This document shows positions 1 through 64,000 of a stretch of DNA of 64,000 nt, one piece after another. The notes beneath the pieces were generated by a model, which saw only the letters and a list, made by a program, of their open reading frames with translations, was not told the origin of the DNA and searched no databases. Both the position numbers and the translations under genes were made by a program. The stretch comes from Bigelowiella natans CCMP2755. Its lineage: Eukaryota; Protista; Cercozoa. Position 1 is the stretch's first letter. The number at the start of each line of letters is the position of its first letter. The stretch covers positions 1,645 through 65,644 of the forward strand of contig ADNK01000278.1 of NCBI GenBank assembly GCA_000320545.1. The letters are read 5' to 3'.

Positions 1-958
1 TGATTCCCTCCTCTCTCTCCAGCTACGTACCACCATGTCTGACATGAGCTATTCCTTTCTAAAGAGAATAAGCGACGCATTGAGAAGTGGAAGGAGAATA
101 AAATTCAGGACTGGCACAAAGGTCTAGCATTAATGCCTTTACTCTTCTCTTTATTGATGCTGAGGTACCGTGTCTTCAAGGTGGAAAGCTCCGTCAGAAG
201 TTTCCTGACATAGACGATTTGAAGAATGTAGGAACAAGCTTTGTGGGTGTGCGTGCGTATTACCCTTCGCGTTTGCAAAAGTTTAGTATATTCCATGTTG
301 TTTCTGCACGTGATCCAGTGGATGAACGCTCAAGTATCAAAGGCGAAAACGAAGGCAGCATCCAAAAGCTCAAGAAGTGGACGGAGTAGAAAAGGTCCAC
401 AACGCACAACATGATTATGCCGTGTGAATTAGCATTAGCACAGTCCAATGCATGCACGCGTTACACCGGTGATGTAGTTGCAAGAGGATTATGGATGTGC
501 CACTGACTGACCACACCTAGCAGCATCTGACCTGGGTGGTAGCGACACCGACGGCAAAAAGTATCGTAGCTTATCTGAGATATGGTCCCAGTACGCTTCT
601 ACGACAAAAGCGATGGCTAGTGCACCAGATGATGACAGAGAAACAAAGAAGAGAGTGAAAAAGAACAAGAAAAAGAACAAGAAGAACAAGAAAACGACGT
701 CATCGTCAACACCAGTATCATCGACGTTATCTTCGTCACATGGCCGGCAAACACGCCAAGAATGGTACCAGAGGTAGTGAGCATCAACTGTCGTGACAAC
801 AACTAGAAGAAAAATAAGAAGAAAAGAGAGCACGTGAAAGTGGCATATTGAGGAAATCTTACGGTGATTTCAGGGGCGCTCATTACTGGAAGAATGCGGA
901 TGCAACCGTTGACGGGGTTTGTATATTTCTTGAATACGCGATGGAGGATCTTTCTCTT

Positions 959-998
<40 letters not shown>

Positions 999-1350
999 TG
1001 AAAGATAATATAAGTTCTCCAGGCTGGATTTCGATTATTCATCTGATTGCAGGTTCTTGGAGGCTTCGGACACGTCTCCACTGTTGATATAGCTGATTCC
1101 AGGCGTTTTCTCAAGTCATTAGGTAGTATCCGCAGCATTTCCTTCTTCTTCATCATCCATAAGTATGAAGCAATTGCATCTCTACCGACTTCGTGCTTTA
1201 CAAACATCGACGGTTTCAGATGGCGTTGGCAGGGATCGAGCGGTTGATCTTGGAGCAGGTACATGATATACGTGTGTATGTGTGGACGTGTTTGGTGTTT
1301 ACTCGAGGAAGTACAAGACCAAAAGACACACGAATATTAATTATGTAAAA

Positions 1351-1391
<41 letters not shown>

Positions 1392-2329
1392 CGTGGACTG
1401 CTGATAGGTATCGGACGGGTTGTAAAAGGCCTTCTTCTGCCCCCTGTTCAAGAGTGTCGATCTAGTTGACCAGGTCGTTTGTCATTAGAGCAGGGGAGAG
1501 AGAGAGAGAGGAGGAGGAGGGGGGGGGGGGGGTGGGGGGGACAGATAGATTGAACATGCATTACAACGCATACCAGGACAAGAAGTACGTTGATACGGCA
1601 CGAGAAGAACTCTGTAATCACGCAAATATGGGCCAATTCGTGTGCTCGGGCCTTCAGGATTTGGAGTTGTTAGGAGGAGGAGGTAAAGGCTTCTTATTCG
1701 TATTACTGCGTGTTTTCGATTTCAGAAATTCTTCTGGTGTGCAGAAGATGCTGCAACCTCTATTTCCCTTCATGCAAATATGATGTTATTGTAAACATCA
1801 GATATTCATTTATTGTCTTTACTTGTGTCCTCCTCCCTCCACCTCCTCCTCCTCCTTTTCCTTCTCCTCCTTTCTTCCTCGTAACATAGACTCAGGTGAT
1901 GTCCGATATGACGTGATATGGTTCCAGTGGGTGCTTGGACACTTCCCCGACAGGTGAGGCTGCCTGACTCCATTCTAAGCTCAGTACGACGATAATTGGC
2001 ATTGACTTGTTTTTTTGTGTTTAATTCATTCCTGCTGCACTACTAAAAAGCGATTTGGAGTCTCTGCTCCGGAGGTGCCGGGTAGTAGTACCGAAGCAGT
2101 TGGTAGGATAGGATGAGAGCTATATCGGCGCTCACACGTGACGTTTGTTAGCATCACCATCGTCGTTACCCGTGTTGTTGTTGTTGTTGTTGTTGTTGTT
2201 TCAATAGGAATGCCTGCAAGAATCAGGTGTGATTGTGGTCAAGGAGAATATTTCGAGCGGAGGTTTTGTCCTTGATAAGGTATTCAGTCTCTATTGAAAG
2301 CTGAAGATTCACGATGGTGTGGGGGTGGT

Positions 2330-2405
<76 letters not shown>

Positions 2406-2687
2406 ATCACCTATTTTGCTGGCTATGTTCGTGCGGTACAGCCAACGGTAGCAAATTAGCACATATTTTGTTCCAGGAGGATATGAGCGTCACTCGTTCC
2501 GAGAGCGCCTACAAAGCTGTCTTTGAATCTGCTGGTCTAAAGGTACATAGTAGTCGTCGTGTATCTCCGACAGGAAATGCACTGATGAACGGGGTCATGA
2601 TAAATTTTCTTCCAGGTTGTCGAAGAGATGTGGCAGACCAAGTTTCCGAAAGAGTTGTATCCCGTGAAAATGTTCGCGTTAAGATAA
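1..2687 (+). CDS. NTMT1: Alpha-N-terminal protein methyltransferase (NTMT1/Tae1 family), multi-exon, 5' end upstream of or near the window start
   Basis: Spliced exons read GSDTDGKKYRSLSEIW...QEWYQR|GAHYWKNADATVDG|VLGGFGHVSTVDIADSRRFL...IGRVVKGLLLPLFKSVDLVDQ...YDVIWFQWVLGHFPD...GVIVVKEN...EDMSVTRS...QTKFPKELYPVKMFALR*, stop at 2685-2687. These are the characteristic motifs of the family. Confidence 0.92.
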
Positions 2688-2699
2688 CAATTTCAGAAA

Positions 2700-3400
2700 G
2701 CAAGCTAGCTAGATAGCGCTAGAGGGGCAAATTTAACTACAAAGTGCATTGGCACATCTAGACATGGAAGCGCTGCCTGTACTAGTGTATGGCATACCAT
2801 CATAACAAATTTACAATTACTCTCTTCAGTAGCTATCACAATGCAAGGAAGGCAATTTAGTTTCTGCTTGCTATGTTTATGTGCATGCTGTGTTTCTAGA
2901 TGCGTGCTCTCATTGTAATGTGCACAACAAACATTTATTAGAGCTACCACAAAATCACATGTGCTACCTTTTCGTACGAGTTGCGGCATACAGGGACTAC
3001 ATGCTGCTTTCCCGCTGTTCCTAGCTAGGTATAAATAATAGGTTAATGCGCTGCTATATACCAGTGCCATACCTTTTGCTTCATTACGCACGTTTAATGC
3101 TAATAATGGTTGGGGATTGCGCACAGAGATGTGCGAAGTATCCATAGCATTGCGCATAAAATCTAGCAATGTGACACATCATTGACGTGCAGTGTGCTGT
3201 TGATCAATGTCTAGATGTATCAAGCATGATGCAAGAAAGCTATGATTGACACAGCTGCTAGGAGGAGCCAATGTGGTTGTACACTACAATCACTATATCG
3301 CTATATACAATTAAAGAAATCAAAAACCGTAATCTGGGAGTGGTGGCAGCCACAGTCAGAATTCTGCACCAATATATTTCCAGGCCACGTATATTACATC
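2700..3400. other. CTAG/TGCA/CATG-enriched convergent intergenic tract
   Basis: Lies between the 3' ends of NTMT1 (+) and SPFH (-); repeated gctagc/tctaga. Weaker signal than 7.1 kb or 13.6 kb. Confidence 0.55.
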
Positions 3401-3420
3401 ATTAGTAGCACTATGTTCGA

Positions 3421-5117
3421 TCACTGGCGTTTTGCCTCGGGTTGCATGTGCTTCAGGGCTGCGAGATCGAGTGGGTTTACTCCCGAGAATCCCTCTGGGA
3501 CGAAAGTGACAGTGCTCTTGTCTGATATCTCCTTGACCTTCTGCACACCCTGCGCTGCAAGTCGCTCCAACAATGTTGCGTGGACTGCCTGAGCCTCAAG
3601 GCCTTTGTACGAATTTGCCACGGTTCTAATAGCAGCAGCTTCTGCCTCTGCAATCGTCTTAATGGCTTTGGCCCTGGCAAATGCAAGCTTCTCAACTCGC
3701 TCAACCTCTGCTTTTATTTTACCCTGCTCTTGCACTAGATGGGCATCCCGCCTACCGCCGGCGATGATCCCCTCCTCTCGAGCCTTTGCGGTAGCGTTCT
3801 TTAGTCGCGTGTCGACCTCAAGTGTTGTGACAGCTTGGTTGTTCATGGCTTGTTGAAATGACGACTCGTAGTGGACACGGAAGCCGATACTGAGCAAAGT
3901 GCCTCCCACGCTGCGAGAGAATTCAGCTAATTCTGCCGTTGACACAGCTTTGAGGTAGTCGGCGAGGGACGCCCCATGGTAATTAGGGATCTCGCTCGGA
4001 TTCTGCAGTTCATTTCGTGAGAGAGCACCAATCGTGTCCTTGAGCTTAAGGGCCACCAGCTCCTCCAAGGCATCTATAAGACTGATGTATTGCGTCTTAC
4101 CGCGGAGGATGCGAGGTTGGTAGAGTTCAACCCGCACGTACACGTCGACGTTCACAGGAGTCGGGTCTTTAGTGTACACTTTGATAGTGTTTAAGTTCTT
4201 GCCGTATTCTTGGACATTGGCATTACCAAGAAATTCAACGCCCTGCTTGTAAATAACGTACTCCCCCGGAGGCTTTTCCCCGATAACGTTGCCGTGGCGG
4301 AAGAGTCCCACGTAACCAGCGGGTACTTTGACAAAAGCCGCGCGCCCTGTCGCAGGTGCTGATGAGTGAATACCACGCACCATGGTCCCGTTTTGGAAGG
4401 CTAGGGCTCCATCCTGCTGCATGGTACTGATCACATTCGTGAGAAGTTTGTAAGGTTCCTTCATCACATAACGACCTGGTCCGAGAGGCATGATCCTGTG
4501 CTTTTCATCTTGAATCAAGGCAGCTTCGTTGGAGCCGACGTTGACGATAGTTATGTTACTGTGTCTGATCACCTTATCAGATAGCGCAACAGTACCGCGC
4601 CACGTTGTTGTCCAGTCGGTTTGGGTGAAGTGTTGCCCCTCTCCTGCAATTTCTGGCTCTCCTTTTCGCGTAATTAGCCCAATGAAGCCAGGAAGAACGC
4701 GATGACCAACTCCTAGGCAACCCCAGGAACGAACAACTCGCACTTTGATGGACTCAAGGGCCTTAAGGTATCCCTCTTCGTCTTTACTCATGACTACATG
4801 AAAGTTTTCTGAGTTCTCTGGGGGGGCAATATCGTCCACGCGCTCCACCTTTACTTCCCCGATGACCATGTCGTTCTTCTGGCTCCCAACGTGCTTTGAC
4901 GACGACTTATGGTCTGGGAAAAACAAGAAATTTCATGTGTGGATTCTAAAACAGAAGATCGTGTCAAGCTACCTTCACTGTAGGCGGCGACAAGACCGGT
5001 CTTCATTCCTTCCTTCGGATTCAGTTTCTTCGCATCTGCGTTCATCGTGGCGAGTGGCGCGAGGGGTGGCGCAGTGGCGGATCCATGCTTTGTCTCTGTC
5101 ATCTCCATGTCGGGCAT
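3421..5117 (-). CDS. SPFH/Band-7 (stomatin/flotillin-like) membrane scaffold protein, 2 exons
   Basis: Exon 1 5117-4973, GT-AG intron 4972-4914, long exon 2 4913-3421. Repeated GPGRY/PPGEY beta units, SPFH core (IKVYTKDPTPVNVDVYVRV...LKDTIGALS) and an EA-rich coiled coil (AKAIKTIAEAEAAAIRTVA). Confidence 0.8.
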
Positions 5118-5617
5118 GATCTCTCTCTCTCTCTCTTTTCTTTGGTGTTCGGTTAGAGAGAAGTTCGTTCCTTGGTGGTTCGATTTGTGGGTATCTCTAG
5201 ATCTAGCGTAATGATCCTCCTTACATTTCTAGATCTATTTATAGCATCCTCCTCACGTTTCACCTCCTGACAATTACTCGGTTTAGGACAAGAAACAAAC
5301 GACGATTTATATCTAAGACAAAGCCTGGACCTTTAAAAAACGCTCAAAGGCATATGTTTAAATATGGACTATTGCAACGCGAAAAAATATTTTTACAAAA
5401 TTTTGTATCTTTCTTCCCCTCCCGCGTACTGAAAATCTGCAGAGCTCAGAAGCCGAGTTATTGTTTTGTCTTGACAGCAAAAAAGAAGGGAGACGATCGA
5501 ACGTGTCGGGCATTTTGACTTATACGACAAAGGATGTATGTAAATTCCGGTAAGAAACCAAATCGATTTTTGGAAAGCATAGCTGAAAAACTACCCCCCT
5601 CAGCGTTTGTGTTGCTC

Positions 5618-7094
5618 ATGGCGCACGTTGTCGATGGAGTAGCCGGTGGAGTAGGTGGAGGCGAAAATGTAACCGGCAAGACTACTTTGAGAATAACTGT
5701 TCGGGAGAGGAAGAACGAGAGCAATGTCAAGGTCATGTCATTATTCTGTTCTTTGTGACATCGTGACATGCATTAATTGCCATGTTCTTACTCAGATGAT
5801 TCTCATTCCTCCATTTTTGACGTTAAATGCTCTCGTAGAAAAAGCCACAAAGGCTTTAAAAGTTGACCCGCAATCAAAAATAGTCTTTACCAATGGATCG
5901 GTGCAATGTGTACTTCCCGATGATCGAATACACATCTAACTGTCTATCTGTGTGATTGTAGGTCTTTGACGATATGCAGTTGCTAAGGGATGATGACACC
6001 CTGTTATTGGTACCTCCATCGGAGACTAAGACGAGTATTGATTTAGCAAGGTTGGGCAACAGAGCGTTAGAACCAGATGATGCTGAATCGGAGAGATACC
6101 AGGTTGGTGGTCACGCGACGAACAAACCATTCGGAGAAGATGAAAGGATAAATCACATTAAAGCACACCGATTGGTTCGTGCAGGTTGCTGTGATGGGTC
6201 CTGGTGGCGTTGGTAAATCAGCTTTGACGATTCGTTTTTGTCAAAATGACTTCGTCGAGGACTATGACCCTACTATCGAAGATGCTTATCGACATCACTT
6301 TATGGTTGATTCAGCGCCTGTTACGTTGGACATAATGGATGTATGTAAATTTCAAAATAAAGTACTTCTTCCTTTCTAATTTCATTCATAATCTTTTTAT
6401 CATTTAAATTAGACTGCAGGGCAAGCAGAGTATGAAGCCTTAAGACAAACATGGATGAAAGAAAATCAGGCATGAAGTTCTGCATGATATTCGATAATTA
6501 CAACTTTATTCCACTTTTATCAAATCCATTTATAGGCCTTTGTTCTAGTATTTGATATCACTGATCCATCAACCCTCAAAGAGCTTCGAACAGATTTTTA
6601 TCAAAAGATATACCAGGTTCATATTGTATTTTTCAAAATGTAATGTCATAGATCATTCCTTGTTTTACAGATGCATGAGGTGGACGCTCCGCTTATTGTA
6701 GTTGTCGGAAATAAGGTGCTTAATCTTAGCTTAAAATATTTTCTTTAAACTTCTATCGCTAATTGGCTATTATTCCGTGAACAGCTCGATCTAGATGGGA
6801 AGAGAAAAGTATCATCAAAGGAGGCAGCTCTTATAGCATCACAAATGGTATGGAAAAGAAATGCACAATTTTTGCTGTTATTCCAATCGCCTCGATACAT
6901 GAATAATGAATCAGAATGCGCCATATATCGAAGCTTCAGCCTTGTCGGGAACAGGAGTAAAGTTTGCCTTCTCTACTATTGTTAAACAGATTCGAAAGAG
7001 AAGGGAAGTTAGGCCAACTAGTTTAATCAGCCAAAAGTATAACTGTCAGCCAAGGAAAATAGGTTCATTGTTCTCTTTGTGTGCGTTGGTTTAA
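5618..7094 (+). CDS. Ras-family small GTPase with an N-terminal KHA/DCX-like extension and C-terminal CaaX (CALV)
   Basis: G1 GPGGVGKS, effector loop YDPTIEDAY, D|TAGQAEY, VGNK|LDL, EASA, CaaX CALV*. About 9 exons, one with a GC donor (intron 6470-6535). Confidence 0.9.
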
Positions 7095-7099
7095 CACAA

Positions 7100-7560
7100 C
7101 CACAAATCATGCCAACTGTTACTTGATTCCTGCACATACCTCAAAATCATTGGGCACTACTTGCACGAAGTCCAGCGCTCTAACTACCTCTAGAGCCAGC
7201 GCTAGCTAGCTGGACTGGTCTAGTGGTAGAGTGTGTGGTCACGCAGCGCTAGAGCTCTAGACTGTGCATTCCTGCTAGCCTGTCTTGTCCAGATTGTTGT
7301 GCCATGAGATGTCAAGCCATCTTGCGCTCTCTAGCTCTAGCTAACTAGCGCTGCATGTATCTCGATTTCTAGATCTAGCTAGCTAGAGATCTAGGCATAC
7401 TAGCATGGTCACACACATGCGCGTCTAGACGTCACCATCTAGTTTTTGTGCGTCTCTGTTGAATGTGAGCATGTTACGTGAAAGGAGATTACACATTGCA
7501 TAATTCGTAGTTTCAACTTTTTAATTGTGTGAAGATGTAACATTTCCGCTTCGAGTAATA
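7100..7560. other. CTAG-rich convergent intergenic tract
   Basis: Dense ctag/ctagctag between the Ras (+) and ADAM (-) stop codons; most TA dinucleotides are in CTAG. Confidence 0.75.
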
Positions 7561-7589
7561 GAATCAATTGTCATAAACAGATTATTAGC

Positions 7590-9897
7590 CTATTGGGTAG
7601 GCTTTTCCCAGAGGGATTGGCCTGTAACTTCATTGAAATAGTATGGAATACCATCTGAACGGTAATTCATTGTCCAGTTTGGTGGGAGACCCCCTTTACC
7701 CGGTCGTGGCGCGTCTACGATTCGAACAGACTCCTGGCCAGATTCTAGTCGTGTTGCAGCTGCAGCTGCTGGTGTCGGAAGTCGTACACGCCTACTGTTG
7801 TTAGGTTGTGCGCGTTCTCCAGAAGATCTGATTGATGATGTAGAATTAAATTAGCTTTTTCCGAGATGTTGACTTTAACACAACCTATTGGATTTCATGC
7901 AGCAGCAGCAATAGAAAACAGCTGCAATTATAGCAGCTCCAACGAGCTGAGAAAAAGATTTAATGAACTCAGTTGCCACATTTTCAAATATTTCATCGCT
8001 TTACCGCAGCAACTAATATGAGAGCCAATGTGGAACCATCCATTCCACCTTTGTGACAACAAAGTCAAGATTTGAAATTACAGGTATATTAAAATCTAAG
8101 AAACCTCCATCATCTGTCGTGAAACAATCATCGGCAGTAGACAAATTTGGACCCTCGCATAACGAATCCTACAATTAGTGGTATGATTGGATCTCTGGCC
8201 GAAACACAGATACAATGCTTCACGTACAGCGACTCGTACTCCACTTTCATCTTGACATTCAAAACACCCAGCTCTAAATTCGACATAGACGAAAACCTGA
8301 GATGTTTTTCTATCACGAACAGTTTTGCAAATTGATGTCCATCATTCTATACCGCCAGAGTCGTACTAGGTACACATTCCATCTGTTCGCATTGAGAAGT
8401 GGGCCCACATGGGGTTCCAAAAGAAACATTCACTGGTGTGCCCTGAATACTATTTCGAGATCTAACAGAAAGTAACAGAAAGCGCACATTTATACCGTGT
8501 GTAAATTAATCGCTGACGCCAAATATGGTATTAATAATATATATGGTTACACTGAGCATTCCAGCAATGAGCATGCATCCTCCTCGTTTCCCGTTGGCAC
8601 TACAGCAAATCTGACGAGTGAAAGTTCGTTAAAATATACGATTTGCTTCTCCGTTAAAAGAAATTATTAGTACGGCTCGCTTGGGTCGATGCAGTTGTCT
8701 GATTGACTGATACAGTCACCTTTTGTAGAAACATAATGTAATTTCAATCATAATTTACAATTTTCTCCCCAAAATATTTTTAGACCTAGGAAACAGAGCC
8801 CGGACTCAAGTACACCTAACGTGTACGTTATTTCGTTAGATTGAAGAACGCAATAAGATGATACAACGCTACTATGAAAGCTTCCTGACCAAATTGAGTG
8901 ACATCGTTGCATGGAGTTCCAGGATTTTGGTACAAATCTCTCTGAAATATAAGGTATTATGTTAATCAAATACATGAATTCGTTAGAAGACTGTACCGGA
9001 CAGTCAGCACTGCTTCCAGAACATGTGTCTTCTATGTCACACTCAGGATGAATAGCAGTTCGACCTATCAACATATATACCTCTGAGCTTAAAAGATAAA
9101 TTCATTTATGCAAACTTACAAATAAAGGTTGAAGGCCTAAATCTGAGGTTTTCGTCACAGCAAGGCTGCGAAAGTACAAAATCAGAGCAATATTAATCCC
9201 CTTATTGAAAAAAGAACCTCATTAAGTGAACACTGAACAGCAGCAGGTCCAAATGTACAATCTAACAATATAGATGTCTTAGTTCAGAACATAAATGCCG
9301 AAACAATTATTTTCCTTGACCACCTTCTAGACAGAAATCATCGAAAGCGCCAAAGCCTTCCAAACACACAGTTCGTTAAGAAAGTATTTTTACTCAAAAT
9401 TCAGAGATTTAAACCTTGATCACATAGCTCGTTACCCTCAACCTTTCATTTATAAATCATCATCAAACAATTATTGCTAAAAATGTTTTGAAAGATTACC
9501 TGTCCGTCGCCACATATCGGACCGTCAAGAGGTAGTCGATCATTCTCCTGTTAAACCAGCTAGTTAATGATTTCGTAAAAGTCTTTGAGGCGGTCTTAAC
9601 ACTACCAAACATGTAGGGACGCCAAATATTCCCGCCCGACCATATGTATTTTCCATGAAGAGGTCGATGAAGCTGATATATGATTAAACTCATTACTTTG
9701 ATTAACTTATGACACTTTTAGATAATTGATACCTTCTTGATTCTTCAGAGAATTCAAGGGCTGCATTTTGAGAGATGACAGCACTCATAACATTAACAAG
9801 TGGGACTGTATCGTGCTGCATGTTGAAGTTGTGACCTGAAAATAGATTATTCAATGCAACCACAAACTGTAAAATTAACACCTAATTTATGTGAAAA

Positions 9898-9929
<32 letters not shown>

Positions 9930-11941
9930 CGCTCTCTCTTTCTCTCTTTGCGCGCGCGTGTGTATTTGTGTGTGTGTGTGTGTGTGTTTGCTGCATATGT
10001 TTGTACTTCATACCCATCTCATGGGCTACAACCGCTGCATTATAGAATGAACGGCCATCCGTAACCTGGATTGCAATTGATCAACACATCAACACCATGT
10101 CTACACTGTGTCGATGTCAATCCACACCTGATTTATACCTACAGAAAATCTGGTATCGCACATGCTCCCCACATAGGCTAGGCCTATTGTTGAATCTGAA
10201 ACCATTATAATGTAGTGAGATTGTAAGTAATTCTGATAAAATTTTATTGTAATATATTTTTAAAAAAGCACCCTGAAAATTGAATCCTGGAAAAACTTGT
10301 ACATTATCAAAGGTGCCAAAGAGATTCCTGATGCCGTTCTGCCATGAATATATGCATATTTAAAGTAACTGTAACTATGGAGAGCGTTTCTAGATACCTG
10401 ATTCTGGCTGATATAAACTCCCACTGAATCAAGATATGCCGAAGGATCGATTTCATTGTTACCAATTGACGTCAAAGAACTTTGGACAGAGGGTGGCATA
10501 GAGCTGCGGTATGTCAACTGCCCTATCAAACGGATCTGTACCTAATGGTCTATCTATCACGGCATTTTACACTGTCGGTTTTACTAGAGAGGACTCACAT
10601 CACACGTAAAGGAAGGAGCTGTAATTCCTGGATAACTTCTACCATCCACTAAGCCGCCAGCATAATAACTAAAATATTAATAAGCTTATTGTAAGTCGTC
10701 AATAGTATGTCATTTCCTTACGCAGCCAAGAAGGAGAAAATCAAATTTGTGTTCGCTTCAGTACTCTGAGCAATTGAAAGTCATATTTCAGATACAGTAT
10801 CAGTTAACATCAAAAAGACTTACTGTTTGTTGAATATCAAATCGTCTGACATCGTTTATGATGAGTAGTTCAACAATTTTCATTGGAAAATTGGCGCACT
10901 GAGGTTGGTTTTGTCGTCAATGATCATATCTAATATTTTCCAAAACGTATACCTCGTTCGCTCTTAGTGGTTTAGTAGCATGATTTTCATCTTGTTTGTG
11001 GCCCTCCATCGAAAGTACATGCATATTTTGTTGCTCTAAAAAAATGCGAGGAAATTTTCAAATAAGTTCAATATCCTATCCTTGTATATAATATGACCGT
11101 GTGCTTCATGGTGGTGAGAGACCCCGCATTTTGCGTTCTCTTTGTCAGGCGTATAATCCGAAACTTTGTGGACAAAATGCCTGCAGATGTTGTAAAAGGA
11201 ATACACCAATTCCATCAAACGTCAGGCTGTTGGTAAACTAAATGCAAAACATTCGGATTTGAACCTCTTGTGCTCTGATATGTATTCAATGTTATATGAG
11301 TCCCCATCGAGACTAAAGATTCCATGGACACCCCCTAAATACAAGATTCGTTATGCATATCTTGGAAGCACAGAATAATTCACCTTGACATGTGGAGAAA
11401 AAACATGTGTTGTTCACGGAGGTAGCTGCATCTTGGGTTGTTAATATTCCAGCATAATAGCATTGGGTAACTCCCTTCATAATAAATATCACATAGATTC
11501 CATTACGAGTGAGACCACAGATACCTATTATGAAACGACCTTCGTGATAGAATGAAGCTTGCCACCATCCATGTGAATTTCTTTGTATCCTTCCCCAAAT
11601 ATATCATTTTTCCTCGATCCAGTTAGAACGATTTCTCTAAATAATTGTTCGTATTGTGATTTCTTAATTGGGAACCTAAGTAACCTGGTCATTCACCTGC
11701 CATAAGCCGTAAAAGTCACATTTATATTATCTGGATGTGTCCCCGGCTGGACGTCTAGAAGATCGACATTTTGGGATCCTTGCACATTTGGGAAAACCTT
11801 GGGAATGTTAACTGTGAAAAGTTTATTCAATTTCGCTTAGTTTATCACCTTCAAGTCCCTGATTTCAGCCTCATCGTTACGGACGGCCATCGCTATGCTT
11901 ACAACCGACTGGAAAAGGAAGACGTACCATAAAACCCTCAT
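7590..11941 (-). CDS. ADAM/reprolysin (M12B) metalloprotease-disintegrin, type I membrane protein with a cytoplasmic WW domain
   Basis: Signal peptide MRVLWYVFLFQSVVSIAMA; Cys-switch-like AKCGV; GLAYVGSMC; Zn motif HEM|GHNFNMQHD plus Met-turn VMS; disintegrin CR..AIHPECDIEDTCSGSSADCP; TM LVGAAIIAAVFYCCCC; terminal GLPPNWTMNYRSDGIPYYFNEVTGQSLWEKPTQ*. Confidence 0.88.
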
Positions 11942-12559
11942 CACCGAGTCTTCCCTATAGCCTTTCAACAGCAACATAAATTTAAACAATGACACAAGGA
12001 AGGCACGAATCCTCTGTAGGGTCTTTTATCATACCCGCTGAACACTTACATTTTAACTCAGATTTGGCAGAAACTCTTGTGTCGCCACTCACTATTCGGA
12101 CCTCTTTTTTAAAAAGAGAACCTCGATATTTTGTTTTCGATTTAGCCATACAGCAGGTCTATTTCTGGATCGCGTGTCACTCGTGTCGGAAGATTTGACC
12201 ATATTTTGCAATCGAGATCTGAATCTTACAACGAATTCGTGGGCACTTTGTGCTGCGACATGGCCAAGAAACACGTTTTACCAGTGGTAGGATGTATTCT
12301 CAGATCTGCGACAACCATGGACGTATCGGCACAAGTACTTGACCGATTTATTCCTGAACGAACTTTAGTTCTGTTCCATCCGATAGCTAGCCAAGAAATC
12401 CGTCACGCTAGTTCAGCTTTCCTTCCGGTGCCGTACAACGCAAAATGAACACACAGCAGAAAAGCAGGCCATTCGAATTCACGTTCCAAATTATGCTATA
12501 TTCCCCTGAATTTTAAGGATACGACAACCCAATCATGACGCTGTTCAATCATTTCCTTC

Positions 12560-13392
12560 ATGCTTCAAAGAAACAAACAACACAAAACAAGTTCGAGGGA
12601 GGGGCAACCACACAAGATGAAGAACAACGAGAAAGAAAAATTCCAGAGAACACTAAGCCCTTTGCCCTTGTCACCTAAAACCAGGTCCCATCGTCGTGGC
12701 TCCACCGGAGGAATCGAAACACCTCCACCCCGATCAACTCGACGAGGGCAAGATTCTCAAGGTCGCAGACACTCTGCCCCGCAACTAATATATCGTTCAC
12801 CAGTGGCTTCTCCTCTCTCAAATTTCGCCTTCAAACTAGATAAACATGGTAAAAAATAATTGTTATAATTATGACTCCTCATATTTCTAAATTATTTATT
12901 TGTTCAATTTTCCACATTCTAGGCAAAATAACGTTGAGTCGGAGCCCACGTTTTACCATCATTTCCATAGATGAAAATGAGGGAGAGATTAAGGGCATGA
13001 ATTTGACTTCTCCCAAAAATGATTCAACTGTCAGTCCTTCCACAAAATCCAGAGAACGATCAGAAAAATCTTCGCCGAATAGACCCCCGAGGAAAAGAAT
13101 GGGTGCTGATTATAGCCTATATGATAAAAAGATACTTTCATCCTTATCATCCTATAAAGGTCATCAACGAAATCGAAAATCGAATGAGAATTCATTTAAA
13201 AGTTGGTGGGGATGTTCTTGTCGGAATTCTCAAATCTTATCAGATGATGACGAAGATTTTGATGACCACAATATGAAATCTACAAGTCAATCTGTGTTAG
13301 GCGACAATGTTCGCGATGACGAGAATGCGAGCTATGGTGTTGGATACTATGCGGTTGTACCACCGAAAACGATGCCAGCGACTCCTAGATAA
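12560..13392 (+). CDS. Hypothetical Ser/Pro/Arg-rich disordered protein, 2 exons
   Basis: ORFs 12560-12859 and 12871-13392 can be joined by a GT-AG intron (~12849-12922). No recognisable domain. Confidence 0.5.
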
Positions 13393-13599
13393 AATTGCAA
13401 GCCATGAGAAACGACTAGAACCACAATAAAACGATTAAAAAAGTAGGCATTTCAACTAACAAAATTGTAACATGTCACCCAAGCAAAAAAAGTGAATTTG
13501 TAAATCATGTGATTTGAACATTTCACATTTTCACACACATACAGACTTAAAGTTCGAATTATTTTATATAATGTGATAAACGAGAGTGTAGAATGATGC

Positions 13600-14460
13600 G
13601 ACAATGATGTGCGCCAGACAATTGAGTCACTCTAGCATTCATGGCGGATAGATCTAGATGTTCGCAATCTTTAGACCTAGATGGGCATGCTAGCACGTAA
13701 AAGCAAACATGAGCTGTTGTGAGCCAGTCACGTCGCTGATTCGTTTCATTTTGGAAGAGCGCTCCTTTGCTAGCTAGCTAGCTAGCTTCAATTTTGTGTA
13801 CTCTGCCTGCTACCTGCACGTGCAACTTGTCTAGCTAGCTAGCACTGCTAGACTGGAGCATTTGGCAACATCCCCAGCTAGCACAGCCACCAAACCATTG
13901 CACTCTGCACTCCAGCACTGTCAGGAAACCCAGAAACGCTGGAACGCTAGAACGATCATTTTCTAGTTTTGCGTGAGGTCGTCATTCATGATGATCCATT
14001 GATTGTCTAGATTGTTCCAGTTCTCATGGTTCTGCACACCTAACTAGCTAACTGAGCTAGCTAGCTAGACACATGTAGACAGTCTAGACGTGCGCCAAGC
14101 TAGCTAGCTAGCGACATCTAGACAAAATGTTTGTGACTAGACGAGGAGAATCTGGACATCTCCAACCTGTCTCACTAGCTTGTCTAGCTTGTCACGGAAT
14201 TTCTAGCGTGCGCGTGCAGCCAGCAGAGCAGCAGAGCAGCAGAGTATCGCTACATCAATTTAGCGATCATGGCATTTGAAGATCAATCCCAGCTAGTCCA
14301 TCTAGTGTTGGCAACTCTAGACCTACATTAGAACTGGCATTTTTAGATTCCAGATTGAGTGTGCATCACATGGATGCGGCTGCCATGTCATGATCATGCA
14401 TTCATGAGAGCAATCAGTGAATGCGACAAGCATCATAACACATTTTGATCTGAAATGAAA
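13600..14460. other. CTAG-rich, otherwise TpA-depleted convergent intergenic tract
   Basis: About 30 CTAG in ~800 bp by hand count. Almost all other TA are half-sites (CTAN or NTAG). Confidence 0.85.
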
Positions 14461-14552
14461 CACATGAGATTCACAGATTCATCCAACTTCCAATTTAATG
14501 TGTACGTATTTGCACTGCCTGCGAGTGCTACCTCGTGCTGCCTACATCGCAT

Positions 14553-17500
14553 TTATCTTTTTAACACAACTGGCTTCATCTTCACAATTGGAGGAGCTTC
14601 GAACCGTTTTTTGGGTTCCGCCAACAATCTAATCATAATGGACAAAATGACATCATTAACACAAGGTGAAAGAAATTTAACGGAAACAATTCTTACTTCA
14701 GAAGTTGCTGACAAGAGTTCATTAGCTCTAAGAATCGCATTTCTACGCGTTGCACTGGTTATTCCCAGAACAGAAAGAAAATTATTGGCTGAACCAGATA
14801 AGCTCTACCTAATTTACCTATAGGTCTAGATTTCGATTCTGTAGCAGTGTTGGAGCTCGAAACGGTCAGTTTTGCTCCCGCAGTTGCTCCTAACATCTTA
14901 AATTAACAACCAACAAAATTTCAAAAGTAAATCTTTGGTTTAACGTAAAACCTTAATTTGATATGAACCTTAATTTGCTCAGCGTTCACTGCAGCAATGT
15001 CTCGTTTGAATTTCCTTTGAACCTATTGTTATGAAGTATCCTATTGGTTATGAATTAAGGGTACATTCAATTACAATAATAAAGACCCTATCTAGAGTAA
15101 GTTCAAGCGCTTCCATTGCTAGATTTTTCCTCTTCAGTTGTTCACGGACACTTAACTCAGACTGGATATGAGAACAAGAGCGCCTTTAATTTTGAAATAC
15201 AATGTATTTAAAGTTGAAGTAGTAACTATTGGTCTCTTGAAGAATGGATTCTCAAGCACAGGTGTGTTTAAATCCCAATCACTTCCGTAGACAGTTGGTT
15301 GCTTGTCTCCATTCTTTAATTCCTCATTAGAAGGGACCTCGTTCATATCCCGCTTGACTACCCTAGAGAGCTGAGCAAGGAATGGAATCCGATTGTTTTG
15401 ATTTCTTTTCTTACTTCGATCGAGATTCCGCTTAGCTGTTGGATTTCCTATGGATAAAAATTTACTAATTTTATCACTGCAAGAAATATTAATATATTAG
15501 TTATTGACCTAATTTGGCAGCTTCTTTCCAGTAACTAAAATTAACACAAAATTAGGAGAGGCTTTTGAATAAATATGTTGGAGACCTTATGGCTTTCGCG
15601 GAATCCTTAGGTGTCCCAGTGCCATTGAAATAGCAAACGCCTGGATTATGGACTGTAAACTGTTTGATATAGATTAATACTAAGGATATTGACCTAGGTT
15701 GGTCAATGCAGCTGCGTCGCCCATCTTTGCAGCCTACCCAAAACATCGTTCGATAGATTATGTTTGTGATATATTTGATCTTCGTACCTTTTCATAGAGT
15801 TCAATAGCTTTCTTGAAGTCTTTCTCGCAGCCCATTCCCTTTTTGTAACATACTCCAAGGTTGCATATATCCGTGGGATTTCCTGGAAGGAGAGATTAGG
15901 ATACATTCCACAAACTCCTAGCGAATAGTTGTCACCTATTTCAGCTGCCTTTTTGAAATATTCGAAAGCTTTTTTCTGTTCATTATCAAGAGCTTAGAAT
16001 GCATATGGTGGCATCTTACCTTCCAGTGTATACCTGGTTTTTGTCCACACCAACACCTTTCGCATAACATACTGCGAGACTGGACATGGCCATTGCATCC
16101 CCTGTTGAATCCAGTTGTTCAAGAACTCCACTGAACATAACTACCAACATACTACCTAACATAGCAGCTCTGTGGTAATACTTGATCCCTTTAGTTGTAT
16201 CTTTGTCTACACCAATTCCCTTCATGTAACACCTTGATATTTATAAAAGAGCGTTCTTGGCACTAGCCTTATGTAATTAAAACTGATCCAACCAAAACTT
16301 TCAAAATGTTACCAGCCGAGTTTTTGATTTCCCACAGGATCCCCCAGGTTTGCGCTTTGCCGAAATAGTCCAAATGCCTAATGTGTAAGTGAAATCAACA
16401 TTTATCCAACAAAGATGATCTTTATTCATCTCCAACAAAGATGATCTTTACTCAATGTACCTGTTGATTATATGTACTTTTCCCGCTGGATGAGACCTAA
16501 CATAATTATACTTCGAGATCACAATGAGAAAGAGATTTAGATACATGCTTATTTTATGCGCAGCACAGCGGGCATTAGAGAAAAAAAGGTCATTAACCTC
16601 AATACGTACCACACATTTTGCCAGGTCACTGTACGCAGCAGCGTTTCCTGCATGATACCAAGATATTACCAAGTGGATGCATACCAGCAAGTTATCCAAA
16701 CCATTTCCTGCTGCCTTTTTGTATTGAGCTATTGCCTTCCTCATATTAGCTTCTACACCGATGCCTATGTGAAGTATACCAAGGATAATGACGGATAATA
16801 CCAAGAAACACCAATGCACGGGCTACCCTTTTCATAGCAGAATCCAACTCCCCGAACTCCTTCCAGACTACCCCTTCAAGATAATAAAAACGATCAGATA
16901 CGGACTGAGGGTAGATAATACGATAAACAATTTTTTCATTGCCCTGTTGAACCATTTCCATGCTTCTTTTTCATCCTCTTCTGTTCCAATTCCCAAAGCA
17001 TAACACCACGCGAGCTTAGCAATTCCATCGGGGAGACCAACTTTCTTTGACTGAGATAACAATAGGCAGCGCACTTGAAAATTAAAATAATAGAAACTTA
17101 AAAAATTATGCTACTTTTTGATAGTATTCGAAGGCTCTTTCCCCATCTTTTTCGACCCCTTTAGCTTGTTCGTAGCATTCACCTGTAATATTTTGTTTGT
17201 GAAGATGGGAGTTCGACTTTATCTTGAGATATTCATCAAAAGAATTATCACCAATTCTTAGCATTGCTCGAGGGTCTCCTCTTTCTGCAGCCTGGAATAG
17301 ACATACTACTTTTGAAATCAAGTTTCGTCTGCAAATCGCTTGAACGTATTACCAACTGGTATGTGGTAAATGCCATTGATAGATCCCTTCTGATTCCGAC
17401 CTGGAGGGAAAAGTCCAAACAACATATTAATGTCTTGCTCTACCCTTCTTAGTGATCTTCCGACCCCGCGCTCGTAGCAGTCACCCAGAGCTAACATGCT

Positions 17501-20500
17501 GCCGATAGAGCCTAATTTTACTGCTTTCGAGAATAGTCTGACAGCATTTTCGGGATCCTAGTATGTTGGTATGTTATTGGCTTTTAGTAACAATTTAGAA
17601 AAACGATATTTGTTTTACTCCATACTTGGGCTACTCCTGTTCCGTTCATAAAGCATCGGCCTGAATGCATTTAAAATGTCTCACAGTTACCACTTTCTAG
17701 CTCAACAACAGTTCAGATACCAAGCCTCAGGAATGACTCCGCATCACCTGTGAAACCATTTTTCATAAATACAAACATATGGGGTCCTTTTGTTGTTGTA
17801 CTTCCTTACCAAGATGAGCAGCCTCTGTGTATAACTCGACAGCTCTTCCATAATCCTTCGCAGTCTACAAAGACCAACTAAGTTTTATTGAATCTATTGT
17901 CGCTGGTTGGTTGAGGATTACCCCTTTTCCATTGTAGTAACACTTCGCAAGATAGTATTTACCGGTAGGATCACCCATGCTTGCTGCCTGGAAAAGATTA
18001 GAAATTCTGTCTTACACCTATCTATCTTCCAGCTTTCCGCTGTGATCAACGATTACTCTTTTGAATAGTAAAAAGGCTCTCTTCACATCCTTCGCCGATA
18101 GGAAACATTTACCCAAGTATGTGAATGCTGCATACCATGAAGTTAGTTATCGGAATAACGGTACTAGTGTCTCAAGAGATGTAACCGGCAGCATGCCCTC
18201 CTTCTGCAGCCTTTTCATAGTAACGCACAGCTTTCTTTTCGTTAATTTTGGTTCCGATCCCTTGCGTGGACAGAGTGTCAGAGATAAACAAGCCCAACGA
18301 TGCTGATGCATGACAATTCCGGGAAAAGCTTACCATGATGATAACAGTATCCCAGTCCACAAAGTGCAGCAACATTCTGCAACAAAGCAAAATAACAGTA
18401 GTTGCAAAGATGAGGTATTAAAAAGAAGCTTGACACACACTATTCCAAAACCAATACGAACAGACTGTATGTTATACCTTATCTTCGCTCTCTTCCTTAA
18501 ACATTCGAACCGCTGGAAGATCATTACAATAGAGAACGATGAAATATGAAGGTCACATTAACCACTTATATTCTTCACAAGAGAGATTTCTACAATACCG
18601 ATGTCTTGGTCGCGAATTACTCCTTCTCCCTTTGCGTAGCACCTTAACAATAGCCAGATAAATTATGTGTGAATGATGAAATCAAATTCGTTTTGAGCTT
18701 TACACTACCATGCGAGCCTGACTCGAGCGTCGGAGTGGCTGGGGTCAAAGAAAAAAACATCTCTGTGTCTGTTTGCCCGTGTACACATGAATCTTGTGTG
18801 ACAAAGTTTTCATGTGTAGTGAGAGTAACCCTTGCAGGGATGCCTTTTGGTAAAGCTCCACAGCTCTTGATGTATCTTTCTCTAAACCAATGCCTATGAG
18901 ATTGGAATGGTATAACATTTCTGCCGCAGGACAAGGCTTTCGTTTAGTTTCTGACCAAGCCGATAGCAGTTAGCAAGCTCCGTAATTGCATTCAGGTCTT
19001 CTTCAAGGGGTTTGCTCTGATAAGGTATGAACTCAGAAATGCTGCATGCTCCAGACACATATACTCACAAAATTCCCCGAAATTGTAGTCTACCTGGTAG
19101 ATTTCAACGGCCTTTGCAGGATCACGTCGGACGCCTTCAAATAGAAACTAAGTTGAAAGGAGTTTTTATTCCCAAAATATGTCTGTTCCTTGTACCCTTT
19201 CCGAGAATATAACACTTAGCCAACGAAAGGAGCGCTTCTGCATTACCCATGGCAGCTTTCTGTAGCATGTGATTCAGTTCAGTCTCTAGCCACATCTAGG
19301 CCATGGAGTGAACGATGTTAATGTAAAACCTTTTCGTATGCCTTAACCACTTTTGCAGCAGCTTTTTCGTACTTCTCAACAGCCTAACCAAGAACATTTC
19401 TGAAACAAATGATCGCCTTGATGAAAATCTTCACCCTTTCCATTTTTTCGGGATGCTCTTTCATATCTTTTATCTCGGCCGCAGCCTTTGCCTTAGCTTT
19501 TTTCAAGGGATCTATTAATAAATGCATGAAAATAAAAAGTGCCCTCGTCAATAGATCAGGGGAATGACGCACCTCCAAGCATTTTCAGGGCCTTTTCTCC
19601 CTTGCGTCGCGTTATATCCGCAGCTGTCAATCCTTGTATTTGTACATTTTCTTGGACGTTAGACTGAATCATATTTTTGCATTCCATAATAGAGACCTTG
19701 ATTGTCTCTAATCTTCAAGTTTGCCCCAGCTTTCACCAGGATCTCTGCCATTCTCTGATTTTGGACTATGGCAAACATTAAATCACAAGGGATTCAAGCG
19801 AATTATCAATTACTTGGGAATAACCTCTCGAAGCGAGTATTAATGGTGTAGCCCCAGTCTCATCCTACGAATTATTGCAATTACTTACATTTGTTGTAGA
19901 TTACTACATGAAATATACTACCTGAGAATTGATGTTTGCCCCTTTTAATATAAGATACTTGACAATCTCCTCCCTGCCACAGAGAACTCCCTTTGTGTAC
20001 AAAGAAACACTCGATGATATTCTTATGCGATTAAAGTTGGGCAATACCGTCATTATAGGTGTTTGTTGCTCGGGGTTTCTGGACTCAATGTCTGCATCAA
20101 CGTCTATTAGTCTTCGTACAATAAGCAACGAGCCCCCGACAGTCTGTAGGTATTTGTCGTCATTCCTACATTTCTATAGAAAATGGATGGAGATAAAACA
20201 CTATTTTTGGTTAGCTTACCGCATCATGAATAAGATAGGTGTATGGTTTCAGAAGGAGGTGCCGAGAACTATCCAGAAATGTCCTAAATAGCCGAACAAA
20301 GTCTGTACATAAAACTCTGATAAAGAATCTCCTCTCACCCTTCGTCGCCTTTCTTTATCGCAATCACTAAGTTCTGATGCAACGTAAAAAATGAATTCTT
20401 TCAGACTCTTCTCAGGAAGAATCGCTGGGAAAAGTCGTGATGTACATGAATATGCTCCTTTTTTGACTCGGTTGCCTCGGACACCAATTCTGTTTCAATC

Positions 20501-23500
20501 TAATGTAACAGGCTCAGGTTAAAATACAATGCGGATTATGAAATATTCTTCAGTATATCATATCTCAACCAACGCAGTGGCCATTATGCTTCTTCGACGA
20601 CGGTCTTCCTTGGATGCTGGAACGAAATAATTAACTCAGTCAACGAAGAACTGCATCTGATTCTCATCCTTGCTACCAATCACTTCATTTCTTGCTTCTG
20701 TATGGTTGCTCTTGATCTCACTTTCAACCTACAAGATGCAGCACAGTATTTAGAATAATTGGATAATATGTATAGGTATCAATCGCTCCCTACCAATTTG
20801 GATGCTGACTTCACCTAAGAAAATGAAACATTTAGACTGGCTTTTATTTTGTCCATATAGGCTTTCATATTACTACCGTTTTGTTTGCAGGGGAAGTATC
20901 TGTGCTGTTCTTGCCACTTCGGATGGCACGAGGGGAGTCAAATGTTCCTGAAAACAAACGAAAGGATTGACAGTCATGAATTTGTCGAAGAATTTGATAA
21001 AATGGGGATAAAAATTTACCGTTTCCAGGCTGTAATGTCGGACCCGTTCCTGTTTCAGGTTTTAAATTTTCAACCTTCATAAAATATTGCGCTATTGTTA
21101 TATCACCTTTACTCTCGTCATTACTATCCGAATGATCTACATCAATGCTGGACATTGAGTTCGAACGAGAATGCAAAGGCGAAACTAGAGCCTGAAATGT
21201 ACACCATCAAAATACATCTAGGATCCTCTCACTGATACATCACCAAGGAATTCTGCTTAAGTATCTGGGGAGGGTTGGTCCTTCGCAGCCTTTGGAGGGA
21301 TGCAGCACTAGTTGCAAAACATATTTTCAGATTAATTGAGTGTAAGAAAAGGGATCCACCTTGGGCTGTCACTGCCTGGTCTCCAGATTTCCTTTGTTTA
21401 AATAAAATCCTCTGTCAGTCTCGCCATTTACATGAAGCAAAGTATAGTGATATACACTTACCGCGTTGCCGTCTACGCTGCTATTACCATTTTCATCGGC
21501 TAAAGTAATGTCCATGCTTCCTCCGGGGGTACGATAGTCGACACCTGAACGAAAATTAAGAAGTTCACTCTACTCCTCAAAGTCAATGTTATAGATTACC
21601 TAACGAACCCACTGTCGTAATGCTATGGTTATCTTCTTCATATTCCCCGCCTTCTGCCTTGACCGAGAGATTTTCTGTCTTCTCATCTATGTCAAGAAGC
21701 ATAGCTCAGCAAGGAAAGATACAGTCGAGGTCAGTCGCATACCAATCTCCTCCTCAATAATAGGCTTGTCATCGGAATCTCTCTACCAAAAGTGATGATG
21801 AGAAACACTCAAAAAATGATCGCCATTTTTCCCTACCATTGCTGAGTATGAAGTTCCTGGACGGTCCGATCCCGAGGTTCCCGGACGTGCATCGCTTGCA
21901 ATAGCGCCGTTTGCCGAAAGAATCGCAAGGTGTTCTTAAGGACAAGTTTTCTTTTTATGCAATTGACATTTATGCGAATGCATTTCGGCTCTCATTACCC
22001 AGTTGCTCTTTTGACAGCTGCCCACCCTTTGTTAGTGCATTCTGTAACTCCTTTATTGCCTAGATGGTAAGGTACTAATTCGCCTCAGTTGAAAGGTTTA
22101 GTTCAGGTTTTATACTACTTTATCCTTCTTTGAGATGACTTCTTTTAGCTGCTTAACCAATTCCCTATACTGTTCCAGTGTCAACACTTCGTTCACCTTT
22201 GCCGGATGAAAATATAAATGATCAATTTGCTTGGGGAGGTGGAACAGAAACACAATACCATAGCTTTGTTTTTAACCGACTTTGCTCGAGTTGCGAATCG
22301 CAGTGTCGAAATAGTTTCTTTGATGTCACTAATATGAAAGTTATATTCGCTAAGTAAAGCATCTTGTAATTGAATATTTTACCTTCCATCTGGGGAGCAG
22401 CACACGACAAGTACGGTTTTTGAGTTCCCTCCCAAGGCATCCTAAGAGTAATCTTATCACAACTCTGGGCTAGATTACTCATTGAATGCTACTATTCTAG
22501 AAAACTTAAACACTTTCAATAGCCTTGTGAGAGTAGAATCTCGAAATGGTACGTGTTTGTTCTTCTTAACCAGCGCCTTTATGCAATTTCCTATCGAAAT
22601 TTAATAAGTTTGAGACCTCTACATGATACCAACAAAATTTGATGAAAACCTAAAGCTGAAAGAGATTTATTAATTGCCTTTGCCTCGTCGAAACTCTGCC
22701 CTTTAGCATTTGTCCTTTTTTGTGATTCACTCCCTGCAAGGTCGGCGAGATTCAAAGTGCCCTGAATATTCAATTTTTCAGCATCTAATTCCGAAAAACA
22801 AAATGAGTTCTGACCTCTAGCTGTGTTCCATTCGATAGTTTCTGAAGTCAATACAATAAATTTTTTATTTGGATTGTCGTGTTAATTAGGATTTGAACAC
22901 CTGGATAAGATTGATGATAAGAACGCTATGGGATCTCGAGGATTTGTCGTTCATGTCTGTCTTGTTGACCTATAACAGAATTGGAATTATTCAAATGCTT
23001 CCCATCCAAAGCGAAGTGTGAAAGATGCCTTTCTGTGCTTGCCGCCTTCGTTAATGATTTTATATATTTCTTCTGGCTTGCTGCAGTACTCTTCTTTAGC
23101 ACCCTTTAATCAAGTATTATAATGTGATCCAAAAATTAAGACTAGTTCTGAATATCACCTGGATATACGTTGGACCACTGGGACGCATTCTCAATCTTAA
23201 TGCAGGCCCTTTAGGGTTCAAAAGATCAAGCAACTTTTCCTATTATAGACTACATTTAGAACAGTAACTCGCCAATTCGTGTTCGTTTTGCACCTGATAA
23301 ATCTCTACGAAGGAACACTTAATAAAAACTTGCTCTACTTCAGCCTGACATAATATTTACGCATTCAAGACAGATATTGGTAGAAGAAAATGAAATATGG
23401 ATGCCTTCGCATGAGTAACTGCAGCGAATAGTGCCTCTGCGCAACGAGGTATGATTCCTTTGTTGGTGTTTCGTGATAAATCCCCGAACATAGTGAAAGT

Positions 23501-24020
23501 CTTGCCACTTCCTGAATAGCATAGGTATGTAATCTCTCGCAACTAGTCTTCTACTGTCCCCACCTGTCTGTCCATAAGCAAATATTGTTCCGTTATATCC
23601 GCGCACAACATCTTTCACGGTATCCTTGGCGACCTAGCAAATTTAGAGAAATTGAGAGAATTCTTTTGGATCTAAGATAATTTTGAATTACAGCATCGAA
23701 CATCTGCTCCTGTGTGCTACCTACAATCGTATAAGTAATGTAATTGATATTTAGGATTAAATCATTTGTTGATGATATTCTGGAGCACCAGGAGCAAAAA
23801 TGCGGTCAAGATTAAATCGCCGATCTTCTAGATTTCTGATATAGGATAGAGAGAAAGAGCTGAGGTATAGTCGTTTTAGAAGTAGCAATGGCACATTTGT
23901 CATACCCCCCGTCAGACACTAAAACAGACTTCCCATCTGGACAAAACTTTATGCCAATTCCCTGCGACATGAAATTTTGTCTTAATTATGACAAATTATG
24001 TTTCTTTGATTTATATTTGT

Positions 24021-24066
<46 letters not shown>

Positions 24067-24336
24067 ACATACACACATACACACACAGGCTCTAGGCTTG
24101 TATGTGCATGTGTGGTTACACGTGTGTCCATGCATGCATGTGTGTGCCGAAAACGTTGATATCGTGAACCATACCGAGCCCTTTTTTTCATTATTCGAGT
24201 CTGCTCTATGGCCAATTTGATTAGCAGAGGGGCGAAATCTGAGAAATGTGGAGAAAACCATGTGAAAATTTAACAAATAGACACAAACGGACATTGTGCA
24301 CCTGGCCAAAACTTTTACGTTTGTTCCACCACTCAT
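14553..24336 (-). CDS. Kinesin motor protein fused to ankyrin repeats and many SEL1-like repeats
   Basis: Motor: [11 protein letters not shown]|[17 protein letters not shown]|[38 protein letters not shown]. Ankyrins at ~20.2-19.6 kb ([28 protein letters not shown]). SEL1 repeats at ~19.3-15.5 kb ([39 protein letters not shown]). Stop at 14553-14555. Confidence 0.85.
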
Positions 24337-24537
24337 TGTTTTTCTTGTATCCAGAAATGCAACAAATCCTCTCAAGTCAATTCTGATTTTGTTAGAATGA
24401 TGGTATTCGAAGAACCATATATATGATGTCACTTCAACGTGGTGCGCTGGACCTGACACAACTTGTTGTGGGGTTTAAGAACTAAAAGATGCATCGGTAC
24501 GAAATGAACGTTTGCGTTGCAAACCAATGTGACAAAC

Positions 24538-26610
24538 ATGGCAATGGATCATCTGTCGTAGGTTTAGAATGCACAGTCAGATGTAAAAAAAAAAATCTGA
24601 AATGTGCAAGCGTCAGGCCTGACTGTGCAAATTCTCACATCTAAAGGATCTCTGAGGCACAGCAGCGTCGGAGACCGTTTTGCGCTGAAGGTGTGATGTG
24701 GGTATCAAGTACCGAGATGTGAACGCTGTCGCGCATCTGAATTCCCTGTGTTTCGTACTGCGATTTCACTTGAAATCGCCTGGATCAATGGGAAAATAGG
24801 TTCCGAATAGTGAGCCAATAAGCTTGATCCAACATGTCGTACAACCAAAGTTGCCCCAGGTATGAGTATTCTGGAAAGCTCATCACCTTCCAGCCTTCCA
24901 TCTGAAAGAATACTAATTCTATATTCATTGTATTATTTTAGGTGGAATCGCCAGAAATTTTATGGTTGGCTGCATAGAACCAGTAACAAGTAGTGACGGG
25001 TACTTACTGCTGTCAAAGTTTGGAAGATCAGCGGGTAGAATTAGGCGAAATTAGCGGGAAAAAAGACACAATAAACAGTTCGCTTAATAATATTTCGGCA
25101 GATTTTTCAAAAAATGAAGGCTGACAGACTGGTGAGGAGGGGGGACGTGTAAGAAGAGTGAGTGATGTGGGACAGGATATATGCTAGAGAACATGATATG
25201 GAAGAACACCTAGTTGAAGCCAATAAAATTTCATGGGGGTTGGGGTTAGATAGAATGTTAGAATCAGGCTTGGGGGAGAGATGTAGGTGTTAAGAGGAGG
25301 AGAATTTAACCCTAGGTGGGAAATGTATGTAATAAGGATACCATTTGTGGGTTCCCAGGTGTTATTTGGGGTCCTACTGGTCTCCACACTGGCTCAGGTT
25401 CTTGTATTTGAAGTCATTCAAAACGCAATCCTTTAAAGTAGTTCTTATTTTTTCCAAAGGATGTGTCGGTGGCCGGTAGGCTGGCGAACAAGTTAAAGGA
25501 AGTGACAGAAGGCGCAGCTTCAAGACATTCCAACACCATCTCAATCGAGAAAACATCTATGAATATCCCTACTACTTTTACTACTACCCACGTGAAGTAT
25601 AAAGCAAATTCACCCGAAAATTTAGTGAAGTTTATGGAACAGATCAAGGTTGTCAACTCTTTTAAAATTAAAACACCTGATGATGATGCAGCAGCAGCAG
25701 CAGTAGCCTGAAGTTGATGTAAGTAGTACTTATATCATACACTTGCTCAGAAAATAGACAGTAAGAAGACTCAGAAAGTAGACAGTAAGAAGACTGATCA
25801 AGAGCAGGTGCAACTTCAAGCTGAGCCGGTACTAGCTATTAACATATATTCAAATAATCTTTGTGCTTTCTTCTGACAACGCTAGCTGCTTTGCTTTAGA
25901 TTACGGAAACGATCGCCGATCACCAATTTGCCGCTCCAGACTTTCATGATCCCTACGCTCTTGCAAATGTAAGGGGATTTCACAAATTAGTCGGTAGTGA
26001 GAATTTGCCGTCGTCATCATCATCATCATCCTATGTTGTTCGTTCAGTTGATAGGGATCCTTATGCTAACCGTGGTGGTGGTAGCAGTTGCTGCATGGTA
26101 CATATCAAGGAAGTAAGTAGCCTTTCCGCTAATGAATCAACGCAACTTTCTCTGTCTCTTTCCAGGAGAGTTCCAATGAGAGCATTCGTATTCATCTGCT
26201 TACAGGTTGCAGGAATTTACGGAGGAGACAATTCGAATTAACTGCAAAAAAGATAACATCTTCAAAACAAGTTCTTCAGATATTGTTCCAGAAAAGTAAT
26301 ATAGGAAGAGAGAGAGATGCGCACAAAATCATGATCTCACTAGTAAATCCAAATGACTAGAATACTGACTTTCAGGACAAAAAATCATAGCCGAGCAAAG
26401 TCAAGACGCGCGCACAAAGGCTCTCTTCCAGTCGTGCCAGAAGCTGGTGAATCAGTTTGATAGCTACTGGCATGATGCAGCAAGTAGATAATAATTTAAT
26501 ATTTCTAATGAACATCCGGTCTCAAATCATCCGGTGCTGCTGTTGTTATTTCGAATTTATTGTCCGGAAGAATATGAGATCCAGATGCGCGACTTAAATT
26601 TCTTATGAAA
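24538..26610 (+). CDS. Hypothetical multi-exon protein (boundaries approximate)
   Basis: Series of short GT-AG-bounded open segments (PRCERCRASEFPVF; GGIARNFMVGCIEPV; DVSVAGRLANKLKEV...KFMEQIK; VAGIYGGDNSNL). No family recognised. Confidence 0.45.
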
Positions 26611-26619
26611 CGAATGAAA

Positions 26620-27430
26620 ATCTGGTAGAAGATGCGTTTGGCTGCGGTTTTTACGTAATCTCAGCCAAATAGCATGTTTATGCTATGCAACGTCATCGCG
26701 ATGGTAACACGAATGCGTAGGTCGGTGAATACTCCTGCAAGTATCCGTTTGTACTATTATAAACGATACTGCATCTGTGTGCCATTTGTGCGAGAGATTG
26801 TCGCTGAGATATTCGCTATTCATTCTGAGTCTTCCGGCGCAGATAATGCTCTCTATGAAACGCGCGTAGCATACTAGCATGGCCCTATCAGCTATATGAA
26901 TGGATGAAACGATGTTGCTAGATGTATACACGACACTCTTGCTAGTGTCCATGTCTAGACATTGCATATCAAGTCGTCCGTGCCTACTAGCTTAAGTTGG
27001 CTAATAGCTAGTAGCACAAGTTAGCAAGTAGCATGCCACACCATGCTAGCTAGCTAGCATGCTATCACTTCATAATACTGCTAGCAGACTGATTATTTGC
27101 ATGTAGGTACATATAGCTAGACATAGGCTGATGATTTTTGCGCGCTCCATGTCACATGTAGCATTATTTAGACATTTAGGATGCAGCTCGAGCTCATGCG
27201 TTGCAAGGCATGATCATGCTAGCATGCACGAACAAAGCAATTGCATCGGGTTGCAGCAAGTGTAATATCTAAATACGTGACTGTTAATGGATAAGACGTT
27301 ATCGAATGCACAGTACTCTCTAGTATGAAGCACAGCTAAAGTGCAATATCTACACACCCACACGTGACTAATAATGGTTAAGACGTTATCGAATGTACAG
27401 TAAAAAGCACAGCTTACTGGGGCATACAAA
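26620..27430. other. CTAG/CATG/TGCA-enriched convergent intergenic tract with a diverged 41-bp direct repeat
   Basis: gctagctagctagc runs; repeat copies at ~27275-27315 and ~27362-27402. Confidence 0.6.
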
Positions 27431-27471
27431 ACATTTCAACAGGGCTAATTTTTACCGTCCCTTTCTTCTAT

Positions 27472-28982
27472 CTATTTGGCCGTGTTGCATTCTTTCGCGT
27501 TACTTTCTACGAGCTTATACATTGCATCGGTACGAAGAAGATACTTCACCCCAGACTCCAACCTGTAGGAAGTTATTGTTCTTATTGTGAATCCGCATCG
27601 TACGCATCATAATTACGTACGACTCACATCCACGTACCTCTCTCCATCGTGAAGGTAGCACTTGGTCGAGTGATTAAACACTAAAGCGTCTCCAGACTGC
27701 ATAAATCAGTACGATTGTCAGTATTGGTCGAGATCGGTCAGCATGCTGTTCTCGAATAGAAACACCAAAGAATCGGGTTCTTACTACCTTTGGCCTCAGC
27801 GCATTTGTGACTTTTTCCGAGTCCTTTTGGTTCAGGAAGAAGCGCGTTGCCCCCCCCTCGAAGTCTGGTTGGCCATTGAGGTATATGTTGACAGTGAATA
27901 TGCTAGCTTCCGAGTCGGACCGCACGAAGTTGCTGATCGAGGGGGGGGGGGAGGGTGTAAGAAGGTCTTTAAAACTAATTATCGGTCTGAGAACTCTACT
28001 GTGGTTTCTCTTGCTGCAATGACTGGGGACTACGGATGTGCTTCTTTACGAGAAAGGGCAGATTAAGTGCCATTCTCAGTCTCATTCTTCTCCAGATAAA
28101 TCTATGTACTTTTGGCTACAGTTCGCTAGATGTCTGCATGTGATTTATACTGTACTGGCTATGTTGTGCATCATTGACTACTACTGCTGCTGCTAATACT
28201 ATTACTACTACTACTACTACTACTACTACTATTCTCACCCGTCTGTGTGCTTTCTAAAAAGCTGGCCCTTCTTATACCTGTGAGTATGAACGTACGACTA
28301 TATTACTAAGAGGTCTTGGGAAGAAGGATGATGATAAGAGGAGAACGGATTAACCTCCCCTCCTGCATCCAGCACCCCTCTCCTTCTCTTTGTCTCGCTG
28401 CGAATTGTGCATGGCGTTGATGGGGAAATCACCGGCAGTAGCGGAAGCATTCATTCAAGCCACATCGTCTCCATGTGTGATCCTTCTCGTCCTAATTCGC
28501 ATTCTCATCGTCATCATCATCATCATCATCATCATTATCATATCATCATCATCACATCATAGAGTAAATAGCATACTCAGCCTGGTCTGATTACCTTTAT
28601 TTCTAGCGGCAAAAACGGAGCTAAGCGTTCGTAGAGAGCATTCGCTAATTTGGTGTCCTTCAGGACCTGGCAATCATGTTGACGACATATTACGTGCGCG
28701 TGGATAAGAAAGGGGGAAATGTGACTTATTCAAATCAAATCATCGTTTGCTGTGATAGTTCTCATAATCGTTGCAGTTGCTTTAGCAGATGGTTTGCTCA
28801 GATACAACCACGCGATCGTTGGAGCGGTAGCTCTTCCTCCACCCTAAATCCTCATATCTGTAGTGCACGTATGCATGCATGTATGTATGATTATCAATGC
28901 GTTTGATGCAGTGGTAATCATGGAACTGATACTGGCACAAGTGGTGACGTTTTTGTGAGGTGGGTACGATTCCATTTATGTG

Positions 28983-29027
<45 letters not shown>

Positions 29028-29343
29028 CTCTGTGTGTGTGCCTGCTGTGCACGTCTTTCATACCCTGCATCTTCTGAGGCCGCTATTAGCTTCTTACACT
29101 CATCAGGGCTAAGAAATGCCGAGGCGACAAAGAGGTGTTCCTTGTCCTGTCAGCGAAGAATGGATGAACATCAATTACAGTCATATAGCAGCTTTTGATA
29201 TTGAAACAACTATCGTTTGAATGACCGTGCCATCGTCCAGAAGTGGATGAACTACTATGCTATGTTGCTTTGCCTTTCCTTCTTCATTTTCAGCAGAACC
29301 CACTCTTGAGTCGAGCATCTTGGAGAAATCAGTTTCCTCCTAA

Positions 29344-29380
<37 letters not shown>

Positions 29381-30160
29381 CGTAGATGCACATGTGTCAC
29401 AACTAGGGGGCGTATCAGATTCCAAATTTCCTCACTTCGCTCGCACATAGCTCTTACTATTCCCAACAACATCAATGCCAATGTGTGGATCTAAAGTAAC
29501 CTCTCCATTTGAGAAGAGGCGCTGATCACACCACCTTTACCTTGTGCATGTGGCTATTTTCTGTCCCTCCGACGGATGATAAGGCTGAATATGAGGAGTA
29601 GGCCTCGTAGGATGTTATTTTCTTCTTGGAAGAGGCACCGGGTTTTTTTCCTTGCGACCTATAGTGTGCGCTGTGTGGATGATATTGAAGGCCCATGTTT
29701 GGTTTGTGTTTCTGCGCTGGAAAAAGAAAGCTCTAAAATCTAGTAATCAAGATTTGGTGGCAACATCACTTGACTGTCAACGTGGCGAGGTTGGAGCACA
29801 CTGCAGACACTGCCGTAGCAGAGGGAAACACACTCAAATCGTGCCTCGGGGGATGCCCCAACCAGAGAGAGAATTTTTCGGAGTGCTGACAAGTATAATC
29901 GGGTGACAGTGCGCAGTTAGCGTTGCAAGTTAAATCGTCATATCGATGGTACCCTTATCAACTTCTGCACTGCAGAGTGAAGTTGAGAGAGTGTTGCGTC
30001 TTTTGAAAGCTTTACGAGTTCCTCTCGGCTTCCACTGAATGGCACTTCCCAGCGCACTGACACAACCTGCAAACATTGTGGCGATTCTCCACTCATCAGG
30101 CCTACCCCAGGCAGACACGGAAAAATAGAGCATGTTCACCAGTTTGTCTTCGCCTTCCAT
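27472..30160 (-). CDS. 2-oxoglutarate/Fe(II)-dependent dioxygenase (prolyl-4-hydroxylase-like), 5' end approximate
   Basis: FLSPDECKKLI, YRSNDRVV, LANALYERL, GLNECFR, YKKGQLFRKHTDG (HxD), TVNIYLN..FEGGATRF, GDALVFNH..LHDGE, GVKYLLRTDAMY; stop at 27472. Confidence 0.85.
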
Positions 30161-30414
30161 GACTTGGTTCCCCTATCTTCCTTCTACTTCTTCTTCTTCT
30201 TCTTCTTCTTCTTCAGGTGCTGCAGGAGGGGGAGTGGAATGTGAGCGCAACCGACAACACACTTTCTTTCCCGGAAATTTCCGAACCAACTTTTTGAATT
30301 TCGTGCAGAGGAATCGGGATTCATTGCATGTCGTCCATTGAAATCGCACGTCGTTTTGAATAATTTAATGATAGTACCGGATATTATCTGATTTTCTTTC
30401 TTTCGGGCAAAATA

Positions 30415-32911
30415 ATGGACTCCTCCGGTGGGTTGGAGGTGTGAGTACCTCGCCTCCTCCTCTTTCGATCGGGTGACGGACACGTGTCTCCACAAGGTAT
30501 TTATTTCACCAATGTTCGGATTCAGTAGCTCTGGATTTGTACCAAAAAAAACCACAATCGCTAAGACTTGACTTTCTTTCCAGGGAGAAGAATGATGATC
30601 CAAGATCATCCCAAGAAGTGCTGAAGTCAACAACACCTGAGGGGAAGGAAGGAAGGAAGGAAGGAAGGAACGAGCGACAAATGCGGCGCCAATGTTTATA
30701 CCCCAGCTCGGAGTATCGTCTTGTCGTAGTTTTAAGGTTGTTATACGAAGAATTTAAGGTGTAAAGCTCATCCCACTCACCCAATACTGCCTGTGTTATC
30801 AGTGCGGTCTTGGTACTTCTTCTCCTTTCAGCATTGATGCAGATAGGCTCGAGAGGAGGACTATTCAGGTATCCAAGAAGAAAGTTGTCATTTTTATCAC
30901 ATTCACTATCAACGTCGTTAGCACAGGAGGGCTTTTGCCAATGCTACACCTTCTCATATCCATCATCATCCTTCAAGTCATAACAGATGCTGCTGCTGCT
31001 GCTGCTGCTGCTGCTACTACTGCTACTACTACTACTCCCTCTCGCTTGTGTGTAGAGACGAGGCTTGGTACCTCGGGAAGCCATCGAGAAAATCAAGGTA
31101 TAGAGATGCTGCTTTTCTCAAGGTATGGTAGGTACTGCACGTAGCTTACTATGGAAACCTGGAGGATGACTGATTATGTGAAATTTCATCAGAGAGAGGA
31201 CCTTCTGGAGCAGCGAAAGCCTACGCTGCTGTACGATATGGTATGAGACCAAAACACTTTTTTGCTCCTTTTTGCTTTTGCTTATATCGCTGCTCAGCAT
31301 TCGAACAAAATCATTAATACTGCTTTATTCTTTGTCTATTCTTTGTGTGTCTGTGCTATGTTTCTGCATCGTCGTCTTCCTCGTCCTCTCTCCGTCCCAG
31401 GTTCGAATGGCACCATGGTTTTCTTGTCAGTTGACACGGCAGGAGCCCTCAGACCCCGTAAAAGATTATGGCGACGACGAAACAAACAAAAAATAAACAA
31501 TGGCCTTACACATGCGTGCATCGAATCACACACCAAACAGTTGCATGAAACGACCGTCGATTCGAAACCGCTACATGCCCAGTATAGCTGATGCATCCCT
31601 TCGCCGTTGCCTTGTTATGTGCGTCGTCCGTGACAGGAGGGCAAACTCCGTCGTATTATTACCAGTCAGATAAAACACACGTAGTAGGGCAATGGAGCGA
31701 TCTTGATATTGCAATAATCTACTATTATTTACAGGTAGCGACTCCCTGGGGAACAATTTATGAGTTTTCGGCTATAGCACGGTATATCAAGAAGCACAAG
31801 ACATGTCCTGTTACCAAGAAACCGCTTCGATTCAAGGTGCAGGCCAAATGCACGATGTTATCATAAATGAATATCAGCACACTCTGCTCTTATTTCTCTT
31901 CTTCTTCCTCTTCTAAGGATCTCACACGCTTGAATGTAACACGAAGCCAGCGTTCATCACAAGAAAAGTTCTGCCCAATATCGAAGAAGAGACTTGACCA
32001 TCTCGCCAGGATTGTTTACATCCGCACTTCGGGTAATTTAGAAACTGCAGTGTGCGTGACCCTATTAAAGCACAACAGACAGACACCGATGGCCTTCATG
32101 CTGTGACACCACCAAACAGAACATCATCCCTCATTTATCACCATCATCATCACCATCATCATCATTGTAATATCATCATCGTAATCATCATTATCGGTAT
32201 CGTGTTCTTCAGGAAGAGTGTATGCGGCAGAGGCAATTGACCTTTTACAGCAGCGGAACCAGAAATTTGGAGGAGACTCCGAAGAGGTTCATATTGTAAA
32301 CAAAGGCAAGTCGAGGGGAGGGGGGAGGACGAAGAGAGATGCTCCTCATAGTATTAACAGACGCAGGCAGCCTCACCTCTATAAACGGGTGGCAAAGCAG
32401 AGTGCCCCCCACCACCATCTTAGCAAAGATAACGATGATGATGATGAGGATGAGGAAGATGAAAGCATCAATATACCATTTATTGATGCAAGGGACGATG
32501 ACGGTATGGGGGGGGGTATTGGAGGCAGTGATGAGGATGAAGATGAGGATGACGATGAAGAAGACAGCGACGTGCTCGACGATGGAGAGGAAATGGAATA
32601 GTACGTAACAACAAACACCACAAATGACAAAATATTAACCTCTAGGAAACATATAGTTAGAGGTTGTAGTTTCTGGTAGTAGTAGCAGCAGCAGACACAC
32701 ATAGCAGGTCCTCCTCACTTGAACGAAGGGTGGAGTCTCTCTCCCTCCTCCTGCTTATCTTCTTCTTCTTGTTTTATTTCCTTTCTTGGTCTGCAATTCC
32801 TACTATTACTACTACTACTACTACTACTACTACTACAATCGCAGCGATCCAATCTCAGGAGAACCTTTTTCACTTGACGACGTCATTGTTATTCAAGTGC
32901 TCTCTCTCTCC

Positions 32912-32959
<48 letters not shown>

Positions 32960-33281
32960 TTCTCTCCTTCCCTCCCTCTCCCCCCTCACCCCTCTATCCA
33001 TGCACCCCTTCTCTTTCCTTTATCCTTACACGCGACAATAAATATCAAATCACGAGTCGCAAACAACAGGATGGAAATGCCGGTTTTTTTTTTTCAGAGA
33101 GGGAGAGAGAGAGGGAGAATCAAGACTTTGATGCTGCTAATCATGATGATGATGATGATGATGATGATGACGATGTTGTTTTTATTATGTTTTCATAATA
33201 TTTAGGACCCTATTGTTCTAGCTCAAAAGGCAAAGCTCGCATATGATGAGGCCGAAGAGTACCTAATATAATACGAGAATT

Positions 33282-33316
<35 letters not shown>

Positions 33317-33505
33317 GCGTGCGTGTGTGTGTGTGTGTGTGTTTATACGAATTCAAACATGCATGAATATCTCCATGAATTGCTAAATGTCGTCAGGGAA
33401 ACGCGAAAAGGAGCTTTGGAGTTCCCCATGATCCAAACGACTCCGGTTGTTGACACACAGCCGTCAGACATCAGGGACCGCATCGCTCAGCAGCAGGAAG
33501 GATGA
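30415..33505 (+). CDS. PPIL2/Cyp60-type U-box/Rtf2-like RING protein without a cyclophilin domain (5' end approximate)
   Basis: APWFSCQLTRQEPSDP|VATPWGTIYEFSAIARYIKKHKTCPVTKKPL, FCPISKKRLDHLARIVYIRTSG|RVYAAEAI, DPISGEPFSLDDVIVIQ|DP parallel the PPIL2 N-terminal region. Stop at 33503-33505. Confidence 0.72.
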
Positions 33506-33509
33506 TGAC

Positions 33510-34660
33510 GTTGTGCCTTGACGTAGATGCATACGAGCGTCATAGCTAGGGCCAGCTACCTGTACAATGCAGCTTTAAGTTTAAGCGATGTGGGAGATTC
33601 CCAAAGTAGCGACCAGTGAATGGCCCATGCATTGCAAAAAGGCAGCTGCTTTAACGTTTTCATTAACTGACATACTACGTCTCGATCAGTCATTTAAGCG
33701 TGGCTGATTTCGCACAATTCTGCTTTCGGCTCGCTAATTTCATTGAATTGTTATACTTTTTCCCCTTAGCCTCGTGGTTAATTCTGTTACCAAATGTACG
33801 CTTTATGCGATTTGCAAACACTAATTGACATTCATACGCACCGCATATAATTGTCGCACTGCATGCGGCATGTTGACATAACTAGCTAGCAGTCTGATGT
33901 GTCCTACAATGAGCGCTATACACGACGCGAAAAGGGTCACAACATGTGCTGCAACAGCTAACGTAACAACAGATGAACATAACAGCAATAGCTAGAAGCA
34001 TCCCACTTGGTGAGTCGCATGAAAGCAGTAGATGCATAGAAGCCAGCTAAACAGGGCATGCCTCACACGAATTTCAGTATCACAGGTACACACTTTCACT
34101 TTCTAACTTTGGCAAACGATTGCTGCACTTGTCGATCATATGCGCACGTGGTGTTGTTAATGAACACAGTATCTGCAACTTTGCTCTGTGGCCATGACAA
34201 CGCAATGATGTGGCACAACTTAGAGATGGTCGGGTTCATGTTTTCACGGTGGCTAATTGCACGTTCTCGATCGAAAGCTGAATTCATTGTGTCATCTCTA
34301 GCTTTGCGTCACACAACATAGCCACAAACCCAAAAATAAAGGCCGCATGCTAATACATGCACGTATCAAAATAATGCAAGTAGCTGATAAAATTATTTAA
34401 CTTGTTACAGATGTAAGATGCTCGTTTCAGATAGTATATCATGAGGCGAACACGAATGATTGAAATGATTGATGTAACAGCAGGCAACTCTAGATATATT
34501 CAAACGTCCAAAGCACGTGATGGCTCCGAATATCGCTGCTTCCTAGCAATTTTAGCAATTTAAGGGTATTAAGTTATGGAGTTCAGAGATGGTAGATAAG
34601 GCTCTTCTGGATGGATTAGGTAATGCTGTCTCGAAACCTACTGTACGTCTAACTCTCTTC
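33510..34660. other. Convergent intergenic tract enriched in CTAG/CATG/TGCA
   Basis: Lies between the PPIL2-like (+) and BRCT (-) 3' ends; moderate signature. Confidence 0.45.
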
Positions 34661-34671
34661 AAACGGCAGCT

Positions 34672-34759
34672 CTACGCGATGAGCGTGAAATCGTAATGGG
34701 CCGTCTGGAAACCGACCAATTTCTGTTTTTGCCGCACCAGATTAAAATTATGAGTGTGT

Positions 34760-34795
<36 letters not shown>

Positions 34796-36730
34796 ATGAT
34801 TACCTGCGTCTGGAGGCACTCAACAACCCAGGCGAAGACAACTCTCTCGGTCCTCTTCCTCTTCGAGCTGCTGCTGCTGCTGCTACCCTTTGCAGCATCA
34901 TCGCTTTTCGCAGGAAGGAAGGAGGGAGGGGGGAGGACCGGGTAAAAGGGTGGATGTTCAGCAAACAACGTTTTAAGAAGGACAACTGGGGACATACACG
35001 ATTCAAAATTATCACAGGCAAAGAAGTGAAGAATAAGATAAGAAGAACACTTTTCTGACTACTCATTTTAGTCGTAATTCCGGCAGATTGTATTACGCGT
35101 TGTTGCAAATCACGCAGTAGTAGTCGTCAGGAGATGCCTGCTTCGAGGAGGAGGAGGAGGAGGAGGGCTCCAGGACAACAACCTTTGCGCCAGCCTCTTG
35201 AATGATCTACACGCATGATGATCCATCCATCATATGTCATACGCATGTTTACGGAGGGGGGGGGGGGGGAGACGCTGATAGCAAAGGTCGCGGAGTAGAA
35301 GTATTCTATGCGTCGTTGACGTTGTTGTTGTTGTTGTCGTCGTCGTCGTCGTAGTAGTAGTAGTAGTAGTATCGTATGATGAGCAATATTATTATTATTA
35401 TTGATAATAGTATTGACAGCAGCACCGCTTTCAACTGCCGGGAAGCCTTTGGAGAGACGGAGCTCACGGCGAATGTACGTCCAGAGAGCACACGTTTTCT
35501 CTGATGATGATGATGGTGATGGTGATGGTGATGATAATGATGGTGATGATAATGGTGATGATAATGATGATGATGATGGTGATGATGCAAACGAAGACTA
35601 GAGTGAGGAAGGAGCTTGCCCTCCTCTTGTCTCTCAAGGTTGGCCAACAACAGGTATTTATTTTACCCATCATCCATCCATCCATCGTCGTCATCATTAA
35701 TGATATGAACAACTACCAGCAGCAGTACCTGAGCCAACGGTTGGAGAAAGTTTCTCTCAACCAGGGAGTTCCATCGGCTTGGCAAAGGCACAGCCTTCGT
35801 CTGGTCAAGTGGGACGCCTTTGCACAAGACGACGACATTGATGACGAGGGGGAGGGGGAGGAGAGGAGGGTATGGATATATGCAATACCGATAAATCACG
35901 TTAGGTAGCCCAGAAGGAAAAGCAAGAGCGTGAGAGAAACAGAGGAGAGGAGGGGGGAGGAAGATGATCAAGAGAGAAGGAGGGCTTATTAGCAGCAAAG
36001 TAGTACCGAACGGGATAGTAAAAGGAGAGGGGTCTACGAGCATTCTCTGCCGTCTGCACTCCTATTTATCGAAACAGCACAAAGTGTACATCATTAACGT
36101 CGTTTTTAGACAGAAGATCATGCAAACTGATATATACACTCTCACACACGCACACACATATTATATATATATATATATATATATATGTTTACTGAACATA
36201 ATGATAATACCTGAAGAAACCCAAGCTTGAGCGGTGAGAGCCCACGCGCAAGGGAGAACATATACTTCTTTGTCGTACGAGGTCGGTCAGCGATGACGAG
36301 AACCTAGATAGGACAAGAAGCAGCAGCAGCAGCACAGATACGATATGATTTAATGTGATGTGATTATCAGATGAGACCATGACGATGAAGATGATTGATT
36401 GATTGATTTTATTGATTGATTTATTGATTGGTGGTGATGATAACGGGTTCTTCTTCATCACCGCCACCGTCATCAATGCGCTCGTATTCTATCCGATCGA
36501 TTATGGGAGTGCTAGTAGCACCAGCGGTGGTAGTAAGTATATAATGTGCGTGCGTGTGTATGTGTGTGTGTGTGTGTGTGTATGCGTGAGCAGAATTGAT
36601 GATACTGACGTCGCATCCCTTGATTGATAGTCGATGAGCTTCTTCCACAGATTCTGCTACCTGGAAGAGATGTAGTAGTAGTAGGAGGAGGAGGAGAAGA
36701 AGAAGAAAAAGAAAGCTGTTTGTTTCTTGC

Positions 36731-36790
<60 letters not shown>

Positions 36791-37344
36791 TGAAAGAGAG
36801 AAGAGAGAGAGAGAGTGTCCGTCTTCTCCCTTATCAATCATCACCATCATCACCTTGCCACCCATTGACGTGATGAGGTCGGCAGCCACCTTTGCATCGA
36901 CCTTCATCACAACAAACACACGCCATCATCAACAACATCTCACAGCAATGCATGCATACATACATCACGATAACGATTGCTGATTGACGATGATTGATGA
37001 TCCACAACAACAACAACAACTACTACTACTACTACTACTACCCACTTTGGTTAGAAGGAAGTGAAATCCTTTGAGGACGTCTCGCAACCGTTTGGCCGGC
37101 CTACGAGCTGGAATCACCCCATCATCCTCTGAAGCGTCGTCGTCGTCGTCGTCGTCGTCGTCATCCTCTTCGATTTCACCTTCTCCTCCCCCTTCTTCTT
37201 CTTCTTCTTCTTCTTCTTCTTCCTCTTCCTCTTCCTCTTCCACCATCCCCTCCTTTTCGTCCACTGAGTGGAGAGGAGAGAGAAAACAGCAAGTATACAA
37301 TACACTATAAGAATACACGAAGATGACAGAACAAGCAATGTCGC

Positions 37345-37375
<31 letters not shown>

Positions 37376-37504
37376 TTGTTATCAGCACATAAAACTACTT
37401 ATAGATTCTCATTCCTTATAACAGCGACTAAAAGACAACGCTGCACAGTTGCTGTCGTTTTTATTGTTGTTCTTGTTGTTGTTGCTCTTGCTGCTGTTGT
37501 TGTT

Positions 37505-37567
<63 letters not shown>

Positions 37568-39307
37568 ACCTCCATTGCGTTTTGTGCTGCGGTAAAGACG
37601 ACGTCGTTTGCTTCTACGTGGGTTGCTGCTACGTACACAACGCAGATGGTTAATCATGATGTGTATAGAGGAAATATATATTGAGCACGGGAGGGCGGAG
37701 GCCATGGAAATTAGTGGCAATGACAGTATATAATACCGATATTAAAGAGACACGCACTACCGACTATCATCCTCCTCCTCCATTCGATCTTCCTCTTGTC
37801 CAAGGGTATGACGAGCAGTCCTTGGGCGGCGGCTGCTGCTGGTGCTGCTGTTTCCTTGAGCATTGTGCTGCTGCATGTTTCGAGGGTGCTTTCTCTCTGT
37901 TGTTCTCCTTCTTCTTCCTCTCGGTGATGATGATGATGATGCCGTCGATTGTCCTTTGCCCCCTTTCTTCTTTTTCTTCTCCTTCTTATTCTTCTTGCTG
38001 CTGCTAGGAAAGAAACACAAAATATGCGTAGCGACAGCATGATCATCTGCAATCTTTTTCCTAATGAATGAGGAGCTCGTGGTGGTGATGGTGGTGGTGG
38101 TTGAGTGCGAGGTTGCCTCCCTCGATCAACGTCATCGAAGACACACAGCCGAGCTCTGCTGTGCTGCACAACAACTGCTCTACTTCTGATTTTCTATGGT
38201 GATTAAAGCCTTTCCTATCTACTTACTTACCTCTTGGAATCGTAGCATTTCTCGTCAGCGCCCTCCTCCTCCTCCTCCTCCTCCTCCTCCTCCCCATCGT
38301 CGTCACCCCCCTGGTCCTTGCTTGCCGAATAACCCTGATAGTAGGAAAGGCAGTGGGGGAAGAAAAAGAAGAAGAAGAAGCAGCAGCAGAGAGGAAAAGG
38401 GGGAAAAGGAGGAGAATAGAGAGAACGAGGAAGAGGCGGATATAACGTTGTAGTAGACGACGGAATCACGTAGTAGAGAAGGGTATTGTTCTTGGTCCTT
38501 CTCATTATCAATATTATTTTCATGATTATTATTATTATTATTATTATTATTCTTTTTCCTTCTTTGTGTCTGATAATAATACCTCTGGCCTTCCTCCACG
38601 ATTTCTGTTCCCAAGGTGGTCTCGAACTATCCAACAATAAAGCGTCATCAACCAACCCCCCCCCCCCCCCCCTCTTAGTAGAAGAGGATGAATAGGAAAG
38701 CTAGCACCAAGTATCAAGGTGTTATGATGCAGGACAAAAACTGCCCTTCCCTTCGTCGTCACTGCAAGAAAAATTACTTTTTGATGTAATCGTACATATT
38801 TAACCTAAGTGAGCTGCTGCTGGCTACTACTCCTCCTCCTACCACTACTCCTATTGCTACTACTACTACTACTACCACTACCACTACCACTACTACCATA
38901 AGCACTGCTATGATGATGATGATGATGTTGTAATAATCGACTACCTTTGAAGGGGTTTTTCATGTATTCTTGCAACGTCATCATCCCAGTCTTACGAACC
39001 TGTGTGTATGGCAATGATAATGATGATAATGATGATGATGATGTCTTATGAACCTGTGTGTATGGTAATGATAATGATGATAATGATGATGATGATGATG
39101 ATTATGATGATGATGATGATACTCAAAGGAGGAGTGATTGGTGTTCTTGCTGTTCTTTTCACCCCCCCCCCCCTCTCTTCTTCTTCTTCCAACAATCTTA
39201 GCAGGAGCAGCTGCTGCTCACACACCGTAGCAACCCACATCTCCGATGTATTCGCAAACCTCACGATGTCTGGTGCTGGCTCCTAAGGTGCATAATCATT
39301 AAGCATT

Positions 39308-39388
<81 letters not shown>

Positions 39389-39495
39389 CGCTAAAGGCCT
39401 CCTAATGTCGTTGCTTGTTTGCGTTGAAAAGCAGCATACATCTCCCTCTTCTTCCTCATCCTCCTTGGCTCACTCCCCTATCTCCTCACTATTAA

Positions 39496-39530
<35 letters not shown>

Positions 39531-39702
39531 CACACAAGCAGCCATACATACATGCATGCATGCAGGGCAGAGATAGGTAGTAGTAGTTTTAGTAGTAGTA
39601 GTAGTAGCAGCAGCCTACCTTGGTTCTCCACCCCTTAAATAAATGCACACTTTCCGTTTCGGATGTAATGTCTAGCAGCGCGATCTCAGCATAGCCTCTA
39701 TA

Positions 39703-39743
<41 letters not shown>

Positions 39744-40834
39744 TACGCTTAGTCATGATAATAATAATAAAATTGACAATTCTTCTTCTTCTTCTTCTTT
39801 CTGTTGTTATTGTTGTTGTGGTGGTGGTGGTGGTTGCACGCATGCACCTGCTGGCAGCTTTGATTGCCGCATCACGAGGGTATATGTTGGTGAATGACAG
39901 GTTCTCCGCGTTCAGCAGCCGATATCTCCGCAGCTGAATTGGCAAGAGGAGAGGAAGATTGATGAGGAGGGAGGGGGGGAGGGGGGAGGAAATGTAGAAC
40001 AGCAACAAAAAGGGGGGCATTAAATGCAGCAGCGTCAATGGGAATAGCACGCCTACCGTGTCCCTTCGTTTTCTTCCATTGAGGTTCCTGAATTTGTCTT
40101 TCAGGTCTAACGACCTTCGACTCTCCTTAAATATGCCTGTTGTCAGATGATAACAACAACAACAACAATGATGATAATGATGATGATGATGATGATGATA
40201 ATTATGATGATAAGGCTGCGTTAGGGATAGCAGCTGGTATGTTAGTAATAGTCATACAAATCATGCTTAGATCATTACCCGAAGTTGTTCTACCTACTAC
40301 TAATGCTACTGCTACTACTACTACTACTACTACTACAGCCTTCTCATCATGTTTTCTCCCGATTACTCATTGTCGTCTCACCTTGCCCTTTTTCCAATAT
40401 CCAGTTCCATTTCTGCGCCACGCCGCTCACCATCTGCAAAATATATGATGATAGATATGAGAGCGGGGAGGTATTGAAGCTATACGGGTGAAAATTCTCT
40501 AGAATATGTAATAATGCTAGATGTCGACTTGGAGGAGGACAGTACTGGTCTCAGTACTGGTCTCTGTGCGGCAGAATCGAAAGAACACCGAACTAATTCA
40601 TGCTAGCCTATCATCGTGTTAAACAGAAACAATGCAGTGGTACAACCGCGTCTTTGTGGAGGCGCTGAAGAGCTTCCTCCTACGATTAATAATGCATGAA
40701 AGTTTATGGAATACTGTTGTCAGCGATTATAAGGAGGATGGTGGTGGTGATGATGATGATGACGATGGAGAAAGACTCGAGCAGGTGGATAAAATAGCGC
40801 TTGCGGTTAATTACATGTGACTACTGCAGACCAA

Positions 40835-40873
<39 letters not shown>

Positions 40874-41147
40874 AAATACTACCATCACCACAAGTATTTC
40901 TTTTTTATGGAATTTTATGAGAGATCATTGTTATCATTGTTGTCTATATCATTCCTACAACAACCTCTTCAGTTGTCCACAACACACTTTTCCTTCGTTC
41001 TGTGCTATAAGGCTGCCTCTTCTTCTTCTTCGTCTCCTTGTTTCCGCTTTTCGGAGTGCTAGTTGTAGTACTAGCTATGCTTCTTTTCTTCGCGGACTTC
41101 GTTCGGCTTTTCTTGAGCTGGCGCCATTTGTCCTATGTGAATCGTCG

Positions 41148-41179
<32 letters not shown>

Positions 41180-41773
41180 GTCGTCGTTGTCACAGTGTGC
41201 GACGAATAAGAGTGCATTCCATGTATGATTTACAACATCATAATTCTGACCACCAGCTAACAGGATTCATCCATCATCATCATCATCATCATCATCGCCA
41301 AGCTTGCATCATCACCTTAAGACTTCCTCCAGTTCTTCTTCCTTCAAACGTGTCCAAGTTGTTTTTCAGAATTTGGCTCCATGATCCCTCCCCATACGTT
41401 CTCACGCCATCTCGCAGCACCATAATCTGCAGCAGGTGGAAGGTAGAAGACCCCGGGGGGGGGAAGGGAGGGGGGCAAAAGTGTGAGCCCTTCTTCAGAA
41501 TGCTGTTGAAATTATCGCTACTACCACGTTTATTCGTATTATCATTATGATCAACTTGTTGTCATCAATGACCTCGTCTTCTGTCCAGGGGATTCGTTTT
41601 TTCTTCACCGTCTCGCTTCTACTCATTCGTCGAGCAGCAGCATTTTTCTCTCCCTTAATTTTACGATTATCATCCTTATCATCTTCCTTCTCCTCATCGT
41701 CGATAACTTCATCTTCCATCAAGTCCTCATCCTCGTCGTCATCTTCTTCTGACTCCGTTTCCTCCTCCCCGTC

Positions 41774-41805
<32 letters not shown>

Positions 41806-42930
41806 CATTATTTTTTTTTTTCCGGATATTGGTCACTCTCGTGACCCTTCTTCCTCTCTCCCGTTGTTGTTGTTGCTGCTGCTGCTGCTTCTCCTCTATT
41901 TTCACTCCTTCAAAAGCGTAAGGGTCAACGAAGTTCGCGCCCTTTTCTTCCTTCACAGCTCGACCATCCCTGCTCCCGCCCTAATATTGTGGACAGCAAC
42001 AGCGTACGTACGTAGGGGTAGTAGTAGTTGTAGTAGTAGTAGTAATAGTAATAGTAATAGTAGTAGCGGGTTATTATGAATCCGTTTTCAAGTCATATGA
42101 GCTTTTGCTGCGATTCTTACAGAGGCTAATCGCTTGGATCGACGAGGTCTTCGCGCGCTCGAAGGAGTTTCTTTCGAGGTTCCATTAGTTTTTCCTGCGG
42201 GAGCGATGATAGCTAGCTCACATCGGGTGGAAGGCATTGCGAAACAACATCAAAGTCGACTCGCAGCAGGGCAATCACATCATCCTGAGAAATCATCGTG
42301 CGGAGCGTACGTGCATCGCCTCGAATGAACTTACTTTCAGCACTTTCCTTTCTCTTGCTTCCAGGCGATAGAACTGGTAATAATAATACACACGAGTCGG
42401 AAAAGATTAGAGCTGGAAACGAGAAATATCAGCCATTTGTTAAAATCAACCACTCGACTCCTTCGTTTCCTTTCCCGAGAGGTTTACATTCGAGGAGGAG
42501 GACGATGGGATCTCCGCATTATCCTTGAGAATCTGGACGATGCCATCGACGATCTAAATTCGTGCGTTAGTTACCGAACGGTCTATCAGGGGGCGAGAGT
42601 TTAATCGACGCACCTTCTTTTTGGTTGGGGGAGTTGCGGCCTTTTCTGAAGGGCGCAGAATTTCATGGATAGCAACAAGGTCATCCTTAAGAAATTGCAT
42701 GAGCCGCTTTTTCACTTGCTTTATCTCAGGCACCTGCATTTTGTTCCATAGGGATACGGAAAGATGTGAGGAAAGAGGGGAAATATGGAGAGAGAGAAAG
42801 AGGGGGAGGAGGAAGGTGGAGAAGAGCTTCGTGTCAACCCTACCGTGGACGCTGAAAGAGTCCGTTGAAGATCTTCCACCTCCGTTTGTGGTGTGCGCCT
42901 GGAAGGGGCTTTACTTTTCTTCTTCGGCAT
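34672..42930 (-). CDS. Large chromatin protein: SAP/DEK-like helix pair, 2x telobox-type Myb, MC1-like domain, acidic linker, tandem BRCT (may be two tandem genes split near 38800)
   Basis: Start MPKKKSK at 42930. Myb1 KRIPWTEDE|IMVLRDGVRTYGEGSWSQIL...GSLK|DKWRQL. Myb2 VLWTTEE|EEAL...QKWNWILEKGQ|GIFKESRRSLDLKDKFRNL. MC1-like exons at 39933-38945. BRCT1 LKGFHFLLTK...VIADRPRTTKKYMFSLARGLSPLKLGFLQ|EC. BRCT2 LSGRTFAV...IIQEAGAKVV...VVFAWVVECLQTQ|KLV. Confidence 0.75.
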
Positions 42931-43199
42931 CGAATACTCACTCACTTCCGAAAGATTGATGGAGCTTATTTGGAGGGATGGGAAGGGGGAGAGCGTTTAT
43001 CTCACAACTCCAGGAGGCGACTATTTTTACAGTACAAAGATGTTCTATCACCTCGAATGCACACGAACAGAGGCGGATACACGAACAGCAGTGAGGGGGA
43101 GGGATGATGCTAATGGTTTATCCCTCTTGGGTAGTTTGAGGGTAGGATTTTCGGTGCAAAGAGGGGAAATGTGCGTGATGATTCGTATTGCGAATTCGT

Positions 43200-45510
43200 A
43201 TTGCGACAACGATCATGTGTTGTCGCCAAACAAAAATGGAACAAACAAGCCATTCAATGAATTGTGCGACACGGGTCTGATTTTCTCGAGCATGAGAGTG
43301 GCTCTGGGCCCGGATTCTCCTGCCAAGTCCTTGCAACGAGTGTTGTTGAGGCTCTGCTGCGTGCAAATGCCTGTCTCCCATGTGGTTCTGGCGCATGTAG
43401 TTTTGATCAACGCTTTCTTCATTGTTCATTGTTCATTGTTCATTGCCTGTTCCTCGTTCTTTGATGCTCCTGACTCTGTCAAGACCAGAGTCTTGCTGGG
43501 TGCTCCTTCGGATCCCAACGTGGATCGTCGGATGGATGTTGCGTTCAGGAAGTTCCTGATCAGAGTTGACACCTTGCGCCTTCGCCACATTGCTGCCAGT
43601 CACATTGTCTCACAATGACATGCAGCTTGCTCACTTTCGTTCAAAAAATCTGCTAGTTCACCAGTCATTGCCCTCACCAAAGTTGGTTCGAGGCACTGCG
43701 TTTCGCACTCTGCAAATGTCTTGCAACATTTTGGAAATGTGGTTCATCATCATTGCCAATGATGACGTGGTCACGTTGCGTGCTTTCTCAGCCATGTCTT
43801 CCCATGACAAGTTCTGCCTTGCTTTGGGGGCCACATCTGGTGTCCCTTCGACTGACAAAGAAATCGACAGTGCTTTCCGTCGAATCATTGTCCTGCTTGA
43901 CAATTTTGCTGCTGTTCGGCATCCAAGATGCCAGTTTTAGTTCCAATCAATTCACATCTCAACGGCACCATCAATCGGCATCCATGCCAATTTCATGGGA
44001 TGCGGCTGATTTTTTGTGTCTCTCACCAACAGGGTGCTGACAAGTCCTTGCAACGAGTGTTGTTGAGGCTCTGCTGCGTGCAAATGCCTGTCTCCCATGT
44101 GGTTCTGGCGCATGTAGTTTTGATCAACGCTTTCTTCATTGTTCATTGTTCATTGTTCATTGTTTCGTGCACTGCAAATGTCTTGTTGCATTTTGGAAAT
44201 GCAGTTCTTCACTGATCATCATTGTTCATTGTTCATTGTTCATTGTTCATTGTTCATTGATTGATTGTGGATGGTGGTTGACATTGTCATCGGCCCAATC
44301 GGTCTTGTGGATGAGGTTTGTGAATGCGCATGGTGAAGTCCAGACGGCGGGCAGCATGGTCAAGAATCTTCAGCAACGTGTGAAACTGGTGGTCACTGAG
44401 TTGAAGCTGATTCAAGCCACGCAGTTGTCTGTGTCCAAGGAGTTGATGGGCAAGGTGAAGAACGCAACGTGGTGAAGCTCAAGGAGATTTTCCACAAATG
44501 CGAAAGTCGTCGTCAACGAGGACACTTTGCGATGTTCGTTGCGATCTTCTTTGCAATGTTTCTTCAAAAGGATGACCGAGATGAAGCCGAGATGCTGAAC
44601 GATGACGCCGTGACACTCTGGCACTGCTGGACTGGCTGGCTGGACAAGGAGTTGCTTGTTTTTGACTCGGCACGCTCCTTTTTCATTTCTTTCACGTGGT
44701 GCACAAATGTGGGCTGCGATGCAGCACACGATGAGGGTCAAAAGTCACGTTTGCTTGGCGGTCGGCATGTGAGTTCCGGAACATCAAAAAAACTGAAGTC
44801 TCATTCGCAATTTTGGCTGCCTGCAGGTTGACCGTTGGGCCAAGCGTGAATGGGTTTGGACTGTCTCAGCGGGACGGTCCCTTGACCACTGCAATTGTCA
44901 CACACAACGACACACCCGGCGTGGTTTTGGGGGTGTCAGAAACGATGGAAGCGGGCCTGAAAAGACTGCGTTGCTGTTGGGGACAGCTTGGCGAGTTTTG
45001 CAGCTGCGCTCGTGTTTTTCCACCAAAGACCAAGCAATCGCGTGATCAACACGCGTGCAGCGCGCGTCCCCTCATGCATGGTCTGCACAGCATGCTAGTT
45101 CCTGTCATTGTTGTCATCGCTGTTGCCAGACAAGCTAGCAAGCGCAACCAGTTTGCGGGCGTCGTGTTGTGCGTTGTGTGTGCAAGTTTCAACAACGAAC
45201 GTGCCACCGACCACGTGTCCAAGCGAGTGCACACCAGGCACACAGGTGACGATTTCGACGCACTGCTAGACTGCTGTCGTGTGCGTTGCGCAACTGCGTG
45301 CAATTCCGTGCACAATTGCAGCCCACGCTGCAGCTGGAGTGCATGTCAGCACACTGTGTGAACTTGTTTGTTGGTGCACGTGTGGACGCGAAAAGCACAG
45401 GTGTGCCTGTTTGATGCATGTGAACGACGCAACTGCATGTGTGTGCCATGCGCGCGTGCACCCTTGCAGACTTCCATGCCGTGGACCTGCAAGGCTAGAA
45501 TCGAAGAGGT
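43200..45510. mobile_element. Degenerate TpA-erased repeat, probably a transposon or pseudogene relic (family unassigned)
   Basis: Broken, frameshifted ORFs with essentially no Tyr and excess Cys/His; internal 122-bp exact direct repeat; (TTCATTG)n arrays; no intron-exon gene structure. Confidence 0.5.
43324..44162 (+). repeat. 122-bp exact direct repeat (43324-43445 = 44041-44162), each copy ending in (TTCATTG)4
   Basis: Direct sequence comparison; a further TTCATTG array lies at ~44219-44259. Confidence 0.9.
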
Positions 45511-45772
45511 GGATCGACGTTGATCATTGGACATGCGCCCCACACCCACCCACGCACACATGATGCAATGATCTAGAATGAGCCATGCGCATCATTTCGT
45601 ACAAACCACAGACATGAGTGCACATCAAGGCGTGCAGGATCACTGGACATTGCAATGATCGCAGGATGAACGGAAGTGAATGCATGACACACGTAGTGCC
45701 GGTTGCATTGCACATGAACGCACACCATGCTGCAAGTGGCCACCCGCATCGCAATATCATTTGGGGGTTGCT

Positions 45773-47250
45773 TCACTCCATCACCGCCGGGTTCGGGTTT
45801 GAAGCCTCTCGCAACGTGTTCTCTTCAACAGCATTTTGAATGATCTCAGAAACCTCTTTTGCCATTCCTTTTTTGAGGACCAATGTTGTCCTGATCAAAC
45901 ACAAGAGACACGATTATGTAACATACCAAGCCGTCAGCATCGCGAAAGATGCCTTCAGCCCATGAAAAAATAGAAAAATGAAATTGTGAATAGTTACATT
46001 TCTCCCCTGTTCGTTGAGATCATCACTTTAGAGGCAGCAACATCACAGCAAGTGCATGCTCCGAGCTAAGTAGAACACAAGTTTGAAATCTGAAGTTAGA
46101 TCTTCGGTGAGAAGGATCGCACACAAGGAAATAGATTTAGAGCTAGCCCTCACTCTATAGAAAAAAATAAACTTGAACAGACGAAATCAAGATGAAGGAC
46201 TCACCACTTCCTCCGAATAATCAACATCGTTGACCGTGGTTAAGTCAAAGTTGTTTGCTTGGATGGTCTTATCGGTCAAGCATGGAAAATAACCGTCTTC
46301 GTGGTAGGTTTTCATCAAAGCCTAATAACATGAAACACGACTCATTGCATCTTTGTGTGTCTAACACGATAAAAACCGAGGTTATTGTTTTGTTCAGGTT
46401 AGAATAATCATTCGAATTTCTAATTTGGGTCGAACATACCGTAAACTTTGTGTTGGTCACTTTATATTTATCTGGTACACCTGTCCAGCAGCAATATGGG
46501 AAACTGATAAAAATAATTCGTTAAACAATGACGTTTTTATATTAGTAGGTGAGTATCAGTCTTTCTTTTCATCATTATAATCACTATCTATATTCACTAA
46601 TGTTAAAAAAAATAATACGGGTATCAACAGGTAGAGACGAACCCGAAAGGCAGCATGTCGCCACAAGGTCCCTCCCGGAATTCTTCGCCTTCCCAAATGA
46701 CTTTGTTACGCCACACTCTTCTGGCCAACACTTTATTTTTGTTGTTGATCTGCGGGGCGAAAGAAAAATTGGAGAACAAATCAAGTGAGATGATGGGATA
46801 CAAGCGCATGATAGCCGTCGTCACAGAATCGTCACGTTGTCATCACCATTACCTTGAGAAACTTAAGCCTATCCCCCACAACCTTTACTCCCATCTCTTT
46901 CATCTCTGCCTTGCCGATGGAAGGTAGAAGAGAGCCATCAATCTTATGAGCCATGAAGATCTCAGAAATATCTTTGAAGCCAAGACTACTGATGTATTCT
47001 CCGACTTCCTTAACATCCCTACACATCGCACAAAACACATCATCCATCAAGTCCTACATTGTACATGAGACATTACACGATTAGGTCCAAAGGTGTGAGG
47101 AAGGAATGGAGAAAAGATCTGTATCATCAAAGTTGAAGCATGTTACATCACGTAGAAGCACATTCATGCACAGACTTACCATGTCTCCATCTTTAGGAAC
47201 TTTTCCATCGCCTTCTGGTCGTGCTGAACGGTAGGCTTATCTTGCGGCAT
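45773..47250 (-). CDS. SAM-domain protein, left palindrome copy
   Basis: Reverse complement of the 48412-49889 gene; W|DVKEVGEYISSLGFKDISEIFMAHKIDGSLLPSIGKAEMKEMGVKVVGDRLKFLK is a typical SAM domain. Confidence 0.85.
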
Positions 47251-47726
47251 TGCGTATTGCGTAGAGATAGGGCTTGTGGAATGTGGAATATAGTTTCTTG
47301 CCTATTGAGATTCAGCGCTCCACAACAACAGAAGAGTAGCCTGATAAAAAACTCTAAAAAACGCCGTGACGTTGGTTAAAACTTAACAATTCGAGTAGAT
47401 TTAGGGAGCTTCGACAAAAATATGTACATGTAGTAGATCTAGAGTCTAGCATCTAGATCTAGATTGACGTTCTCCATAACAACAGAAGAGCAGCTGGAGA
47501 AAAAATGCTAAAAAAACGCCATGTGTAGTAAAGTATGAACCTGCTCTTCTCTTGAATCTGTCGTGGCCGTTAAGTTGTAAAAGACAATCTTCAGCATTGT
47601 TACAGTTACGTTTGGGTTAGTCCTTAACAGGATGCTTAAATCTTAATTCAAGCTCAAGAACTATAAATAGAATGATTTTTTTGTAACGGATTGGATTGAG
47701 ACATTGTCCTCCACAAACTCTTTGGG

Positions 47727-47871
47727 ATAGACCACCGAGGACATAAAACTGGGATTTATAAAGCCCGGGTGCTCGAGAATTAATCCCGGGTTTTTAGATA
47801 TTTTTAGGTGTTTTTGTGTGTCGAAACCCGGGCTTTATAAATCCCAGTTCTTTATGTCCTCGGTGGTCTAT
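47727..47871. mobile_element. MITE-like hairpin with ~44-bp terminal inverted repeats flanked by TA
   Basis: atagaccaccgaggacataaaactgggatttataaagcccgggt ... acccgggctttataaatcccagttctttatgtcctcggtggtctat; non-coding ~55-bp loop. Confidence 0.6.
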
Positions 47872-47882
47872 GTTCTCCTTTG

Positions 47883-47998
47883 GACAAGCCGTTTCGGCAA
47901 TTTATCCGAAAAATAAACTTTTTAAAAAGTTTTTTTTTTGAATGGTCTACTTTTGACAAGCCGTTTCGGCAATTTATCCGAAAAATAAACTTTTTAAA
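47883..47998 (+). repeat. 44-bp direct repeat x2 (47883-47926, 47955-47998)
   Basis: gacaagccgtttcggcaatttatccgaaaaataaactttttaaa occurs twice. Confidence 0.9.
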
Positions 47999-48411
47999 CA
48001 GTTTGCTCAATCCAATCCGTTACGAAAAAATCTTTCTATTTATAGTTCTTGAGCATGTTCTACTTATGAACCAGGCAAGCATTTTAGGCAATTTATGCAC
48101 AAAAAAAAAGGATTTTTCGTAACGGGTTCTTTTTTTTTTCATGGCGTTTTTTAGCATTTTTTCTCCAGCTGCTCTTCTGTTGTTATGGAGAACGTCAATC
48201 TAGATCTAGATGCTAGACTCTAGATCTACTACATGTACATATTTTTGTCGAAGCTCCCTAAATCTACTCGAATTGTTAAGTTTTAACCAACGTCATGGCG
48301 TTTTTTAGAGTTTTTTATCAGGCTACTCTTCTGTTGTTATGGAGCGCTGAATCTCAATAGGCAAGAAACTATATTCCACATTCCACAAGCCCTATCTCTA
48401 CGCAATACGCA

Positions 48412-49889
48412 ATGCCGCAAGATAAGCCTACCGTTCAGCACGACCAGAAGGCGATGGAAAAGTTCCTAAAGATGGAGACATGGTAAGTCTGTGCATGAAT
48501 GTGCTTCTACGTGATGTAACATGCTTCAACTTTGATGATACAGATCTTTTCTCCATTCCTTCCTCACACCTTTGGACCTAATCGTGTAATGTCTCATGTA
48601 CAATGTAGGACTTGATGGATGATGTGTTTTGTGCGATGTGTAGGGATGTTAAGGAAGTCGGAGAATACATCAGTAGTCTTGGCTTCAAAGATATTTCTGA
48701 GATCTTCATGGCTCATAAGATTGATGGCTCTCTTCTACCTTCCATCGGCAAGGCAGAGATGAAAGAGATGGGAGTAAAGGTTGTGGGGGATAGGCTTAAG
48801 TTTCTCAAGGTAATGGTGATGACAACGTGACGATTCTGTGACGACGGCTATCATGCGCTTGTATCCCATCATCTCACTTGATTTGTTCTCTAATTTTTCT
48901 TTCGCCCCGCAGATCAACAACAAAAATAAAGTGTTGGCCAGAAGAGTGTGGCGTAACAAAGTCATTTGGGAAGGCGAAGAATTCCGGGAGGGACCTTGTG
49001 GCGACATGCTGCCTTTCGGGTTCGTCTCTACCTGTTGATACCCGTATTATTTTTTTTAACATTAGTGAATATAGATAGTGATTATAATGATGAAAAGAAA
49101 GACTGATACTCACCTACTAATATAAAAACGTCATTGTTTAACGAATTATTTTTATCAGTTTCCCATATTGCTGCTGGACAGGTGTACCAGATAAATATAA
49201 AGTGACCAACACAAAGTTTACGGTATGTTCGACCCAAATTAGAAATTCGAATGATTATTCTAACCTGAACAAAACAATAACCTCGGTTTTTATCGTGTTA
49301 GACACACAAAGATGCAATGAGTCGTGTTTCATGTTATTAGGCTTTGATGAAAACCTACCACGAAGACGGTTATTTTCCATGCTTGACCGATAAGACCATC
49401 CAAGCAAACAACTTTGACTTAACCACGGTCAACGATGTTGATTATTCGGAGGAAGTGGTGAGTCCTTCATCTTGATTTCGTCTGTTCAAGTTTATTTTTT
49501 TCTATAGAGTGAGGGCTAGCTCTAAATCTATTTCCTTGTGTGCGATCCTTCTCACCGAAGATCTAACTTCAGATTTCAAACTTGTGTTCTACTTAGCTCG
49601 GAGCATGCACTTGCTGTGATGTTGCTGCCTCTAAAGTGATGATCTCAACGAACAGGGGAGAAATGTAACTATTCACAATTTCATTTTTCTATTTTTTCAT
49701 GGGCTGAAGGCATCTTTCGCGATGCTGACGGCTTGGTATGTTACATAATCGTGTCTCTTGTGTTTGATCAGGACAACATTGGTCCTCAAAAAAGGAATGG
49801 CAAAAGAGGTTTCTGAGATCATTCAAAATGCTGTTGAAGAGAACACGTTGCGAGAGGCTTCAAACCCGAACCCGGCGGTGATGGAGTGA
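48412..49889 (+). CDS. SAM-domain protein with a C-terminal beta-rich (possibly PH-like) domain, right palindrome copy, ~8 exons
   Basis: MPQDKPTVQHDQKAMEKFLKMETW|SAM domain|...VWRNKVIWEGEEFREG...PDKYKVTNTKF...ANNFDLTTVNDVDY...TTLVLKKGMAKEVSEIIQNAVEEN...AVME*. Confidence 0.85.
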
Positions 49890-50929
49890 AGCAACCCCCA
49901 AATGATATTGCGATGCGGGTGGCCACTTGCAGCGTGGTGTGCGTTCATGTGCAATGCAACCGGCACTACGTGTGTCATGCATTCACTTCCGTTCATCCTG
50001 CGATCATTGCAATGTCCAGTGATCCTGCACGCCTTGATGTGCACTCATGTCTGTGGTTTGTACGAAATGATGCGCATGGCTCATTCTAGATCATTGCATC
50101 ATGTGTGCGTGGGTGGGTGTGGGGCGCATGTCAAATGATCAACGTCGATGGACTACCCCTTGCAGACATCAAAGTCCTTGAGACCCACAGCCTTGAGAAA
50201 CTACCTCATCATGTTTGCATCACCATGGAGATGTCGCGGTTTTTGCAGTTTGACGTACAGATGCATGTAGCTTTTATTGCGCATACGTACTGCGCTCGAA
50301 CGCACGATGAAGAATGCATGCAAGCTAGAAAGCCAAATTTTGTTTCCGGATGCACATATTCCTCGTCTACCTGATCGGCATGCGCGTGCATGCGACGAAT
50401 GGTAGCTGCTCAATCTGCTAGAGGCATGGTGAGGATAGTCCCATCAGATCAAAAACTCTCTGTTCCTCTTTGAATTTTGTTGTTCGTATTTTTCTTTCCT
50501 TCTTTTGTAGTCGTCCGTTCCCTGGTGAACAAGAAGAGGGGGGATGGTCAACACATAAAGGATATCTTATATAAACATATGTCAATGCAAAGTAGCCCTC
50601 CCAAACCTACTCTCCAAAAAGAAATCCAATCCTTACAGATTTTTAACTTTCTACTTTTTCGACGATAACAGAAGCGGATAAAAATCACAACAACCTTTAC
50701 TATTTGTGCAGCTGTGAGCAGCTGGCCTAATGTTTTTCACACGAGATGTTAATGATATTCGCAATTTTCAATTTGTGTAAATAAATCTGAGGGTTTTAGT
50801 GAGTCGAATGATTGTCTCTACGAGACAAATTTGTTCAGAAGATGAAAGCATTCGGTTTTTTATCAATTTTGATGAACCACATGACGGCTCACGTGATCGG
50901 GACATTTATGAGCATAGTCTGTCCAGAAC

Positions 50930-53900
50930 GAAATGGATGGACAAAATGAACAGGCCATCGAAAGATTCTCTTACACTTCCAGGTGTCGATCCTTCCTCCA
51001 AGGATTCTGTGACGTATTATTATCGCAGGCAGGCAATTTGTTATGATTCGCCTTTTAATTCCTGCATCGTTGAGCAATCAATATGGATGTGGTGTACCGA
51101 GTTATTTGCCGATTTCCAATGCCTGCCCAGCTATCCTCCTCTGTACTAACTTCCTTCTTCTTATTTGGCTCGTCCTCCTCCTCCTCTTCGCGTTTAGGAC
51201 CCTTTTTGACATTTTGATACTATCCTCAGGCTTGTGATTTTGATTTGCACGCACACACACACACACACACACACAATATATTTATCTTATATACGTTACA
51301 TGTACTCATGTGGATAACATACTGTAACATTTTGGCATGTATGTTGATGATGCCGTGCAGAGGTTCATCACCGATATGATGAAATCATCGTCATCATAAT
51401 CCTCCTCGCTATCCACCGCATCGTAGTAGTTGTAGAGTACAGACTCCTGCATCAATTATATTGTGCGTGGTATAAACAAAAAGGCATGAAACACCTATCA
51501 CCCCTCCCCCCCGGATTTACCTGCATGCACACACTCACGTACGCAGACATTAAACAATCATATTTACGATTAACTTGCAATCTCTTCGTTTTCTATGTCG
51601 TCTTCACCATTATTTATCACTTACATCCCCCACAGTATCTTTTCCATGGAGACCCTCGTCTCTAACAGCTGCAGCTGCAGCCATAAAATCGGAATCTAAG
51701 AACGAAGTTGCTCTGGTTGGCTTCGAAGACACGTGTCCTTTTCCCCCCCCCCCCCCATCGGCCCCTCCAAGATCATCGCATAATTTCGCTATCGTCTTCT
51801 TCGTGAAAGAAGAGTCGAAGCTGTTGTCCCGGGCTTGGGAATCCTTGGGGAGCGTTGCCATCCCACACAGCACGCAAAGAGCCGTGGTGATTAAAACGAT
51901 AGCTGATAATAGGGGGGGGCGGTCAAAAGAGGGTCAGGCTAATGCGTAGATGCAATATGTGCAGGTGTGAGAGCGAGGCCTCTATTACTATTCTCTAATT
52001 CTATTTCTCATACCAAGAATCGTTGTCATAAGCACTTCCTTATTGGACAAGGCCCTTGGTAAAGCCTGAGGGGGGAAAGGGAGGGGGAGACTGAGTAGAA
52101 GCATCAAATAGCCCGAAAATGAAGGTATTGCTTCCATTTGAGCGCTAGGAATTGCAAAGGAGGGATACGATGCTGTTGAGTTGGAGGGAGGGAAAGGCTG
52201 AAGGTAGCGGGTAAGAAAGAAAACCGACTATGATGCATGGGATCCCTCCATGAACATTGGCCAGCCTTATTTATATCAAGGGGTCAACGAGAAAGGACCA
52301 AAACAAGGAGGAAAATGAATGATTGTTTCGACTCGTAAGAGCTAAGCGTCGTCGTTGTCGTGTCTTGGGGTGGTTGATGGCAGTGCGGATGAAGGAGGAG
52401 ATGCCGATCCCCAGCCTTTGATGTGTGCAAGGGTAGACGTACTACGTGTGGAACTATGCTATTTTGTGTGAGAATATGGTGTATGGTATGATGCCCTACC
52501 ATATCATCGATAACTCTGTGTTTGAGACCCAGCTAGGTGGCTTTTCCCAAAGGTAGGAAACATATAATAACCAAGGTGTTTTTCCCTTCAGCAAATCTCT
52601 GGTATTATCTACAAGCTTACTTTTGTTGCTCCAGCATATCGTTCTATCATTACCATCATCATTATCATCACCATTATCATCAGCACCATAAGGCGTTACC
52701 TTCATTGACAATAACGATGCTAAATTGCAGAGCCAACCAATCTTTCATAAATCCATAAGATGATGATGAGTGCTGCTGCTGCTGTTGTGATGTGAACTCA
52801 AAAATGAAATATAATGAGTGCTGCTGCTGTTGTGATGTGAACTCAAAAACGAAATATAACCTCTCTGCAAACATGATCATACCAAACTTACACGAGCCCG
52901 CACGAGCACATACACACACAGACACACACACACACACACATCACGAAAACTTTCATCTGTCCTTTATCAAGGTTTATCTCTGGCTGCTCCGTGATATGCG
53001 GATCGACGATGTTGCTTCTACCATGAATGTAGCAATCCCCCTCGAAACGACGCAAAGAACAACGGCAATGGCAATGAAAGGCACCTAAAGATAGGGACAT
53101 AGAAGGGGCTGCTTTTCTAGGGATTCTAAACTATGTTCATGATGTTGATCGAGCTGCGGTGGTGGTGATAGAGGAGGAGGAGGAGGAAAATTACGTCTAA
53201 TTTTGGTGTGTGGCCATTATTGTTGACAAAGGCCCTTGAAAGCACGAACCCCTGTTTAAGCGCGTTAGCACCACCACCACCACCACCACCACCACCATCA
53301 CAACAATAACAACAACATCAACAAGAAGAAGAAAAAGAAGGCTGTGTTAGGGGAGAAATGTGTTTCCGTACTGAGAGTCTTCTTTCGTGGTTTGATTTGT
53401 ACAAACTGTGTTCTCACTGCTACTACATGTGCAGCACATGAATTATTCCGGTATCGAAATAACGAGTCATCTATACATCTGTTTATGCTAGTAAATACTA
53501 CCACGAGCAAGTAGACAGCGGCCTCAGCAATCTACAGGAGGAGACACAGTATGTGAAGGAAGAAGCACGAGCAGTTTGAAGAGAAGGAGGAGGAGGAAGT
53601 GGTGAAGAGGAGGAAGAAAAGATGGTGATAAAAGCTTGGTAGAAAGAAAGAACAAATTTGAAAACGACTCCTTAGTGATCCACACGCTGCCTAATTTTCC
53701 TACTGCTATTCCCCCGTCCCCTAGCCTGTTACTTGGCCGGCGAGCGACGACGTTATCTCCAACGTTGCCCGAGAGGCTTTTGAGATGTTAAAACAGTGGT
53801 AGCGCAACAGGACCTGTCCAGCAAAACGCCAATGTGTAAAGAGGCATTAAGGTAATGGGGAGTGCATATAAATCAACCATGAAACGCAAGAACTACAAAG

Positions 53901-54662
53901 AATAACACAGTACAATCCACACGTGAATGGCAAGTGGGGGATAGTTTACCAGTTGACACGAATACACGGCGACGATTCTCGAGCCCTTTTTGTCAACGGT
54001 CAACATCACGCAGATGTTAGATAATGGCAGTAAAATTATGATCGTCACAACCACACAAGCAGTATGTAAAGTGGATATGTGCGTGTGACTGAGCGTGTGT
54101 ACACATCTATATATCCGAGCCCTTCCTCGAAAACAACATGTTAGGGTATGATGCAAGAGAGGAACAGATTGGGGGATAAGTAGGACATACATAGTTAGAG
54201 CCTCCGAGAAAATAGCTTGCGGTTAGTGTCACAAATGTGACCATCTGAGGAAGATTAGAGAGGGAGAGAGAGGGGTAGGGGGGGAGGAGGAGAAAGAATT
54301 ATCGTGCTTATCCACTGGATATTTGAATATAATATATGCGGAGCGGCTCTATGTAAATAATAATGATAATCACATAGATGCAATCATCCTTTCAGTCCCT
54401 TGGGAGAAAGCTCGATATTTTTCGATTGATCCGTTCAATTAAATGGATAATTTGTTTTGGGAGCCAAAAGTCTGTGCTGCTGCCTCTACTGCTAGTAGGC
54501 GAAGTGCCGGCGTTGTCTCTCCCTCCACAATACTACCACACCATCATTTCAACAAGTTTGCTGTCGTTCGTACCAATTCCAAAGTAGGATACTTCTTCAG
54601 AAATCTTGCCTGAGCGCTCACTACAGATGTCATAAGCCCTATCACTGAGGGCGAGACAGAGA

Positions 54663-54703
<41 letters not shown>

Positions 54704-54956
54704 AGAAGGTAATTATTATTCATGTTGCAGTTGTTGCGGTTGTTGCAATTACCTGCTCCCGCTAGTATTAGAGTAAGAAGGTAATTATTATTCATGTTGC
54801 AGTTGTTGCGGTTGTTGCAATTACCTGCTCCCGCTAGTATTGAGGTGGACACTCCTATTCCAAAGCTACCAAACCATGCGTTGTATATCACCCCGAAGAT
54901 AGACGATGAGGATGGGATCTGCTTAGAAAGACACAAAAGAAAACAAATGCGCACGT

Positions 54957-54991
<35 letters not shown>

Positions 54992-55030
54992 GACAACAAC
55001 AACACACGCATACATATATGGATTTATGTA

Positions 55031-55065
<35 letters not shown>

Positions 55066-55652
55066 ATATATTTTCATAATTGTGTGCTTTAGACTCATGC
55101 CGTGGTAGCTACCTCTCCAATGCCACTGACCGCCTTCATATTCGGTGAAAATGATATCAATAAGGGTTTGTGGGGGGGATGAAGAGGAGAGGGGGAATTC
55201 AATGACAGTGACGAAAGGGACATTTCAAAAGAAGAAAGTGAGAGACAGAGAAGACAAAACAGATAAATAATTAAGTACTCAAGGCGCCCTACCATGAAAA
55301 ACATGATCGCCACGATCTCGTTGAGAATTCCCTATTATTTTCATAATTTGGCAACAACGATGAAACACATCAACATTGCACTGAGACGGGCGACAGCGAC
55401 ATGAAGAGCTAAGATGCCAACACTTTGCTCTGTGCCGAATATGCTCTTTGGAAGCACAAGACGATTGTAATTGGTGGTGAGTACTGATACTATTATTACC
55501 TCTCCCAAGATGATCCTCCTCATCTTCGGACGAATGCTCACAAAAGGATGCTGAGGGGACGATAGGAGCTACACATCAAGAGCAGAGAGCCATGTGAGCA
55601 AGGAAACAGGAATATATCCTCGAGCACGCGACAGCATAGCCCACTTGAACCA

Positions 55653-55683
<31 letters not shown>

Positions 55684-57074
55684 GGTCGCTAGCATCACCG
55701 AGGTTATTGCCACTGAATCGGTGCTAGACAGCATCATGCCGATCATAAAGCTAATGAAAATAATAGGAGGAGAGGTGAACACAACTATTTATATATATAT
55801 ATATATATATATATCAACGATTCAAAGGGAAGAAAAAGAGAAAACGATGTTCTGCGAAGGCAATTTAAATCTCTTTATCGTGTTGTTGGTTGTGGTGTTC
55901 GTAGCGCTCGTGCGTGTTGGGTTATTACTGTTATTGTTGTTGTTCTTGTTGTTGTTTTAACTACTACCACTGGAAGGGATCAGCGGTAATGGATACCACA
56001 CCAGAAACAGCCAAAAGATGTAAAACCTACAGGCACAACTAAAAGTCAGGATGATATCAAAAAAATAATATATGTGTGTATGTGTGTGGTTGTGTGTGTG
56101 TGGATGATTTGGACAATTCATGTAGATGTGTGTGTGTGGGGGTGTGCGGTATTGTATTTATAAAAATGGGCACTTCGTAGCTAACCTTGGCGACGAAAAC
56201 GGAAGATAAAAGCAAACCCAGGAGAGACAGGGCAAAGATCATTGTCACATGAGTGCTACAGTAGAGGCTCTTCTCCAACAAGTATCCGGCTGAGCGGAAG
56301 ATCGATCGATGAAGAGGCATAAGCAAAGACTAGAACCATGACCGCACACACACACCCACACACACACACACTCGCAGGCAGACAAAGAAAGATTCACACG
56401 CTAGGAAAAATGAAGGCATTTACATGTAAGTAAGTTATTACATTTTAAAAGGATGGGAGGGAGAAGCACGTAGTAGATTGCCATCGATTCTACGTTGAAC
56501 AGTGTTTCATCCTCCTTGCCAATGAAGAAGACGGCGGACAGAAATCCCTTATAAGTAAACAACAACGTCCCACGTTTAGAGGAGGAGCTCACTGTGTGTG
56601 TGTTTGTGTGTGCCTTACCCCAATCCCCATGATACATTAACTCACATATATACCTACGTGCATGCCTACATACAAACGAAAGAAAGCTCTCACATCCCCA
56701 CCCATCGCTCCTCCCCTCCTCTCCTGTGTGAGTGATGCACCCACCAGGAATATCCAGTAAGTGCTGATCGGAACGCAGCTTAGACACTTCCAATGATCAA
56801 GGATAGGCCTATAAAAGCGTGCATATACTTCTTGTTTCAGATCAAAGGACCCTGTGCATAAACCAGAGGGAGGTTACGTTTGTGTTTTGTCTTGACGCAA
56901 AATACACGCGCGCATGCACACACATATACACATGCATATACACTTATAAATTATCAGCATAAATTTCGATGATGTCAATCAGCTACTTGGTGAGAAGAGC
57001 CAAGGTCAGCAGAATAGCGATGAACAGGATTCCATATCCCTGATACCGTCAAGCACACGATGATGATGATGATG

Positions 57075-57109
<35 letters not shown>

Positions 57110-58237
57110 AATAATATAGGGAAGAGCAGAGGGCCTTATGACGATCAATTTTTTTGTTAGCAAGACGTAAAATGCTATATTTTTTGCCTCTGAAGCCTTT
57201 GTGATAACGACTCACCTGAAGGATACTTTCACCATTATTATGTGTCTCGGGGTGAGAATGATCTCCTTGTGAGGATTGCGAAGAGGTTCCGACCGATCTG
57301 AAATTCGGTAGGAATACGAAACAAGAACGATGTCGAATTTAAAATTTAGCATGTTCCTTAATCAGAACAAAACGGACACTAAAAATTCCTCCTTCCTCCT
57401 CCTCCTTCTCCCAAACTTCTTCTTATTTTTCCGTTAGCTTGACCCCATCCTTCGCATCGTTGTTTCAATTAACCCAATGGTAGACTTGACGACCTTTTTG
57501 TTGAAAAGGGGTATTATCCGTTCAATAACTTTATGTCGCACAGAATTTCAAAACTGCTGGCAGCAGTGATGAAAGTACTTACTTCCGAGTCTCTGGTAGG
57601 TGTCGAGTTCCCTCCCGTAGACAACGAAACATTAGGAGTAAACCCATTGGTTACCAAGTCGCTCTTGTCCACGTGAGACCAAACCATCAAGGCTAATTTT
57701 GTGTCTGCACAGATGATGAAATTGGAATACGGTACGATCTTGTAAGTTCTTAAGTACCTCCTCCTTTGTTTTCTCCTCTATTTATACTCCACACCCGTGG
57801 AAATTGTACAGCAAGAATCAGACTATCGCATGCGCCTCTGCTTACCTCTCGTATGACAATTCTTCCCGTATTGGTGTAGTTCCTCCTCCCCTCCCGCTCT
57901 TTTTCTCAGTCTTTTCTACTCTCTGTTCTTGGGTGTGTTCCTTCTCCGGAAGCTTAAGACTGACGCTGCTCGCATGTGTGTCTCAGAATGAAGCCAAATA
58001 GATGCGATTCATGATCTGCGACAGAAGCAAGTGGTGTAAATGTAGGTATGCGACGTGAGAAATGCTTTGTCGCACGTGGTCATTGGCCATCATCAACCTA
58101 TGTAAGACGCAACGAGTAGATGATCAAATCGATCAGTTTGTCACTAGGGTAGGTTACAACGGAACATAGACAAACCAAAAAAAACTCGGGTGATTCTCGC
58201 GAGTTGACTCGGGTGATTCTCTCGAGTTGCTTGCCAT
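50930..58237 (-). CDS. Divergent CPA1-family Na+(K+)/H+ exchanger (NHE/NHX-like); both ends approximate
   Basis: Hydrophobic exons IYYVLLPPIL|FRSAGYLL, IGMMLSSTDSVA, RRIILGE|GILNEIVAIMFF, FGSFGIGV, IAEAAVYLLV, VVSRGIATF match CPA1 transmembrane motifs. Confidence 0.75.
54698..54841. repeat. 72-bp exact tandem duplication spanning an exon end and 5' splice donor
   Basis: 54698-54769 = 54770-54841. Confidence 0.9.
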
Positions 58238-58426
58238 GATGGGAATTCCTACCCAATAATTACCACCACACGAACAAATAGGAAAAAATCCTCGGAGAAG
58301 AATGAACTCAAAAAGAACAACAACAAATGATAACATCTCTACGATATTTTAAGCTTAATTTTTTTCCTAGATACCCTTCGTCGTTGCTACGCACATCCCC
58401 TTCTCTCCCACGTGCGTACGCCCCTT

Positions 58427-58465
<39 letters not shown>

Positions 58466-58556
58466 TCTCTCTGTCTGTCGTCTGTCTGCGTGTGTGTGTC
58501 ATATTTACTTTTTGCTTCAGTCAGCATCGTCAAGCCAGAGGGGGGAGGGAAGACAA

Positions 58557-59825
58557 ATGCTGCCTTCATCCTTCGCCGCTGCCGCGTCATCGTCGTCGTC
58601 GTCGTCTTCAGCTGAAAAAAAGGCAACTCCCACATCAGAGACACTCGACAGATGCCGACGCTACAAAGAGGCTGCTTTTAAAGGTAGAGCAAATTCTTCT
58701 GAACGATACGTGGACAAGGATTCGATAAATGCACAATATCAGATAAGAGAGTCAGCTTTCTCATGAAGATGCTCGCGGTAAGTATCGCGACTCAGATTCA
58801 CACCCTCATTCGCTTGGTCTTGAAACATTGCATGCAAACAGGTTTATGGATGCCCAGTTCAACAACACGATTTTGTCCATTGCATAGAGTTTCCTAAAGG
58901 TGAAACAGATCTTATACTCTATGAAATGATGTCAACATGTCCCCCGACCCACTACTATCTATTACCCGAATCCGAGTTCTGACGATTTAGAGGGTGGAGG
59001 TCGCGTAAATCGATAAATACTGATATTCTGTTCAGAACTTAAGGCGAATGGGGGCTTTCGCATTAAGGATGATGACACCGTAGACGTATGCACTCATTAT
59101 ATACATACGTTCATTTAAATATGTGCGTGCGTGCGTGTGTGTGTGTGTGGTAACATACGCAATGGTTTTATGTCATGATTCGTTTCTTTTAATCTTCAGA
59201 TTGTTCTCGGAAGCAACGTCATAAAGGTACACTGCCAGCACATTTGATAGCAACCGTTTCTGAGTTGTTGTGACCTCTGCACGTTATTAGAGCGAAAAGG
59301 AGACCACGCGAATTCTTCGCCACGAAGTATGGATCATTCCCTTTTAAAGGAATTTACAACTAATATATTATACCAATGCAGTTGATACACGCGTTGGACC
59401 ATTGCAAGTACGATGTGGACTGGAGTGATCCGAAGCAAAAGGCTTGCTCTGAGGTAGTAGTTAAACCTATCTCTATCTCTATGTTACTTGGCTAGGTTCC
59501 AAGTTCAAATACGTTGTGCTTGATACAGATCAGAGCTGCTTCTTTGAGTGGAGATTGCGATTACATAACTGAATTAGCTCGCGGAGCAAATCCATCCATG
59601 AGCAATCATCATAAGGTGGGAGACCATCTTTTCTGAATGCGAGCTTTATGAAAATAATTTGCATCATTCCACGATTTTTAGAAATGTGTCAGGCGTCGTG
59701 CCGCGTTTAGCCTTCGCCATTCGCCAACTTCTGCCAACATGACGCAACTGAAAGCTGAAGAACATGTGGATGCTGTCTTCGAAGATTGCTACAAAGACAC
59801 GAGTCCGTTTGGGTGTATACCTTAA
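58557..59825 (+). CDS. ATP23: Mitochondrial inner-membrane metalloprotease ATP23 (peptidase M76), 9 exons
   Basis: GGF, IVLGSN, TRILRHE|LIHALDHC (HExxH), VDW...ACSE|IRAASLSGDC, KCVRRRA, VDAVFEDCYKDTSPF; stop at 59823-59825. Confidence 0.93.
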
Positions 59826-60353
59826 AATCGGTGTAGAGTATGCACGGAAGAAATATTTTATCGTATGAATGTGTGCTTATGCGTGTGCGCTCACGTATTC
59901 GTTATTAAACTGTAGAACTTTCAATTGTAATACAGTCTATTTGGCACCTTTATTTTGTGTCCCGCAGTGTTGCGTATAATTGTACATATATGTTTGTGAA
60001 TGTAGATGTAGTATGGAATGACAAGACGTATGCAGTCACACAAATATATGTACAGCTAGCCGTCAATGAGCAGACGACACTGCGCAATATTGTGATTCTC
60101 ATTTTGATCTACAAGGCGCAACGCCGTGGTAAGCGAAAGGAGACAAGACTAATGATATGTGTAGCGTTTAGTTGCTAGCTCATGCAGTGTAGTAAAGGGC
60201 ACATGAGCATGTAAATTCTTGGGCGAGGCAGCGCGCGCATGCATGAATATTATATAATAATCCTAGGACAATTGCCGTGGCCAAAATATATTATATCTTA
60301 GCGCCACGTTGAGCTGGCAAGACCAAATGAGTGCTGATGCTTAGGCGTGTTTA

Positions 60354-60393
<40 letters not shown>

Positions 60394-60422
60394 TATATAT
60401 AATGAATATTTCATTACATCCG

Positions 60423-60471
<49 letters not shown>

Positions 60472-60642
60472 CATCATCTACTTTACTCGACACAGATCGT
60501 TCACAATTCGCAATAACTTTTATTAGCACTGTTTTTTCCAAGCAAATTACTGGTGTCACATACTTGCGCGATTACAGACATAGGATAAATAATATACATA
60601 TAATGTATATCATATTACGTTGTCTATTATGTTATAGACATA

Positions 60643-60702
<60 letters not shown>

Positions 60703-60927
60703 ATATTACGTTGTCTGTTATCGCGTTGCTGCATAAGATTAGCCCAAAAATTGCGAAGTAGCAGTTTGCTACTGTGCGCTCAGTTAAGGCTTTCCACGCA
60801 ACATGCATGCATCCAGAAGAGACGAACAGATAGTTTGATAAAGATCATTAGAATTCATTGTAATGTAAACCTTTATCTCAATCGACCCGTCTACGCTAGT
60901 ACGACAACAGCACATATTCAGAAGAAC

Positions 60928-61494
60928 CTAATTTTTCGTCCTTGATTTGTGCCGCTGAAACAGGCTTTGAGCCTTTCTCAGCAAATGCTCTTGTATGAGT
61001 ACTCGAGCATTTGTGACTGTTCGTTGCAGAGCCAGGGGGCTGAGCTCCAAACTTCCACACTCTAAGTTGAAGGATCTAATTCTATCTAAGAATACAAAAT
61101 CTTCATCGATTAACTGTGATTTTGTGTGATGGTGGCGCCTTTGTTGTCGGCCGGTCGCTGGGTTCGAGTGCCGGAATGATATCCTGGATCCGTGTTGCAC
61201 AGTAGGCTCTACAGGGCAACCCACAGACATCAGATGCTTGATCTCAGAGAACGATATATCAGTGAGATAGAACTCCGAATGTGTTGAGATTGCGAACTCC
61301 AAACGCGATTCCCGTTTGCCTGGCCATAACTATGGGACAACACACGCAAACACACACACATGCGCGCCATTATTAAGTCTGTGTTGCCTGTCAGAAAAAA
61401 GTAGCTCGCCATCGTTATGCATTTTGATATTTTGTTGATGATAATATTACTATTCTTGGGCGAGAACAACACATCGCCACCCGCAACACACACA

Positions 61495-61527
<33 letters not shown>

Positions 61528-61979
61528 AGCAGCAACGTTGCACCTTGTTGAAGGCCTCACACTCCGAATCTGCGATGGGCGGAACATGTACGACTGATTT
61601 TGAGTCGTCTCCGGGCAAAACTCTCTGGGTCTTCCCTCGCACTATTCGTTCCACATGCAGATATGGGGCCTCGAAGTGACGGATCATCGGTAAGTACGGT
61701 ATCTTCTTGTGCTCGATCTTCACCTCAGAGCGGCCGGCCCCACCGCCGGTGGGGTGGTAGCGAGGCGTGGTTGGCACTCTCCTCCGCCGTGTGGAAGGGA
61801 GAAGCTTGGGTTCTAAGCATGTTCCCGTGCTGCATGCTACTATCTCGCATGTCCAAATACGGTACCTAGTCGGCTCCTCCTCGGACGTTATCTGTGACGG
61901 GTGATTGTGGTATTAGTAGTGGGTAAAAGGAAGGGGGGGGGGGGAGGAGGAAAAGGATGACGGGAGGATCGGGAGGATG

Positions 61980-62033
<54 letters not shown>

Positions 62034-62337
62034 GGTTTCACTTTTTGGAACGGGGAATGTAGGCGAAATGCTTGGAAATGGGATTTTTATCATGTTTGAC
62101 AACATGCTTGAGATGTGTGCGTGTGCGTGTATGTGTGTCCTCCTACCCATCCGTTAACATCGGTTTTTTCGTTGCGGATATAATCCCACTCAGCGTCCGC
62201 ACGGAACCTAATTCAGACGTGTAGCAGTACACATGTACGGACAAGGGACGAGTAATAAGGATGGGTGGACAATGACGACGACGACGACATGACGATGATG
62301 ATGATGTTTGTCGGTATGTGTATGTGTGTGTGTGTGT

Positions 62338-62384
<47 letters not shown>

Positions 62385-63277
62385 TGCATCGCTACTTTTC
62401 GTATCATTCTTGCTGCACACACGCACAATAATATACATGCCATAAAACACGGACCGCACTCCCTTCTCGAGTGTAGAGCAACGATTGAACAATGACAATG
62501 CGCCATGGTTTCTCAAATCGTACACACAACATCGCTCATCTCTCCGAATGCTGACCTCATCCCTGGAGGGGGAACGCACAACGCCGATCCCATGGCGACA
62601 CAGGAATGCCCATGCATATCCGCACTCCAGCAATAACCCTAATTAAAGACGCGCCACAAACAACAAGTGGTCAGTGGAAATGACTACTCCTATCACACAA
62701 TCACAATAAGGCTTCATAGAGTAGCACGGAGATGGTGCGAATAAAAACCACATCGTTTTCGTCGCGTTCTTCCAGCTGATGATATTCATGCCGACGAATA
62801 CACTATTGCTATGCGTGATGAGATGGAAAAGAAGCTGGAAGCCACGCACAGTACTAGGAATTACTGCCTTTAAGCACAAGCAAGCTGCTACATTTGCTGC
62901 TGCTGCTGCTGTTACTCTAAGATGCATGCTCATGCTAGGCTAGTCGACTCATATATAGGCATTATTATTATTATTATTATTATTATCATCACCTCGTTGG
63001 GGAGCAGCTTGGAGCTCCATCCGTATTGGTATTGACGCTGCCTTTCATAAATCTTCATTTTCTCCCGATGATCTCCTCCTCCTGCTGCTTCCTTTCCTTC
63101 TCTATCCTTGCTCCTCTTCCATCGTGCACGTTTGATCCTCTGAGGTGTGATAGGTGGCAGCAACATCGTCGTCAAGGGGGGGGAGCATAGCAGGGAGTGA
63201 GGAATGAAATACAGGAGACCAAAGGGAAATCATGTATGATCGTTCATTGGTGCCATTTCGAAGCTGCTCTTTCTCTC

Positions 63278-63308
<31 letters not shown>

Positions 63309-64000
63309 CTCTCTTCTTCCTCAGTCACAAGCTTAGATTGGTGGTGGCTGCTGACCTTTCGTATACGCACTCTGTCCGTCGGTCGCTCTTTGCTGTGGAA
63401 GTTGTGCTGCAGCCCCTCAGCATAGAGCCATTTGGACACCTGTTTTCAAGAGATGTGGGGAGGAGGAGGAGGATGAGGAGGAGCGCAAAACATCGCAAGC
63501 AAACATACATGTATACCTCTGATTTCGAATCTTGAAACTCCATACAGTCGGGCAGCTTGCCGTCACATCGCACAGCTAGTCTAGTACCTGATGTGTGTGT
63601 ATATGTGTTTGTGTGAATGATGATGATGAAGATGATGATGATGAAGATGATGATGATGATGATGAAGATGATGATGATGATGATGATAATTATGATGATC
63701 ATGATTGCGTGTTTGCAGTACATCATGATCACGACAACAATGCTTATGGCTTCGTCGCCAGTGCTACCAAGAACTCTCTCCCCCCCCCCGCCCCCCTCTC
63801 TCTCCCCTTTTCCTACTTTTTATTATCATCAAATTCTAATTTTTTTCTCCCCCTGTAAACACGCACGTGGATTTGTCAGCCCGGCGTCCTCATCAACAAC
63901 GGTGCATGTTATCCATCTCCGCTTTCTCTCAGCAGCAGAAGGTCCCTCTCCTCCTCCTCCTCCTCCTCCTCCTCCCGACTTGCTACGTTGTTGCTGCTGT
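60928..64000 (-). CDS. Hypothetical multi-exon protein, 5' part beyond the window
   Basis: Coding-like exons between microsatellite-rich introns (IPYLPMIRHFEAPYLHVERI; EFAISTHSEFYLTDISF; final exon ...QRHKSRTKN*). No family recognised. Confidence 0.5.

What the first reader, a model, noticed from the sequence alone, without database searches (positions are those of the whole stretch)
38945..41620. Archaeal/viral MC1-type DNA-bending domain fused to two telobox Myb domains in a spliced eukaryotic gene
Seen: four exons (39933-39848, 39697-39619, 39282-39226, ~38999-38945) splice in frame to RRYRLLNAENLSFTNIYPRDAAIKAASRGYAEIALLDITSETESVHLFKGWRTKEPAPDIVRFANTSEMWVATVRKTGMMTL. Known: the non-histone chromosomal protein MC1 of methanogens and haloarchaea (also in some giant viruses) follows the pattern RxFxL..FTGxxPRQAALKAAxRG..IxL.....VHxFxGW....AP......W...VxKxG. 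The domain directly follows two Myb domains ending LKDKWRQL and LKDKFRNL, the telobox signature of TRF/Tbf1/Teb1-Tay1 telomere-repeat binders. Inference: a domesticated MC1 domain that bends or compacts telomere-repeat DNA. The domain is invisible in the ORF track because it is split by introns.
Basis: partly seen in the sequence, partly recalled or inferred. Interest (0 to 1): 0.85.

Follow-up and report, generated by a model that had tools for sequence, protein, structure and literature searches.

The report
Archaeal MC1 domain in telomere-type protein
A spliced, transcribed gene of an unnamed eukaryote joins two telomere-type Myb domains to a homologue of the archaeal DNA-bending protein MC1 and a probable BRCT pair, making a protein that likely reads telomere-like repeats, with the MC1 part predicted to grip DNA but bend it less than in archaea.

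Summary
Contigs from 5 of 5 contig runs laid (five studies) join the second Myb exon to the first MC1 exon. Three contig lengths fit the four MC1 exons to the base. A profile of 41 archaeal-type MC1s matches residues 423-509 over 93 of 98 positions (34.7 bits, E 9e-13; best of 2000 shuffles 7.8). Both Mybs score as teloboxes. The domain is archaeal-type, not mimivirus-type (41.7 vs 6.3 bits), but the donor is unresolved (AU p 0.29). It keeps Arg25, His56 and Lys86 but lacks the arm residues Pro72, Trp74 and Met75, whose mutation reduces bending in Methanosarcina MC1. So "bends or compacts telomere DNA" is unproven and probably overstated. Ten paper searches found no nuclear eukaryotic MC1. This scan noted Myb+MC1 fusions before on other DNA (two other eukaryote genomes, one microsporidian; not checked here), which hints at a wider family. 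None of 120 metagenomic telobox loci carried MC1. Fold searches were inconclusive.

The parts
34672..42930 (-). Whole coding region: 29 exons, 28 GT-AG introns (60-336 nt, median 193), 962 aa
   Evidence: Open frame from ATG 42930 to stop 34674-34672; junctions and record offsets match RNA-derived contigs. The junction 37570/37263 and the small exons 36901-36854 and 36660-36610 are modelled, not directly displayed.
42521..42733 (-). N-terminal helical segment (aa 30-80); SAP/DEK-like by eye only (recalled)
   Evidence: No Pfam hit for the exon, no relevant PDB hit; unconfirmed
41112..41611 (-). Telobox Myb domain 1 (aa 265-321; exons ending 41573, 41426-41316, starting 41132)
   Evidence: 57.7 bits, E 4e-20 on a profile of 41 telobox domains; 44.6 bits with the telobox motif masked, shuffles max 11.6. 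12 of 13 PDB hits of its middle exon are TRF1/TRF2.
40078..41003 (-). Telobox Myb domain 2 (aa 358-418; includes the 33-nt exon 40679-40647); Phe replaces the third Trp
   Evidence: 34.7 bits, E 6.5e-13; 15.9 with motif masked, shuffles max 9.3; junctions
39848..39933 (-). MC1-like domain exon 1 (strands 1-2 and helix; Arg445 = MC1 Arg25 at 39876-39874)
   Evidence: laid by contigs
39619..39697 (-). MC1-like domain exon 2 (strands 3-4; His472 = His56, Trp477 = Trp61)
   Evidence: presence in transcript by contig-length fit
39226..39282 (-). MC1-like domain exon 3 (arm; Pro72/Trp74/Met75 replaced by Arg488/Ala490/Asn491)
   Evidence: depth and joint at 39224
38945..38999 (-). MC1-like domain exon 4 (end of strand 5; Lys502 = Lys86)
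   Evidence: presence by contig-length fit
37091..38626 (-). Charged low-complexity linker (aa about 518-724; aa 510-725 hold 47 K+R and 66 D+E)
36035..37090 (-). Probable BRCT repeat 1 (aa about 725-812)
   Evidence: Exon 36303-36211: all 4 PDB hits are MDC1 BRCT but E 0.37; 4.8 bits on a 6-sequence bacterial BRCT profile, reached by 5 of 1000 shuffles
34804..35731 (-). Probable BRCT repeat 2 (aa about 851-946)
   Evidence: 7.1 bits on the same profile, reached by 7 of 1000 shuffles; no PDB hit for its last exons

Best explanation
The gene is transcribed and spliced into a frame that joins two telobox-type Myb domains, an archaeal-type MC1 homologue and a probable BRCT pair; the protein likely reads TTAGGG-type repeats with its Mybs, is predicted to use the MC1 domain as an extra, weakly bending DNA grip, and would likely recruit phosphorylated chromatin or repair partners through the BRCTs. 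Shown: the exon chain, the Myb-MC1 junction in transcripts, MC1 homology over the whole domain, and which DNA-contact residues are kept or lost. Inferred: the two Mybs supply in one chain the pair of repeat readers that TRF dimers or Teb1/Tay1 use. The MC1 domain sits only about 8 residues after the recognition helix of Myb2, so it would touch the DNA flanking the repeat through its helix Arg (Arg25 equivalent), His56 and strand-5 Lys86. Without the intercalating arm Trp it would stabilise or lightly bend DNA rather than force the archaeal V-turn. The design parallels plant TRB proteins (Myb plus a linker-histone-like domain), with MC1 in the auxiliary slot. Whether the sites are chromosome ends or internal telo-boxes is open.
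For: Transcript joints and contig lengths. MC1 profile 34.7 bits, E 8.6e-13, positions 4-96 of 98. Kept contact residues: Arg4, Arg25, Lys30, His56, Lys86, plus Gly at 88 (the state in 34 of 41 archaeal-type rows) and Arg for Lys85. Arg25 is the largest affinity determinant in Methanosarcina MC1 (>100-fold; PMC3928310, passages). Telobox scores and TRF1/TRF2 as nearest structures. Myb plus histone-like domain in plant TRBs (PMC9498494, passages). MDC1 as the only PDB hit of the BRCT1 exon. Same GC3 in the MC1 exons (0.57) as in the whole gene (0.55), three introns inside the domain, and ordinary eukaryotic neighbours (Ras, kinesin, Sel1, WW, SAM), all arguing for long residence.
Against: No binding data and no telomere sequence for this organism; the window has no tandem TTAGGG. 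Lost contact residues: Lys22, Gln23, Gln26 (to Asp), Lys53/Lys54 (to Glu/Ser), Arg71, Pro72, Trp74, Met75, Lys81, Ile89 (to Met). Net charge is only +3 (12 K+R, 9 D+E), so DNA contact may be marginal. The BRCT call is weak. In the ungapped alignment to MDC1 (numbering partly recalled) the Lys1936 position is Lys but the Arg1933 position is Thr. Telobox proteins such as Teb1 act mainly at promoters, not telomeres (PMC4839565, passages). The MC1-to-BRCT link rests on overlapping contigs broken at repeats, not on one contig.
Confidence: 0.5

Rival explanations
1. The MC1 domain is a full-strength bender: a remodelled arm (Phe489, Trp496) and the kept helix Arg kink the DNA next to the repeats and help to loop or compact telomeric chromatin.
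For: Arg25 kept. Giant-virus MC1s lack the arm Pro-x-Trp (0 of 136 have it in their last 60 residues), yet mimivirus gp275 is reported to bind and bend DNA (10.1101/2024.02.22.580433, passages). Myb tethering could offset low affinity.
Against: In Methanosarcina MC1, Pro72Ala, Trp74Phe and Ile89Ala each reduce bending, and Trp74Ala or Met75Ala strongly reduce it (PMC3928310). All these positions are changed here. gp275 is oligomeric, and the viral domains fetched are visibly lysine-rich, unlike this one.
Confidence: 0.2
2. The MC1 fold has been kept as a protein-binding or dimerisation module and no longer touches DNA; the Mybs alone read DNA.
For: 11 of 18 mapped contact positions are lost and the loop is acidic. 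Earlier scan notes describe MC1-like tails on archaeal helicases that lost the bending residues (e1-7732617; unchecked lead, not support).
Against: The most conserved DNA contacts (Arg25, His56, Lys86, Arg4, Lys30) are all kept despite only 17-39% overall identity to the 41 archaeal-type rows, which suggests selection on the DNA face.
Confidence: 0.15
3. The protein is mainly a DNA-damage mediator or transcription regulator whose Mybs read a non-telomeric motif, with MC1 recognising bent or branched DNA at lesions.
For: Probable MDC1-like BRCT pair. Archaeal MC1 prefers bent DNA and four-way junctions and protects against radiolysis (PMC6776556, passages). Myb2 is divergent (34.7 vs 57.7 bits).
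Against: Both recognition helices keep the telobox motif, and Myb1's nearest structures are TRF1/TRF2. Recognition of bent DNA depends on Trp74/Met75, which are lost.
Confidence: 0.12
4. The MC1 resemblance or the fusion is an artefact of chance similarity or wrong splicing.
For: Pfam score just under the cut-off on the intron-containing stretch. Fold searches did not return 1T23. Two of four exons were not directly laid.
Against: E 8.6e-13 over 93 of 98 profile positions; 19.4 bits remain with 14 motif residues masked. The junction is seen in five studies and contig lengths fit exactly in three. A true archaeal MC1 control finds 1T23 only weakly (E 4.5e-4; Z 3.1, rank 34).
Confidence: 0.03

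Closest known systems
Archaeal chromosomal protein MC1 (Methanosarcina thermophila; Pfam PF05854; PDB 1T23, 2KHL, 2NBJ)
   Same: Sequence homology over the whole domain, short helix with Arg25, His56, Trp61, Lys86; best pairwise matches are archaeal (up to 39-41% identity)
   Different: Here an internal domain of a 962-aa spliced eukaryotic protein; arm Pro72/Trp74/Met75 and the Arg-Glu-Arg-Gly loop are lost; much less basic
Giant-virus MC1-like proteins (mimivirus gp275/R252, chlorovirus homologues)
   Same: MC1 domain within a longer protein with disordered charged flanks; arm Trp absent
   Different: Profile scores 6.3 (mimivirus-type, 130 rows) and 12.7 (chlorovirus-like by my label, 6 rows) against 41.7 archaeal; no Myb or BRCT fusion reported; this is an intron-rich host gene
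Fungal Teb1/Tay1 double-Myb telobox proteins
   Same: Two telobox-type Myb domains in one chain, expected to read two repeats
   Different: No MC1 or BRCT described for them in the passages read; orthology not tested
Plant TRB proteins (Myb plus histone-like domain)
   Same: Telobox Myb coupled to a small architectural DNA-binding domain
   Different: The auxiliary domain is MC1, not histone-like; two Mybs; probable C-terminal BRCT pair
TRF1/TRF2 and Rap1; MDC1-type tandem-BRCT mediators
   Same: TRF-type Myb; BRCT and Myb in one chain as in Rap1; C-terminal BRCT pair weakly like MDC1
   Different: No recognisable TRFH dimerisation region (by inspection); Rap1 has one N-terminal BRCT, here a probable C-terminal pair; MDC1 has no Myb or MC1 (recalled)

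Membership tests
MC1 (PF05854), euryarchaeal type | Profile match over the whole ~90-aa domain | tested here: met
   Own profile of 41 archaeal-type MC1s: 34.7 bits, E 8.6e-13, positions 4-96/98. Pfam on the intron-containing surrogate: 21.7 bits vs cut-off 23; the spliced domain itself was not scanned against Pfam.
MC1 (PF05854), euryarchaeal type | Five-strand, one-helix fold | tested here: inconclusive
   The surrogate (exons 1-2 with intron, MC1-guided alignment) gives strand-strand-helix-strand-strand at pLDDT 77-90 in exon parts. Fold searches do not list 1T23, but a true MC1 control barely does.
MC1 (PF05854), euryarchaeal type | Helix Arg25 and strand-5 Lys86 that neutralise phosphates | tested here: met
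   Arg445 and Lys502; roles from PMC6776556 and PMC3928310
MC1 (PF05854), euryarchaeal type | Arm Pro72/Trp74/Met75 inserted in the minor groove | tested here: not met
   Arg488/Ala490/Asn491, with Phe489 adjacent; Trp74 is present in 41 of 41 comparison rows. Filed therefore as an MC1-like homologue, not as a canonical euryarchaeal MC1.
MC1 (PF05854), euryarchaeal type | Small, basic, stand-alone monomer | tested here: not met
   Internal domain of a 962-aa protein, 12 K+R vs 9 D+E
MC1 (PF05854), euryarchaeal type | Bends DNA sharply | not testable with these tools
   Needs biochemistry
Telobox Myb (TRF/TRB/Teb1 type) | Myb repeat ending in the LKDKWR-type recognition helix | tested here: met
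   Both domains match a 41-sequence telobox profile, also with the motif masked; motif named in PMC10887745
Telobox Myb (TRF/TRB/Teb1 type) | Binds duplex telomeric repeats | not testable with these tools
   No genome held; telomere sequence unknown
TRF1/TRF2 orthologues | TRFH dimerisation domain before the Myb | not tested
   No TRFH profile was run on the spliced protein; the region before Myb1 is mostly low-complexity
Tandem BRCT (MDC1/PTIP type) | Two BRCT repeats with a phospho-serine pocket | tested here: inconclusive
   MDC1 hits at E 0.37; the two repeats are the only places a bacterial BRCT profile aligns, each matched by under 1% of shuffles; no Pfam hit per exon

The most novel reading that the evidence does not exclude
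Telobox-Myb plus MC1 is an old, unrecognised eukaryotic protein family, spread over distant lineages (this organism, microsporidia and others noted by the scan). In it an archaeal nucleoid protein was kept or captured as the architectural partner of telomere-repeat readers, the counterpart of the linker-histone domain in plant TRBs. MC1 would then be a second archaeal chromatin fold, beside histones, at work in eukaryotic nuclear chromatin, here coupled to BRCT damage signalling.
Probability: 0.4. Interest if true: 0.88.

Novelty: new variant of a known kind. Interest (0 to 1): 0.72.

Why it matters
In the papers found, MC1 is reported from archaea, giant viruses and some bacteria. The mimivirus study proposed an archaea-to-alga-to-virus route but found no algal MC1. 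A transcribed nuclear gene with an archaeal-type MC1 domain and three introns inside it shows that eukaryotes can domesticate this fold. It adds a new architecture (Myb-Myb-MC1-BRCT-BRCT) to telomere-type DNA readers outside animals, fungi and plants, where telomere proteins are poorly known. It makes two questions testable: whether MC1 without its arm Trp still shapes DNA when tethered by Mybs, and whether eukaryotic Myb-MC1 proteins share one origin.

Tried and rejected
No whole genome was held, so paralogues and telomere repeats could not be checked. Protein searches with the intron-containing stretch found nothing at near or longer lengths, and one low-complexity hit on the intron part among the 50% representatives. 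That was a poor query, so it is no evidence of absence. A search of longer proteins with the archaeal alignment gave 32 hits among 8000 candidates scored; none has a telobox Myb. The word filter is insensitive to diverged eukaryotic forms. The search for related loci in viral contigs: 74 pattern matches, none confirmed. Atlas: no usable hit for the window stretch; three sub-0.9 giant-virus clusters for an archaeal query with PF05854 left out. 120 metagenomic telobox loci (9 of 64 parts scanned, about 850 expected in all; 40 with short flanks) show no MC1. Fold searches of the truncated surrogate did not list MC1 and are uninformative given the weak control; alignment A2 also misplaced strand 3 onto the intron. 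No RNA holder was on record; the contigs used skip GT-AG introns and are read as RNA-derived for that reason. The joint 39224/38628 could be misread as skipping of exon 4; this is rejected because contig lengths need its 55 nt. The upstream duplicate acceptor at 39053 is rejected for the same reason. Alternative reading frames for exons 38334-37570 are open but out of phase with the confirmed chain. Single exons gave no Pfam hits. A SET-like motif seen near 34450 lies after the stop codon and was dropped. The AU test does not reject grouping with mimivirus-type MC1 (p 0.285); its repeat without the motif columns was not obtained.
Full report
Observation. Exons 1 and 2 happen to share a frame with the intron between them, so that stretch could be scanned directly. 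Pfam MC1 (PF05854) was its only hit, E 2.5e-4, 21.7 bits against a cut-off of 23. In PDB sequences it hit 1T23 MC1 weakly (E 1.6) and one unrelated low-complexity match.

Gene model and transcripts. Six runs of 24 listed were laid. The five kept as contigs are labelled 'RNA, a guess'; they skip GT-AG introns. All five (studies P1, P2, P3, P5, P6) show the joint 40057/39933 that ties Myb2 to the MC1 domain. The raw-read run X21 was too shallow there, though it shows three other joints of the gene. Two MC1 exons fall in repeat-masked bins, and the tool reports a joint 39224/38628 with 'between: not known'. Counting letters settles this: the chain 33+52+80+86+79+57+55+44 nt predicts the ends of contigs X1 record 3 (1024 nt), X2 record 9 (1061 nt) and X3 record 14 (979 nt) at 38307, 38269 and 38599, exactly where their loose ends or joint sides put them. 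The frame stays open through 29 exons to a stop at 34674-34672, 962 aa, and all 28 introns are GT-AG. A further contig fits the last exons at 9 of 9 checked offsets, one of which served as calibration. Contigs break at simple repeats, so MC1 and the C-terminal part are linked by overlap and frame, not by one contig; the junction 37570/37263 is inferred. Minor splice variants exist (donor 37737 in X17, acceptor 38003 in X1 and X2).

MC1 homology. I fetched archaeal and viral MC1 loci by a degenerate motif (the genome scan covered 5 of 64 parts). Of 138 loci, 98 gave candidate frames; 89 were kept and 9 dropped as unrelated, leaving 41 non-redundant rows, 36 cellular and 5 from viral contigs. 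Their profile matches residues 423-509 over positions 4-96 of 98 (34.7 bits, E 8.6e-13). The isolated domain scores 40.0 against at most 7.8 for 2000 shuffles, and 16.1 with the fetch motif masked. The score rises as exons are added (17.7, 30.6, 35.2, 40.0). No second copy lies in the window. Two looser patterns gave 161 viral MC1 domains in 143 of 219 viral loci. The domain scores 41.7 bits on the archaeal profile, 6.3 on 130 mimivirus-type rows and 12.7 on 6 rows I label chlorovirus-like. With 14 motif residues masked it scores 19.4 (36 cellular rows only), -1.9 and 1.2. A tree of 65 rows (22 of 52 non-redundant mimivirus-type rows drawn at random; 94 columns) puts it on the archaeal side of a 98/99 branch, on a long branch near an uncultured Halobacteria sequence. 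It stays nearest to that sequence without the motif columns and without the other long row. The AU test does not reject grouping with the mimivirus-type rows (p 0.285), and bacterial MC1s were not sampled, so no donor is named.

Function of the domain. I mapped Methanosarcina numbering through L031 and checked it against the residues named in PMC6776556 and PMC3928310 (passages). Kept: Arg4, Arg25, Lys30, His56, Lys86, with Arg at 85 and Gly at 88. Lost: Lys22, Gln23, Gln26, Lys53, Lys54, Arg71, Pro72, Trp74, Met75, Lys81 and Ile89. In the archaeal protein Arg25 mutants lose over 100-fold affinity, and Pro72, Trp74, Met75 and Ile89 mutants bend less. The domain therefore keeps the main phosphate contacts but not the arm that intercalates, which predicts DNA contact with reduced bending. 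Against this inference, none of 136 giant-virus domains has the arm Pro-x-Trp, yet gp275 is reported to bend DNA (10.1101/2024.02.22.580433, passages and section 5). A model of the truncated, intron-containing surrogate had the expected order of elements but found no MC1 in fold searches. A true archaeal MC1 model found 1T23 only at E 4.5e-4 and Z 3.1, so this test is inconclusive.

Other domains. A profile of 41 telobox domains (86 usable of 118 motif matches in 120 metagenomic loci, de-duplicated) scores Myb1 57.7 and Myb2 34.7 bits, above shuffles even with the motif masked. Myb1's middle exon finds TRF1/TRF2 in 12 of 13 PDB hits; Myb2's last exon finds only an unrelated hit. About 8 residues separate Myb2 from MC1. 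The C-terminus looks like a tandem BRCT. One exon hits only MDC1 (E 0.37), and a 6-sequence bacterial profile aligns only to the two repeats, each matched by 5-7 of 1000 shuffles. Its last exons hit nothing. I call it probable. The SAP/DEK-like label for residues 30-80 is recalled and unconfirmed.

Context. The neighbours are ordinary eukaryotic genes (Ras, WW, Sel1/ankyrin, kinesin, SAM), with no viral hallmark among the 110 frames scanned in Pfam. GC3 of the MC1 exons equals that of the gene. The lineage was not determined. From recall, the short, dense, microsatellite-rich introns resemble chlorarachniophyte-type protist genomes; this is an untested guess.

Mechanism. Most likely (0.5), the two Mybs read TTAGGG-type repeats, MC1 adds a flanking, weakly bending grip, and the BRCT pair docks phosphorylated partners. 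This parallels plant TRBs, which pair a Myb with a histone-like domain (PMC9498494, passages), and Teb1, a double-Myb telobox protein that works at promoters (PMC4839565, passages). TRF and Rap1 architectures are from PMC7617103 (passages), and MDC1 pocket residues from PMC11014961 (passages). Rivals: a full bender (0.2), a protein-binding relic (0.15), a non-telomeric damage factor (0.12), an artefact (0.03).

Novelty. Ten searches showed no paper on MC1 in a eukaryotic nuclear protein. The searches joining MC1 with Myb and telomere terms returned 0 papers. The library lacks most subscription papers, supplements were not read, and database annotations may already list such domains. Passages read place MC1 in archaea, some bacteria and giant viruses (PMC5499826, PMC8715426, PMC7613761), and the mimivirus preprint found no algal hit. 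Earlier notes of this scan describe telobox Myb plus MC1 in two other eukaryotic genomes, one microsporidian, and a third note on Encephalitozoon Myb paralogues holds both search words. I could not fetch these sequences, so they are leads, not support. My own searches found no eukaryotic relative. Verdict: a real, expressed, apparently unpublished fusion; a new variant of telobox chromatin proteins carrying an MC1-like domain; function inferred, not shown. Interest 0.72.

Noticed in passing
P0006-P0017, P0019-P0028, P0030, P0031: 24 of 32 longer MC1 proteins carry an intact N-terminal, haloarchaeal-looking MC1 fused to an IS66 transposase (PF03050): a DNA-bending domain built into a transposase
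   Followed up: partly
P0002, P0003, P0005: About 365-aa proteins with a Methanothrix-like MC1 at the C-terminus after an unannotated N-terminal region of about 275 aa
   Followed up: no
window 38989-39097: 54-nt tandem duplication of the 3' splice site before MC1 exon 4; contig lengths fit use of the downstream acceptor (38999) only
   Followed up: yes
window 37737/37761 and 38000/38003: Alternative donor (X17) and tandem acceptor (X1, X2) in the charged linker
   Followed up: no
window 3421-4932 (-): 503-aa open frame without introns, weakly SPFH/Band 7-like (E 1.7e-4), unusual in this intron-dense genome
   Followed up: no
window 46835-47053 (-) and 48609-48827 (+): Two SAM-domain frames in opposite orientation with identical Pfam scores: likely a recent inverted duplication
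   Followed up: no
window 43206-43400: High depth with several sequence differences and first mates on the opposite strand just upstream of the gene: likely a repeated element or a divergent transcript
   Followed up: no
L193, L195, L176, L208, L303, L261: Several giant-virus loci hold two or more divergent MC1-like genes side by side
   Followed up: no
whole window: The archaeal MC1 SELEX consensus contains a CA-repeat core (PMC6776556), and (CA)n tracts are abundant in this genome's introns; any link is speculation
   Followed up: no
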